Source of the DNA: a bacterium
GTDB lineage: Bacteria > SAR324 > NAC60-12
DNA length: 64,000 bases
NCBI GenBank assembly: GCA_965233585.1
Contig: CBDDTI010000729.1
Span: forward strand, 72,080-136,079
Direction: 5' to 3'
Numbering within the stretch: the stretch's first letter is position 1; each line of letters begins with the position of its first letter. Below are positions 1 through 64,000 of the stretch, one piece after another. A program made the position numbers and the translations under genes. The notes under the pieces are model-generated. The model was not told where the DNA came from and searched no databases. It was given only the letters and a program-made list of their open reading frames with translations.

Positions 1-653
1 GCAATCACTCTTTACCAGAGTCAAAACAATATCAAGGTTGGAGTTACTATCGTTATCAACCTCAAGTGTCTTTGGTTCATTGTAGGATAGGTTCATTTAA
101 TGCTTTAGCCTGTGCAGAAGCAATAATCCCAGCCTTGAATCCTAGCCATTGCCTGAATATTGGATTCTCTGGTTCCCATTCCAAAGATTTAGACATTGGT
201 CAGGTCGTCTTGGCAACCTCTACCATCGCATTTGACTATCACACCAAAACGGCACAAAACACTCTGGAAATAAGAAGTCAAGACGTCCAAAAAAACGGAC
301 AAACTCATCAACTGACTAACTTTGAATCAGATACCCATTTGGTCAAAGAACTACAAAAACAACTTTCTCACACACTTCACTTGACACAAGGGTTGATTGG
401 CAGCTCCAACCAATTCAATCGCAGTCTTGAGTTTATTCAACAAGTCAGAGACGTTTTTGGAACAGACTGCGAGGACATGGAAAGCGCTGCGATTGCCTAT
501 TCTGCATTCAGACACCACGTGCCCTTTGCCGCACTGCGTGTCATCTCCAACAATGAGCTTCAAGACAAAACTCAACAAGGGCGAGGCTTTGACCCGATGG
601 CTTTTCAAAGCCTCTCTCTTCTGGGAAAGGCTTTTACAAAGTGGACAATTTAG
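1..653 (+). CDS. MTA/SAH nucleosidase (PNP/UDP phosphorylase family), 5'-truncated by window
   Basis: Frame open from nt 3; motifs [25 protein letters not shown]. Confidence 0.8.
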
Positions 654-1030
654 GGAAAGATTTTTGCCATTTTATCGCTCAACGTCTGGGCGTCAAATGG
701 CTTGACCACATAATTATTCACTCCAGCTTTGACAGCTGCAAGAATGTTTTCTTGCAAGGCTTCTGCTGTGACCATCAAGACAGGCATAGACTTCAATTCA
801 GGATCCGCTCGGATTTGCTTTAACAACTCTAGTCCCGTCATTTTGGGCATATTCCAATCGGTGATGACAAAGTCTATTTTTGTAGTTTTGAGTTTCACCA
901 TTGCCGTCGTGCCATCATCAGCTTCTACAACATTGTTGTAACCTAATTGACGCAAAATGTTCTTCACAATACGTCTCATGGTTGAAAAATCATCAACAAC
1001 CAAAATTTGCATATTTAAATCAGCAGGCAT
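650..1030 (-). CDS. cheY: Chemotaxis response regulator CheY
   Basis: [36 protein letters not shown]. Confidence 0.93.
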
Positions 1031-1230
1031 TCCATTGACTCCATAAATAATAGGTAAAAGTTAAAATCCATGAACAGATAAAGTCATTTAAACCCTGTTG
1101 TTCATGCTTGTTTCTTCAATTTTTGTTCTGATTAGGACAATTTTTGACAACACAGTCCCTGCCTTTGCACAAATGAAAGACTTCTCATTAAAACGCTCAT
1201 ATTTGCTGGAGGGCATCAAAGTCATTTGCA

Positions 1231-1626
1231 TCAAAAGGTTTCGTGAAACACAGTCCACTCTAATTCTGCAAAATGGGTTGGCTGAGATCCAATAGCAGAT
1301 TGATTCTCTACAATCCTGACACCGGGTAAAAAAAGCGGATCAAAGGTGATTCCTTGCACAACAAGAATGAGTCCCACCCCATAGCCAATAATTCCTCCTA
1401 CACTTGCTCCTATCACGGCTTTTCTAAAAAGGGGGTCATCATCCAGAATCAAAGTTGAACCCACGACTGCCCCCCAAAGACTTCCAAGCACTGTATTCCA
1501 AAAAACTGAACGCATGGCAGGGGGTCTATTGGTAGAGCCTCTGAATAAATCTTCCACTTCAAAATTTTGAGCGTTCAAAGGAGACACTAACATCACAGAC
1601 AATAAAATGCAAATAACAATTCGCAC
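1231..1626 (-). CDS. Secreted/membrane protein with glycine-zipper hairpin
   Basis: Signal peptide, GxxxG repeats (GSLWGAVVG, GASVGGIIGYGVG), C-terminal Phe. Confidence 0.65.
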   Translation of the reverse strand: MRIVICILLSVMLVSPLNAQNFEVEDLFRGSTNRPPAMRSVFWNTVLGSLWGAVVGSTLILDDDPLFRKAVIGASVGGIIGYGVGLILVVQGITFDPLFLPGVRIVENQSAIGSQPTHFAELEWTVFHETF

Positions 1627-1629
1627 AGC

Positions 1630-2061
1630 TTAAAAATGATAACGAAATAAAGAAAGATTCCAACTTTGAGGAATGGTGACAAGATGGTTATCCCAATAGC
1701 TTTCTGGGGCATACACAAGAGGTAACGAGTGATGAGAGGACACAGCTGGACTTTTGGAAGGCGTAGAGGCATATTGGGGAATAATTGCAGAATTAGTGAG
1801 CAAAAATGCCCCCCCCACCATACCTACAAATGTACCAAAAGAAGCCCCTCCTTGCAGATGGACAGCTAACGGAGTAGGTTGACCAGGATCCATCAACCAC
1901 ACTAAAAAACCTGCACCCAAACCCGCAAAAGTTCCCCCAACAGTTGTGACAATCTCTACCTCCATCGCAAGATGACCAACTTCCTGAGCAAAAGGTATAT
2001 TCTTTGCTATAATAGTCAGAAGAAGCAACAGGGGGATAATTTTTCTCATCATTTCAATCAA
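1630..2061 (-). CDS. Secreted/membrane glycine-zipper protein
   Basis: Signal peptide, GGTFAGLGAG and GASFGTFVGMVGG, C-terminal Phe. Confidence 0.65.
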   Translation of the reverse strand: MIEMMRKIIPLLLLLTIIAKNIPFAQEVGHLAMEVEIVTTVGGTFAGLGAGFLVWLMDPGQPTPLAVHLQGGASFGTFVGMVGGAFLLTNSAIIPQYASTPSKSPAVSSHHSLPLVYAPESYWDNHLVTIPQSWNLSLFRYHF

Positions 2062-2124
2062 AGTTTAAAAAGGTTCAGCAAAAAAGTCTAACACAGCGAG
2101 TCAAAATAGCAACTTATTCCAAAA

Positions 2125-2787
2125 ATGAAACATTCTCACAACGTCAAAAGCCAGTTTTTACAAAGGTTTTGCCTGTTTTCCTCCTTGATTGTGTTGGCAT
2201 TTGCAGACGTCATGGCACAAACGTCTGACTCATTTTCTTCTGACCCTTTTATGCAAACTAACCCTTCTTCTGATGGAGACCCTTTTTTAGAACAAGACCC
2301 CTTCATGCAACAGTTCCCTGACTATGATGACAGTCAAAACTTCAACACTTTTGAACTTCCTCAACAACAAAACGACTTGCCTCAGGAAGAATCTGCTCCT
2401 GTTCCATCAGACAACAATGCCCCCCCAGCAGTTCGGGATAACCAATACATTGATGAGTCTGTCATTCCACAAGGATTTGAAGAAAGATTGCAGCAAGAAG
2501 CACAACAGCAAAACGTGATTCTGGGTGATGAAAGGCAAAATATGGTGCCTAATATCGCTTACGGTGTAGGAACAGGCTTTATTATTGGAAGCTGGTTGGC
2601 AACCTTGACTGCCAACACTAGAAGAGATACATTAGCCTCCATTGGTTCTGGGATTGTGTTGGGCGGATTGATTGGGGCATTGATTGGCTCTCGTGCAATT
2701 ATTTTACCCAATCCTAATATTCCAAGAGACCCTTCTTTCGGAAAAACTGAAAATTCCGTCATCTTTGTCTGGAACACTCAGTTTTAA
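2125..2787 (+). CDS. Secreted glycine-zipper protein with acidic Q/D/P-rich N-terminus
   Basis: Signal peptide, DPF repeats, GVGTGFIIG and GIVLGGLIGALIG, C-terminal Phe. Confidence 0.65.
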   Translation: MKHSHNVKSQFLQRFCLFSSLIVLAFADVMAQTSDSFSSDPFMQTNPSSDGDPFLEQDPFMQQFPDYDDSQNFNTFELPQQQNDLPQEESAPVPSDNNAPPAVRDNQYIDESVIPQGFEERLQQEAQQQNVILGDERQNMVPNIAYGVGTGFIIGSWLATLTANTRRDTLASIGSGIVLGGLIGALIGSRAIILPNPNIPRDPSFGKTENSVIFVWNTQF

Positions 2788-2849
2788 GACTTCCCCACCA
2801 CAAAGTCAAACAAACCGTCTTTTTTCAATCTTCCTTTAAAATCTACCGC

Positions 2850-4376
2850 CTAATAAACTTGCTTGTAGATGTTGCATTGTTCTTTGAGACTCTTGCCTTC
2901 CAAAAACTTTAATTCTCCTAACTTATGTTGATGATAGACCTCAACAAAATTAGGAGAAAACCAACTTTTGACATGCTCACTTTGCATCATTTTTTCCAAT
3001 GCTTCAGAAAGAGTGAAAGGCAGGTGTGTTAAACCTTTTTCCCGAAGCTGTGATTCTTTCAAAAGAGAAAGGTCATCTTGGTAGATTTTTGGTACAGAAA
3101 GGTTGTCTTCAATTCCTTGACAACCTGCATGCACGATGGCAGCTAATGCTAAATGTGGAGACGCTGTGGCATCTGCGATTGGCACTTCAAAATGAAACTG
3201 ATGAGCAGCGCTTTCAAGGGAGTTTTGAGAGGTAGGGCAAATTCTGACCGATGAACTTTCACTATAACCCAGATTATTGAAAGCACAACCCCAGCCACGA
3301 GGAATGTAATTTAAATGAGAAATAGCAGAAGGTGCAATGAAAGCCATAATCTGGGGCAGATAGTTGAGTAATCCTGCAACAAATTGCTCCGTTAGCTGCG
3401 ACATGTTGTAAGTCCTGTTTGGAGAATAAGCTAAAGGCTCATCTTCTTGACTAAGAAAACTCAAATGAATCTGTACACCATTGCCTGCTTGGTCTAAATC
3501 ACGGACGGGAGTGAACGTTGCCTGCGTGTCAAAAGAAGAGGCAACGGCATAGACTAATTCCCTAAAAATTGCTGCCGCATCTGCAATTTGTACCCCCTTA
3601 ACAGGCTTCATGGACATTTCATATTGATTCTCTCCCTGCTCTTTCAAAAACGAATAAGCTTCTACTCCTGTTTGTCGCATCGCATCAACAATCATTTCTC
3701 CCATCGCTTGCTGATGCCTAAAACCTCCGTATGTCAAATGACTGTGCAACAACGCCACTGCTCCTTTAATTTGAAACTGATGCGTCAAAGCACCATACAA
3801 CGTGGCTTCAGTTAATCGCTCAAACCGACTCATGGCTGATTGTAAGAGAGAACGAGTACAACACTCCCAAGTCCGTCCGTCCAAGTGATAAATGTTACTT
3901 AAAATCAGATGTTGAGAGTTGCTACGATTTCCGAAGTCAACGAAAGTGCGTGTGTCTAAATCTGGTATTAAAACTAACTCTTCACTGGAGTCATGGGAGT
4001 TTGTGGCAAGACTATTGAAACAAGTCAGATTGGCATTGGTTGCAGACCAGCTCACGCCACGTTTGAGACCTTCCATTTGCTGACTGAGACGTTTACCTGT
4101 TTTTTCTGCAAGCCCTTTTACACGTTCTAACGAATGCTTGACATGATTGAGAAACGTATAAACTCTGCCCAAGTCATCTTTCAAAGGGTCAACATTTTGA
4201 AGATGATACTGCTCTTGCAACAAATCTTGATAAAGTTTGACCAAATCATCTTGTTCTGTTTGAAGTAACTCCTTTTCATCACTCAATTCTTTGAGCTTAT
4301 TTTGCGGGAACGCCTTGCCTCTTAAACGTCCCGAAATGTCAGAAGTCGCCACAAAAATCAGTAGTTCTTTCGTCAT
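2850..4376 (-). CDS. Glutamine synthetase/gamma-glutamyl ligase family protein, degenerate, with coiled-coil insertion
   Basis: SDISGRLRGKAFP, WECCTR, NQYE, GNGVQIHLS, ADATASPHLALAA, LPFTLSEAL. Confidence 0.8.
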   Translation of the reverse strand: MTKELLIFVATSDISGRLRGKAFPQNKLKELSDEKELLQTEQDDLVKLYQDLLQEQYHLQNVDPLKDDLGRVYTFLNHVKHSLERVKGLAEKTGKRLSQQMEGLKRGVSWSATNANLTCFNSLATNSHDSSEELVLIPDLDTRTFVDFGNRSNSQHLILSNIYHLDGRTWECCTRSLLQSAMSRFERLTEATLYGALTHQFQIKGAVALLHSHLTYGGFRHQQAMGEMIVDAMRQTGVEAYSFLKEQGENQYEMSMKPVKGVQIADAAAIFRELVYAVASSFDTQATFTPVRDLDQAGNGVQIHLSFLSQEDEPLAYSPNRTYNMSQLTEQFVAGLLNYLPQIMAFIAPSAISHLNYIPRGWGCAFNNLGYSESSSVRICPTSQNSLESAAHQFHFEVPIADATASPHLALAAIVHAGCQGIEDNLSVPKIYQDDLSLLKESQLREKGLTHLPFTLSEALEKMMQSEHVKSWFSPNFVEVYHQHKLGELKFLEGKSLKEQCNIYKQVY

Positions 4377-4552
4377 GATTGATTCAAATTTTTTGATTGT
4401 TGAAATTGGTCTTTTTGACTCGTGACCTATACATTATGAAGAGTCACACAATACTCCTTTAGCAGAGATGTAGCAAACCCATTTTCAAAATCGTTTCCCA
4501 TTTGGTCTAAAGTTTGTTATGATTCTGGATTTAGCTTCTTACTCATAAGCTG

Positions 4553-5026
4553 ATGGAAACTACCTTACTTTTTGACACACTCAAGACCTCCAAACATTTG
4601 CAAGCTGCAGGCTTTGAACAAGAGCAAGCAGAGGCACTGACAGAAGAATTTAAATTTGTTGTAGAAAGCAACTTTGCGAAACTTTCAACCAAAGAACAAG
4701 TTTCTGCTTTAGAGACGAATCTCAATGAGAAACTGGAACAAAAAGCCACCAAAGAACAAGTCACTCACTTACAAGAACAACTGGAGCAAAAAGCCACCAA
4801 AGAACAAGTTTCTGCTTTAGAAATCAGCCTCAATGAAAAGCTTGAGAAGTTTGCTACCAAAGAAGATGTTCAAAATGAACTCAAAGAGGTCAAAGAAGAC
4901 ATCTATTTTTTAAAAGGAGACCAGAAGCTCCTTAAATGGATGGTCGGTTTTGGCATTTCTTTAAATCTGTTGACACTTGGAGTCGTGTTAGCTTTTTTGT
5001 TTACAGCTACCCTTACTCCTACTTAA
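4553..5026 (+). CDS. DUF1640/CCDC90-like coiled-coil membrane-anchored protein
   Basis: FDTLK...LQAAGFEQEQAEAL head, ATKEQV repeats, LKWMVG transmembrane tail. Confidence 0.8.
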   Translation: METTLLFDTLKTSKHLQAAGFEQEQAEALTEEFKFVVESNFAKLSTKEQVSALETNLNEKLEQKATKEQVTHLQEQLEQKATKEQVSALEISLNEKLEKFATKEDVQNELKEVKEDIYFLKGDQKLLKWMVGFGISLNLLTLGVVLAFLFTATLTPT

Positions 5027-5150
5027 AACCCTGCCGCCTATTGCTGACAGCTCTTCCATTTTTTCACACCCCTTCAGTAAAGGTCAACAAACCAAAGGCT
5101 TTTTGCTGGCAAATTCAAAAGAATTTGACGGGGTAGTTAGGAAAAAAAGA

Positions 5151-5237
5151 GAGATTGCGGGTCAAGCCCGCAATGACAAGGAAACGCAGGAATGACAAGT
5201 GAGAAAAAACAGAGATTGCGGGTCAGGGTTCAATGAC
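5151..5237. repeat. REP/RPE-like palindromic repeats (GAGATTGCGGGTCAAGCCCGCAATGAC family)
   Basis: Copies at 5151-5177 and 5212-5237; the second overlaps the stop of the next gene. Confidence 0.8.
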
Positions 5238-5930
5238 TTTAATTTGGTCTGCTTCAGGTTGCAGAAGGTAAACTCCTTTGGCTTTGGCATGAGAGATGAA
5301 ACGTTCTGGAATGCTTTGACAGGCAAGCCCCAGATGAATTTGAAAATCCTGATATTGTGGAAAAACAACAGGGAACGTCTCTTTGTGCCTGAACACTTGG
5401 TCAAAGTCATCAAGACGAAGTTTGTGCTTCACTTCTACAATGAAGATGTGAGAGGAATTGTAAAAAACAACATCATACTGCCCAATGACTTTTTTATCGC
5501 TTCTTCCCTTCACATTTTTATCTACAGAATCATAAGCAACTCCACCAATCATGATGAATCCTTTTTCTTCTATTTCTCTTTGACCAGTACGATAGTAAGC
5601 GTCTTCCTGTATGTCGCTTTCTACCGTGATGTAACTTTCTAGCTTTTTGTTGCTTTCTTTTCTCAAGCGCCTTTCTTCCTTCATTTCTTTCTCCCAAGCG
5701 GCATTGGACTCTTGCATCTGCTTCTCCCAAGCGGCATTGCGTTCTTCTTGCTTTTTAGTCAGTTCTGCTAACTGCTTGCTGTTTTCTTCTTGTTGTTTTG
5801 TTAGCTCTGCTAACTGCTTGTCCGTCTTTTCTTGACGTTTGGCAACAGCATTGACTGTGTCATTGGCTTCTTTAGCGATGACACTGGCTTCTGCCAAGAT
5901 TTTTTCTATCCTATCTAAACGTTCTGACAT
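5223..5930 (-). CDS. Coiled-coil protein with C-terminal PD-(D/E)XK-like domain (DUF3782-like)
   Basis: KQLAELTK and NAAWEK repeats followed by QYDVV...IVEVKHK. Confidence 0.7.
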   Translation of the reverse strand: MSERLDRIEKILAEASVIAKEANDTVNAVAKRQEKTDKQLAELTKQQEENSKQLAELTKKQEERNAAWEKQMQESNAAWEKEMKEERRLRKESNKKLESYITVESDIQEDAYYRTGQREIEEKGFIMIGGVAYDSVDKNVKGRSDKKVIGQYDVVFYNSSHIFIVEVKHKLRLDDFDQVFRHKETFPVVFPQYQDFQIHLGLACQSIPERFISHAKAKGVYLLQPEADQIKVIEP

Positions 5931-5994
5931 CTTTACCTTTCAATTTAAAATTCAAAAAACTTGAGTATAGCATTTTTTGACAAAAGAAAAAAAC

Positions 5995-6249
5995 AGATTG
6001 CGGGTCAAGCCCGCAATGACGAATGGTCAAGGTGAGCAATGACCAAAAAACAAGCCCACAGGTGAGAAAGTGAGGAATGGGAAAAAGAGAAAGATTGCGG
6101 GTCAAGGTGAGCAATGACTTAAGCACAAGCCCGCAATGACAGTTCTGAAGATGAGTAAATTCCTCTGTCATTCCGTGCTTGATACGGAATCTCAAAAAAT
6201 AAGAGTTGTTTGGGAAAAAGAGAGATTGCGGGTCAAGGTGAGCAATGAC
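5995..6249. repeat. Cluster of REP/RPE-like palindromes
   Basis: GATTGCGGGTCAAGCCCGCAATGAC, GATTGCGGGTCAAGGTGAGCAATGAC (x2) and GTCATTCCGTGCTTGATACGGAATCTC. Confidence 0.8.
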
Positions 6250-6327
6250 GCAGGTGACGAAAAGGGAGCAGAACGCCCCCTTTTTTTAAACAAATGAGAG
6301 GTAGGAAGGAAAAAGAAACGAAAACGT

Positions 6328-7575
6328 TTAAGCACGTTCTGGAATCTTCACAAAACAAAGATAGTAAAAAGGTCTGGCAGACCTTTGCCCCACTGGGACA
6401 CTAAGAGGAGTTGTGTTACCATCAGCGGATGCCTTGAGATAGTAAAAAGATACGCCAGCATTACTATTAATAATATAGTAGCTATCGGAGCTGAAAATGG
6501 TTCTGGCAAATGCTCTGTCAGTTTGGTTAGTGTTAGTAAGATTCCTGAATTGTTTGTTATCTGTTGCCTTGTAGTTGATAGACCGACATTCACTGCTGCT
6601 ATAGCTTGGCGCTGTATTACCTTTACTGATGTAATACCAAAGCTCTCCATCTTTTTCTAAGTGGAATTGATTGTTTAGCACTTTAGGTCTTGACCCTACA
6701 TCAAAGCCTGTGACGTGTGCAGCAGTGTTGTGATTGGCATTGTTAGTGGTGAAGGAAACGGGGTTGCCAGAGCGATTGAAGGCAGAAGCTCCACTTGCTG
6801 TCTTGACTGCCACTTTGTAGGTTTTGTTCAAGTCCCAAGTCTGTTTGGGAATGATGACATGATTGGTGTTGTCACCTTTCTGAACATGCACTTTTTCACA
6901 ATTTAGGAAATCATCTGATGACACAAGCAGGGCATTCAAAGGGGCATCTTGACAAGATGTCTTGTCATTGGAAACTAGGGTTTGAGAAGTGTCTAGTCTC
7001 ATCACCGAACGACCGTAGGCTTTGCCTGATGTGTCTTGCATTTTAGTAAAAGCAGTTGCCGTAACAGCAACACCCAACGTCAATGCCTTTGGGGTGGATG
7101 GCATCAAACTCCCTCTGACCACTGTAAAATCCCAGTTTGATTTTTTTCTCAAGATTTTGAATTGCAGTTGCCCTGTGCCTGCTGTGACTCCTGTCAACTT
7201 CAGCTTGGCTTGAAATTCTTTTTTTCTAGGTAAAATGTAAGACAACTTTCCGCTTTGTCCAACTGTTTCTTTTGCTCCAACGACCAGCTTCAAAGAAGCT
7301 AAGCTTTCATCGTAAGTGATGTTTAACTTTTTACCTTGATAAATTGTTGATGCGGTGCAGGTGAGTTTGGCAACTAATTCTTGACCTGTTGTGACAGAAC
7401 TGTTTGAGTTCACCTTGCACTTGACGTCGTTGGAGGCTTCATTTCCTTCTTCATTTTCTTCAGCAGGAGGTGTGCAACTCGCTAAGGCAAGAAGTGTCAA
7501 AAAAATCATTATTTTGTCATAAAAAGACCTTCTCCTAACAGAAGGGTTTTGATTTGATTTGAGTTGTTCTAACAT
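6328..7575 (-). CDS. Surface lipoprotein with Ig-like domain
   Basis: Lipobox LASC; C...LLVSSDDFLNC...IIPKQTW segment shared with the protein at 61384. Confidence 0.7.
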   Translation of the reverse strand: MLEQLKSNQNPSVRRRSFYDKIMIFLTLLALASCTPPAEENEEGNEASNDVKCKVNSNSSVTTGQELVAKLTCTASTIYQGKKLNITYDESLASLKLVVGAKETVGQSGKLSYILPRKKEFQAKLKLTGVTAGTGQLQFKILRKKSNWDFTVVRGSLMPSTPKALTLGVAVTATAFTKMQDTSGKAYGRSVMRLDTSQTLVSNDKTSCQDAPLNALLVSSDDFLNCEKVHVQKGDNTNHVIIPKQTWDLNKTYKVAVKTASGASAFNRSGNPVSFTTNNANHNTAAHVTGFDVGSRPKVLNNQFHLEKDGELWYYISKGNTAPSYSSSECRSINYKATDNKQFRNLTNTNQTDRAFARTIFSSDSYYIINSNAGVSFYYLKASADGNTTPLSVPVGQRSARPFYYLCFVKIPERA

Positions 7576-7701
7576 AAAAAACTCCTAAATAATGGTTAAG
7601 TGAGAATGAAAAAAAAGAAATAAAAGGAACTGAGGATTCTAGCAGATCTTGAAAAACAAATGCAACTTTAAAGATTGAAAATTTTATTTTGTGTAGGAAT
7701 G

Positions 7702-8526
7702 TTATCTTGTATAGTTTTGGTTTAAGAGAAACTTTAAATCTTGAGTGCCAAGGGGAATGGTCTTTGGGGAGCGTCCAATGATTTCGCCTTTGGCAGATTG
7801 AAAAGGTTGGTTGTTTTTATCGGTTACAATTCTCAAAGAATACTCACCTTGAAGAATTTGGTTAGGCATGGCGTGTTCTTGACCAATTTGGAACTTTTGA
7901 GGGAATCCTGTGTAAGCGATTTTTCTAAAAGCAACAGGTCTGCCTTGCTTGGGGTCAAAAAGAAAAATCACAAGTTGGTCTCCCTGTTCAGTGAGGTTTT
8001 TCAATTCAGGCGTCACATCAACAACGCCTTGAATGCTGGTGGTTGGGTCAACAGGGGGTGCATTAGCTTGTAAGACTTCTTGCGGAAGTTGCCTAAAATC
8101 TTTGGACAAGACGTAGTTGACGCCCTCTGTGCCTAGTGCGATGGGCTGGCTTAACTCCCCAATGAGTTCACCGATTGCAGGGTTTTCAGGTATGCCATCT
8201 TTGTCGGTTAAAACTAGCAAACGATAGCTGCCAGCCAACGTGCCTCTCAACGCATCTTCTTGACCCACTTGAAAGGCAATCGGGGGGACAAAGGTTGTGA
8301 TTTTTCTCACTGCGGCAAGTTTCAAAGTGTTTGCCTCATACAAAATTGCATAGCCATTGTCGGTCTTGACCAATGCCTGCCCTACCATCGGTGCAAGGGA
8401 CACTCTGCCGCTGATGGCAGTTTCTAACTTCGCCTCCTCTCGCCTCAATTCATTCCAAAAAGCTGTGCCTAGTAGCGCAGAAAACAAGACGATTGATGCC
8501 AATAAAATCCAACGATTCGCTTTCAT
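7702..8526 (-). CDS. Membrane-anchored protein with two tandem beta domains resembling the CcmI/CycH C-terminal domain
   Basis: N-terminal TM; internal duplication ISGRV/IQGVV ... FQVGQED/FQIGQEH ... TDKDG/TDKNN ... LGT; ATG at 8526 preferred. Confidence 0.6.
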   Translation of the reverse strand: MKANRWILLASIVLFSALLGTAFWNELRREEAKLETAISGRVSLAPMVGQALVKTDNGYAILYEANTLKLAAVRKITTFVPPIAFQVGQEDALRGTLAGSYRLLVLTDKDGIPENPAIGELIGELSQPIALGTEGVNYVLSKDFRQLPQEVLQANAPPVDPTTSIQGVVDVTPELKNLTEQGDQLVIFLFDPKQGRPVAFRKIAYTGFPQKFQIGQEHAMPNQILQGEYSLRIVTDKNNQPFQSAKGEIIGRSPKTIPLGTQDLKFLLNQNYTR

Positions 8527-8591
8527 AGTTTGATGGTATGGCTCAAAGTGGGGATTGATTTGCTTGCATTGTGGCAAGGTAGGTGAGAAGG

Positions 8592-10106
8592 CTAAATAAG
8601 GCTTTCCATTTGTGGAGAAGACAGTAACTCGGTGTATCCTCTGAGGAAAATGTCAATTTGCCTTGCCGCTTCTCGTCCCTCCCAGATTGCCCAAACGACA
8701 AGAGAAGCTCCCCGTCTGGCATCGCCTGCAACAAAGACACCTTCTTCGCTTGTCATAAAATGATGGTCTTTGAGAGAGAACATGACGTCTCGTTGCTCCA
8801 GCATCTGTGCAATGGCTCTGGGGTCTTGGACTTCATTTGAGCCACGCATGGTCAGTTGCAACCCAAGTTCTGCAACAGGACCTTGCACTTGGGGTCCCAA
8901 AAACCCTGTGGCAAGTAAGATCATGTCAGTTTCTATGAGGAACTCAGAATCGGGGACTTTTTGCATGGTCATTCGTCCATTTTCTTGCTTCCACTGGACT
9001 TTTGAGGCTTTGAGTTGCTTGACATTGCCGTTGCCATCACTGATGACTTCTTCAGTCATGGTATTGGCTCGGCAGTCTGTTTCTATTTCTTGATGCGCTG
9101 GTGTTGGTCGTGGTGCCATGTTGACAATCTCAAATTGCCTGACCAACTTTCTGCCCCCTTGCCTTGTGATAGTGCCAAGACAATCTGCCGCCGTGAAACC
9201 TCCTCCCAAGATGAGACAACGTTTGTTGGTTGCTTGAATCCTTGTTTGTTCAGGAATGACATCACCCGCGTTGATTTGATTTTGTTGTGGTAGAAAATCC
9301 ATTGCATAATGGACTCCATTGAGTTCTGCACCTTGCACACGTAGCTTGCGTGCATGCCCTGCACCAATGGCAAGCAAGATAGCATCGTGGTCTTTTTTGA
9401 GTTCTGCCATGCTGATTTGTTTGCCTACTTCCACGTTGGTGTGAAAGATGACGCCCTCTTCTTCCATCTGTGCTTGACGCCTTTCTAGCACTATTTTGTC
9501 TAGCTTAAAATCTGGAATGCCATACCTTGTGAGTCCTCCAATGCGGCTACTTTTTTCAAAAACATGCACCTCATGCCCGACCCGCCTCAGCTGTTGAGCT
9601 GCTGCCATGCCTGCAGGTCCTGACCCTACTACTGCAACATATTTGCCTGTCAAATGCTTGGGTTTTTCTGGCACAATCCAGCCATTATCCCAAGCACGTT
9701 CTGTGATGTGTTTTTCAATTTGCTCAATCGTCACGGAGTGTTTGCGTGTGAGTCGTTCTGCAGGGTCAGTGGTGTAATAAGCATTGAGAACACAAGCGTC
9801 TTCACAAGGTGCGGGACAAATTCTGCCTGTCATGTCAGGGAAGTTATTAGTTTTGTGAAGTTGGTATGATGCTTCCTTCCAGTTTCCACGATAGACAAGG
9901 TCATTCCAATTTGGAATCAAATTGCCAAGGGGACAACCTGTATGACAAAAAGGAATGCCACAGTCCATGCACCTTGCTGCTTGTTCGCGAATTTTACCCT
10001 CATTATGAAAGGTTTCATATTCTCGGTAGTCCTGAATCCGTTCCCTCACATCTCTATATGCTGGGGATTCTTTTTCAAAATCTAAAAAACCTGTGTCTTT
10101 ACCCAT
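8592..10106 (-). CDS. gltD: Glutamate synthase small subunit
   Basis: ARCMDCGIPFC, GRICPAPCE, GSGPAG, GDARRGASLVVWAI. Confidence 0.95.
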   Translation of the reverse strand: MGKDTGFLDFEKESPAYRDVRERIQDYREYETFHNEGKIREQAARCMDCGIPFCHTGCPLGNLIPNWNDLVYRGNWKEASYQLHKTNNFPDMTGRICPAPCEDACVLNAYYTTDPAERLTRKHSVTIEQIEKHITERAWDNGWIVPEKPKHLTGKYVAVVGSGPAGMAAAQQLRRVGHEVHVFEKSSRIGGLTRYGIPDFKLDKIVLERRQAQMEEEGVIFHTNVEVGKQISMAELKKDHDAILLAIGAGHARKLRVQGAELNGVHYAMDFLPQQNQINAGDVIPEQTRIQATNKRCLILGGGFTAADCLGTITRQGGRKLVRQFEIVNMAPRPTPAHQEIETDCRANTMTEEVISDGNGNVKQLKASKVQWKQENGRMTMQKVPDSEFLIETDMILLATGFLGPQVQGPVAELGLQLTMRGSNEVQDPRAIAQMLEQRDVMFSLKDHHFMTSEEGVFVAGDARRGASLVVWAIWEGREAARQIDIFLRGYTELLSSPQMESLI

Positions 10107-10181
10107 TTTTGATTTTTAATCTTTGAAGTCTGAATTGATGAATTGATAAGAGGTGCTGAATTTTTTTGTAAAAATGTTGAT

Positions 10182-13100
10182 TCAAGCGACCTTTTGTTTT
10201 TTGAGTATGGCACGATATTCAACAGGCATGACTCTGACAAACAATGATGAAAGCCTTTGCCAATGTTTGAGAAGATGCTGACCACGCTTGCTTTGTGTTT
10301 CTTGAACGTAGTCTTCAATCAACTCTTTAAGCCAGATGAGTTCTGCCTGTTCATCAATCGTTTCTAACTCTACCATGCTATGATTGCAGAGTGTTGCAAG
10401 CTGTTTTTCTTCATCAAACACATAAGCAATACCTCCGCTCATGCCTGCGGCAAAGTTCTTACCTGTTTTGCCAAGCACGACTACACGACCCCCTGTCATG
10501 TATTCGCAGCCATGGTCCCCAACGCCTTCTACCACGGCGTAAGCACCGCTGTTTCTCACTGCAAAACGTTCTCCTGCAATGCCACAGAAAAAGGCAGTGC
10601 CACTGGTTGCCCCGTAAAGCGTTGTGTTGCCAATGATGATGTTCTCATCTGCTTGAAAGGTTGCTTTGGGTGAAGGGTACACAATCACACGCCCCCCGCT
10701 TAAACCTTTACCTGTGTAATCATTGGCATCGCCTTCTAGCTCAAGGGTGATACCTTTGGCAAGGAATGCCCCAAAACTTTGCCCCGCAGAACCTGTGAAG
10801 TGAAAACGTATGAGGTGATGAGGCAGTCCTTTGTCTTCATACTTCAGAGCCACTTGACCACTCAACATCGTCCCAACAGAGCGATTGGTGTTGCAAATTT
10901 TCAAGGATTCTCTGACAGGTTTTTGATGTTCTAAGGCAGGTTTTGCCAGTTCAATCAGCTGGTGGTCTAGCTGTTTGTCCAATCCGTGATTTTGGGACAT
11001 GTTGCAATATGGGAAGTCGTTTTCTCCAACCTTGATTGGTGTCAGTAATTGAGAAAGGTCTATTTTCTTGGCTTTCCAGTGAGTGATGTTGTCCCGCTGT
11101 TTCAGTAAATCGGTGCGTCCAACAAGTTGGTCAAAACGCTTGATTCCTAATTTTGCCATAATCTCACGGACTTCTTCTGCAATAAAAAAGAAGTAATTGA
11201 CCACATATTCAGGTTTTCCTGTGAATTTTTTACGCAATTCAGCATCTTGCGTTGCCACACCCACAGGGCAAGTATTGAGATGACACTTACGCATCATAAT
11301 ACAACCCAATGTAATCAATGGAGCAGTGGCAAAGCCGATTTCTTCAGCACCTAGCAAAGCCGCAATGACAACCTCCCTTCCTGTCTTGACCTGACCATCT
11401 ACTTGCAAACGGACACGCCCCCGCAGTTCGTTGAGCAACAAGGTTTGATGAGCCTCTGCGATGCCAAGCTCCCAAGGTAGTCCTGCATGTTTGATAGAAG
11501 TTAGGGGAGACGCCCCTGTCCCCCCGTCATGTCCTGCAATGACAATCATATCTGCATGCGCTTTTGCCACGCCTGATGCAATCGTCCCGACTCCTGCCTC
11601 TGACACCAGTTTGACAGCAATCCTTGCCTTCGGATTGGCATTTTTGAGGTCAAAAATCAGTTGAGCCAAATCTTCAATAGAATAGATGTCATGGTGCGGG
11701 GGAGGAGAGATGAGAGTGACGCCCGGTGTAGAATGCCTGATTTTGCCAATGTATTCGCTCACTTTGTGTCCCGGTAATTGACCGCCTTCTCCGGGTTTTG
11801 CACCTTGTGCAATTTTAATCTGAAGCTCAACACAGTTGACAAGATAGTGAATGGTCACACCAAAACGTCCTGATGCAACTTGTTTGATGTTACTATTTGC
11901 CCAGTCTCCATTTGCAAAAGGTTTGAAGCGGATTTGGTCTTCGCCTCCTTCACCGCTGTTACTTTTTGCCCCAATGCGATTCATAGCGATTGCAAGAGCC
12001 TCGTGTGTTTCTTGGCTGATTGACCCCAAAGACATTGCACCTGTTGCAAACCGCCTGACAATCTCCTTAGCTGGTTCTACCTCCTCTATTTCAATCGCAT
12101 TTTGAGTATCTACAAAATCCAACGCTCCTCGCAATGTTGCAAACCGCGTGTTGTTGGCATTGACCATGCGTGAAAATTCACGGTAGGACTCCAAGCTGTT
12201 TTCACGACTTGCTTTTTGAAGAGAGATGACGCTGGCAGGTGTGTACTGATGAATCTCTCCGTGCCTCCTCCAAAAATAATCCCCTCCTACCAGCAAGGTT
12301 TGGTCGTTTTGAGTTTCTACAAATGCGTTTTGCACCCGCATTCTTGCTTCACGTTCTACGTCTTCCAAATCAAGTCCTTGAATCCTTGTGGGCGTGCCTG
12401 TGAAGTAACGGTCTACAAAATTTTGATTCAGTCCGACTGCCTCAAAAATCTGGGCGCCACGATAGCTTTGAATGGTAGAAATCCCCATTTTTGCAAACAC
12501 TTTGAACATTCCCTTTTTGATGCTTTTCAAGTAGTTTGCTTGCAAAGTCTCTTGGCTTAATTCACGGGAGACAAAGCGTTCTTCTTGCATTTGTTCAAAG
12601 GTTTCAAAGGCAAGATAAGGGTTGATTGCACCTGCCCCGTATCCGATAAGTAAACAAAAGTGTGCAATTTCTCTGGCTTCTCCTGTTTCTATAATCAATC
12701 CTGTGTGTCCCCGTCTTCCTGCACGGATTAAGGAGTGATGCACTGCTGAAGTGGCAAGCAGAACAGGAATGGGGATTTGTGTTGAGCAGACCCCGCGGTC
12801 GCTTAAAATGATGAGGTTTGACCCAGACTTTGTTGCCTCAATGGCATCTTGACAAATCTGGTCTAACACTGCCCGCATACTCTGGTCTTGGGGACACAAG
12901 ATTGAGAAAGTGGCAGGGTTAAAGTCTTTGAGACTTTGGATTTTTTGGAACTGTTCGTTTGTGATGATAGGGTGTTCTAGCCTAATCATCTGAGCATGTT
13001 CAGGACCAATCTTTAAAATGTTGTGTTCCCTGCCAATGCGGCTGACCAAAGACATGACTAGCTCCTCTCGGACAGAATCTACTGCAGGATTGCTCACTTG

Positions 13101-14642
13101 TGCAAAAAGCTGTTTGAAGTACTGGCTTAAAATATGGGGTTTGTCAGACAGCACAGCCAATGGTGCATCATTGCCCATAGACCCTGTTGCTTCAGCACCT
13201 TCTACAATCATCGGCTTCAAAATCATGTGTAAATCTTCTACTGAATATCCAAAAGCACGCTGACGTTCAATGATTGTTGAGTCTTCCTTTGGTAGTGTCT
13301 TTAGATTGGGTTGGGGCAGGTCTTCTAAACGTATGGTGTGTTTTTGAATCCATTGGGCGTAAGGGAATTGTTTGCAAATCTCTGTTTTGAGTTCAGGACC
13401 TGAGATGATACGTTTTTGTTCAGTATCCACAAAAAACATTCTGCCGGGTTCAAGTCTCCCTTTCAAGCTGATGTCTTCTTCTGCAATGTCAATCGCTCCT
13501 GCCTCTGACGCCATGACAATGACATCATTTTTGGTGACTACATAACGTGCAGGTCGTAGTCCGTTGCGGTCTAGCGTTGCCCCAATTCTAATGCCGTCAG
13601 TGATGGCGATTGCTGCGGGCCCGTCCCAGGGTTCAATAAAGTTTTCAAAAAACTCATAAAATGCCTTTCGTTCTGGGTTGTCATAATGTGAGTGGTCCCA
13701 TGCTTCTGGCACCATCATCATAATCGCTTGTGCGATGGAATAGCCTGATAAAATCAAAAATTCTAAAACATTATCAAAGCATGATGAATCACTTCCTGCA
13801 TCGGAGATGATGGGGAAAATATCTTCAATCTTGTCGTAAAGGTTTGACTGAATCAATGCCTCTCTGGCTCTTGTCCAGTTGACATTCCCCCGCAGTGTGT
13901 TGATTTCTCCATTATGAGCGAGATAGCGAAAAGGCTGTGCAATCTCCCAACGAGGCAAAGTATTTGTGGGGAAACGTGTATGAGCCATCGCCAAAGCACT
14001 TTGATATGAAGGGTCTGCAAGGTCAAGATAGAATTGGTGCATTTGGTCTGGGGTCAGCATGCCTTTGTAAGTGATTTTGCGGCACGAGATTCCAGTGATG
14101 GCACAATTTTCTACACCAAGCGTTTTTTCAATCTGCCTTCGCAAGACATAAAGTTGACGCTCAAAGTCTTCTTCTTGAGTGCTTGCCTCCTTTCCAATAA
14201 AAAAGTGCACAATCTCTGGTCTGGCAGAATCTGCTTGCTTACCAACGTAAGTTGGGTCAACTGGCACGTCCCGCCAGCCTAAAAACTTGAGGTTGTATTG
14301 TTTTGTTAGAGAGCAAACGGTGTCTTGGCAAACCTCTTTATTTTGATAGACAAACGCCGTGCCGATGCCATAGTGTCTAGCATCAGGTAGGTTGATTGAA
14401 AGGAGTTGGCACTGTGCTTTAAAAAAATGGTGGTCAATCTGCAGTAAAATTCCTGCACCATCGCCTGTTTCTGGGTCTGCTCCGTACGCCCCACGATGTT
14501 CCAGACGGCACAACATTTTTAAACCTTGCTCAACAATTTTGCGGGAAGGACGCCCCTGAATATCTACAATGAAACCAACACCACAGTTGTCATGCTCAAA
14601 CTGTGGGTCATATAAACCTTGCTTAGAATGCCCGAACTTCAT
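10182..14642 (-). CDS. gltB: Glutamate synthase large subunit
   Basis: [46 protein letters not shown] domain. Confidence 0.97.
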
Positions 14643-14819
14643 AAATCATCAATCATTTGGAGTGCTTTGAAAAGCAACATTAGAGAAAAAAGACTTCAAC
14701 TGTTTTTGGATAAACCTTGAAAGTGTAGCCTGTTCATCAGAAAAAATCAAACTTTAGGGGAAGCGGGTCATTTGAAAGGTTCAGGTGAAATGATGAAACT
14801 TTGTCAAAACTTCATCATT

Positions 14820-16712
14820 TCAAAAGAACATGCCGTAGCCTAATTTGAAGAGATGGTCGCGTTGTGTGTCTTGGTAAGTGAGGCGGAACTCATGGTCTAA
14901 TTGGTAGGCATAGCTGAGTTGCAAAGTGCCTTCCAGAGGCAAGGTAGGAATGTCTGCAAATTGATATTTTCGTTGAGCCAAAAGCATCTGCCAAGTCCAC
15001 TGCTTGTGACTGCCAAGCCATTGGAGTTCTGCTTTTGTTGCTAATGTTGTGTGTTCTTTTTGAAAATCTTCAGAATGTTGCAAGACGGCTGCCAACAGAG
15101 GTGAAAGCAAAGAGTTTTTTGCTAGGGCAATGGTATATCCTAAACCCCCTTGAAAATAAGCATATCCGCATTTTTCGCACTGAACATTGGGTCTAAAATT
15201 CCGCTCCCAGCCTGTTTGAACCTTCCAAGAAAATCCTGACACAAAGTCATCACGGGGAATGAATGACATCAATTCAAGAAAAAGGAAGCGGTCTAGCAAA
15301 ATTTGTGTGTCGTCAATTCTAATGTCTGTCTCTAAGGCTTTGATGGAGGCGCCAAAATCATAGCCTTGAGGGAAGTCTGCAAGCCCATGATAAGAAGCCC
15401 GATATTGCAGATTTAAAAAGTTTTTTTGACTGAAAAGGTCTCTTCCTAAACTTGTTGTGAATTTAGATGTTTCATGTCCTTGTTCATAAGAAAAATCAGG
15501 TTGTTGGACGGAATTTTGTGATTGATAAGGGATTTGAGAGCGTTTTCTGAGCAGTTGACGCCAGCGGTTTTTTTGTTGCTTCTTGTCCTCTCTCAATAAA
15601 ATCTTGTCAGACAAGGTTTCTAAGATAGTGGCTTGCACACGGGGGTCTTGCTGATTCCATTCTGAGCTATCTACCAATGTTTCATCATCATAGACTCTTC
15701 TTGCAAATTCTTTTTCAGCAGAAGAGAGGGATTGAAACTTTGCTTGTGCTTGATGCAGTCGTGAGGGTCGGTAGTTTTTTTGTTTGAGAATGCCGGGAAT
15801 TTTTAAAACTTCTCTGACTGTATCCACAGGAGCCGCCCACAAGTTAAAACGTTCTCTCAACTGGTATTCTGGCTTTGCCGCTTCAAGCAACGAAAGCAGT
15901 TGATAAGAGCAGTTTTCTAAGAAAAAGAAATAACGGAATCTGACAAATCGCAACTCCCAAAAATGTTTCATCAGCCTCTCAATTTCTTCTGGTGTCAAAT
16001 TAAGCTCATATTCCCAAATGTCCCGTCCTTCTATATCGTTATATTCTTGGATTTTGATGTAGTAAGGAGTGTTTTGCATGACTCCTGTGTAGCCTCCAAA
16101 AATTCCCCAAAGTGCGTATTTGATGGGATTTTCTGCCTCTGGATTGACAACTGCACCATAAGTGACGTTGTAATTCAAGGGGGCAAAGTCTTCCCTTCCT
16201 TTGGTGTTTAAAACAAGTGAAGTATGTCCAAAGATGGTGGCAGGTGCGGTGAGGCGTGAGCCGGGAAAAATGAGATTGATAGATTCAGGATTGAGTCGTT
16301 TAATCCAACCTTCGTAACGTGGGCAAGGGATTTCTGGCAGTAAATTAGGATTGAATTGTAATTGTGTTTTGAGCCAGCTGTAACGTGCAACGAACTGGCA
16401 TTGTTTATGGAGTGTCTGGTCATTGTCTGGAGGGGGATTAAAAAAAGCCTGTAACGTGGCTTCCAATTCGCTTTGGGGGTCAAACATGCCCTCTTTAGAA
16501 TTAAAAAAATTGGGGTCTTCAATTTCTGACCTTGCCCCAAAAACGCCGCTGCGATAATGCAATAACAACAACCAGTAACGACTTTCCGAAATTTGCTTCT
16601 GATTGGCTTGTCTAATGAGAAGTTGAAGGTATTGGTCTTGGGAGGGTGTCAGTGCCTTGACAAAAGAAGGCACTAGGAAGAGAAGAATGAAAAAGAGGGG
16701 TTTCAAAGACAA
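14820..16712 (-). CDS. DUF4105 (Lnb N-terminal-like) outer-membrane protein
   Basis: WLLLLHY, CQFVARY, FGHT, RDIWEY, YFFFLENCSY, C-terminal Phe; adjacent to DUF3015 genes. Confidence 0.85.
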   Translation of the reverse strand: MSLKPLFFILLFLVPSFVKALTPSQDQYLQLLIRQANQKQISESRYWLLLLHYRSGVFGARSEIEDPNFFNSKEGMFDPQSELEATLQAFFNPPPDNDQTLHKQCQFVARYSWLKTQLQFNPNLLPEIPCPRYEGWIKRLNPESINLIFPGSRLTAPATIFGHTSLVLNTKGREDFAPLNYNVTYGAVVNPEAENPIKYALWGIFGGYTGVMQNTPYYIKIQEYNDIEGRDIWEYELNLTPEEIERLMKHFWELRFVRFRYFFFLENCSYQLLSLLEAAKPEYQLRERFNLWAAPVDTVREVLKIPGILKQKNYRPSRLHQAQAKFQSLSSAEKEFARRVYDDETLVDSSEWNQQDPRVQATILETLSDKILLREDKKQQKNRWRQLLRKRSQIPYQSQNSVQQPDFSYEQGHETSKFTTSLGRDLFSQKNFLNLQYRASYHGLADFPQGYDFGASIKALETDIRIDDTQILLDRFLFLELMSFIPRDDFVSGFSWKVQTGWERNFRPNVQCEKCGYAYFQGGLGYTIALAKNSLLSPLLAAVLQHSEDFQKEHTTLATKAELQWLGSHKQWTWQMLLAQRKYQFADIPTLPLEGTLQLSYAYQLDHEFRLTYQDTQRDHLFKLGYGMFF

Positions 16713-17182
16713 ACGCCTTGAAGTTTTGGATCCTTCTCAATGAGTTGTTGGGTGTTTTGCAAGACTTGTTGAGGCGTTGCTGTATCTGTAAAGATGTCGT
16801 CATATTGCTGTTGAGAAACTTGATTAAAAGTGTCTGCTTGGCAGTTTAACAACTTGCTGTAAGAGCTTAAAAACAACCCTTGTCCTTGACTCATCTCTTC
16901 TGAAATTTTGTCAAAATTAGCTTTGACAAAAACCTCTGCTTCATATTCTGCCTTCACCACATCATCGGGATTACATCCAGAAGTGCCACTTGTAATTGCA
17001 AAAGTCTGCGACCCTGACGAGTAATTTGTTACCATGACTGATAAATTGGCTCCGAATCCTTTTTGTCCTTTAAAAAGGAGATAACCCGGACCACAACCAG
17101 AAGTTGCACCTGCAAAGCTCAAAGTTGTTGAGAACCAGAAAACAGCAGTGACGATGCCAGCGATTTTAGTCAATTTCATCAT
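16703..17182 (-). CDS. DUF3015 family secreted protein
   Basis: GCGPG, TFAITSGTSGC, MSQGQG. Confidence 0.85.
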   Translation of the reverse strand: MMKLTKIAGIVTAVFWFSTTLSFAGATSGCGPGYLLFKGQKGFGANLSVMVTNYSSGSQTFAITSGTSGCNPDDVVKAEYEAEVFVKANFDKISEEMSQGQGLFLSSYSKLLNCQADTFNQVSQQQYDDIFTDTATPQQVLQNTQQLIEKDPKLQGVCL

Positions 17183-17243
17183 AATGAACCTTTAAAGTTG
17201 AAAATTAAAAAAGCACCCAAGTTGGGCATGATTCAAGAAGCTA

Positions 17244-17723
17244 TTACAAGCAAGCAACTTGAAGTTTTGGATTTTCTTGAATGAGTTGTTGTGTATTCTG
17301 TAAAACTTTTTGAGGCGTTGCCATGTCTGTAAAGATGTCGTCATATTGCTGTTGAGAAACTTGATTAAAAGTGTCTGCTTGGCAATTTAACAATTTGCTG
17401 TAAGAGCTTAGAAACAAACCTTGCCCTTGACTCATCTCTTCTGAAATTTTGTCAAAATTGGCTTTGACAAAGATTTCTGTTTCATATTCTGTTTGCACCA
17501 CATCATCAGGATTACAGCCAGAAGTGCCACTTATGAGTGCAAACACGTCTGATGAGTATGTGCCATTTGTTGTGACGGCTGATATGTTTGGGACAAGACC
17601 TTTCTGTCCTTCAAAAATTTGAGAACCCGGACCGCAACCAGAAGTCTTGCCTGCAAAACTCAAAGTTGTTGAGAACCAAAAAACGGCAGTCACGATGCCA
17701 GCGATTTTAGTCAATTTGAACAT
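17244..17723 (-). CDS. DUF3015 family secreted protein (tandem paralog)
   Basis: Same motifs as 16703-17182 and near-identical to it outside a central segment. Confidence 0.85.
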   Translation of the reverse strand: MFKLTKIAGIVTAVFWFSTTLSFAGKTSGCGPGSQIFEGQKGLVPNISAVTTNGTYSSDVFALISGTSGCNPDDVVQTEYETEIFVKANFDKISEEMSQGQGLFLSSYSKLLNCQADTFNQVSQQQYDDIFTDMATPQKVLQNTQQLIQENPKLQVACL

Positions 17724-17905
17724 AATGAACTCCAAAAAAACGTCAAAAAAAACAGATATTATAGCAATTAAAAAAAAGCAGTCAAGCCCCTAAATCAAAA
17801 AAAATTTAAAAAATGAATATTTTAGCAATTTGAAAAGCAGCCAAAACCTCAAAACTTAAAAAGCAAGCATTGTAGCAACTTCAAAAAAACAGTCAAGACT
17901 TTCAA

Positions 17906-18805
17906 TCAAACAACTGGTTTATTTTTAAGGGCATGTTGAATGACAGACTGGACATGCTCTAATTCTTCACCAGCTAAATCAAGTCTTGGAGGTCTCACAG
18001 TGGTACTTGCCCCCCTTGCCAGATGTTCTGCCAGTTTGATATTTTGCACAAGCTTGGTAGAAACATCTAGGTCTAGCAAAGGTTTAAACCAACGATAAAT
18101 TTCAAGAGCTTCGTCATATTTTTTTTGTTGGAGCAAGTCCCAAAGTTTGACGTTTTCTTTGGGGAAGGCACAAACTAGCCCTGCAATCCAGCCCACTGCT
18201 CCCATCACGATTGCCTCCATGCCCAGATTGTCAACACCTGTAAAAACACGGTAGCGGTCTCCTGTCAACCTGATGATGTCTGTGACACGTCTCACATCGT
18301 CAGAAGATTCTTTGATGGCAACAAACTTTGGTTCATCAGCTAATCTGGCAAACATTTCAGGCGAGACGTCCATTCCATAGGCAACAGGATTGTTATAAAT
18401 CATAATTGGTAAACTGGAAGCCTTCGCAACTGCCCGTAAATGAGCCTCTACTTCTCTGCTGTCTCCAACGTATCGCATACCGGGCAATACCATTAAGCCA
18501 TCTGCTCCTAAGGTTTCAGCTTCTTTTGCCACGTGGCAAGCCTCTTGGGTTGTGCATTCTGCAACGGTGACGATTGCAGGGATTCTTTTGTTCACTGCTT
18601 GAATCATAGTTTTGGCAACGGTATGCTTTTCTTGGGCAGTCAGTGAGCCATTTTCACCCAACGACCCGCATGCCACCAGTCCATGCACACCTGATTCAAT
18701 GTGATATTCCACATCATTTCTGATGGCATCATCATCCACAGAAAAATCGTTGTGAAACCTTGTTGTGATGGCAGGAAAAATCCCCTTCCAGTCTTCTTTT
18801 TGCAT
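17906..18805 (-). CDS. DapA-family enzyme, probably 1-pyrroline-4-hydroxy-2-carboxylate deaminase
   Basis: GSLGE instead of GTTGE, YNNP, KESS; adjacent to a proline-racemase-family gene. Confidence 0.8.
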   Translation of the reverse strand: MQKEDWKGIFPAITTRFHNDFSVDDDAIRNDVEYHIESGVHGLVACGSLGENGSLTAQEKHTVAKTMIQAVNKRIPAIVTVAECTTQEACHVAKEAETLGADGLMVLPGMRYVGDSREVEAHLRAVAKASSLPIMIYNNPVAYGMDVSPEMFARLADEPKFVAIKESSDDVRRVTDIIRLTGDRYRVFTGVDNLGMEAIVMGAVGWIAGLVCAFPKENVKLWDLLQQKKYDEALEIYRWFKPLLDLDVSTKLVQNIKLAEHLARGASTTVRPPRLDLAGEELEHVQSVIQHALKNKPVV

Positions 18806-18992
18806 AGTATTCCTTTTGTTTTGATGTTGTCTTAAAACAAGTTTGAGTGCAGTCTAGCCTTCCATGTTCTTATGGAAAAACAAAGACTCTGTGTTCATTG
18901 TATTGAGGTTTAATTTTCTCCATTCAAGCAACGTTTTAGTTGTCCTCAGCTTGAACAGCCCCCTCATTATATTGAAGATGAGAGAGACGTGT

Positions 18993-20018
18993 TTATTTGG
19001 AGATTTCAGAAAAGTATTGGGGAACAGCCCAGCCTTGAGCAAAAGTGTCATCAGGACAAACCTCCCAATCGGTTGTCCCCAGATAAGATGATTTACCTTC
19101 AACTTGCACCTCTACAATAGGGAATCCTTCTTTTGTGGTTTCCTGTTCTTTTGGTTTGGCTGTGGCAAAAAAGGATTCTCCTGAAATTCCACGAAATTGG
19201 TAACGTTGATTGGCAGAAATTTTTTTAGAGACAAGATCTAAAGCCATTCTTGCAGAAACCCCACTTCCTGTTGGACTGCGGTCTATTTGACCGTCTCCAA
19301 AGATGGTTAAATGGCGACGGACGCCATCTGCGTCTTTATCATCAATCAAGATCACTCCATAGAGGAAAGCAAGCTCTGGTTTTGGATGTTCAATTTTGAG
19401 ACATTTTTGAAGCCTCTGAAGCAAGAGTCTTCCCATTTTGGACAGGTCTTCAATAGAGGCTCTGTAAAAAGGAAGTCCAAGCCTTGAGGAAGAAACGATG
19501 GCATAAAAAACTCCGCCATAGGCAAGGCTGTATGTGATGGGACCAAAACCTGGGACTGTACTGCGTTCGTACACGGACACCGCATGGGCAGAAGGCATTG
19601 TGTAAGAGGAGGAGGTTACCTTGCCATCTTGTACCGTACTGACCACTTCTACGACATCGCAAGGACATTCCAGATAAAATCTAACCTCTGGGGAGTCTGC
19701 AGGAAGTTTCCCTGATTCAATCAAATACTGAGCAATGGCAATCGTTCCGTGACCACACATGGTGCTATAACCGGATTGGTGCATAAAAATCACACCTGCC
19801 GAAGCGTGAGGCACAGTGGGTTCTGTCAAAACAGCACCGTACATGGCGGCATGTCCACGTGGTTCCAGCATTAAAGCCTGACGAATATGGTCAAAATGAG
19901 AGCGAAAGTAGTTTCTTTTTTCTAAGAGACATTGTCCTTCAATGGCAGGGACACCTTCTGTGATAATTCTTAAAGGTTCACCTGCAGTATGAAAATCAAT
20001 CGTTTTATATCTTGTCAT
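18993..20018 (-). CDS. Proline racemase family, probable trans-3-hydroxy-L-proline dehydratase
   Basis: HTAGEP, EPRGH, MCGH and DRSPTGSG (Cys/Thr catalytic pair). Confidence 0.85.
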   Translation of the reverse strand: MTRYKTIDFHTAGEPLRIITEGVPAIEGQCLLEKRNYFRSHFDHIRQALMLEPRGHAAMYGAVLTEPTVPHASAGVIFMHQSGYSTMCGHGTIAIAQYLIESGKLPADSPEVRFYLECPCDVVEVVSTVQDGKVTSSSYTMPSAHAVSVYERSTVPGFGPITYSLAYGGVFYAIVSSSRLGLPFYRASIEDLSKMGRLLLQRLQKCLKIEHPKPELAFLYGVILIDDKDADGVRRHLTIFGDGQIDRSPTGSGVSARMALDLVSKKISANQRYQFRGISGESFFATAKPKEQETTKEGFPIVEVQVEGKSSYLGTTDWEVCPDDTFAQGWAVPQYFSEISK

Positions 20019-20071
20019 TTGTTTACCTCACTTGTTTCTTAAATTCTTTTGCATAACAAATTCAATGGTTC

Positions 20072-23000
20072 TCATAGTAAATTCAGTTGATTGATACAGA
20101 CCGAAAATGCTGTCAAGTTTCCAATGGCATTACTTTGGATTTGTTCTATTGCAGAAAAGTAAGCATGAAGGGGAGTTCCAAAGTCTTCAAGAGCTTTGGC
20201 TCTCACGACTTCAGCATCAACATTGTCTAATCCTTTAGGCTTCCATTCTTTGATAAAATATTGGGTGAGGTCGCTTTTACGTAGATGAAGATTTTGCAAC
20301 AAAATTTCTTGCTGTGCAATCTCCCAATCACTGCGGAGCTTCATGCTGGTCAGTTGCGTTTCAATCCATTGCAGTTTGAAGGTATGGTCAATGAGATACG
20401 AGGCTTGAAGGGCTAAGTCAAAAGAAATCTCTTGTTCAAAATGCAGATAGAGAGCATCAGGCAGTGTTGTAATGGATTCAAAAATCGCAATGGTTTGCGC
20501 TGTCTGCTCATCAAAGCCGAGGTCTTGCCAACCTTTGATAATGCTGTCCTCAATGTTTTTCAAAAGTTCAGTCTTCGCTTGCTTCCAAAACTTCAAATAG
20601 TTAGAAACCTCTTGAAACTGGAATTGTTGTTGATGTTGAAGAAACGAAATGGTGGCTTGCCTTAAAAAATTTTCAGAGTGAATCAATGCACGATATTTGT
20701 CAAGCACAAAAGTTTCAGATTGCAGGATAGTATAGCGGTATTGAGTCATGTCAAAAGAGGCATCAAGGAACAAATAAATTGAGGCAATTTGTTCAGCAGA
20801 GGCTTGCGTGACGCTTTGCACGTAGTAAAAGAAAGTCATACCTGCTTGATTGACAATTTGGTTGACAACGATTGCACAAGTGATCTCCCTTCTCAAAGGG
20901 TGAAAGGGCAGAGAGTCTGCAAATTTGTTAAGCAAGGTTTGGGGAAAGTAATTTTGATAAAACGTCTTGAGAAAGTCATGGTCAAGGATTTTGGAATGTT
21001 CTAATTCGTTGCAAATGTTCATTTTGACGTAGGCTTGTAAGATAGCTAGCACAGGTCTCGGAATAGATTCTTGACGTTCTTCCATACGTTCCAGTTCTCC
21101 GCGTGTTGGGATTTTTTCACTTTCTGCATCTAAATTTTGTTTTGCTACCAAATAACGGGTCAGATTTTTAAAGTTCCGAAATTCTGTTTTGGTGCGATGT
21201 TCGTCCATAGAAAGCAAGCGATGCTGTGCGCGATTGTTGGCTAAGACTAAATTTGAGACCTCATCTGTTGCTTCACGCAAAGTGGCATTGCGGTCTTCAA
21301 GAGATTCTAACTTGCCTTGCTGTAATAATTGCTGCAACAAAACCTTGATGTTGACTTCATAATCAGACATGTTCACACCTGCAGAATTGTCAATGGCATC
21401 AGTATTTCCACGCCCTCCTTGTTTGGCAAATTGAATACGTGCAGGTTGAGTCATACCAAGATTTGCACCTTCTCCAATCACTTTGACTTGGCATTGACTG
21501 ACATCAATCCGAGTCAAATTATTAGCATGGTCTCCCACGTCTGCATGAGTTTGGTCATCAGATTTGATGTAAGTGCCAACACCTCCAAACCAGAGTAAAT
21601 CTGCTGGCATTTTTAGAATCGCACAAATCAACTCCTCACCTGTCATCGTTTTCACTTGGACGCCAAGCATTTTTTGGACTTCAGGAGACAACGTCACTTC
21701 CTTCGCATTGCGTTCAAAGATACCTCCCCCTTGACTAATCAGTTGAGTTTGGTAATCGTTCCAACCAGAACGAGGCTTGTGAAAGAGTCGCTGACGTTCC
21801 TGCCATGATTCTTGAGCATTGGGAGTGGGGTCAAGAAAAATATGTTTATGATTAAATGCGGCAACCAACAAAATCTGCTGACTTAGAAGCATTCCGTTGC
21901 CAAAAACATCGCCAGACATGTCGCCTACACCAATGACAGTAGAAGGTTCGTTTTGAATATCTCTGCCCATTTCTGCAAAATGTAATTTGACACATTCCCA
22001 CGCTCCGCGTGCGGTAATGCCTTCTTTTTTATGGTCATATCCAACAGAGCCACCAGAGGCAAAGGCATCTCCTAGCCAAAACTCATAATGTTCTGCTTCT
22101 GCATTGCCAAAATCAGAAAAAGTAGCCGTGCCTTTGTCAGCGGCAACGACAAGATAGGGGTCATAGTCATCGTAGCAAATCACATGGTTTGGGTGTTTGG
22201 GCAGTCGGTTAAAATCCAAATTATCTGTAATATCCAGAAGAGACCGAATGAAACGTTGATACTGTCGTTGTCCTTCTTGCGGAAGTTCGGCTGCACTCAC
22301 CTTTTTTTTCACAATAAATCCACCTTTTGAACCATTGGGAATGATGACGACGTTTTTAGTTTGTTGAGTTTGGACAAGATTCAAGACTTCAGAACGGAAG
22401 TCATTATGTCGGTCAGACCATCGCAAGCCTCCTCTTGCTACTGCACCAAAACGCAAATGAACGCCTTCTACTGTGGAATCATAGACATAGATTTCACGAT
22501 AAGGCACAGGAGAAGGAATGTTTTCAAGAGAACGGAGGCACAATTTGACCGAAAGAAAGGTCTCGTTAGCATCAGTTTTGGGAATATAAAAATTGGTTCG
22601 CAACGTGGCTGAAATGAGTTCAAACAGTCGTCTAAAAATGGCGTCTGTGACTACTTCCTTCACATTGCGCAGGCTGTCTATAAATTCTTTTTCTAATTCA
22701 GGCAAAAGCGAGCTTTGACGATAATCCTTCGTGCCAAAAGAAGTTTCGCAAGAAAACTTGGTCTCAAAATATTGAAAGATTTTTAAAGTGTGTTGAGGAT
22801 ATGCCAACAAGGCAGTGTTGATTTGGTCAATGCTATAAGGTTGTTTCAGTTGGAAGTATAAATTGCGATACATCACCACCACACGGATTGCCTCCCATGA
22901 CATTTCTGCCAACAAACAAAGAGCATTGAGTGGGTCATTTTCAACACGACCGAGCAAAGCGGCTTTGAGTAAATCAGTAAACAAAACCTTGTAGCGATTC

Positions 23001-24832
23001 ACATCTAACGTTTGCCTTTGCATGTCTTGAATCCGAAACGTCATCACGTAGCCAATGGTTTGGTCTGATGTGCCAATCCTTGCATTGAGTTGGTCTAAAA
23101 CATAAATTCCCATATTTTGAATGATAGGCATGACCTGTGTCAGATTGATTTTGCCTTTGCAATAGATATAAAGCAAAGTCGTCTGTTCAGAAAGGGCAGA
23201 ACCTGTGAAAACAAAAGGTTTCATGTTGAATAAGAATTCTTCACCACTTGTGAGTTGTTCAAGGTAAAAAATATCTTCTGCGGCATCTTCGGGGCTGGTT
23301 CTGCTTCTGTAATGACTTGGGAGCCAAGGCAGATACTTTGTGGCTCGTTCGTAAAGTCCTGTTGAAAACTTTTGATGAATGAAATCAATCGTCAAAGATT
23401 CCCACGACTTCAAGGCATCGTTCAAATCTTTGAGGATTTTATCTAGGTCTGGTCTCCATTTACCGTTGAGGTCAAAATAGATATGAAGCCATTGAGTTTG
23501 AACACTGCGAATGGTGAGGAGTTCATAATCCTGATGAGGAATTTGTGATTTAAGATAGTTGAGAGTTTTTTCAACATTGACTCGGTTGAAGATGTCAGTA
23601 GGCAAAACAATCAAAAGACAAACCGATTGCCTTTCAGGAAAAGGATAAAAGAAGGCACGGATTTCATTGGGATTGTAGATTAAAAGTAGGTCTTCAATCA
23701 TACGTGCAAGCGTTTGTTGTGGAAGCCAAAACAGCTCAAACTTGGGAATCACACTGCTTAAACGAATGGTCTGGTTGTAGCTGTAGCTTGAAGGAATCAT
23801 ACGAAATTGCTCAAAAATCTTTTGCAGTTTCAGATGAATGATTGGAGTCTCTAAATTGCTAGCATGTAAAGAACTTCTGCGAATCAAGCCAACAAAGACA
23901 AAGTGTTGATGAGAACGACTTGAAGATTGAAAACGCAAGCAGATTAATTTTTCTGCACTTTGAACAGGGCTGATGGCAGAGAGGTTTTCAAAAGCAAAGG
24001 GTTCTTGATCCCTGCCCTTCCATAAATCTGCCACAAGTTTTTGGTCAAGGTGGGTCTTGTCTTTTTGCAAATGATCACTGGCAAGCAATCCAAGTCCTGA
24101 TTCTTTGTCTAGCGATGGCTTTTGATTAGGTTCAAATTGGACTTCAACATATCCCAAAAAGTGAAAGTGTTGACGTTCAAGCCAGCCAATTAAGTCAATC
24201 CATTCTTGCTTAGGATGTTCTGATTGAACATCTCCAGACTCAATTTCTGCTTTGACCATAGCAGTTTTGGATTGAATTTGTTTTAAATCTCTTGCCACAC
24301 ACTCCACAGCGTTTAAGTGCTGTTGAATGGTGAGTTTGAGGTTGTCCAAATCAATGCCATCTATTCGGTCTAATTCCAAATAAATGCAACAATAGCTTTC
24401 TTGTCCTTCTGATTGAGGTAGAACATTGACCAAGACTTGATTTTTAATCACTACTCCTAAAATAGGATTGAGCCGAAAGACAATGCTGATTCCCAGATTT
24501 CGCAACATCATTTCCAGAGTCATTAGCAAATGCAACATATCTGGGTAGATGAGTTCCAGTGCAATCTTTTCTGAAAGAACAGGCTTAAAAAAGCGAAAGT
24601 CTCCTTTTTGTTTGACAGATTCTTCAAAAAAACTATGACGTTCACGCATGAACTTCATCAGTTCCACATCACTATAATTTTCTAAAGCTCTCTCTGGGAC
24701 GCTTTTCATGTAAGCATGAGAAAAGGCACAAAAAAGTGTGTCTTCGCAAGACTCCAAAAATTTTGAAAACTTTTCTTCTGCACTTTCTACACCCTGAATG
24801 TTGGGATTGTTCTGAATCATAAGGCACTCCAA
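20072..24832 (-). CDS. Large NAD-specific glutamate dehydrogenase
   Basis: RGGLRWSDR, VVAADKGTATFSD, GDMSGDVFGNG, EGANLG, DNSAGV; 1586 aa. Confidence 0.93.
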   Translation of the reverse strand: MECLMIQNNPNIQGVESAEEKFSKFLESCEDTLFCAFSHAYMKSVPERALENYSDVELMKFMRERHSFFEESVKQKGDFRFFKPVLSEKIALELIYPDMLHLLMTLEMMLRNLGISIVFRLNPILGVVIKNQVLVNVLPQSEGQESYCCIYLELDRIDGIDLDNLKLTIQQHLNAVECVARDLKQIQSKTAMVKAEIESGDVQSEHPKQEWIDLIGWLERQHFHFLGYVEVQFEPNQKPSLDKESGLGLLASDHLQKDKTHLDQKLVADLWKGRDQEPFAFENLSAISPVQSAEKLICLRFQSSSRSHQHFVFVGLIRRSSLHASNLETPIIHLKLQKIFEQFRMIPSSYSYNQTIRLSSVIPKFELFWLPQQTLARMIEDLLLIYNPNEIRAFFYPFPERQSVCLLIVLPTDIFNRVNVEKTLNYLKSQIPHQDYELLTIRSVQTQWLHIYFDLNGKWRPDLDKILKDLNDALKSWESLTIDFIHQKFSTGLYERATKYLPWLPSHYRSRTSPEDAAEDIFYLEQLTSGEEFLFNMKPFVFTGSALSEQTTLLYIYCKGKINLTQVMPIIQNMGIYVLDQLNARIGTSDQTIGYVMTFRIQDMQRQTLDVNRYKVLFTDLLKAALLGRVENDPLNALCLLAEMSWEAIRVVVMYRNLYFQLKQPYSIDQINTALLAYPQHTLKIFQYFETKFSCETSFGTKDYRQSSLLPELEKEFIDSLRNVKEVVTDAIFRRLFELISATLRTNFYIPKTDANETFLSVKLCLRSLENIPSPVPYREIYVYDSTVEGVHLRFGAVARGGLRWSDRHNDFRSEVLNLVQTQQTKNVVIIPNGSKGGFIVKKKVSAAELPQEGQRQYQRFIRSLLDITDNLDFNRLPKHPNHVICYDDYDPYLVVAADKGTATFSDFGNAEAEHYEFWLGDAFASGGSVGYDHKKEGITARGAWECVKLHFAEMGRDIQNEPSTVIGVGDMSGDVFGNGMLLSQQILLVAAFNHKHIFLDPTPNAQESWQERQRLFHKPRSGWNDYQTQLISQGGGIFERNAKEVTLSPEVQKMLGVQVKTMTGEELICAILKMPADLLWFGGVGTYIKSDDQTHADVGDHANNLTRIDVSQCQVKVIGEGANLGMTQPARIQFAKQGGRGNTDAIDNSAGVNMSDYEVNIKVLLQQLLQQGKLESLEDRNATLREATDEVSNLVLANNRAQHRLLSMDEHRTKTEFRNFKNLTRYLVAKQNLDAESEKIPTRGELERMEERQESIPRPVLAILQAYVKMNICNELEHSKILDHDFLKTFYQNYFPQTLLNKFADSLPFHPLRREITCAIVVNQIVNQAGMTFFYYVQSVTQASAEQIASIYLFLDASFDMTQYRYTILQSETFVLDKYRALIHSENFLRQATISFLQHQQQFQFQEVSNYLKFWKQAKTELLKNIEDSIIKGWQDLGFDEQTAQTIAIFESITTLPDALYLHFEQEISFDLALQASYLIDHTFKLQWIETQLTSMKLRSDWEIAQQEILLQNLHLRKSDLTQYFIKEWKPKGLDNVDAEVVRAKALEDFGTPLHAYFSAIEQIQSNAIGNLTAFSVCINQLNLL

Positions 24833-25039
24833 TAGGATAGATAAAAAACCACCCTGCTAGGTTACACGATTTTCTGAAAAATCAAAGGTTTTTCTCAAAA
24901 AAAGTAAAAAAACTACCCTGAGCGAAGAGGTGAGCTGATTAAGAGTTGGAGAACTGTTGGAGAGATTCGTTGGAAGGTTAGGGAACTAAAGACGTGTGAG
25001 GCACATTTTTAGAACCCTAATTTTTTGAGATGGTAGGAG

Positions 25040-25285
25040 TTATTGACGAGGTCGTGCTTTATTGACTTTCAGATTCCTTCCTTTGACGTTGCGTTCGTTC
25101 AGATTATCAATCGCCGTTTGAGCCTCTGACTCTTGCGGCATTTCAACAAACCCAAATCCTTTAGAACGTCCAGAATAGCGGTCTGTAATCAGATGGACTT
25201 CTGACACTTCCCCAAACTCTGCAAAGAGGTCTCTTAATTCGTTTTCACTGACGGTGTATGGCAAGTTGCCTGCGTAGATATTCAT
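25040..25285 (-). CDS. RRM (RNP-1) RNA-binding protein
   Basis: MNIYAGNLPY, SKGFGFVEM, LKVNKARPR. Confidence 0.92.
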   Translation of the reverse strand: MNIYAGNLPYTVSENELRDLFAEFGEVSEVHLITDRYSGRSKGFGFVEMPQESEAQTAIDNLNERNVKGRNLKVNKARPRQ

Positions 25286-25493
25286 AATATAATCCTTAAA
25301 AATGAGAAACACGTTTTTCAAAAAAACCTTCAACAACAAACGTGCAATATTGCTAAAAGCCAATCTTTAAATTCTAAAAAAAGTGTGTTTTTTTGTCAAA
25401 CTTTTTTTGACAAAAAATTTTTAATTTTTTAGATTCAGGTCATTTTTCTAATGAAGACAGCCCATTGTACAATAGTTTGGACAAGTGTTGAAG

Positions 25494-26066
25494 TTAAAAA
25501 TGAGAGGCAAGTAAAAAAACTTCTACACTTTCTGAGCGAGAACTTTGAGGTTTGCAGATTTTGACCTGTTTGCAATGTTGTTTTAGTTGGTTAAGAAAGT
25601 CTTTGAAGTGTTCACCTTGAAAAACTTTGACCAGAAAAAAGCCATGATGGTTTAAAGTCAAGCGGGAAATCTCAAAAGCTTGGCATGCAAGGTTGTATGA
25701 CCTTTGCGCATCAAGGCTTTTGATTCCTGTTGTTTGGGGTGCTAGGTCGCTTAAAATGACATCAAATTTGTTTTTCTGCTCTGTTTTCCAATCTACTTGC
25801 CAAATATCTGCTTGCTTGGCTTCAACCCATTTGGGCAGTGAAACAGACAAAGGTTTGAGGTCAACCCCAAGAACCCTGCCAGATTCTCCAACCTGCTTTG
25901 CCGTATATTGCAACCATGCACCCGGCGCACAACCTAAATCTAAAACACACCCACCTTTTTTGAGTATCCGATATTTTTGGTTAATCTCTTCCAATTTATA
26001 TGCGGCACGTGAGGCATAGCCTTCTTTTTTGGCTTTCTTAAAATAGTGGTCTTGGATTTTTTTCAT
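25494..26066 (-). CDS. rlmE: 23S rRNA Um2552 methyltransferase
   Basis: SRAAYKL, DLGCAPGAW, SDLAP, SSRSESVE. Confidence 0.92.
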   Translation of the reverse strand: MKKIQDHYFKKAKKEGYASRAAYKLEEINQKYRILKKGGCVLDLGCAPGAWLQYTAKQVGESGRVLGVDLKPLSVSLPKWVEAKQADIWQVDWKTEQKNKFDVILSDLAPQTTGIKSLDAQRSYNLACQAFEISRLTLNHHGFFLVKVFQGEHFKDFLNQLKQHCKQVKICKPQSSRSESVEVFLLASHF

Positions 26067-26105
26067 TGAGAGGTTCTGAGAACGTGATTGGGCAAATGCA
26101 GAGTT

Positions 26106-26927
26106 TTACCAATAAGGATGCCCCCAAATGCTTTCAATAAACAAAGCACTAGCCAGATATGCACCAAATGAAGGATAAGGGTCGTAATAGGCATAGAGAG
26201 GATAATCATCTCTCTCATCTTCCCTATTTTGATAGTTCGCATCCCTATTTTGTTCTTGACGAAGCATGAGCTGTCTCTGTGCTTCTGCCTGTTTTTTATA
26301 CTCTTCATAGCGCTGTTGATTGAGTTCTGCACCCTGCAAAATGACATCTTCCAACACATCATGTCCTGACACAGCACCTTCTTCGTCTTCGTATCCTAAA
26401 TCATCTTCAGTCAGTTGCTCTTTGACAATGTCTTCCAATTCATCAAACAATGTTCCCATAGAAAGGTCAAAACGCCAATCAGGGTTTTCATAAAACTCTC
26501 CATAACTTAACATGGCTAAAAAGACTAATCGGTAGGGGTCAATTCCCTTAAATTCTGCGATGGCAACACGCAAATCCACCCAACACACATCTTCCAAAAA
26601 GTCAGACTGTGGGTCAGCAAATTTGCCTAATTCCAAATCAACATGAGCAAAAATGTCAAAATGTGTTTTGTATGAAAGTTGTTGCATCAAAGTCGTTTGG
26701 TACAACTCTTGCCCCTTGTAAGAGGTCGTGTAAATTTGCTCTTCATTGACTTCCACTAAATTTCTGTCTTGCATTAAATTCAGTGTGGGTTCCAGCAATT
26801 TATCGTCTTTTTCTAGTAAAGAGGCATGGATTTTGGATTGTTGAGCAATGAGATGGTCTAGCATTAAAATTGCAGAAAACTGATTTTTGACATCAAGGTC
26901 AAGTTGAGATTTACTTGTGTTTCCCAT
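26106..26927 (-). CDS. Hypothetical acidic protein (possible N-terminal winged helix)
   Basis: 273-aa ORF, no family recognised. Confidence 0.65.
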   Translation of the reverse strand: MGNTSKSQLDLDVKNQFSAILMLDHLIAQQSKIHASLLEKDDKLLEPTLNLMQDRNLVEVNEEQIYTTSYKGQELYQTTLMQQLSYKTHFDIFAHVDLELGKFADPQSDFLEDVCWVDLRVAIAEFKGIDPYRLVFLAMLSYGEFYENPDWRFDLSMGTLFDELEDIVKEQLTEDDLGYEDEEGAVSGHDVLEDVILQGAELNQQRYEEYKKQAEAQRQLMLRQEQNRDANYQNREDERDDYPLYAYYDPYPSFGAYLASALFIESIWGHPYW

Positions 26928-26987
26928 AAACTGTTGCGTGATAAGAGATGGAATTATACAATGTTGTTAAACGAACGATGAGGTCTT

Positions 26988-27275
26988 ATGCCTGAGTATC
27001 AAATCCGTATTGCTGGAGAACCCTTTTCTGTTTCTTCAGAACACACACAAGACCGTATCAGTGAGATTGAATCTTTGTTAAATACTTATATTGAAAAAAT
27101 CCCTAGTCAGGTGGTAGGGTATCGTGAACGTCTTATTTTGGCAGCTCTCATTATGACGAATGACTTATTAAGTGCCAAAGCAGACGCAGGCTCGTCAGAT
27201 GAGATGAACCGAATCAAAACCATGTGTGACCAACTGGCTGAAGCCTGTGAATCTACCATGTACCTTAAAAAATGA
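26988..27275 (+). CDS. zapA: Cell division protein ZapA
   Basis: IRIAGEPF...LILAALIMTNDL pattern, size, RBS GAGG, followed by a 6S-like RNA. Confidence 0.8.
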   Translation: MPEYQIRIAGEPFSVSSEHTQDRISEIESLLNTYIEKIPSQVVGYRERLILAALIMTNDLLSAKADAGSSDEMNRIKTMCDQLAEACESTMYLKK

Positions 27276-27556
27276 ACGCTCCTGCGCTATTTGCTATGAA
27301 AGTTTTGTTGCCTCAGAACTCTATTTAAGGAGATTGTCCCTCAAGGTGGTGTGTATGCCTTTTCAAATATAGGAATCCTGAAGCCTTGATATTTAGGTCA
27401 GGCATGCTGAAGTATGATTTATTTTAGCTTGCAATAGAATCCATTTTTAAAACATCTGGATTCAGTTTTAACCTAATTTCTACTTTTGTAGAATTACTAA
27501 TCTCCACCTGACAACATCAGGTAGATAAAAATTTCAGGCGGTATCTGTGGCGGCGT

Positions 27557-27560
<4 letters not shown>
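27272..27560 (+). ncRNA. ssrS: 6S RNA, expanded (~290 nt)
   Basis: Downstream of zapA; closing stem ATGAACGCT/GGCGTTCAT, TGAAAGTTTT/AAAAATTTCA, central bubble, inner stem GGAGATT/AATCTCC, 3'-bubble hairpin ACCTGA/TCAGGT. Confidence 0.75.
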
Positions 27561-29850
<2,290 letters not shown>

Positions 29851-29857
29851 TCTTTTC

Positions 29858-29944
29858 CATCAGGTAGTGAGTGATGCAAAGGCGCCAGGGGTTAATGATA
29901 TTAACGCCGATATGAAGAGTTAACCGACTTCCCGCTACCTGATG
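29858..29944 (+). ncRNA. Structured tRNA-like small RNA, unit 1
   Basis: 12-bp closing stem CATCAGGTAGTG/CGCTACCTGATG; 87-nt repeat of 30087-30173. Confidence 0.65.
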
Positions 29945-29967
29945 CCCTTCAATTTTCCGCTTAATCG

Positions 29968-29996
29968 TTGACAAGATTTCTTCAGTGTTCTACACT
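29968..29996 (+). promoter_or_regulatory. Sigma70-type promoter upstream of the intervening hairpin and RNA unit 2
   Basis: TTGACA-17 nt-TACACT. Confidence 0.7.
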
Positions 29997-30086
29997 GACT
30001 CCTAGCTTCTCTGTTGTAGATGCAATCAAGATAATCAGGTTTTGGCTTGTGGCTTCAGTGCCGCCTGACTTGGTTATCTTCTTTTT

Positions 30087-30173
30087 CATCAGGTAGTGAG
30101 TGATGCAAAGGCGCCAGGGCGAGATAATTTCAAAGCCGATATTGGGAACTAACCGACCCTCCGCTACCTGATG
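30087..30173 (+). ncRNA. Structured tRNA-like small RNA, unit 2
   Basis: Same scaffold as unit 1 with variable 15-nt, 7-nt and 3-nt segments; overlaps the stop of the antisense ORF. Confidence 0.65.
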
Positions 30174-30472
30174 CTCTTTAAAACACCTTCTTTTAATTTA
30201 TCCTCAATATCTTTTAAATCTACCTTAAAAGCTGTTTTAACGCTTTGGGAAAAGACCTCTTTCTCTTTAAAATTAGGGTGAATGATCACTTTAATCACTT
30301 TGTCATTTTTGAGCTTTCTGATGAACAATAGATTGCTATCTTTTTTTTGCAAATAGACTGCATCAGGGTTGGCAAGAATGTCAGGCAGCTGCATCCATTC
30401 TTCAGGAGACAAGGCATTTTGAGACTTGGCATGACGTGCTGCTTTTGTGCCAGAAAACAAAGAAGATTCCAA
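30164..30472 (-). CDS. PBECR (Barnase/EndoU/ColicinE5-D/RelE-like) nuclease-fold protein, possibly 5'-truncated by IS1
   Basis: RH...LSPEEWMQLPDILANPDAVY...NLLF...KVII...VKTAFKV resembles MuF C-terminal PBECR domains; frame open upstream to 30517. Confidence 0.6.
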   Translation of the reverse strand: MESSLFSGTKAARHAKSQNALSPEEWMQLPDILANPDAVYLQKKDSNLLFIRKLKNDKVIKVIIHPNFKEKEVFSQSVKTAFKVDLKDIEDKLKEGVLKSIR

Positions 30473-30509
30473 GACAATAGGCTCATCAAGAACACACCCC
30501 GTCCCGTTG

Positions 30510-31150
30510 GGCAGTGTTCACTTGGTGTTGCTATTGGATGTAAGAGTGAATTTGAGGAATGGGGATGAGAAGTTGTCATCATTGTGGGAGTCAGACTTAC
30601 ATCAAGAATGGAAGTTGCAAAGGAGTGCAGAGATATGTTTGCAAATCATGTGGGAGGTCGTTCAGTTCAAATGGGTTGAGAATCCCACTAGAGACGAAGC
30701 GTCAAGCTTTAGAAATGTATGTCAATAGTGTAGGCATCAGAAAGATAGATCGTTTTGTAAAAAGCCAAAGAGTAGCTGTTTGGACAGCCTATTCTCGTCA
30801 AGAACAATGTGTGATTGCCTTTGTGATAGGCAAAGGATTAGCAGCAGCAAAGCAGCTGTATGCACTAGTCAAAGCACAACGAGCTAGAATTGAAACGATT
30901 TATACAGATGCCAACTCATGCTATCAAGTGGCATTTGCTCAATGACAGATTCCAGAGAACCATGAAATCGGTAAAAAAAGACTCATCTCATTGAATCTTC
31001 TAATTCTTCCATCAGAGATAACCTAGCTCGTTTTATGAGAAAATCAAAACGACATTCTAAAACTTTGGACATGCTGGAACACTCTCTCAAACTCTTCTTT
31101 CACTATAAAAGACTTGAAAAATATCATGCCAACAACAAGTGAACACTCCG
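30510..31150 (+). mobile_element. Degenerate IS1-family element
   Basis: Terminal IRs GGCAGTGTTCACTTGGTGTTG and CAACAACAAGTGAACACTCCG; InsA zinc ribbon (CHHC...QRYVCKSC) joined through an internal deletion to InsB (VWTAY, YTDANSCY), then a stop; no target duplication seen. Confidence 0.88.
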
Positions 31151-31604
31151 TGTGAAAATAGGGGCAGGAATCCAGTCATGTAAGAATCTGTGCTTGGTTT
31201 AAGATGGATTCCGTGTCAAGCACAGAATGACTAACAGATTGCAGACTTGTTTTTTGGTCATTGCTCACCTTGTTCCGCAATCTCTCTTTTGTTTTTTGAG
31301 ATTCCGTGTCAAGCACGGAATGACGGCTTGCTCTTTTTCTCATTCCCCTGTCATTGCTCACCTTGTTCCGCAATCTCTATACAACCGTTATTGCGGGCTT
31401 GACCCGCAATCTCTTTCTTTTTCCCAGCTTCTTCATTTTCCCAAACAATTCTTGTTTTTTGAGATTCCGTGTCAAACACGGAATAACAACTATTGTCATT
31501 CGGAGCGAAAGAACGTCCCCCCTGTGAAAACAGGAGCAGGAATCCAGTCACGTATAGGAATCCATGCTTGGTTTAAGATAGATTCTGCATCAAGTGCGGA
31601 ATGA
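31151..31604. repeat. Cluster of REP/RPE-like palindromes with an ~80-bp direct duplication
   Basis: GATTCCGTGTCAAGCACGGAATGAC-type, GTCATTGCTCACCTTGTTCCGCAATCTC (x2) and ATTGCGGGCTTGACCCGCAATCTC; 31151-31230 resembles 31524-31604. Confidence 0.85.
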
Positions 31605-31713
31605 TTCAGTGCGGTTTGCAGGATTGAGTTTGAAAATCAGTCAGAATTTTGACAAAATCAATTCTTTAGAAAACTTTTGATTCAAAAATTTTTTGAAAAT
31701 TGGGGTTGTCTGA

Positions 31714-33273
31714 ATGATCATGATGAAGTCTCTATCTTGTCAAATATGGGTTTTGGTTGCCGCTTTTATTTTCTTTTGCAGTCCTCTTTCTGCCTCTAAA
31801 ATTGCAGTTCTGACTCCTGAAATTACCTACACAACTCGTTCTTTGAGCTGGTTGAGCCTCTTTTTGCAAGAACAAATTGAACTAGCATTGCAGCAGCAAG
31901 ACCTTGCAGTCATGCCTTCTGAAGTTTTGAGATATTGGGAGGCTAGAGTGACAAATCCACAACAGCTTTTCCAACTTACTCAAACTTCGTCTATTCTCAA
32001 AATTGAGTTTCAGACGGTGCTTAATCAGATTTCAATCAGTGCCAGCTTGATTCAAAAAAGCCAAAAGGTAACAGATTTGGCAGAACATGAATTTGAATGG
32101 AGGAGACCCCGTGATTTTTTGGGGCAAACGTTTAAAACTCTCAAATTCTCAAGGTTTGACGCCACACAAGCAAGGATTGCTCAACTGGGGAACTGGAAGG
32201 AATTGGAGGAGTTTTATCGTTGGAAGCAAAAAGCACCTGTTGGCAACTGGAATCAAGAAATCTTGCAACTGGAAGCCATGGCAACGACGCCTGCTGCTGC
32301 TTTAGAACTGGCATCAGTGCAACTTTTGCAGTATTGGCAAACACGAGACCCGCAGATGTTAGAAGCCTTGCAAACACAGATTGCAAAAGGGTTGTCATCT
32401 CATCAGTATGCCAGTCATTATCATGCTCTTGCCTCACAACTCAACTACATTTTGGGTCGCATGAGTGAGTCAAAAACTGATGCGATTGTGGCACGTTCTA
32501 AAAACAAACAAAATTTGATAGCCAATGCCATGTATGGAGTCAATGTAGGCATCAAACATCACGAGGGCAGACGTTTCATCCGTTCTGCAATAGAGCAATT
32601 TCCGCCACTCATACAACCTGAATACTTTCAACAACACAAATTGCCACAATATGAAATCCTTTCAAATCTTATCAAAGAAGCATGGGCTGATGTTTTTAAT
32701 CTACGGGAGTATCTTCAAATCACTTATCAAGCGAGGCAGGCTATCAAGCGGCAACAATGGTACGAAGCCTCACAGCTTTTTTATCAAGCACTTCAGCTGA
32801 TTCCCAATGAAATAGAATCGTTGATTGGTGTTGCCCAAACCTTGATTGGAGCAGGTCAATATTCTGATGCACTGTCTTATCTTGAAAGGCTGGAGCAACA
32901 ATTTTTAGACCACCCTACCATTTTGATTTACAAAGCATTAGTTTTTGAAAGATTAAATGAAGTGGTCAAAGCCAAACGTCTGTATCAACAAATTCTTGGC
33001 ACAGACCCCAAAAATTTTCAGGCATTACTGCGTTTAAGTGCATTACTCACCATCACACAAAACTACCAAGAAGCCGAGACGTTTTTGAAAACTTTGACTG
33101 TTTTTTACCCCCAATCACTCAAAGCATGGAAGGAGTTAGGTCTTGTTTATTGGAGGCAAGGCAACAAAGCAGAAGCTAAGAAGACATGGCAACAAGGCTT
33201 ACTTTTAAAGCCTGATGACCCGACTCTCAAAGATTATTTACAAAGATTGCAATCTGAAACCTCAAATCAATAA
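31714..33273 (+). CDS. Secreted TPR-repeat protein
   Basis: Signal peptide; C-terminal TPRs (AWKELGLVYWRQGNKAEA...LKPDD). Confidence 0.8.
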   Translation: MIMMKSLSCQIWVLVAAFIFFCSPLSASKIAVLTPEITYTTRSLSWLSLFLQEQIELALQQQDLAVMPSEVLRYWEARVTNPQQLFQLTQTSSILKIEFQTVLNQISISASLIQKSQKVTDLAEHEFEWRRPRDFLGQTFKTLKFSRFDATQARIAQLGNWKELEEFYRWKQKAPVGNWNQEILQLEAMATTPAAALELASVQLLQYWQTRDPQMLEALQTQIAKGLSSHQYASHYHALASQLNYILGRMSESKTDAIVARSKNKQNLIANAMYGVNVGIKHHEGRRFIRSAIEQFPPLIQPEYFQQHKLPQYEILSNLIKEAWADVFNLREYLQITYQARQAIKRQQWYEASQLFYQALQLIPNEIESLIGVAQTLIGAGQYSDALSYLERLEQQFLDHPTILIYKALVFERLNEVVKAKRLYQQILGTDPKNFQALLRLSALLTITQNYQEAETFLKTLTVFYPQSLKAWKELGLVYWRQGNKAEAKKTWQQGLLLKPDDPTLKDYLQRLQSETSNQ

Positions 33274-33302
33274 ATTCGTCAAAAGTTTGGCAAAGTATAG
33301 AA

Positions 33303-34682
33303 CTACCAAAACTGAACGGCATAAAAGCTAATCGTTAAGTAAATAGAAACTCCTATAACATCATTGGCAGTGGTAATGAAAGGACCTGTTGCCACAGCGG
33401 GGTCAATATTCATGTGTTTTAAGACAATGGGAACAGATGCCCCAACCAATGCCGCAAATGCGACAACAATGAGCAAAGACAACGATGCAGCTAAGGCAAT
33501 TTGAATGTTTTGGATTAACATCCATGCCACAATCAAAAGCAAGACACCGCAAATGATTCCATTGACCACACCGACCCGCAATTCTTTCCATAAACGTAAA
33601 TAGGTATCAGACAAACGAATTTCACCAGTCGCCAGTCCCCTGACAACAATAGATGATGATTGAATGGCAATGTTCCCACCCAATGCAGCGACAAGGGGAA
33701 TAAATAGCGTGACTTGCGGAAGTTGGATGAGCTTGGTTTTGTAGTGACTCATCACGACTGCTGTCAGCACCCCTCCGAATAGACCTAGCAAGAGCCATGG
33801 AATCCTGTCTTTGATTGTTTTCACAAGCGAATGTTCCAAGACTTCTTCACTGCCCGTTCCAGCGAAACGACCTAAATCTTCTTCATGTTCTTCTTGCATG
33901 ATGTCAAAAATATCGCTCACTGTAATTCTGCCAACTAACCTTAAATGTTTATCAATAACAGGAATGACAACGAGGTTGTATTCTCTGGCAAGCACAGCCA
34001 CTTCTTCTTGGTCTGCAGACACATCAACAGAAATGACATGAGGGTCTGTGAGGCTGGCAATTTGCAAATTTCTTGGGGCAAGCAGTAATTGGGTCACGCT
34101 GATTGAGCCAATGAGATGAAAACTTGGGTCAACTACGTAGACTGTATAAAATTTTGTGATGTCTTCTTTTTGTGAGAATTTGCGAATTTTGTAAATGGCT
34201 TGTTCTACGGTCTGGTCTTGCTCAATGCAGACAAATTGAGCGTCCATAATGCCCCCTGCTGTGTCTTCTTGGTATTTGACTAGCCCGCTAATCAGTTCTT
34301 GGTCTTTTTCAGGGAGGCAGTTGATGATTTTTGTTGCCTTGTCTGGGGCTAAGTCCATCAGCACCAGCATAATATCAGCCGCATCATTACTGTCTAATTC
34401 TTGCAACCACTCTATCAACTGATCATCTTCAATGGAGGGAAGAAAACTTTGCATGGCAGGAGACCTGTCTTGCAGGTGTGCAAGAATTTCTGCCGCATCT
34501 TTTCTTCTCTGAATGATGAGATATTGCTTTTGAGGTTCAAAAGCAAGAATGGCATTGATGAGTTCAACAGCAGAGATTTCTGAAATTAAGGCTTCTATTT
34601 CAGAAAGGTTGTCGGATTCAAGGGCGGAGTCTAAAACTTTGGGAAGAGCCTCGTGAGTTTCATACAGATTCAGAGCCATCAC
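33303..34682 (-). CDS. mgtE: Magnesium transporter MgtE
   Basis: EDTAGGIM, CBS pair, RIPWL, GGNIAIQ, DPAVATGPFITTANDV. Confidence 0.95.
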   Translation of the reverse strand: MMALNLYETHEALPKVLDSALESDNLSEIEALISEISAVELINAILAFEPQKQYLIIQRRKDAAEILAHLQDRSPAMQSFLPSIEDDQLIEWLQELDSNDAADIMLVLMDLAPDKATKIINCLPEKDQELISGLVKYQEDTAGGIMDAQFVCIEQDQTVEQAIYKIRKFSQKEDITKFYTVYVVDPSFHLIGSISVTQLLLAPRNLQIASLTDPHVISVDVSADQEEVAVLAREYNLVVIPVIDKHLRLVGRITVSDIFDIMQEEHEEDLGRFAGTGSEEVLEHSLVKTIKDRIPWLLLGLFGGVLTAVVMSHYKTKLIQLPQVTLFIPLVAALGGNIAIQSSSIVVRGLATGEIRLSDTYLRLWKELRVGVVNGIICGVLLLIVAWMLIQNIQIALAASLSLLIVVAFAALVGASVPIVLKHMNIDPAVATGPFITTANDVIGVSIYLTISFYAVQFW

Positions 34683-34707
34683 TATCTCTTAAACCAAGAG
34701 GCTGAAC

Positions 34708-35625
34708 TTAGCTTTGATTGGCATCTAACAAGTCTTTTTGTAAAATTTGGAGTTCTTGTAAGGTGCTGATGAGTGATTGTGCACGTTGTTGGAGTTGAGA
34801 GACAGTGTTTTCTGAAAATCCAAAAGATGCTGTTAAATCTTGAATCAAAGCGATTTCTTTTTCAGACAAACTGCCATCAACAAGAGAGATGAGAAAACAA
34901 TACGAGATAAATCGCTCTTGTCCTTCTGTGTCAGTAATGACTGATGAAATTTCATCTACAATCAGCTTGTGATTCAAGTCTTTTTGGTAGTCAATTTTTG
35001 TAGAAATATCTTGAATGTCCACATCAGAAAGACGAGGGTCAAAACTAAAAATGGCACGCATCAGGTCAATTTTATTGGGAACATCTGATGGATTGTCAGA
35101 ATAGATTACCGTCAACAACGCCTTGGTAATTACTTCAGGGAACTCTACATCTTGGTCTGAAAGACTCGTAAAAGGGTCAAGAAAAAACCATTCATTGAAG
35201 CATTTGACTGCATAAGCAGTGTGTTGCAAAACTGTGTTGATTTCCTCTAATGTCAACTGAATCACCTGACCAATTCTAACTAATAATTGCTGTTCATTGT
35301 TAGAAACGTACTCATCAATAGAGGCAATCAGATAGGCAGAGGCAAGTAAATTGATTTTGTCATTGCGATCGTTGACATATTCTGCAATGTAAGAAAAGAG
35401 ATCTTCTTGCTCCAAACTTTTAAAGGTGGAGATAGAAGGCTTGATATTTGATGGGTTGACATTGTCATCTAGGGTACAAAGCGCCTCTAACAGTTTCATC
35501 TCACGGTCTACATTTGGCTTCTCATCACAATAAATGATCGTCAGCATTGTAAGGATTTTGGCATTTCCAAGAGTCATGGCAGTTTCTTGGAAAATTTGTT
35601 TCAGTTGTCTCAACCAGTTGAACAT
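34708..35625 (-). CDS. Tandem TerB-like domain protein
   Basis: Two repeats ending IASIDEYVSNNE and ISLVDGSLSEKE. Confidence 0.75.
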   Translation of the reverse strand: MFNWLRQLKQIFQETAMTLGNAKILTMLTIIYCDEKPNVDREMKLLEALCTLDDNVNPSNIKPSISTFKSLEQEDLFSYIAEYVNDRNDKINLLASAYLIASIDEYVSNNEQQLLVRIGQVIQLTLEEINTVLQHTAYAVKCFNEWFFLDPFTSLSDQDVEFPEVITKALLTVIYSDNPSDVPNKIDLMRAIFSFDPRLSDVDIQDISTKIDYQKDLNHKLIVDEISSVITDTEGQERFISYCFLISLVDGSLSEKEIALIQDLTASFGFSENTVSQLQQRAQSLISTLQELQILQKDLLDANQS

Positions 35626-35643
35626 AGCTTTTATTTAATCAAT

Positions 35644-36579
35644 TTAATCAATGTAGAGTTCAGCCCCTTGTGGAGGGCGTAAAAAGGACAAAATCTGCAT
35701 CTCTTCCAAGAAACAGATGAAGCGATGCGATTTTTCTCTCAGGTCTTCAATATAGGAAATAGGAAGATTCAACAGCTCTGCAAATTCTCGGAAAAACACC
35801 AATTCCTCCTGTGAGATCTTTCCGTCAATGTCAGCAATGAGTAAACAAATGGAAAGCAGCGTTTTCCGTTGAGAACTATTTGGAATATGTTGAGGAATGG
35901 TAGCAAGCAATGCTGAGGAGTCATGCCGAAGGGTCTCAAACTTTTCAAACACTTCTTCTATATCTTGTTGGGCAAGGTAGGGGTCAAAGACACAAAGTGC
36001 TTCCATTAAACGCATCTTATCTGGAATCACATCCTCATCGTCTGAATGGATCACCAGTAGCAAAGTTAAAATCGTGGTCTGTGCGGCAAGATTTTGTTCA
36101 TCTTCTGTCGCCTCTTCTTTCTGCTCAAAAAAGAACCATTCATTCAACATAGAAATAATATACTGTGCATTTGAGGTAATGAGTTCTGTCTCTTTCTGGC
36201 TCACACCGATTGCATCAGCAATCTTTAAGATGAACTGTTTTTCACCATCAGAAACATAGTTGTCAATGCCTGCAATCAAATAAGCTGATGCAATCAAATT
36301 CAACTGTTCCCCATTGTCCATCTCTGATTCTCTTAAAAATTGCAAAACATCGTCCCTTTGTAGTTTGGAAAAACGTTCTTTCTGTTCTGCAATACTGATA
36401 GAGTTGAGCCTCATGTCTAGTTTGGTCAATGCCTCCAAAAGTCTCATTTCCCTCACCGTCTCTGCTTTTTCATCTGAATAGATCATATACAGAAGAGTCA
36501 AGACTTTCGCCTCACTGAACGTCAAATCTGCAAATTTAAAAAAATCTTTAACTTGCTTCCATGTGTCTAGTATTCCCAT
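35644..36579 (-). CDS. Tandem TerB-like domain protein (paralog)
   Basis: IAGIDNYVSDGE and IADIDGKISQEE; collinear with 34708-35625. Confidence 0.75.
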   Translation of the reverse strand: MGILDTWKQVKDFFKFADLTFSEAKVLTLLYMIYSDEKAETVREMRLLEALTKLDMRLNSISIAEQKERFSKLQRDDVLQFLRESEMDNGEQLNLIASAYLIAGIDNYVSDGEKQFILKIADAIGVSQKETELITSNAQYIISMLNEWFFFEQKEEATEDEQNLAAQTTILTLLLVIHSDDEDVIPDKMRLMEALCVFDPYLAQQDIEEVFEKFETLRHDSSALLATIPQHIPNSSQRKTLLSICLLIADIDGKISQEELVFFREFAELLNLPISYIEDLREKSHRFICFLEEMQILSFLRPPQGAELYID

Positions 36580-36879
36580 GTGAATCCCCTTTGGTCAAAT
36601 AGTTTAATCTAGTTATATACATGACAAAAAGGTAAAGATTACCTTTCATATTCATTAAATGCAAGAGTCTTAGAAAAATTATTTGATGATTCTTGAATCA
36701 TCAGAGTTTTGAAGCACTCTTTTTTAAAATTCTTTTTCAAAGTTTTCAATCAAAATTGCTTAAAAGGTCTCATTCATCTGAGACAATTTAGACAATCAAG
36801 AACATCTAGTTTGATTTTTTAGATCGGTCAGTTAAAATGGTTTTATGACATTTTTGAGATTTTTTAAATTTTGTTGATT

Positions 36880-38040
36880 ATGAAAGCGATTTGGAATTTG
36901 GGCTTTCGTCCTTTCTTTTTGGGCGGCTTGATTTATGGAGTGATTGCGACTTGGGTCTGGACGTTGTTTTATACACAAGGTTGGCATTTGTTTGAGGTTG
37001 GAATCTTTACGCCTGCACAGCATGGGCATGAGATGGTGTACGGATACGGGCTTGCAATCGTTGCAGGCTTTCTGATGACAGCAGTGCAGAACTGGACAGG
37101 AGTGCCAACTGTCAACGGAGGCAGACTTGCTTTGATTTTTATGACTTGGGTTTTAGCTAGGCTGACCTTTTTGTTTCAAAAATTCGTGCCTCTTGAACTT
37201 GTTGCTTTCTTTGACCTTTTATTTAATTTACTTGTCATTGTGGCGGTCATCTACCCTGTTTTAAAAGTCAAGCAATGGAAACAGATGGGAATTTCTGTGA
37301 AGCTGGTTTCTTTTTTTGTGCTGAATCTGTTCTATTATTTAGAAGAATTTCAAGTCATATCTTGGGGGACTTATTGGAGTAATTATTTTGGGGTGTACAT
37401 CTTAATTGGTTTGTTTTTGACCATTGGCAGACGTGTCATTCCATTTTTCATTTCCAAAGGTGTTGGATATTCTGTGGAATTAAAAAATTCTGTATGGGTT
37501 GACAGAGTCTGTTTGGTTGGCTTTGTTCTCTTTGCAGTTTCAGATTTGGTGAGTCCTAACGGAGCATTGGCAATCGGTTCTGCATTGCTTTTGTTTGTTG
37601 TACACACATGGCGTGCTGTGGGTTGGCACACTGTGGGGATTTGGCAGAAGCCTTTGCTTTGGTCGCTATACCTTGCCTATCTTTTTGTTGTGTTTGGGTT
37701 CTTGCTTAAATTCCTTGTCTTATTCGGCTTGGCGCCTCAATTAGCATTGCACATGTTCACAGTGGGGGGCATTGCTGTTGGCACATTAAGCATGATTGCA
37801 AGGGTTTCCTTAGGACACACAGGCAGAGACATTCGGCAACCTCCAAAAATTTTAGTATTGGCTTTTGTGGCAATCATTGGTAGTGTATTGACTCGTGTTT
37901 TGCTCCCAGCTTTCCAACCTGAACATTATGTCTGGTGGATAGGGCTGACACAGATACTTTGGAGCATTTCTTTTCTTTCGTTGATTTTTGTTTACTTTCC
38001 TATTCTTTCCCAACCTCGTGTTGATGGCATTCCCGGTTAG
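36880..38040 (+). CDS. nnrS: NnrS family membrane protein
   Basis: GFRPFFL, HGHEMVYGY, TAVQNWTG, RVIPFF, RVSLGHTGR, PRVDG. Confidence 0.92.
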   Translation: MKAIWNLGFRPFFLGGLIYGVIATWVWTLFYTQGWHLFEVGIFTPAQHGHEMVYGYGLAIVAGFLMTAVQNWTGVPTVNGGRLALIFMTWVLARLTFLFQKFVPLELVAFFDLLFNLLVIVAVIYPVLKVKQWKQMGISVKLVSFFVLNLFYYLEEFQVISWGTYWSNYFGVYILIGLFLTIGRRVIPFFISKGVGYSVELKNSVWVDRVCLVGFVLFAVSDLVSPNGALAIGSALLLFVVHTWRAVGWHTVGIWQKPLLWSLYLAYLFVVFGFLLKFLVLFGLAPQLALHMFTVGGIAVGTLSMIARVSLGHTGRDIRQPPKILVLAFVAIIGSVLTRVLLPAFQPEHYVWWIGLTQILWSISFLSLIFVYFPILSQPRVDGIPG

Positions 38041-39123
38041 ATGGTAGATTCACGCATTGAAGATTTGCATATTCTCAAAGAGGAAAGGCTTCCTTCACCT
38101 GATTTAATCAAACAAGAGCTTCCTCTTACTGAGGAATCTGTTCAAACCACACAAAGAGGGCAACAGACAATCAGAGCCATTTTAGATGGCAAAGACCCAA
38201 GACTTTTTCTTGTTGTTGGACCTTGCTCAATCCATGACCCCCAGTCTGCATTGGAGTATGCAAAGCACTTGAAAGTGTTGGCAGATGAAGTACAAGACAC
38301 CTTGTTCTTGGTCATGCGGACGTATTTTGAAAAACCACGTACAAGCGTCGGCTGGCAAGGCTTAATCCATGACCCCGATTTGGATCAATCGTTTCACATT
38401 GAAAAAGGATTGCGGGTTGCAAGGAAACTCTTGCTTGACATCACTACAATGGGCTTACCCACTGCGGGAGAAGCATTAAATCTAATCATTCCACAATACC
38501 ACCAAGACTTGTATTCATGGACTGCCATTGGTGCAAGAACAACAGAGGCACAGACTCATCGTAAATTAGCAGGCGGGCTTTCTAACCCAGTAGGGTTTAA
38601 AAACAACACGCACGGAGACATTGATGTTGCAGTCAATGCTATCTTGTCTGCACAAACTCCAGATAATTTTTTAAGTGTTGACAGAAAAGGCGTTGTTGCA
38701 GTGATTCGTACCAAAGGCAATGCCTATACTCATGTCGTTTTGCGTGGTGGGCAGACCCCAAATTATGATGCTGAATCTATTCAACACACCGAATCCCTAC
38801 TGCAGCAAGCCAACTTAGCTCAAAACATTATGGTAGATTGTAGTCATGCCAATTCAGGCAAAGAGCATCTTCGGCAGCTGGAAGTTATAGATAACCTGAC
38901 CTACCAAATTCAACAAGGCAACTCATCAATCATTGGTTTGATGATAGAAAGTCATTTACACGCTGGTTCGCAAAGCATGTCTGGGGACTTGTCTAATCTC
39001 AAGTATGGGGTGTCCATCACTGATAAGTGTTTAGATTGGGAGTCCACCCGTCAAGCGATTCTGGAATTTGCCAGACAACTCAAACCTCTTTTGTTTAAAC
39101 GTCAACGTTTTTCTCAATGTTAG
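38041..39123 (+). CDS. DAHP synthase class I (AroF/AroG type)
   Basis: GPCSIHD, YFEKPRT, IGARTTE, DCSHANS, SITDKC. Confidence 0.93.
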   Translation: MVDSRIEDLHILKEERLPSPDLIKQELPLTEESVQTTQRGQQTIRAILDGKDPRLFLVVGPCSIHDPQSALEYAKHLKVLADEVQDTLFLVMRTYFEKPRTSVGWQGLIHDPDLDQSFHIEKGLRVARKLLLDITTMGLPTAGEALNLIIPQYHQDLYSWTAIGARTTEAQTHRKLAGGLSNPVGFKNNTHGDIDVAVNAILSAQTPDNFLSVDRKGVVAVIRTKGNAYTHVVLRGGQTPNYDAESIQHTESLLQQANLAQNIMVDCSHANSGKEHLRQLEVIDNLTYQIQQGNSSIIGLMIESHLHAGSQSMSGDLSNLKYGVSITDKCLDWESTRQAILEFARQLKPLLFKRQRFSQC

Positions 39124-40625
39124 ATAACGTTCGTGAAGAATGCGGAATCGTTGCTGTCTATCAGCTTCATTCTGCAGAACGTCCAGTCAATGTCTCTTCA
39201 TACATTCCTAACCTTTTACTAGACCTCCAGCATCGCGGACAGCTGAGCGCAGGTGTAAGTAGTTACCATGCCCAACGTGGAAGTTTGATTAAGACTCACC
39301 GTGATTTGGGGCTAGTGGAACGTGTCTTTGCTATGCACAGTCCCAAAAAATCTCGCGCACTTTTAGAGGAATTTTCAGGCACCGCTGCGATTGGTCATAT
39401 TCGTTACGCAACATGTGGAAAAGAAGAAGATGTCAATTTTGCACAACCTTTTGAGCGGATTCATGGCAACAAATGGAAGTGGTTTAGCATCGCATTCAAC
39501 GGGAATCTTGCAAACTTTGAGGTGTTGAAACAAGGGCTGATAGAAAACGGCTACCATATCACCTATGACACCGATACAGAAATCATCATGCACTACATCA
39601 ATCGTGAGTTACGAGGAGACCAGCAAATTGGCTTTGCTCAACTTTGTGCTTCTCTTGCCAAGAATTTTGATGGTGCATACTGCATCTTGTTTCTCAATGC
39701 AAAGGGTGAATTTTTTGCGATGCGTGACCCTTTGGGAATCAAACCCTTGTGTTATGGGGTTAAAGACCACTTGCTTTTTGTTTCTTCTGAAAGTGTTGCT
39801 CTGACGAGGCTTGGCATTGTACATTATCAAGATTTGGATCCCGGCTCCGTGCTGATTGCCAAACCGAATCAAAACTACTCTGTTGAACGTTACACAACAG
39901 CCAAGAAAAAGGCATTTTGTCATTTTGAGTGGGTGTATTTTTCTAATGTCGCTTCGGTCTTAAATAATCGTTCAGTTTTTAAGACACGGCGCTTGATTGG
40001 AAGGTTACTTGCTGAAAATGAAGATTTAGAGACGACCCCTGAAGACCGCGTTGTGCCTGTTCCTGAGACAGCAAACATCATAGGCTCTGCTTACGGATTT
40101 AAAAGACAAGTGCCTGTCATTGAAGGGGTGATTCGCAATCGTTACGTGGGCAGAACCTTTATTGAAGGTGCAACACGTCAAGAAGTGATGATGCGGAAGT
40201 TTTTACCAATTCCTCAATTACTGGCAGGAAAACGTATTTTTCTGGTTGATGATTCGCTAGTGCGTTCTACGACTTTGGTGAATTTAGTGCAGATTTTAAA
40301 AACTTACGCCCGTGTCAAAGAAATTCATATCAGAATTGCTTGTCCTCCCATTGTTGCTCCTTGCTTTTACGGCATCAACTTCCCAACCTCTCAGGAGCTA
40401 TTTGCTACCAAGTTTCCGCTGACCGAGCAAGGCGATTTTTCCAAAGAAACCTTAGCAAAGATGGCTCATGTACTTGGGGCTGATAGCCTGCGTTTTCTGA
40501 GTATTGATTCACTCACCAAAGCCATTGGGCATCGCAAGCACAATGTCTGCTTAGCTTGCCTCAATGCTGAATATCCCACGCCTTTTGGCTTGAAAAACTA
40601 TCAACAACAGCTTAAACCGCTATGA
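39117..40625 (+). CDS. purF: Amidophosphoribosyltransferase
   Basis: EECG propeptide junction, LQHRGQ, GHIRY, DDSLVRSTT, PCFYG, CLAC. Confidence 0.93.
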   Translation: MLDNVREECGIVAVYQLHSAERPVNVSSYIPNLLLDLQHRGQLSAGVSSYHAQRGSLIKTHRDLGLVERVFAMHSPKKSRALLEEFSGTAAIGHIRYATCGKEEDVNFAQPFERIHGNKWKWFSIAFNGNLANFEVLKQGLIENGYHITYDTDTEIIMHYINRELRGDQQIGFAQLCASLAKNFDGAYCILFLNAKGEFFAMRDPLGIKPLCYGVKDHLLFVSSESVALTRLGIVHYQDLDPGSVLIAKPNQNYSVERYTTAKKKAFCHFEWVYFSNVASVLNNRSVFKTRRLIGRLLAENEDLETTPEDRVVPVPETANIIGSAYGFKRQVPVIEGVIRNRYVGRTFIEGATRQEVMMRKFLPIPQLLAGKRIFLVDDSLVRSTTLVNLVQILKTYARVKEIHIRIACPPIVAPCFYGINFPTSQELFATKFPLTEQGDFSKETLAKMAHVLGADSLRFLSIDSLTKAIGHRKHNVCLACLNAEYPTPFGLKNYQQQLKPL

Positions 40626-40888
40626 TTGACGAAGATGTCATCGCTCTCTTAGTCTGTCCCCAGACCAAGCAAAGTTTGCAGTTTGCAGACAAGGCAATCC
40701 TTCAAAAAATTAATGATTTGATTCAACAAAACAAACTTCACAATGTTGGGGGGAATCTTGTCAAAGACAGCATTGACGGGGGATTGTTGCGAGAAGACCA
40801 AGGAGTCCTTTACCCTATCCGCAACAATATTCCAGTTCTTTTAGCTGATGAGGGAATCTGTTTGGAAAAAGTAGGGTCTAGCGATTGA
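40622..40888 (+). CDS. Trm112/UPF0434 family protein
   Basis: LLVCPQTKQSL, YPIRNNIPVLL. Confidence 0.85.
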   Translation: MIDEDVIALLVCPQTKQSLQFADKAILQKINDLIQQNKLHNVGGNLVKDSIDGGLLREDQGVLYPIRNNIPVLLADEGICLEKVGSSD

Positions 40889-41579
40889 TGTTTTGTTGTC
40901 TGTTGACAAGACGTTGCAAGGCATCTTGTGCTTCAAGATTTCCCCGCTGAGAGGCGTTTTGATACCACTTGACCGCTCTGTCCAGATTAGATGACAGACG
41001 TTCTCCGCCAGTTTCATAAAGTCTTCCAAGAGCAAACATGGCTTGGGTATGCCCCCGTTCTGCGGCAAGTTCATACCAATATCTAGCACGTGGTAAATTC
41101 TGAGATTGAGGATTGTTTGCATAAAAATCTCCAAGCAAAAACTGTGCTTCAGGAAATCCCTTTTGAACGGCTTTTAATGCCCATTCAATGCTTGCTTGGG
41201 TGTCTTGTGAGACACCTGCACCTTTCAACAATCGTCTAGCAATCTCTGTTTGTGATGCAGGATTGCCTGCTTGAGCCGACTTTAAATACCACTGAAAAGC
41301 AAGGGAGACATTGGCTTTGACTCCTTGACCGGTGTCAAACATCTGTGCAATTTGAACGTAAGCAGGTTCATAGTTTTGCAAAGCAGACATTCTAAACCAT
41401 TTCATCGCTTCGTTGTAATCTCGCACGACAATGACACCCTGACGAAAGAAAGTGCCAAGCCTATATTGGGCAATAGCGTCTCCTTCTTGGGCAGTTTTTC
41501 TGGTCTCATAAAAACTTTGCCCAAAAGCAAGCCAAGTGACACAAGCTATGACAGCGGTGAACAAGCATTTTTTAACCAC
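40878..41579 (-). CDS. Sel1-like repeat protein
   Basis: AQEGDAIAQYRLG, WFRMSA, WYLKSAQAG, AAERGH repeats; GTG 41579 chosen to limit overlap. Confidence 0.85.
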   Translation of the reverse strand: MVKKCLFTAVIACVTWLAFGQSFYETRKTAQEGDAIAQYRLGTFFRQGVIVVRDYNEAMKWFRMSALQNYEPAYVQIAQMFDTGQGVKANVSLAFQWYLKSAQAGNPASQTEIARRLLKGAGVSQDTQASIEWALKAVQKGFPEAQFLLGDFYANNPQSQNLPRARYWYELAAERGHTQAMFALGRLYETGGERLSSNLDRAVKWYQNASQRGNLEAQDALQRLVNRQQNINR

Positions 41580-43327
41580 TTTTGATCTTCTGGATTGAGT
41601 TCGTGCAAAAGAGCCTTTTGGACTCTCTGATGATAATCGTTCAGCCATTGAATTTCATCACTGGTCAGCATCTCTTTGAGAATCAAATCTTTGTTGATAG
41701 GGACAAGTGTCAAGTCTTCAAACTGCAAAAAATTGTTCTCTGATTCTACCACTAAAACAGTGTTTTCAATCCTGATTCCAAACTCCCGTTCACGATAATA
41801 TCCGGGTTCATTGGTCACAAACATGCCTGCTTGAAATCCAGTTGCGTTATAAGCAGGGGAAATGCGATGAGGTCCCTCATGCACGGAAAGAAAGCTACCC
41901 ACTCCGTGTCCTGTACCATGGTCAAAGTCAAGTCCTGCCTTCCAAAGAGGCAATCGTGTTATGGCATCAAGACAGTCGCCTCTTGTACCTTTGGGAAACT
42001 TTGCAGAACCCAAAGTGATGTGACTTTTGAGAACCAACGTGTAGCAATGTTTTTGTTCGTCAGTTGGAGTTCCAACAGGAAAGACTCGGGTGGTGTCTGT
42101 TGTTCCTCCTAGATATTGCCCTCCTGAATCAATCAAATACAAGCCATCACGGGTCAGCTTTGCCGCAGTTTTGGGATTCACACGGTAATGACACAATGCA
42201 CCATTTCCCCCATAAGCAGAAATGGTGTCAAAACTGGGTTCAATAAAATCCTTTGACATTGCACGGAAGTCTTTGATTTGCCTTACGCATTCATCTTCTG
42301 TGATAGGATTCCCCGTTTCTTCTCTCTTCAAAACATGTCTTTCAAGCCATGCCAAAAACCGAACCCATGCAACGGAGTCAATCCGATGAACCTCTCTGGC
42401 ATTGTCTTGTTCAGTCTGGTTTTTAACTGCTTTGGGCAGAGCAATCGGGTCAGGGGCGTATTGAATCACTGCTTTTGACTTTTCAAGAAGGTGTGTTAAC
42501 TGGTAAGGACTCCAATGCTCGTCTAGCTGAATGACTCCCTTTTCTCCTGCTTTGACAATTTGTTCAGCAAACTGCTTTTGACAAAATGGGAGGCATTCCA
42601 CCTGACTTTTCTGTAAAAGGTCATCAGGTAGTTTTTGAGAATCCACAAACCATTGCACTTTTTGGTCGGCATAAATCAGTAAGAATGATAGAGGAATTGG
42701 ATTATAAGGAACGTCAGAGCCACGCACATTTAAAAACCATGCAATGGAGTCAGGCGTCGTAATTGCAGTGGCATAGACTTCATTTTGTTGAAGTTGCTGA
42801 CAAATCCGAGAACGTTTACTTTCAAAAGACTCTCCTGCGTATTGCATAGGGTGGTCTTGTATCTTGCCAAGCGGAGGGTCAGGCTGGTCGTGCCAAATGT
42901 GGTCAATCAAGTTTTCACAAGGAACAAAGTCAATCTGTTTGGTTGAAAGGGATTTTTGAAAACGTCTGACTTGGCTTGCAGTCATCAGCCAAGCATCAAA
43001 TCCAATCCTTTGATTTTCAAGGCATTTAGATTGAATCCAATGTTCTGGTCTGTTGTAAATCAAATGTTGATGCTCATACAAATTGGGGTCAACTTCCTGC
43101 TTAATCTGTGCTGTGTATCTACCATCAACGAAGACTGCCGCATCTTTCTCCAGCACGACCGTCGCACCTGCTGACCCGCTGAACCCTGTTAAAAACTCAA
43201 GACGACTGTCACGTTCAGGAACATATTCGCCTTGATGCACGTCCCCGCGGAATTGCACAAATCCATCAAGTTTCAATTCTTTAAGTAACGCACGAAGTTG
43301 TTGCAGTTTGTTTGTGTGAGTTGTCAT
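41546..43327 (-). CDS. Aminopeptidase P (M24B, Xaa-Pro)
   Basis: DSGGQY, GTTDTTR, HGTGHGVG, VHEGP, NEPGYY, GIRIEN. Confidence 0.93.
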   Translation of the reverse strand: MTTHTNKLQQLRALLKELKLDGFVQFRGDVHQGEYVPERDSRLEFLTGFSGSAGATVVLEKDAAVFVDGRYTAQIKQEVDPNLYEHQHLIYNRPEHWIQSKCLENQRIGFDAWLMTASQVRRFQKSLSTKQIDFVPCENLIDHIWHDQPDPPLGKIQDHPMQYAGESFESKRSRICQQLQQNEVYATAITTPDSIAWFLNVRGSDVPYNPIPLSFLLIYADQKVQWFVDSQKLPDDLLQKSQVECLPFCQKQFAEQIVKAGEKGVIQLDEHWSPYQLTHLLEKSKAVIQYAPDPIALPKAVKNQTEQDNAREVHRIDSVAWVRFLAWLERHVLKREETGNPITEDECVRQIKDFRAMSKDFIEPSFDTISAYGGNGALCHYRVNPKTAAKLTRDGLYLIDSGGQYLGGTTDTTRVFPVGTPTDEQKHCYTLVLKSHITLGSAKFPKGTRGDCLDAITRLPLWKAGLDFDHGTGHGVGSFLSVHEGPHRISPAYNATGFQAGMFVTNEPGYYREREFGIRIENTVLVVESENNFLQFEDLTLVPINKDLILKEMLTSDEIQWLNDYHQRVQKALLHELNPEDQKWLKNACSPLS

Positions 43328-43445
43328 AGTTTTAATATTTTTAAATTGATTGTCAAAAGGTTTGGCATATTGGACTAAGCTGATTCAATGCAGCTATTCA
43401 AAAAAAAATTTGAGTCTTGGTCATTAAGGGGTCTCTCTGTTTGTT

Positions 43446-43835
43446 TTACTTGGCAGGAGGAAGAAAAGAAAACAAAAAAGCTAGCATGACACCAAGTGTA
43501 ATCAGATTTAAAGAAATGCCAAAACTTGCCATCCATGACAACAACTTAAATCTGCTATCAATTTTCTCATTAAGGTTCATTTCTAAATGAGACATTTTCT
43601 CATTAAGGTTCGCCTCTAAACTAGCAACCTGCTCCTTAGTCGCTTTTTGATCCAGTTGTTCATTGAGATTTGTCTCTAAAGCAGAAACTTGGTCTTTGGT
43701 AGAAAGTTTTGCAAAATTGCTTTCCACAACAGATTTAAATTCTTCTGTCAGCGCCTCTGCTTGTTCTTGTTCAAAGCCTGCAGCCTGCAAGTGTTTGGAG
43801 GTCTTGAGTGTGTCAAAAAGTAAAGTGGTTTCCAT
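43446..43835 (-). CDS. DUF1640/CCDC90-like protein (paralog of 4553-5026)
   Basis: First ~70 aa nearly identical to 4553-5026. Confidence 0.8.
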   Translation of the reverse strand: METTLLFDTLKTSKHLQAAGFEQEQAEALTEEFKSVVESNFAKLSTKDQVSALETNLNEQLDQKATKEQVASLEANLNEKMSHLEMNLNEKIDSRFKLLSWMASFGISLNLITLGVMLAFLFSFLPPAK

Positions 43836-44303
43836 CAGTTTATGCGTGAGAAGCTAAACCCAGAATCATAACAAATTTTAAGACAAAATGGAAAGAGGCA
43901 GGTTGTCAAGAGGTTAGTCCAAAATTTCTCCTTAATTGAATTAATTTTTCTGGATCAGATCTAAAAAGCGATTTTTCTGTTACTTCCAACAGCCTTTCAC
44001 TTTCTTTTATTTTTTAGGTTGGTTTTCAATTTTATCAATATTATCATCTACCAATTCCCTTAATACGATAAAAGCATTTTTATAGATGGGTTGCCATTTA
44101 TCATCCAATGGATTGACTATGCTATGAAAAAGTATATTTCTAAGTTCATACACAAACTTTACGAACCATTTCAGTTCTGCTAATTTTTTATTGTCATTTG
44201 GTTTTGTGTAATTTTTATAAGGTAATGGCTCAAATAAATTTTCTATTGCAAAATTACTTCTTATGCGCTGAAAACAAGTTGTTATCGCTTGATTAAAATT
44301 ATT

Positions 44304-45063
44304 GGTATTGTTAAACTATAAGTGATATGCGATATTAAGTTCATTTAATTGAATTGATAGTCATGGTGTAGCAATGAAGTTGTGTCCTAGATGTGAAAGT
44401 GAGAAGACGGTTAAGAATGGTTTCTTATATGGTAAACCGAGGAGGCGTTGCAATGCCTGCAACTATCAATATACCAAGTCCTATCGTGGCCAAATCTCAC
44501 CACAGATCAAAAGAAGAGCATTAGAGTTGTATTTGGAGGGTCTTGGTTTCAGGTCAATCGGTCGTTTGCTGAATTGTTCTCATGTTTCAGTTTATAATTG
44601 GGTCTGTAGTTTTGGCGAACAGCTCAAGGCATTAAGAAAGGACACAGACATTGAAATTATGGAAATTGATGAAATGCACACCTACATCCAGTCAAAAAAA
44701 ACTACTGCTGGCTCTGGATTGCTGTTGATAGATGTGGGAAGCAATTTATCAATTGTGTGCTTGGAAACAGAGACTCAAAAGCCTGTAGGCATTTATGGGA
44801 CAAGGTCAAGGAAACAAAACCTCTTCAGGTGATGACTGATCACTGCAAGGCTTACAAACAAGTCATTCCCAAAGAAATTCATACATGTTCCAAGGCAGAA
44901 ACATACACGATAGAAGGGTATAATTCTCTCTTGAGACATTTCTTGGCAAGAATGAGAAGGAAAACCAAATGTTACAGCAAGTCTCTTAAAGCATTACAAT
45001 ATTCTGTTCTTTTGTTCATGGCAAAACGGAATAATCAGCTATCACTTATTACTTAACAATGCC
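44304..45063 (+). mobile_element. Intact IS1-family element (760 bp)
   Basis: IRs GGTATTGTTAAACTATAAGTGATA and TATCACTTATTACTTAACAATGCC; 8-bp target duplication AAATTATT at 44296-44303 and 45064-45071. Confidence 0.95.
44374..45056 (+). CDS. IS1 transposase InsAB, -1 programmed frameshift at A8C (44694-44702)
   Basis: InsA CPRC...CNAC plus HTH; the -1 frame reads NYCWLWIAVDR...MTDH...IEGYNS. Confidence 0.9.
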
Positions 45064-45675
45064 AAATTATTTTCTGCTTTCTCTTTTTGTTTTTTAGTAA
45101 GCGGTTTGTATATTTCAGTTAAATTATTTTCTACATTTTCTTTTAATTGGTCTAAAATATCATCTTTGTTGTAATTGTTATTGCTTATAAATTTATCAAT
45201 AGAAATTTTACCCGTCAAAAAATATTTTTTACTGTTTTTTAATAGTGTCTCTGTTTCTTTTCTATTGTCTTTAATTTCTATATACAAAATTTTATCATTT
45301 TTATTTTCTTTATCTTTTCCAATTTTGATTTCATAGCTAAATTTATTTTTCCTGTTTTGGATTTCTTGCTTTTGCTTAAATTCCTCATTTAATCTATAAA
45401 AAGTATAAAAATGGTATTTCTTTAATTTTTCATCGTTTAATATCAATTTATTAGATGCTTTGTGTATATCACAAATACATTGATAAATGTCTTCGTTTGT
45501 ATTAGCTGGAATTGCTATGTTTTTAACTGCTTCTTTGATAAGTTTCCCATCTCCTGAATTAATATCAACATCTTTGTATAATTCGTGTAAGGTTGATAAA
45601 TAAGCAAACCAAGATTTGATGTACAATGAAAAATAATCTACATCAATAGACTGTCGCCAATTTTGATATTTAGCT

Positions 45676-47088
45676 TCACTCATTGCTTTGTTGCTCTATA
45701 AACTCCAGCCCCGCATCTTCTCCCTCCTCAATCGCCACCTCCACCGCTTGCTTGGCTACTTCCAACAATCTTTCGCTTTCTTTTTTGAGGGCAAAACTTT
45801 GTTCTATTTTTTTGGCGGTTTGGGTTTGGGTTTCTTTTTTGATGATGGGAAGTATAAAATTTTCTATATCTTCATTTCTTATTTTAGGCTGACCCGTTTG
45901 AGTTTTATATTTATTTATTTGTTCTTGAAACAATAACGAATGCAACAATACTTCAAAAAACAAAGGATTAAAAGTATTGCCTAATAAACATAATTTAGAT
46001 GTATTATTTGATATAAAACTATGATTTAGTTCTTTAGGTATCCTATTAGATTTTCCTATAGTATCTCCTATTGTAGCAATGATAAACTCATTTTCTTGAA
46101 CAATAGTTTCATTTGTATGAATAAATTTATCATCAATATAAATAATTTGTTCTTGGTTTATAAATCCACTTTTTGATAATTCTTTAATTCTAATATAAGC
46201 CCTTTTTGAGTCTTCAACATAATACTCTTTATCTATCAAAGAACCATTACTAATTTTTGATATTTCACCTAACTTCAAATATCCATTTGAATAAGATTTT
46301 ATCTTTTTCTCTAATTCCTCATACTTCGGCTGATAATATTCCGCATCCAATCTACCACTGGTGCCAAAACTTTCGCTAAAATTTTTAACGCTTACTTTTT
46401 CTTGTGATGGGGTAAAATCCTTTAGTCCCACTTCTTCCAACAACAACGCTTCAGCTTCACGGTAGAGGGTTTTAGAAGTGTCTAATTTGTGATGAGCTTG
46501 TTTGACTAATTTTTCTATTTGGAGTTGGAAGGTTTGAGAAAAAAGAGGAATCTTTACATTCAAAACATCATGATCGGTAATGGCAGGATACATTGTTGCC
46601 GTATTTTCTCTCATCATTTTAGTTGTGAAAAATTTTGTTTTTAGAAAAGAATACACAAAATAGGGATTGATTAATTTTTTATCAATTCTTAAAACAGCAA
46701 AGCCACTTGTACCCACCAAGCGTTTAGAATTTCTTATAAAAGCAACAGCATTTCTATTAGGTCTAACCGTAGATACAACAATATCATTTTCTTTTAAACA
46801 GTAAGTTGCTCTATCTGGAATAGTAGAACAATCTATAACTTCTGTTGTATAATCTAAACCTTTTAAATGTACTCCAGATATGGACAAATAGTTAAAATCT
46901 TTTTTGAGTTTTAAAGATTTTATATTGATAACAGTTTCCTTTTTTAGATAAATCCTTAATGGTTTCCCTTGTAAGTAGTTTTCATTATTAAGCAAGAATT
47001 TTAAATAATATTCACTATCTAACCTATTCCTGTAGCTTTGTTGATAAGTTTGAAAATCAATAATACTTATTTCCAGCCCCTCCAACAA
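45676..47088 (-). CDS. Restriction-modification specificity (S) subunit, two TRDs
   Basis: RLDSEYY and RLDAEYY repeats, TMYPAI and TGQPKI, helical spacers. Confidence 0.85.
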   Translation of the reverse strand: MLEGLEISIIDFQTYQQSYRNRLDSEYYLKFLLNNENYLQGKPLRIYLKKETVINIKSLKLKKDFNYLSISGVHLKGLDYTTEVIDCSTIPDRATYCLKENDIVVSTVRPNRNAVAFIRNSKRLVGTSGFAVLRIDKKLINPYFVYSFLKTKFFTTKMMRENTATMYPAITDHDVLNVKIPLFSQTFQLQIEKLVKQAHHKLDTSKTLYREAEALLLEEVGLKDFTPSQEKVSVKNFSESFGTSGRLDAEYYQPKYEELEKKIKSYSNGYLKLGEISKISNGSLIDKEYYVEDSKRAYIRIKELSKSGFINQEQIIYIDDKFIHTNETIVQENEFIIATIGDTIGKSNRIPKELNHSFISNNTSKLCLLGNTFNPLFFEVLLHSLLFQEQINKYKTQTGQPKIRNEDIENFILPIIKKETQTQTAKKIEQSFALKKESERLLEVAKQAVEVAIEEGEDAGLEFIEQQSNE

Positions 47089-47117
47089 AGCCTGATATTT
47101 GGCATCATCAAAGGGGC

Positions 47118-49184
47118 TTAATACTTTCCCACATTTTCATTCCTCCTTTTGTAAAGGGGGCTAGGGGGATTTTTATCTCTGCTTTGTGGGCTTTGCCAAA
47201 AACTCAAATTTTCCTTTTTGGAAAATTCAATGAAGGCTTCAGCGATGCCATCTTGGGTTTGTCCTTCGTGATTAAAGAGGTCATGTTTGACGATTTTATG
47301 CCCGTGTTGGTCTAATTGGTCTAATCCATCTGAACGTTTGACAAAGATTTTATCGCCGCTGTTGTCTTTGCTGGGTTCTTGTTGAGTAGCAAAAAAGATG
47401 GGGTAATCGTCTTTTTTAGGACAAAGTGTTTCGTCCCATTTTTGCACAAACAACACGCTGGTTTTGGTGCCTGTATGGGGTTTGAAGACATTGCCATGCA
47501 AACCGACTACGGCAAGTATTCGGCATCGTTCGGCTATGTAATCTCTGATTCTTTTATCGCTGGAGTTATTAAAACGTCCTTGTGGTAAAACGATTGCCAT
47601 GCGTCCGCCATCTTTTAGAAAGTTAAGATTGCGTTCTATGAACAAAATATCTCGCCCGACTTTGTTTTCATATTTGCCGTTTTCCTTTTTGCCCAAATCA
47701 TACAGGCTAAACAAATCGCTTTCTTTGATGTCTCCTGCAAACGGTGGATTTGCCATGAGAAGATCAAAGTTAAAATCGCGGTTGCTTTGCTTGCTGTTTC
47801 GTATCCTTTTTAGTTTTCTCCAACCTTCATAGTAAGTATCAATCCAATCCTCTTCTTTTTGAGTTTCGTCCCATCTTTTGTAATCCAAAGTATTCAAATG
47901 CAAGACATTGGTTTGTCCATCTCCTGCAATGAGGTTTAACGTTCGTGCAACGCGTACTGCTTTTCTGTCAAAATCAATGGCAAACACTTTGTCTGCTACA
48001 TAATCCATACATTCTGCTGGTTTTTTCTCTGTTGTGAACAGGTGGCTTTTGGAAAGTCCTTTCTCTTTTAAAATCTGCTCCCAGACATAAAACATGGCAT
48101 GCACAGGAAAGCCACAACTGCCTGCGGCGGTGTCAATGATGGTCTCTTCTTTTTGTGGATTGAGCATTTTAACGCACATGTCAATGACGTAACGTGGGGT
48201 AAAATATTGACCTTTCTCGCCTTTGCTACTTTGGTTCATCAGATACTCAAAGGCTTCATCTACCACATCTAAATTAGAGTTAAAGAGTTTGACATTTTGC
48301 AAAGATGACACACAAACTGACAAGTGAGAAGTGGTCAGGTTGATTTTATCATCAGGGTTAAACACACTTTGCCATTTTCTCTTTGCCTTATCAAAAAGCC
48401 CTTGTATTTTTTGTTTAAGCTCGGTTTGGGTATCGCCATAATTCCTAAACTGCAAATGACGTTTTTCGTCCCGTCCGCTTTCCATTTCATCATAAAGTTT
48501 GGTAAAGATGAGCTTAAAGCATTCTTCAAAAGCATCTACTCCTGCATTTGCCAAAACCTCATCTTCCATTTCTTCAATGAGGTCTTTCAACGATTTACGT
48601 TCTTTGACTAATTTGTCCTCTCGTTCCAAATCTTTCCAAGTCCAACGTTCGGTGAGAATGTCAGACAGCTTTTCAGTGGCTTTGGGCAGGCTTGTCAGGT
48701 CTTCAAAATAATTGGGGTCTTTGCGGTGATAAAAAGAGATTTGCTCGCCATTTGTCCAAACGGCAATCGGTGAACCTGTGGCATTGCAGTAGCTTTTAAG
48801 CTGGTCTTTTCCATCTCTGAGCTTGGGCTGTTTCACTTCTACAATGATATAAGGATCGGTGGGTCTGTCCTTGTCAAAGATGACAATATCAGCTCTTTTG
48901 ATTTCTCTGCCAAAATGCACGGGATATTCGCATTGCATGCGTTCAAAAGGGTATTGGTAACCTTCATTTAAAATGATGAGATAAAGCTGTCTGATGACTT
49001 CTTCGGGGGTGAGTTTGATGTCTTTCTTTCTGACCAAGCATTCAACATGGGGAATTTCTTCACCTTTTTTGTTGGGTTTGCTGAATATCTTACTTTCTAA
49101 ACGTGGAATGACGTATTCAAAGCCTTCTTCAGAAAATTGCTCTAGGCTGTAATTAGAATCTTTTAAAATGTCTGTCAGTTTCAT
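47118..49184 (-). CDS. Fused endonuclease (HsdR_N-like) and N6-adenine methyltransferase
   Basis: PEEVIRQ, RADIV...VEVK nuclease motif; GQYFTP, AAGSCGF, NPPF. Confidence 0.9.
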   Translation of the reverse strand: MKLTDILKDSNYSLEQFSEEGFEYVIPRLESKIFSKPNKKGEEIPHVECLVRKKDIKLTPEEVIRQLYLIILNEGYQYPFERMQCEYPVHFGREIKRADIVIFDKDRPTDPYIIVEVKQPKLRDGKDQLKSYCNATGSPIAVWTNGEQISFYHRKDPNYFEDLTSLPKATEKLSDILTERWTWKDLEREDKLVKERKSLKDLIEEMEDEVLANAGVDAFEECFKLIFTKLYDEMESGRDEKRHLQFRNYGDTQTELKQKIQGLFDKAKRKWQSVFNPDDKINLTTSHLSVCVSSLQNVKLFNSNLDVVDEAFEYLMNQSSKGEKGQYFTPRYVIDMCVKMLNPQKEETIIDTAAGSCGFPVHAMFYVWEQILKEKGLSKSHLFTTEKKPAECMDYVADKVFAIDFDRKAVRVARTLNLIAGDGQTNVLHLNTLDYKRWDETQKEEDWIDTYYEGWRKLKRIRNSKQSNRDFNFDLLMANPPFAGDIKESDLFSLYDLGKKENGKYENKVGRDILFIERNLNFLKDGGRMAIVLPQGRFNNSSDKRIRDYIAERCRILAVVGLHGNVFKPHTGTKTSVLFVQKWDETLCPKKDDYPIFFATQQEPSKDNSGDKIFVKRSDGLDQLDQHGHKIVKHDLFNHEGQTQDGIAEAFIEFSKKENLSFWQSPQSRDKNPPSPLYKRRNENVGKY

Positions 49185-49305
49185 GGTCAGATTTGGGGTT
49201 TATTTTCAAGATTTTCCACTTGGCAGCGGTGAGGAAATGATGTACCTTTTTCATAGTTTGTTGTTTGGTGAATGACTTTGAAAAAGACTTTTGAATCAGG
49301 AGGAA

Positions 49306-49379
49306 TGCACCCGGGAGGACTTGAACCTCCAACCTTTGGATTCGAAGTCCACTGCTCTATCCGATTAAGCTACGGGTGC
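49306..49379 (-). tRNA. tRNA-Arg(UCG)
   Basis: Cloverleaf GCACCCG...CGGGTGC-A, anticodon loop CTTCGAA, T-loop TTCAAGT; CCA not encoded. Confidence 0.93.
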
Positions 49380-49393
49380 TTGGAGGAGAAATC

Positions 49394-49470
49394 TGGGGCA
49401 AGCAAAGGGACTTGAACCCTCGACCACTGGAATCACAATCCAGCGCTCTACCAACTGAGCTATGCCTGCC
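49394..49470 (-). tRNA. tRNA-His(GUG)
   Basis: G-1, anticodon loop TTGTGAT, encoded CCA. Confidence 0.95.
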
Positions 49471-49484
49471 AAACAAAACTGGAC

Positions 49485-49513
49485 ATTCTATGCTAACTCA
49501 ACCTAATTGACAA
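49485..49513 (-). promoter_or_regulatory. Sigma70 promoter of the tRNA pair
   Basis: TTGTCA-17 nt-TAGAAT on the minus strand. Confidence 0.6.
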
Positions 49514-50370
49514 TAAAATTGTTCACTCATCATCTGCCTCTCAAAGTCCGCCTTACTCTTTCTTGCTCATTATTCCTTTGCGTGACTGCCATCTTGCTTG
49601 TGTTTTTGCAAACGACACAATCTTTGGTCAGGCAACACATTGCCAGTTATCAAACCGTGTCCTTGATTCTCAATTCGCAAGCAACATTGAAAGAAGCACA
49701 GAAGATTCAGCAACGAGTAGAAGATGACTTCCGTCTCCAATTTCAAAACGAATTGACCTTTCAAGATTCATTGAACACCATCAAACAAAACTTTGACCTA
49801 GAATTGCTCAATACTGACACCATTGCTCCTTTGTTTTATGGTGTTATTCAGTTTCAGGTCAAAGATGATTATTTGCCACAGTTGGAGACCATTATCAACC
49901 GCTTGAGCGTTTTTGAAGAAGTAGAAGAAGTCGTTTACTTTCCTGACCAACTGAAACAAGCCATGACGTATCGTGTCAAAATCAACCAACTGTCTTTGGC
50001 TGTCTTTGCTGGACTTGGTGTGATTTATCTGATGCTTTCGTGGTATGGAACATCTGCTTTGGTTTCTTTGCACCGTGAATCGTTGGCTCTGAAAGCTCTC
50101 TTTGGGGCAAATTTTTCAGTGATTTACTTGCCTTTCTTCAAGGAAATAGTGATAATGAACAGCTTGGCTCTGACTGTTCCACTGGGCTTAATGAGTTTTT
50201 TAAGTCAAAAAATACCTTCTTGGTTAGGGGGAGTGATTGTCAAGTTTCAAGATTTGGTCACGCTAGGGGGGCTGGAATACGACCCATTCTTCCTGCTGAT
50301 GACTTTAGCAATTTTGGGATTCCTGCTGAACTTGTCTGTGGTTCACCTGCACCTTTCTAAATTGAGCTGA
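49507..50370 (+). CDS. FtsX-like permease
   Basis: 1 TM, periplasmic loop, 3 TMs; ESLALKALFGA...IYLPF. Confidence 0.6.
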   Translation: MTIKLFTHHLPLKVRLTLSCSLFLCVTAILLVFLQTTQSLVRQHIASYQTVSLILNSQATLKEAQKIQQRVEDDFRLQFQNELTFQDSLNTIKQNFDLELLNTDTIAPLFYGVIQFQVKDDYLPQLETIINRLSVFEEVEEVVYFPDQLKQAMTYRVKINQLSLAVFAGLGVIYLMLSWYGTSALVSLHRESLALKALFGANFSVIYLPFFKEIVIMNSLALTVPLGLMSFLSQKIPSWLGGVIVKFQDLVTLGGLEYDPFFLLMTLAILGFLLNLSVVHLHLSKLS

Positions 50371-50428
50371 ATGTTACACATTATGTCAGATTGGTCTCTC
50401 AAAAATACCATCTATCAAACAAAACAAC

Positions 50429-51640
50429 ATGTCTCTGATTGATTCCATTGAACGAAAGCGATTTCCATGTCAAATAAAACAATGTTCTAATACATTTGAA
50501 TTGACACAACGAGAGGCTCTGGAAAGCCTCAAGAATAAAAATTTTGAAGCACCTCATCGCATGTGTGATGAATGCTACTCTCGTTTTCAAAAATTAGAAG
50601 ACCTTCAGGTGACATGTGCGACACATGATTGCAATGAAGTCATCACCATCAAACCTTATAAACAACTGGCAGATTCAAAGAAAAAGAAGAGTAACTTTGA
50701 CCCCATGCTCTTTTGTGAGTCTTGCCACGAAGTTTTAAAAAATCTTGCTCCCAGAAATGAAAAATGCAGGTTACAACATTGTGACAACACTTGGGAATGG
50801 TATCCTGCCTCACAGCTCAAAAAACTGGGAAGAAAGCTGGAAGGGCAAGCAGACCCAAGACTTTGTCAACCTTGTGCAGAGTCTTTAAAAAAACTTCAGG
50901 TCAAAGAAATACCATGCCGCATCAAGCACTGTTCTTACACATGGCGACTAGAACGACTGCCCCAGCTAGACCTTCAGAAAAAAAAGAATGTCATCTCTAA
51001 AAGACTCTGCTTGCGTTGTGCAAAAAAATTGAAAGAATTAGCTGTGAAGCAGGTGCCATGTGCCATGCCTGCATGTAACAATTCGTGGGATTGGAACACC
51101 TTCTCTCAATTAGAGCATTTTTGTAAGCAAGAAAGCGGGAATGCTGAAGAACTCAAAAGATACTGTAATGACTGCTTTCACTACCTGCGTCAAACCAAAT
51201 CTAAAACAAAGAAATGTCATACTTCAGGATGCAAAAATCAAATCCAACTCTCTGCAGAAGAACAGCTTAGAGAACGATTGGTCAAAAGAAAGAAGGGAGA
51301 CAAGGCTGAACTGTTTGTCTGCCAAGAATGCACCGACTGTCAAGACCAACTCCAAAGCCAAGAAATAGAATGTAAACAACAAGGATGTTCTCAAACATTC
51401 ACTTGGACTAAGGAGGAACAAATCAGTCAAATCAGACGTCAGGGGAAAGGGTGGATTCAAAACACTCATCAACGACATTGCGACTCTTGTCTTGAGTTTA
51501 TGAAAGAGAACAGAGATCAGAAACTCGTTTGCCAAAAATGTCAAACGCAAGAAATTTCTTGGACAATCAATGAACAACTCATGTGCCACTTAGGAGTTTG
51601 GACAAAACCGACAACATGCCCTCAATGCCTAAAAACTTGA
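50429..51640 (+). CDS. Protein of eight tandem zinc-ribbon repeats
   Basis: Eight units of C-x4-C (last C-x2-C) ... C-x2-C. Confidence 0.8.
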   Translation: MSLIDSIERKRFPCQIKQCSNTFELTQREALESLKNKNFEAPHRMCDECYSRFQKLEDLQVTCATHDCNEVITIKPYKQLADSKKKKSNFDPMLFCESCHEVLKNLAPRNEKCRLQHCDNTWEWYPASQLKKLGRKLEGQADPRLCQPCAESLKKLQVKEIPCRIKHCSYTWRLERLPQLDLQKKKNVISKRLCLRCAKKLKELAVKQVPCAMPACNNSWDWNTFSQLEHFCKQESGNAEELKRYCNDCFHYLRQTKSKTKKCHTSGCKNQIQLSAEEQLRERLVKRKKGDKAELFVCQECTDCQDQLQSQEIECKQQGCSQTFTWTKEEQISQIRRQGKGWIQNTHQRHCDSCLEFMKENRDQKLVCQKCQTQEISWTINEQLMCHLGVWTKPTTCPQCLKT

Positions 51641-52308
51641 ACACTAAATCTGTCTTCTTCAAAATTTTGATTCTGCTCACACTGGTCTTGACTGGGTGTT
51701 CCACACGTTTTTCTGACTATGACTTTTACCCCATCTATCGCAATGTCCGTTTTTTAGATGCAGACACAGAAGAGCTTTTTAGCAAGGTTCATCGCTTTGG
51801 CTTTCTTTACCAAGATTATCGTCCCGTGCTAGTCGCTGACGTCATTTTTAAGGGTGCCGATTATCGTAAGTTATATGCCAATAATATAGTGGAGGGCTAC
51901 GGACTGCGTCAGAAGCAAAGCGATGACATCTTGCGTGAACAACGAAAGTCTTATCATAATCGCTTTGAATTTGTCTTGTTTCTCTACAACGGAAGCCTTG
52001 ACAACATAGACTTACACAAAGCAAAATCTCAATGGAAACTCTATCTACAAGATGATGATGGAGACGAGCTTTTGCCAATGGAAGTGAGAAAGCTCAAACA
52101 CGATGCACCTGAAGCGATTTTTTTAAAAAAATACATGATTGAATTAGACCGCTGGGTAGAAGTGTACCTTGTGTCTTTCCCCAAATTAGCCAAAGCTGTC
52201 TTGCAAGAAGAATCAGGAACAAAAGACTTTCAAATGACCTTGACCAGCTTGAATGGACGCATCTTGCTTGAATGGAAGCAGTCCCAATTATTTTATTCCA
52301 AATTCTAA
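51583..52308 (+). CDS. Hypothetical lipoprotein (true start probably slightly downstream)
   Basis: Lipobox LTGC after a hydrophobic stretch. Confidence 0.7.
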   Translation: MPLRSLDKTDNMPSMPKNLNTKSVFFKILILLTLVLTGCSTRFSDYDFYPIYRNVRFLDADTEELFSKVHRFGFLYQDYRPVLVADVIFKGADYRKLYANNIVEGYGLRQKQSDDILREQRKSYHNRFEFVLFLYNGSLDNIDLHKAKSQWKLYLQDDDGDELLPMEVRKLKHDAPEAIFLKKYMIELDRWVEVYLVSFPKLAKAVLQEESGTKDFQMTLTSLNGRILLEWKQSQLFYSKF

Positions 52309-52310
52309 CG

Positions 52311-52778
52311 ATGCGCTACCGACCAAACGTCTGTGCTGTGATTGTGAACCCCGAACGAACTCATGTTTTGATGTTTCACAGAGTAGATTTTAAATTCCAC
52401 TGCTGGCAGTTTCCACAAGGCGGGATAGATGAGGGAGAGACAGAATTAGAAGCACTTTACCGAGAACTGCATGAAGAAATTGGGGACAATGACATTGAAA
52501 TTTTGCAGCAATCTAAAAGTCGGATTCGCTACCGATTTTCTCCTACTGCCAGACGTTCAAGACATTCTAAAAAAGTGGTTGGGCAAGAACAAAGATGGTT
52601 TGTCATCCATTTGAAAAATGGGACAAGCAACATCTCTTTTGAACAAGTACCTGCAGAGTTTAATGACTTCCAATGGTTTAAAATAGAGGGTTGTTGGAAG
52701 CAACTCCCTGCCTTTAAACGTAAATCGGTCAGGAAAGCACTCAAACAGTTTAGGCTCATCAAATGTCAACGCAAATGA
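52311..52778 (+). CDS. rppH: RNA pyrophosphohydrolase (Nudix)
   Basis: YRPNV, WQFPQGGIDEGE...RELHEEIG, GQEQRWF, EF...W. Confidence 0.88.
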   Translation: MRYRPNVCAVIVNPERTHVLMFHRVDFKFHCWQFPQGGIDEGETELEALYRELHEEIGDNDIEILQQSKSRIRYRFSPTARRSRHSKKVVGQEQRWFVIHLKNGTSNISFEQVPAEFNDFQWFKIEGCWKQLPAFKRKSVRKALKQFRLIKCQRK

Positions 52779-53536
52779 AAGCGGTCAAGCAGTTCGTTTG
52801 CAAAGCGAATGTATGCTGTTGAGCCTATTGCCTCCAAGTTGCGACTGAACACTGTATCCCCCATTGCACTAGATTCCATAATATCAGGACATCTTGGGAT
52901 AATTGTTTGAAAAACCGATGCAGGTAAAGATTTGTAAATTTGACGGCAGATTTGGCGATGTACAGGCATCTGGCAGTCATACATGGTCATCAAAATTCCT
53001 GCGATTCGTAGGTCTCCAGAAATGGAATGCTGAAGTTGCCTAAACAGCTTTAAAAAACGTTTCAATGAACCAATCGCAAGGGCTTCACATTGCAAAGGGG
53101 CAACAATTAAATCTGATGAAATCAAAGCACTGACGCTCAATTCATTGGAAGAAGGAGGTGAATCAAGCACTATGAAGTCATAATGATCCATCGCTTCACG
53201 TTCAATCCATTCTTTTAAAAAGGCAGGATTTGATGCGTTTTTTAAAATCTGTGCTTCATCTCTAAAAGACATGGCATTTGAAAAGATGAAGTCCAAATTT
53301 TCACGAGATGTTGGCGTCGTCACTTCAGAAAGCGATGCTTGGTCACAAAAAAGTTCGCGTATTCCACGGGCAGGCTGTTGTTGATAACCGAATGAGGCTT
53401 GAATAGAACCTTGTGGGTCAAGGTCAACCATCAGCACTTTACGACCCCCGATGGCAAGTGCTGCCGAAAGATTGGTGGAACAAGTCGTTTTGCCAACGCC
53501 CCCTTTTTGACTAGAAAATGTAATTACTGTTGTCAT
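52766..53536 (-). CDS. ParA/Soj family ATPase
   Basis: QKGGVGKTT, DLDPQG, DSPP, PLQCE. Confidence 0.92.
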   Translation of the reverse strand: MTTVITFSSQKGGVGKTTCSTNLSAALAIGGRKVLMVDLDPQGSIQASFGYQQQPARGIRELFCDQASLSEVTTPTSRENLDFIFSNAMSFRDEAQILKNASNPAFLKEWIEREAMDHYDFIVLDSPPSSNELSVSALISSDLIVAPLQCEALAIGSLKRFLKLFRQLQHSISGDLRIAGILMTMYDCQMPVHRQICRQIYKSLPASVFQTIIPRCPDIMESSAMGDTVFSRNLEAIGSTAYIRFANELLDRFHLR

Positions 53537-53641
53537 AACATACTCAAATTAAAAAACTTTGTGACACAAAACCAAAGGCACGAATCTCATGTACTCTAAA
53601 TTAAATCAAATGACCATCATTTAACAGGCTATTATCATACT

Positions 53642-55069
53642 ATGTCCCTTGTGATTTACAACTCTTTAGCAAGACAGGAAGAAAAATTTCAACCCATCGT
53701 CCCCCAACGTGTCTCAGCTTATGTCTGCGGACCAACAGTTTATGGATTGCCTCATCTTGGTCATGCCAAAACCTACGTCTCATTTGATGTCATCTTCCGT
53801 TATCTTCGGCATCAAGGATTCCAAACCTTTCATGTAGAAAACATCACGGATATTGGACACTTGCTAGATTCTGGAGAAGACCGCATCATCAAAAAATCCA
53901 AAGAATTAGGGCAACACCCAATGGTTGTTGCAGAATACTACATCCGTCAGTTTGAAGACGCCATGTCTCAGCTCAACGTCATTCCCCCTGACCTCATGCC
54001 AAGAGCTTCGGGACACATTCCAGAACAATTAGACATCATTCAACGTTTGGTTGACTCTCGTCATGCTTACGAAGTGAACGGGTCGGTGTATTTTGATGTG
54101 TCTTCGTTGTCAGAATATTGCAAGCTGTCAGGTCGGTCTTTGGAAAACAATCGTTCAGGGACTCGTGTTGAAAACCGTTCTGAAAAACGCAATCTCAATG
54201 ACTTTGCCCTCTGGAAAAAAGCAGATGCTGAAACACAAATTTTTTGGAAAGACCCTTGGAGTGGTGCAGGTTTCCCCGGTTGGCACACAGAATGTGTCGC
54301 TATGTCTCTCAAATATCTAGGAGAACAGTTTGACATTCACGGAGGAGGCATGGATTTAAAATTCCCACACCATGACTGCGAAATCGCCCAAAATGACGCA
54401 CTACAACTACCCTTTGCAAAATACTGGATTCATACCAATTTGCTGAATATTGGAGAACAAAAGATGAGCAAATCTCTCAACAACTTTGTCAACTTAAACG
54501 AGGCATTAGAACAACATTCGCCTGAAGTTTTACGTTACTTCATCGTCTCTGCTCATTATCGTTCTGTCTTGGAGTACAATCCCAATGCTCTTGAGTCTGC
54601 AAAAAATTCACAGCAAAAGCTCAATCAGTCTTTGCAAAAACTACGGACGTTCAAACAGACTGAAGGCAAAAGGCAGTTCTTCCAAAACTATCAACTCCAA
54701 TTTTGCAACGCCATGAATCAAGATTTTGCAACACCCCAAGCCTTAGCTGTTCTCTTTGAACTCAACAAAGAAATCAACAAACTTTTTGAAACACCGACTC
54801 CCAACCCTGAAGCCATTGCAGATGCTGAAACCTTGTTGACAGAACTTGGGGGTGATATTTTGGGAATTTTCCCAACGCATCAATCCCAGACAAGCCCCAA
54901 AGAACATCAGCTTTTGCAGACCACAATGCAAATGCTCATCTCTTTGAGAAACGAGGCAAGAGACCATCAAAATTACGCCTTGTCAGACAAAATTAGAGAC
55001 GAACTGGCTGAAGCAGGTGTGACTTTGGAAGACACAAAAAACTTTGGAACAAAGTGGTCATGGAAGTAG
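53642..55069 (+). CDS. cysS: Cysteine--tRNA ligase
   Basis: CGPTVY, HLGH, PGWHTEC, FPHH, KMSKS. Confidence 0.97.
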
Positions 55070-56880
55070 CCCCATCAAAATTAAGACGATATTTGGGAGT
55101 GTTTTGGAGTGCCTTGTGCTTCCTTAACCCCTTTTACAAAGGCAGTCCTCAGGACATTAAGATGCGGTTTCGCAGCCTCTTGTTCAGGTACAAAGGGCTG
55201 GTGTTCACTAGCTTACTCTGCATGGTTGGTTACAATTTGTTCAATGCTGTCCCTGCCTTTTATATCAAAGACATTGTTGATGCTCTTTCATCAAAGCCTG
55301 AACTAGACAATTTTTTTATCGTTGGCATAGGCGTCATGTTGGTTTTTGGCTTAAAAGGGTTTTTTGCCTTTGGGCAGACTTTTACGATGGGACTAGCTGT
55401 TCAAAAACTGGTCAAAGACCTAAGAGACAAACTTTTTGTGCATCTGCAAAAACTCTCTCCTTCTTTCTTCTCCCGCTTCCAAACAGGTGACATTGTAGCA
55501 CGTTTCACCAATGACACCTCATCACTACAAGACTCTTTGAACGTCAGCATTACAGGACCAATCCGAGACATTCCTGCCATTGGGCTATTCTTTGTCATTA
55601 TGATTTACAGAAGTTGGGAGTTGTTCCTTGTAACCTTGTTTGTCTTACCTCCTGCAGCAATTTTGATTCAACTATTTGGCAAAAAAAATGGCGAGGCAGT
55701 GGACAACAGACAACGTGAAATTGGGAAACTAGGCTCATTCCTCACTGAAAATGTCACAGGCATTCGGGTTGTGCAAGCCTTTGGAATGGAACAACACGAA
55801 GTCCAATCGTTTCAACAACACAACAAACGTCTGTTTTCAAGCTACATGAGAACCATTGGCATTGAATCTCTTTCTTCTCCTTTTATTGAGATTGTCGGTG
55901 CGGCAGTGGGTGCTATCGTTCTGGCTTATGGCGGATATTTGATTCATCAAAATCAGCTGACTGTTGGAGACCTTGCATCATTTGTCACCAGTTTTCTCAT
56001 GATTAATGCACCACTCAAAAAAATCAACAAACTGGTTCTCAAAATTCAAGAAGGCATGGCGTCCCTCAGGCGAATCTATACCATCTTAGACCAACAGCCA
56101 GAAATTGCTGACGCAAAAGATGCAATAGCCCTCAAATCCTTCCAAAAAGATATCCAAATCCATGTGAATCAGTTTTCATACTGGCAAGCAGAACAACCAA
56201 CGTTGAAAGACATTCACCTGACCATCAACAAAGGGGAAATCTTAGCATTGGTTGGGGCAAGTGGAGCGGGGAAGTCCACCTTGACCAATCTCATTCCAAG
56301 ATTTTTTGAGGTCTCAGATGGGCAAATTTTAATTGACGACCTCAATTTAAAACAAATCAAGATTGAATCACTACGGCATTGCATCGCTTTGGTGACGCAA
56401 GAGACCATTTTATTTAACGACTCCATCGCCAATAACATCTGCTACGGCAAGCCAGATTGCACAGAACAAGACATGAAAGATGCCGCACGTGCCGCCAATG
56501 CTGATGACTTCATTCAACAACTCCCTAATGGATACCACACCGTCATCGGTGAACGAGGCATGATGCTGTCAGGTGGTCAAAGGCAAAGAATTTCTATCGC
56601 ACGTGCTGTCCTAAAAGACGCCCCCATCTTAATCCTTGATGAAGCGACCTCTGCTTTAGATTCTGAATCAGAAATCGCAGTGCAAGATGCTTTGGGGCAT
56701 TTGATGAAAAACCGCACCACCATTGTCATTGCTCATCGGCTTTCTACTATCCAACACGCTCACCGTATTTGCGTCTTGGAAAAAGGTCAAATGGTAGAGC
56801 TTGGTTCACACAAAGAATTGATCCAAAACAAAGGACGTTATCATCAACTCTACGGATTGCAATACGGTTTGATTTCTTAA
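55054..56880 (+). CDS. MsbA-like ABC exporter (TMD plus NBD)
   Basis: GASGAGKS, LSGGQRQR, DEATSALD, multiple TMs. Confidence 0.92.
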   Translation: MVMEVAPSKLRRYLGVFWSALCFLNPFYKGSPQDIKMRFRSLLFRYKGLVFTSLLCMVGYNLFNAVPAFYIKDIVDALSSKPELDNFFIVGIGVMLVFGLKGFFAFGQTFTMGLAVQKLVKDLRDKLFVHLQKLSPSFFSRFQTGDIVARFTNDTSSLQDSLNVSITGPIRDIPAIGLFFVIMIYRSWELFLVTLFVLPPAAILIQLFGKKNGEAVDNRQREIGKLGSFLTENVTGIRVVQAFGMEQHEVQSFQQHNKRLFSSYMRTIGIESLSSPFIEIVGAAVGAIVLAYGGYLIHQNQLTVGDLASFVTSFLMINAPLKKINKLVLKIQEGMASLRRIYTILDQQPEIADAKDAIALKSFQKDIQIHVNQFSYWQAEQPTLKDIHLTINKGEILALVGASGAGKSTLTNLIPRFFEVSDGQILIDDLNLKQIKIESLRHCIALVTQETILFNDSIANNICYGKPDCTEQDMKDAARAANADDFIQQLPNGYHTVIGERGMMLSGGQRQRISIARAVLKDAPILILDEATSALDSESEIAVQDALGHLMKNRTTIVIAHRLSTIQHAHRICVLEKGQMVELGSHKELIQNKGRYHQLYGLQYGLIS

Positions 56881-56943
56881 ACTTCTTAGGTTTTCAAGTC
56901 TCTTTTTGCGTCAAGTCAAGGCATACCTGCAAAAGAGCATCAT

Positions 56944-56972
56944 TTGACATGGTGAGTCAAACGTTGTAGAAT
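56944..56972 (+). promoter_or_regulatory. Sigma70 promoter upstream of hisS
   Basis: TTGACA-17 nt-TAGAAT. Confidence 0.6.
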
Positions 56973-57032
56973 ATCGCCTTTTTATTCAGTCTATTCAGTC
57001 AATAATTCTTTTCTGACGCCCCCTTCCAGCAC

Positions 57033-58313
57033 ATGAACGTTCCCCAATCCGTACGTGGCACACGTGATTTTTACCCTGACGAACTTCGTTTGAGAAATCA
57101 TATTTTTTCAGCATGGCGTCAAACTTCATTGCTGTTTGGCTTTGAAGAATATGACGCCTGCCTTCTGGAACATGCAGACCTTTATGCTCATAAAGCAGGG
57201 GAAGAGATTGCAGACCAGCTTTATCAATTCCAAGACAAAAGCAATCGGCATCTGGCATTGAGACCTGAAATGACCCCCACGCTGGCAAGGCTTGTGTTGT
57301 CCAAACAAAAAACGTTGACCTTTCCCCTCCGCTGGTTTTCTATACCTCAATGTTTCCGATACGAACGCATGACCAAAGGCAGAAGGCGTGAACATTATCA
57401 GTGGAATCTTGACATCTGGGGGGTGTCAGGCATAGAGGCAGAAGTAGAGATTGTCTCTGCCGCTTTGTTTGCATGTGAGACGTTAGGGCTGACTCATCAG
57501 CAAATTAGCATCTTTTACAACCATAGAAAATTGCTTGATGCCATTTTGCAAAGCTGTGACATTCAACAAAAGACACGCGATGCCGTGATGATTGTCTTGG
57601 ATAAAATTGACAAAATCCCCAAAGAGACTTTGTGCCAAGAGTTGTCTCAACTCGGTTGCCAGACTCAACAAATTGACAAATTATTGCATTTGTTGGGTTT
57701 GCAGACGTTTGACGAACTTTTGCAACATGTGCCAAATGACTCCATTGCAGAACTTCAAGCATTCCAAAAACAGATGGCATTGCTCAACTTTGAAAAATAC
57801 TTAAAATTTGACCTCTCCATTGTGCGGGGACTTGCCTACTACACAGGTTTAGTTTTTGAGATGAAATATTCAGACAAGTCAGGTCGTGCCATTTGTGGAG
57901 GTGGACGCTATGACACCTTGCTTGAAAAATATGGGGGGCAGGCAACCCCCGCTGTTGGCTTTGGCTTTGGCGATGTCGTCATTGCTGATGTCTTGCAAGA
58001 ACATCAGCTGATTCCAGATTTGAAAATAGAACTTGATTATCTCATCTTACCTTTCTCACCAAATGAAAGGTCTGTCGCTTCTCAAATCGCCATGAAATTA
58101 AGACGCAAGGGATTCAAAGTGAAATGCACAGATGCCAGCGATAAGATCAAAAAAGGACTTAAAACAGCCAACGAACAAGGGATTCCCCAAGCCATTTTAC
58201 TCTTTCCTGATGAACTAGAAGCGGGGAATCTTGTCTTACGCAACATGCAAACGGGCGAACAAAAAAATTATCCTCTTGCTGACCTGTCAACATTACCTCA
58301 TTTGAAAACATGA
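57033..58313 (+). CDS. hisS: Histidine--tRNA ligase
   Basis: RGTRDF, LRPEMT, FRYER, RGLAYYTG, GGGRYD. Confidence 0.97.
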   Translation: MNVPQSVRGTRDFYPDELRLRNHIFSAWRQTSLLFGFEEYDACLLEHADLYAHKAGEEIADQLYQFQDKSNRHLALRPEMTPTLARLVLSKQKTLTFPLRWFSIPQCFRYERMTKGRRREHYQWNLDIWGVSGIEAEVEIVSAALFACETLGLTHQQISIFYNHRKLLDAILQSCDIQQKTRDAVMIVLDKIDKIPKETLCQELSQLGCQTQQIDKLLHLLGLQTFDELLQHVPNDSIAELQAFQKQMALLNFEKYLKFDLSIVRGLAYYTGLVFEMKYSDKSGRAICGGGRYDTLLEKYGGQATPAVGFGFGDVVIADVLQEHQLIPDLKIELDYLILPFSPNERSVASQIAMKLRRKGFKVKCTDASDKIKKGLKTANEQGIPQAILLFPDELEAGNLVLRNMQTGEQKNYPLADLSTLPHLKT

Positions 58314-58804
58314 AATATTACTTTGCTTTAATTGGATTTTTAATTGCACTTGACCAAGCGACCAAAATTTGGGCAATGTCTGCATTGAACTTTTATGAAA
58401 CCAGACCATTCATTCCCAACTTGATTGACCTGACCTTGTTAGAAAACAAAGGCATCAGCTTTAGCTTCTTGTCAGACCTCCCCGATTGGTTTCGCCTGCC
58501 TTTGCTGATAGGTGTCTCACTCATTGCATCAATCTGGCTCGTCTATCATTTTGTGAAAGAATATGAGACCAGCAATTTATTTTTTAGATACAGTTTTTCA
58601 ATGATTATTTCAGGTGCTGTGAGTAACTTAGTGGATAGGTCTTTTGATGGTGCAGTGACCGACTTTTTACACTTCCGTTGGTATGACACCAGTTTTTTTG
58701 TCAATAATCTTGCTGACATCTTTATCAGTATCGGCGTTGTCTTGTTCCTACTTTCTCAATCCAAAAAAGACCAAACCAACGAAAAAACCGATTCTGCTGC
58801 TTGA
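58310..58804 (+). CDS. lspA: Lipoprotein signal peptidase II
   Basis: DQATK, NKGISF, GAVSNLVDR, VTDF, NLAD. Confidence 0.93.
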   Translation: MKYYFALIGFLIALDQATKIWAMSALNFYETRPFIPNLIDLTLLENKGISFSFLSDLPDWFRLPLLIGVSLIASIWLVYHFVKEYETSNLFFRYSFSMIISGAVSNLVDRSFDGAVTDFLHFRWYDTSFFVNNLADIFISIGVVLFLLSQSKKDQTNEKTDSAA

Positions 58805-58828
58805 CAAATCAATAGCAAGCTGTATAAT
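58801..58828 (+). promoter_or_regulatory. Consensus sigma70 promoter for the znu operon
   Basis: TTGACA-16 nt-TATAAT. Confidence 0.65.
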
Positions 58829-58875
58829 ACTGACCCTTTTGCCGTTTCTATAAACTTTTTTAACTTTGGTGTCCT

Positions 58876-59760
58876 ATGAAAACAATCAAACTGATTTTCC
58901 TGTCCTTCCTGTCCTGCTCGTTTTTTTATCACTTTGCTTTTGCTTCTGACCTCAAAGTGGGGGTCAGCATTCCTCCGCTGGCAGAAATTGTTGAACAACT
59001 TTCAAATCAAACAATCCAACCTATCGTTTTATTTGGTGATTCTGTCAATCCGCATCTTTACGAACCTAAACCAAGTCAAGTCAAAGCATTCGCAAAAATT
59101 TCAGCTTACTTTTCACTAGGACTTGAAACAGAAGCGCAGTGGCTTGAAAACTTACAACATGCCCAAATCATTCATCTCAACCAAACTCTACCTTTGTTGG
59201 AAGGACACGGACACGAAGAGGAAGAAGACGATGACCACCATGATGAAGCTCACGAGGAAGAAGCCACTGAAGGTAACCCGCACACTTGGATGTCTCCTAC
59301 TTTGATGAAAATCCATGTTTTAAAAATCTACCAAGTCTTGGCTCAACTTGACCCAAAAAATCAAGAAACATACTTTAACAATCATCAAAAACTCCAACAG
59401 CAGATTGATGCACTTGACTTGAAGATTCAACAAAAACTATCAGTCTTGCAACGACCTGCCTCTTTTTTGACAGTCCACCCTTCGCTAGGCTATTTTGCAC
59501 TGACGTACAACCTTCAAGAGCTTGCCATTGAAGATGAAGGCAAAGCACCTTCTTTGCAACATCTGGTCGCCTTACAAAAACAAGCCAAGACTTTAGGAAT
59601 CGGTGTGATTCTTTCACAACCTCAAATCCCTCTCAAAGAAGCCTCATCGCTGGCAGATTCTCTGAATCTTCCCATTGAAACGTTCAATCCTCTTGCAAAG
59701 AATTGGCAAGACCAATTACTCAACGTGGCTGACCTGATAGTTCGCTATCAAGCCAAATGA
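58876..59760 (+). CDS. znuA: Zinc ABC transporter substrate-binding protein
   Basis: NPHLYEP, His/Glu/Asp-rich loop, NPHTWMSP, HPSLGYF. Confidence 0.9.
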   Translation: MKTIKLIFLSFLSCSFFYHFAFASDLKVGVSIPPLAEIVEQLSNQTIQPIVLFGDSVNPHLYEPKPSQVKAFAKISAYFSLGLETEAQWLENLQHAQIIHLNQTLPLLEGHGHEEEEDDDHHDEAHEEEATEGNPHTWMSPTLMKIHVLKIYQVLAQLDPKNQETYFNNHQKLQQQIDALDLKIQQKLSVLQRPASFLTVHPSLGYFALTYNLQELAIEDEGKAPSLQHLVALQKQAKTLGIGVILSQPQIPLKEASSLADSLNLPIETFNPLAKNWQDQLLNVADLIVRYQAK

Positions 59761-60404
59761 CACTGCCCCTACTGGAGTTTCAAAACTTGTCGGTAGGCTA
59801 TGACTTGGCAACACCTATTTTGTCAGGTCTCAACTTTTCTATGGGGCGTGGGGAAAAAACCCTGCTTGTTGGACCAAATGGCAGTGGAAAAAGCACACTC
59901 ATTCAGGTCACAGCGGGGCTTTTAGCCGCACAATCAGGTCAAGTATTTATCAATCAAAAACCTGTCTCTCACCATCAAGCCAAGCAGAACATGGGATTCC
60001 TACCCCAAAATGTTGACCTGAATTTAAACTTTCCAATTACGGTGCTTGACGTTGTGTTGATGGGAAGTGTGGGGTGTTGCAAGAGGCACAGAAATCGGGC
60101 ATTAGAGTTGTTAGAGTTGTTCAAGGTTTCTGCCAAATGTCACTGTCGTATTTGCGAGCTTTCAGGGGGTGAAAGAAGGCGAGTTTTTCTGGCAAGGGCA
60201 TTGTATGCCAAACCTCAACTTTTGCTACTTGATGAACCCTGTGCGGGGCTTGATGCCTCCTCTAAAGCACAACTAGTCCAACTCTTAAAAAATTTGAAGG
60301 AAGGAGTGCTGATGACCACCCACGCAGTCAATGATTTTCAAAACATTGCCACTCATATTCTGGAAATGAAGCATTATCACCCCAAAGAACAATGCTGCTG
60401 CTAG
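59757..60404 (+). CDS. znuC: Zinc ABC transporter ATPase
   Basis: GPNGSGKS, FPITV, LSGGE, LDEP. Confidence 0.88.
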   Translation: MTLPLLEFQNLSVGYDLATPILSGLNFSMGRGEKTLLVGPNGSGKSTLIQVTAGLLAAQSGQVFINQKPVSHHQAKQNMGFLPQNVDLNLNFPITVLDVVLMGSVGCCKRHRNRALELLELFKVSAKCHCRICELSGGERRRVFLARALYAKPQLLLLDEPCAGLDASSKAQLVQLLKNLKEGVLMTTHAVNDFQNIATHILEMKHYHPKEQCCC

Positions 60405-61228
60405 ACACCATTTTAGAGTTGTGGTCGTTGTCCTTCGTCCGCCATGCTCTGATTGGTAGTGGATTAGTCGCTTTGCTGTGCGGTTTGATAGGGAGTTTTA
60501 TTGTCGTCAGGGGGGAATCCTTTATCGCAGGGGGCATCGCACATGCGTCTTATGCAGGAATTGGAATTGCTATTTTCTTTCAGGTTTCTCCCTTGCTTTC
60601 AGTCCTGTTTACTGCGTTGGTGTCTGGTCTCATCTTTGGAATACTGGCAGGTCAAAAAAAAATCTCTCTTGATGCCTCAACCAATCTTTTATGGTCTGGG
60701 GGAATGGCTCTTGGCATTCTATTGAGTGATTTAACCCCAGGCTATCAAACCGAATTGATTGGTTATCTATTTGGCAGTTTATTTAGCATTTCTTTGCAAG
60801 AATTATGGTTGATTGCATTGATGACTTCGCTTGTTTTGGTCAGTGTTTTGTGCTTTTATCATCAATTCGTTGCAGTGTCTTACGACGAACAGTTCGTCAA
60901 ATCCAAAGGGTTGCCTGTTGACCTGATTCGTTTGTTCTTTTTCGTTTTACTCTCCGTTGCCATTTCTGTTGCCATTCGCGGAGTGGGTTTGATTCTTTCA
61001 CTGGCACTGCTTTCTATTGCCCCCATGATGGCAGGTAAGCATGTCCATTCTGTCAAAACAATGATTCTGATTTCTTGTGGACTCAACCTACTTTTTATGC
61101 TCATAGGCATCACCGTCTCATTTTACTTCAATTTAACTTCAGGCTCTGCTGTCATTTTACCTGCTTTGACTCTCTATCTTATCAAAGAAGTCATTTGTCA
61201 ATGCTACTCCAAAGTCAAATCAAGCTAA
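60392..61228 (+). CDS. znuB: Zinc ABC transporter permease
   Basis: IAHASYAG, YLFGS, SYDEQF. Confidence 0.88.
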   Translation: MLLLDTILELWSLSFVRHALIGSGLVALLCGLIGSFIVVRGESFIAGGIAHASYAGIGIAIFFQVSPLLSVLFTALVSGLIFGILAGQKKISLDASTNLLWSGGMALGILLSDLTPGYQTELIGYLFGSLFSISLQELWLIALMTSLVLVSVLCFYHQFVAVSYDEQFVKSKGLPVDLIRLFFFVLLSVAISVAIRGVGLILSLALLSIAPMMAGKHVHSVKTMILISCGLNLLFMLIGITVSFYFNLTSGSAVILPALTLYLIKEVICQCYSKVKSS

Positions 61229-61383
61229 AATGAAGCCATGCAAATTCTTCTCTCTACAAATTAAAAACCATCATCTTAAAAATTCCCTTGCATGTATTTT
61301 TTGTTTCATGTATCATTTTCTTTGTTTTCATTGAGTCATAAATTGTCTTTTTTCGTGTTTAAATTAAGTTTCAGGAGATTTTG

Positions 61384-64000
61384 ATGAGTTTCTTTAAAAA
61401 ATGCAGAAGTGGTTTTCAGTTGGTTGGTAGTGTGTTGTTAAGTGTGATGGTGCTGTCTTCTTGTAATTCAGAAGGAGGCAAAGAAAGTGTTCAGTTGTCC
61501 ATTGGGGCAGACTCAAGTGCGTCTTCTTCCAAGTGGGACAAGGCAACGATTCGGTCAAACTATGCACTGCTTTTTAAGGCAGAAGACTACCAAGCAGGGC
61601 TTCCCCTTAAAGAAGAATTTGAAAAAGCAAGGAGTGTCCTCAGACTTGATGATGATTACTTCACCAAATTAGACTTTGAAGACACCAGCGGGGACTGGAT
61701 TGTTCAAGTCAGAGGTTATGAAGAAGAAGACGTCACTGCTGCAGAATCCGTGCGTTATGGTGTGCATCAAACTGGGATTTCTGGGAGTTTTCAGTTTAGA
61801 GAATCAGGCGTGACAGAAGTCAAGGTCAAAATCAGACCAGCAGGCAAGCATTTTCCCATCACAGGACAGCTTGTTCATCAAAGAAGCACAGGGTCAAGTT
61901 GTGCGTTTCAGCTGTCTTTGTCAGGCGAACAGACTGCAAACATCGGCAGCAGAGGTTACGTGGCAGACCTTCAAATCTATGACGGGGAAGGCAAAATGCT
62001 TGGAGAAATGAGTCAGTCTGCCATGCAGTTTGACCTCATGGACTATGCTAACAAAGTCAAGAAGCTGAGAGTGAGTTTGAAGGTGAAAACGGCAAACCCA
62101 GAGACAAGCGAACAACTGCCGACAAAGGAGTTTCAAGTCAACTGCGACCCGTTCTTGATTGCAGAACTCCAAACACTTCAAGACAGCAACAACAAGACTT
62201 TTGCCCTCAGTCCACTGCTTTTGAAAACTCAAACGCCACTGGTTGCCACTCAAACCCCGTATGATGCCAGCCATGCGTGTTCCAACCAAAAAGGAATGTT
62301 GCTTGTCTCCAAAGACAACTTCAACACTTGTGAACCTGTTGACTTGACGCCAACGCAAGATGGTCAATACCTTGTCATTCCCAAGCAGTCATGGAACAGC
62401 AACCCCGTTAAATACTCGTTGGGCGTCAGAGAAAAAGACAGCCAAGCACCTACCAACTTTGGACTAGACTGGAAAACTCCCCTCTCTTTTCAAGCGGGGA
62501 CAAAAGCATTTGCTGATTCATCAGGCGAAGGATTGGCACTTGACATTGCAGGACTCAAAGCAGGCAGTAAGCTCATTTTGAACTCATCAGGGCAATATGT
62601 TTACACCCCAGCCACTGCTAACCAATGCGATGCTGTCAAGTATCAGAACAAACACGATGAGTCTTTTGTCGCTTCAGGCAATGAGTGTCAGGTTTCTGCG
62701 GCTTTGAGCGGACTGGTGGAAGACATCACCTTTGTTGGAAATTCCAAAACTTTGCAAATCTCATGGAGGCAAAAGTCAGGCATGAGTTACAACATTTATC
62801 GCAAATTGTCTTCAAGTGGTTCGTTTGCAACACTTGCAACCAATGCCAACGCTCCTTACAAAGACACTTCTGTTGATGCCAATGCAACCTACAACTATCG
62901 TTTACAGTTCTGCCAAGGCTCTGCTTGTTCTGCTCAAACTGACTCGCTCACTGCCAGTGTCAAACGTTTCGTTCGGAATCTCCAAGCGACTCAAAGCTCT
63001 AGCAACACTGCTGACCTGTCATGGCTTTTGCCTACTGGCGTCTCAGACATCAAACATTACAAAATCTATCGTCAAAAACCAGATGGAAGTTGGGAGTTAG
63101 TTCACACCACTGCTGATGCCTCAACAACCAGCTGGACAGATTCAGGATTGACTCTAGGCAAAAATTATCAATACCGCATCTCTGCTGTCTCTGAGACAGG
63201 AGAAACTTATCTCACAACGACCTCTTTAACCCTGCAAACCAAACCTTCTACTGCACCAACAGGATTAGCAGTGGTTCAAGTGGCAGAGTCAGAGACGCAA
63301 GTTAAGCTGACTTGGAATGCCGTCACAGGAGCGAACAGTTACAGAGTCTATCGCAGCGACACTTCAGGCAGTGGGTTCTTGCCAGTTCACATAACAGGTA
63401 ACGGCTTAACTACTTTTTACACTGACACAGGACTCACCAAAGGCACAACTTACTACTACAAAATCTCTACTATCAATGTTGCTGGAGAATCTGCCAAATC
63501 AGTTGAGAAAAGCGTCACCTTGCAAACCAAACCTTCTACTGCCCCCGCAGGTTTAGCCGTGGCTCAAGTGGCAGATTCACAAACTAAAGTCCAGCTGATT
63601 TGGTCTGCTCACGCAGAAGCCACCAGTTACAAAGTCTATCGCAGCACCACTTCAGGCGGTACCTATTCGCTGAAACACACTGGCGCAACCACTTCTTACA
63701 CTGACACAGGACTCACCAAAGGAGGCACTTACTACTACAAAATCTCTGCAATCAACATCGGGGGTGAATCTGACAAATCCAGTGCGAAAAACGTCACCTT
63801 GCAAACTTCAGCCACCCCCGCAGATTTAGCAGTGGCTCAAGTGGCAGGTTCAGAAACACAAGCAAAGCTGACTTGGTCTGCTGTGACGGGAGCCACCAGT
63901 TACAAAGTCTATCGCAGCGACACTTCAGGCGGTACCTATTCACTGGCTCACACTGGCACAACCATTTCTTACACCGATACAGAACTCAACAAAGGAAGCA
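61384..64000 (+). CDS. Large surface lipoprotein with an Ig-like domain and fibronectin type III repeats, 3'-truncated by window (absent from the ORF track)
   Basis: RBS AGGAG, ATG 61384, lipobox LSSC; FN3 motifs LTW...YRVYRS...YTDTGL...YYYKISA.N..GES. Confidence 0.85.
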   Translation, partial: MSFFKKCRSGFQLVGSVLLSVMVLSSCNSEGGKESVQLSIGADSSASSSKWDKATIRSNYALLFKAEDYQAGLPLKEEFEKARSVLRLDDDYFTKLDFEDTSGDWIVQVRGYEEEDVTAAESVRYGVHQTGISGSFQFRESGVTEVKVKIRPAGKHFPITGQLVHQRSTGSSCAFQLSLSGEQTANIGSRGYVADLQIYDGEGKMLGEMSQSAMQFDLMDYANKVKKLRVSLKVKTANPETSEQLPTKEFQVNCDPFLIAELQTLQDSNNKTFALSPLLLKTQTPLVATQTPYDASHACSNQKGMLLVSKDNFNTCEPVDLTPTQDGQYLVIPKQSWNSNPVKYSLGVREKDSQAPTNFGLDWKTPLSFQAGTKAFADSSGEGLALDIAGLKAGSKLILNSSGQYVYTPATANQCDAVKYQNKHDESFVASGNECQVSAALSGLVEDITFVGNSKTLQISWRQKSGMSYNIYRKLSSSGSFATLATNANAPYKDTSVDANATYNYRLQFCQGSACSAQTDSLTASVKRFVRNLQATQSSSNTADLSWLLPTGVSDIKHYKIYRQKPDGSWELVHTTADASTTSWTDSGLTLGKNYQYRISAVSETGETYLTTTSLTLQTKPSTAPTGLAVVQVAESETQVKLTWNAVTGANSYRVYRSDTSGSGFLPVHITGNGLTTFYTDTGLTKGTTYYYKISTINVAGESAKSVEKSVTLQTKPSTAPAGLAVAQVADSQTKVQLIWSAHAEATSYKVYRSTTSGGTYSLKHTGATTSYTDTGLTKGGTYYYKISAINIGGESDKSSAKNVTLQTSATPADLAVAQVAGSETQAKLTWSAVTGATSYKVYRSDTSGGTYSLAHTGTTISYTDTELNKGS
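63229..64000 (+). repeat. Tandem DNA repeats (~280-290 bp) encoding FN3 domains
   Basis: ACC(C/T)TGCAAAC at ~63229, ~63517 and ~63796; repeated GCTCAAGTGGCAG, GTCTATCGCAGC, ACTGACACAGGACTCACCAAAGG. Confidence 0.85.

Follow-up and report, generated by a model that had tools for sequence, protein, structure and literature searches.

Two tandem units with paired ends between ligA and a phage head-gene fragment: candidate small RNA genes or palindromic DNA repeat

Within the 64-kb stretch of DNA that was analyzed here (64,000 nucleotides, in the following called the window), two similar units of 87 nt lie one behind the other between the gene of a DNA ligase and the remnant of a phage gene. What these units are is the question raised by this locus. 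An initial annotation had regarded them as RNAs with a cloverleaf-like fold that mimic tRNA and whose structure is under selection. Our analysis leads us to prefer, at a probability of about 0.38, another reading, according to which the units would be two paralogous small non-coding RNA genes of approximately 87–95 nt that are encoded on the plus strand and originated by tandem duplication. The main rival to this reading is a palindromic DNA repeat.

The two units were aligned without gaps and share 71 of 87 positions. A 28-mer from their 5′ block occurred exactly twice in the window (0.00 occurrences expected). We built a covariance model, R1, from both units and searched the window with all filters switched off, which revealed no copy besides units 1 and 2; the next match on other sequence scored 11 bits, and the reverse strands of the two units themselves scored 21 and 18 bits. 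The differences between the units were distributed unevenly. Identical in both units were the 5′ 33 nt, the 3′ 13 nt and two internal blocks of 8 nt each (GCCGATAT and TAACCGAC), and the 16 differences formed three patches (columns 34–48, 57–63, and 72–74) with a near-random identity of 7/15, 2/7, and 0/3, respectively. As an identical run of 33 nt has a probability of P = 0.003 if 16 differences are placed randomly, this uneven divergence likely stems from constraint of some kind, from gene conversion or from a mosaic origin. Perfect blocks between near-random patches suggest constraint on the units, which is in line with RNA genes and would be unexpected in a decaying palindromic repeat. Hence, the earlier view that the units are not the product of a neutral duplication agrees with the clustering of the differences, but it found no support in the part that concerned selection on the proposed fold (see below). 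We also found no coding signal. According to a reading of the frames, the differences between the units do not accumulate at third codon positions. A 54-aa open reading frame (ORF) on the minus strand over unit 1 had no real homolog; of its four weak HMMER matches, the two that were inspected were unrelated tandem-repeat translations and the other two were long proteins. No candidate homolog of a 59-aa minus-strand frame over the same unit was retrieved from protein collections.

Table 1 Features in and around the duplicated module. Positions refer to the window.
Feature	Position	Strand	Description
ligA, NAD-dependent DNA ligase	27783–29825	+	Pfam adenylation, OB, HhH, and BRCT domains
Repeat X	29796–29836	+	41 nt, 76% identity with X′, no gaps; includes the P1 −35 hexamer
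Hairpin across the ligA stop	29818–29839	+	9-bp stem, 4-nt loop; −14.2 kcal/mol, z = −4.7, 0/200 shuffles
P1, promoter-like	29822–29850	+	TTGACA-17-TAACCT; 9/12 consensus; 7 nt upstream of unit 1
Unit 1	29858–29944	+	87 nt; gapless alignment with unit 2; model R1 111.5 bits
Repeat X′	29935–29975	+	3′ end of unit 1 and trailing sequence; carries the −35 hexamer of P2
P2, promoter-like	29968–29996	+	TTGACA-17-TACACT; 10/12 consensus
Terminator-like hairpin	30028–30086	+	14 bp (30028–30041 with 30067–30080), then CTTTTT; between P2 and unit 2
Unit 2	30087–30173	+	87 nt; gapless alignment with unit 1; model R1 113.5 bits
MuF-C/PBECR fragment of a Mu-like phage minor head protein	30164–30517	−	Pfam MuF_C E = 1e-9; stop-to-stop frame
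Degraded IS1-family element	30513–31147	+	18-bp inverted ends, 94% complementary; outside the units

The duplication is not confined to the units. A repeat family (D1) of 111 nt was detected at a spacing of 229 nt, and the flanks of the units were duplicated too, comprising 16 nt upstream, approximately 10 nt downstream, and the repeats X and X′ (Table 1). A 21-mer of X/X′ had two matches in the window, with 0.01 being expected, and a shorter X-type copy is located downstream of unit 2. Because the flanks were duplicated along with the units, we conclude that the locus underwent a segmental duplication and did not receive two independent insertions. This supports the interpretation as RNA genes, in which a whole module consisting of promoter, RNA, and trailing sequence would have been duplicated in tandem, and is at odds with the independent insertion of a palindromic repeat.

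Both modules contain, on the plus strand, a TTGACA hexamer followed at a distance of 17 nt by a −10-like hexamer (P1 and P2), and the position of P1 immediately in front of unit 1 favors the RNA-gene reading. A sigma-70-type promoter (TTGTCA-17-TAGAAT) at the tRNA-His operon shows this promoter type to be in use in the organism. Such sites are uncommon in the window: both strands taken together, only 21 promoter-like sites matched the consensus at 10 or more of 12 positions, and a perfect TTGACA with an acceptable −10 hexamer occurred at no more than 17 sites. The alignment of P1 and P2 is ambiguous. The −35 hexamer of P1 shares bases with the ligA stop codon and doubles as one arm of the hairpin spanning this stop, so that TTGACA may owe its presence to the hairpin, which weakens P1 as an argument for RNA genes.

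Module 2 differs from module 1 by approximately 84 extra nt between P2 and unit 2, which include the terminator-like hairpin. A third, degenerate unit in this 84-nt leader was considered and rejected, as the best local alignment was a 7-mer that was equaled in 225 and 234 of 500 shuffles. The hairpin at 30028–30080 was far more stable on the plus strand (−24.3 kcal/mol, z = −4.7) than on the minus strand (−14.2 kcal/mol, z = −2.2), and on the plus strand the hairpins run into T-rich tracts; both features point to the plus strand as the one that is transcribed. Directly downstream of unit 1 or unit 2 no intrinsic terminator was found, which speaks against RNA genes, as does the position of unit 2, which lies 84 nt past P2, directly behind the terminator-like hairpin, and has no good −35 hexamer nearby. 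Judging from this arrangement, P2 may drive a separate hairpin RNA of approximately 84 nt, in which case transcription might extend to unit 2 only by read-through. The succession of the strong promoter-like site P2, approximately 30 nt, the strand-asymmetric 14-bp hairpin, and CTTTTT (29968–30086) is built like an independent small RNA gene of approximately 84 nt.

The array occupies exactly the space between two convergent 3′ ends, amid mobile-DNA debris and short palindromic repeats, and the duplicated module overlaps the stop codons of both ligA and the truncated Mu-like phage head gene. On the ligA side, the last ~9 codons and the stop fall inside repeat X. The closest relative of the encoded LigA (P0003) shared 82% identity and the next relatives, some of them named SAR324, at most 51%. 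As the C-terminal tail of P0003 differs from the LigA of the window from the start of X onward, the end of ligA has evidently been overwritten by the array; the displaced original tail was not found in 29701–31800. The PF03119 zinc finger was not detected by Pfam in this LigA and is also missing from the precomputed domain list of the 82% relative, whereas nearly all other LigA matches carry it. A few kb upstream of ligA, the minus strand encodes a 1586-aa NAD-specific glutamate dehydrogenase and a 107-aa RNA-binding protein with a single RRM (20072–25363).

On the other side, the stop codon TAG of the MuF fragment is the reverse complement of CTA in the closing strand of unit 2. In a tblastn search against phages and plasmids the MuF-C ORF had no phage match and one plasmid match, where it aligned with the C-terminus of a protein named “phage minor head protein” that is encoded in the head module of a Mu-like prophage. 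No unit was found by R1 in the stretch of head genes of this prophage that was searched. The 5′ side of the fragment was cut off by the IS1-family element, and no other phage gene was identified beside it. The transposase of this element was recognized by NCBIfam with E = 1e-19, below the cutoff, and is split over two frames (30559–30945 and 30975–31142). A second IS1-family transposase ORF is located at 44374–44832. The region from 44000 to 49500 has a low GC content (0.31–0.34), is situated directly beside the tRNA-His/tRNA-Arg pair, and contains an IS1 transposase as well as genes matching subunits of methylation-associated defense or type I restriction-modification systems; it is probably an island that was inserted beside the tRNA genes.

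Such a mobile-DNA graveyard, in which palindromic repeats accompany the truncated phage gene and the degraded IS1 element, counts against RNA genes, and IS1 elements and prophage debris adjoining the units are in line with a palindromic DNA repeat (REP-, ERIC- or MITE-like). The units would then be 87-bp imperfect palindromes with 12-bp inverted ends between convergent genes and would not encode a dedicated RNA; at most, they would provide a 3′-end hairpin that stabilizes or ends the flanking transcripts. The convergent 3′ ends on both sides fit this reading, with X supplying the tail and stop of ligA and unit 2 the stop of the MuF fragment, and so does the occurrence, in several places of the genome, of further families of short palindromic repeats. 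Clusters of such repeats, belonging to several families, were observed at 5980–6260 and 31176–31604, with 21-mers arranged around a central TCAAG/CTTGA, and the families are found again in two or more intergenic regions. One palindromic family has a 16-nt stretch in common with the hairpin spanning the ligA stop (88% complementary). The units themselves, in contrast, are present as two adjacent copies and nowhere else in the 64 kb, whereas the other short palindromic repeats of the genome recur in the window, a difference that favors RNA genes. Neither a target-site duplication nor a direct repeat abuts the 12-bp ends. A MITE of the neighboring IS1 was rejected as an identity of the units, as their inverted ends are unlike those of this element. 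Weighing these points, we regard a palindromic repeat as a serious contender, albeit a doubtful one.

The fold on which the earlier interpretation was built was reexamined pair by pair. Its closing helix of 12 pairs exists in both units (columns 1–12 with 76–87) and contains GGTAGTG/CGCTACC; at the DNA level it corresponds to 12-bp inverted ends, of which 11/12 pairs are Watson–Crick pairs. Its pairing probability was predicted to be ~0.9–1.0, apart from the innermost pair of unit 2 with 0.72. One U·G pair in this helix would be an A·C mismatch on the minus strand, which argues for the plus strand. Together with the inner arms, the predicted plus-strand fold is a four-way junction in which pairing between the 5′ and 3′ ends closes the molecule. 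A small hairpin, UGCAAAGGCG, was predicted in both units with a probability of 0.3–0.9. The variable segment of unit 1 contains, as previously described, a 6-bp hairpin (GTTAAT-GAT-ATTAAC), located inside the pairs G31–C51 and G32–C50, and that of unit 2 pairs only in another register. The GGC/GCC helix said to enclose this segment could be confirmed for unit 2, but in unit 1 GG/CC is followed by a G·G mismatch.

Arm 3, which lies beside the closing stem and had been compared to a T-arm, consists of 3–4 bp around a 10-nt loop. Its pairs 58–73 and 59–72 indeed change from A-U in unit 1 to G-C in unit 2, pair 60–71 does not change, and both units have the conserved loop portion TAACCGA, as had been stated. 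However, the outer pair 57–74 is G-C in unit 1 and U·U in unit 2, and the helix given as TGGG/CCCT therefore has only 3 bp around its 10-nt loop. The pairing probability of this arm was 0.14–0.18 in unit 1 and ≤0.08 in unit 2, and the minimum-energy RNA folds of the single units did not use it in either case. The RNAalifold consensus of both units includes the pairs 58–60 with 71–73, and a fold of unit 1 with DNA parameters includes 57–60 with 71–74. For arm 2 the base-pair probability was ≤0.01 in unit 2. The weak prediction of both arms (≤0.18 for arm 3) counts against RNA genes, and their inconsistency from one prediction to the other is compatible with a palindromic repeat, as is the fact that the most robust feature is a symmetric terminal inverted repeat and that both strands fold about equally well. 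In terms of these predictions, the robust part of the fold is the terminal inverted repeat only.

In the plus-strand model with its 23 pairs, 20 pairs are invariant, two covary, and one is broken between the two sequences. This degree of covariation was reached in 106 of 500 shuffles. When both bases of an A-U pair are replaced, 4 of the 9 possible outcomes pair again, and two compensatory pairs obtained from two sequences therefore carry little weight. Thus, the repeat and the closing helix exceed what is expected by chance and the covariation does not, and we could not uphold the notion that the structure is under selection. Should the units be palindromic repeats only, they would be ordinary and would illustrate how easily two compensatory-looking changes are mistaken for selection on a fold. 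The RNAalifold analysis that had been suggested as a check gave a divided result for the two units: the consensus did pick the covarying pairs, but the minus strand scored equally well. The consensus fold of the plus strand had z = −3.08, with 5 of 1000 column shuffles being as stable, compared to z = −3.35 and 1 of 1000 for the minus strand. Hence, the energetics do not settle the strand, and the absence of homologs that would extend the covariation analysis beyond two sequences is a further point against the RNA-gene reading.

These values raise the possibility that the minus strand is the functional one and that the units are structured 3′ untranslated elements behind the MuF-like gene. The corresponding model is a three-way junction, in which a 6-bp helix pairs two conserved hexamers and the variable positions reside in loops. 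All of its 23 pairs are invariant, five of them being G·U pairs, and all 16 variable positions are unpaired. These five G·U pairs also count against the reading as plus-strand RNA genes. The central 6-bp helix, however, had a predicted probability of 0.74 in unit 1 and of just 0.05 in unit 2, the sole promoter-like site on the minus strand falls inside unit 1, and the gene upstream is a truncated pseudogene fragment. In addition, the A·C mismatch in the closing helix and the neighboring hairpin favor the plus strand. On balance, we consider a function of the minus strand improbable.

The resemblance to tRNA was assessed by sequence and structure searches. ARAGORN detected only tRNA-Arg and tRNA-His (49306–49469) in the whole window and no gene in 29700–30300 at the default and 80% thresholds; at a threshold of 60%, five predictions were obtained for this segment, none of which coincided with the units. 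No Rfam family matched the units at the gathering score, and no tRNA or tRNA-like family was matched at E values up to 10, neither by the 701-nt segment nor by each unit alone, consistent with the expectation that a canonical tRNA match would be lacking. The matches obtained at E up to 10 were at chance level and consisted of eukaryotic miRNA, lncRNA, and snoRNA models. As already noted in the initial annotation, the units have no CCA end, the 3′ flanks being CCCTTC in unit 1 and CTCTTT in unit 2, and the canonical D and T loops are absent, since no signature of either loop was recognized in comparison with the consensus sequences. Furthermore, the closing helix has 12 bp instead of the 7 bp of a tRNA acceptor stem, and an anticodon-type loop of 7 nt is missing, the middle arm having a 3-nt loop in unit 1 and an irregular shape in unit 2.

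A mimic under selection would take the place of tRNA at some tRNA-binding enzyme, for instance the neighboring protein with a BECR-class nuclease fold. The domain class of the adjacent MuF-C/PBECR ORF is described as predicted RNases with a fold that includes colicins E5 and D; the domain terminates MuF head proteins, and an RNase or RNA-binding fold is predicted for it (PMC5512222). This neighbor, the predicted four-way junction with paired ends, and the two compensatory pairs in the arm beside the closing stem are what such a mimic could be based on. They are opposed by the insignificant covariation, the negative ARAGORN and Rfam searches, and the structural differences listed above, and the neighboring ORF is a truncated head-protein fragment that is convergent with the units. 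The claim of a tRNA mimic was thus not borne out, and we rate it as very improbable. What the units share with tRNA is a closed multi-branch fold only, and the label should be dropped under either main reading.

Relatives of the units were searched for in several ways. A single scan of a collection of genome contigs with a 17-mer of the invariant block yielded 70 loci, which is close to the estimated chance number; other unit motifs occurred in 0/70, the highest 5′ flank identity was 8/15, and the highest R1 score was 21 bits. Positions 29780–30480 had no match in a blastn search (distant mode) against phages and plasmids, and the 17-mer was absent from the searchable full-text literature. Because the lineage is barely sampled according to LigA (82% identity for the closest relative, then ≤51%), missing homologs say little. 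As for guide-like targets, the variable segments of the units had no complement in the window at up to three mismatches. Several established element types were rejected as identities of the units. Integron attC sites were dismissed as no AAC/GTT core sites were seen by eye at the unit ends in comparison with the consensus. No reverse transcriptase that would point to a retron or a DGR was detected in the domain scans of 56 ORFs, and the differences between the units are not adenine-specific. Box C/D RNAs, hammerhead ribozymes, and known riboswitches were discarded based on the lack of Rfam matches and on inspection by eye against their consensus features.

Returning to the preferred reading of paired small RNA genes, we infer from the features described above that the units are transcribed from the plus strand into RNAs that have the inner fold of the model and some function. 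Each RNA would be a closed multi-branch molecule whose ends are joined in a stable 12-bp helix. Its functional core would comprise the invariant 5′ 33 nt, with one helix strand, the junction, and the UGCAAAGGCG hairpin, in addition to the blocks GCCGAUAU and UAACCGAC. Most likely, this core would act as a protein-binding scaffold, and the two inner arms would tolerate replacement. As real RNA genes, the units would represent a structured RNA not yet assigned to any class, from a lineage of which hardly any relatives have been sequenced, and an example of how an RNA gene array can overwrite the 3′ ends of both neighboring genes. A bolder version, which we find quite improbable, is that they are the first representatives of an undescribed class of small closed-junction RNAs on mobile DNA, which would combine an invariant scaffold (closing helix, junction, and small hairpin) with two replaceable specificity arms and occur as tandem copies each with its own promoter. 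Members of this class could be a decoy or partner for a phage-borne RNase-fold protein, or a guide-like molecule. Identical blocks beside saturated patches, the lack of an Rfam match, and the barely sampled deep lineage leave room for this idea.

Comparison with known systems places the units between several types of elements. With tRNA and tRNA-like modules (RF00005) they share a closed multi-branch fold, paired ends, and a similar length (87 nt), but they escape detection by ARAGORN and Rfam, have a 12-bp helix, and lack an anticodon-type loop, CCA, and the T and D signatures. Bacterial Y RNAs have tRNA-like domains; no Ro/Rsr-type gene was found in the Pfam and NCBIfam scans of the 56 ORFs of the window. 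Type III toxin-antitoxin systems of the ToxI type also feature repeated structured RNA units beside a gene with an RNase-type fold. Here, in contrast, the 87-nt units lie 142 nt apart and do not form a series of short repeats joined head to tail, their orientation is convergent with that of the gene, which they do not precede on its own strand, and the gene is a truncated head-protein fragment. REP/BIME, ERIC, and Correia-type elements resemble the units as imperfect palindromes of ~90 bp between convergent genes that overlap 3′ ends and provide stop codons, but the units consist of two copies side by side with co-duplicated flanks, without target duplication and with none else in the 64 kb. 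PrrF1/PrrF2 and OmrA/OmrB are tandem paralogous small regulatory RNAs. Unlike in these pairs, neither unit is followed by a Rho-independent terminator, the 12-bp helix ties up the conserved 5′ end, which is thus not free as a seed, and unit 2 is parted from its promoter by the terminator-like hairpin; nevertheless, like PrrF1/PrrF2 and OmrA/OmrB, the units are adjacent paralogs on the same strand behind promoter-like sites, with identical ends and a diverged interior.
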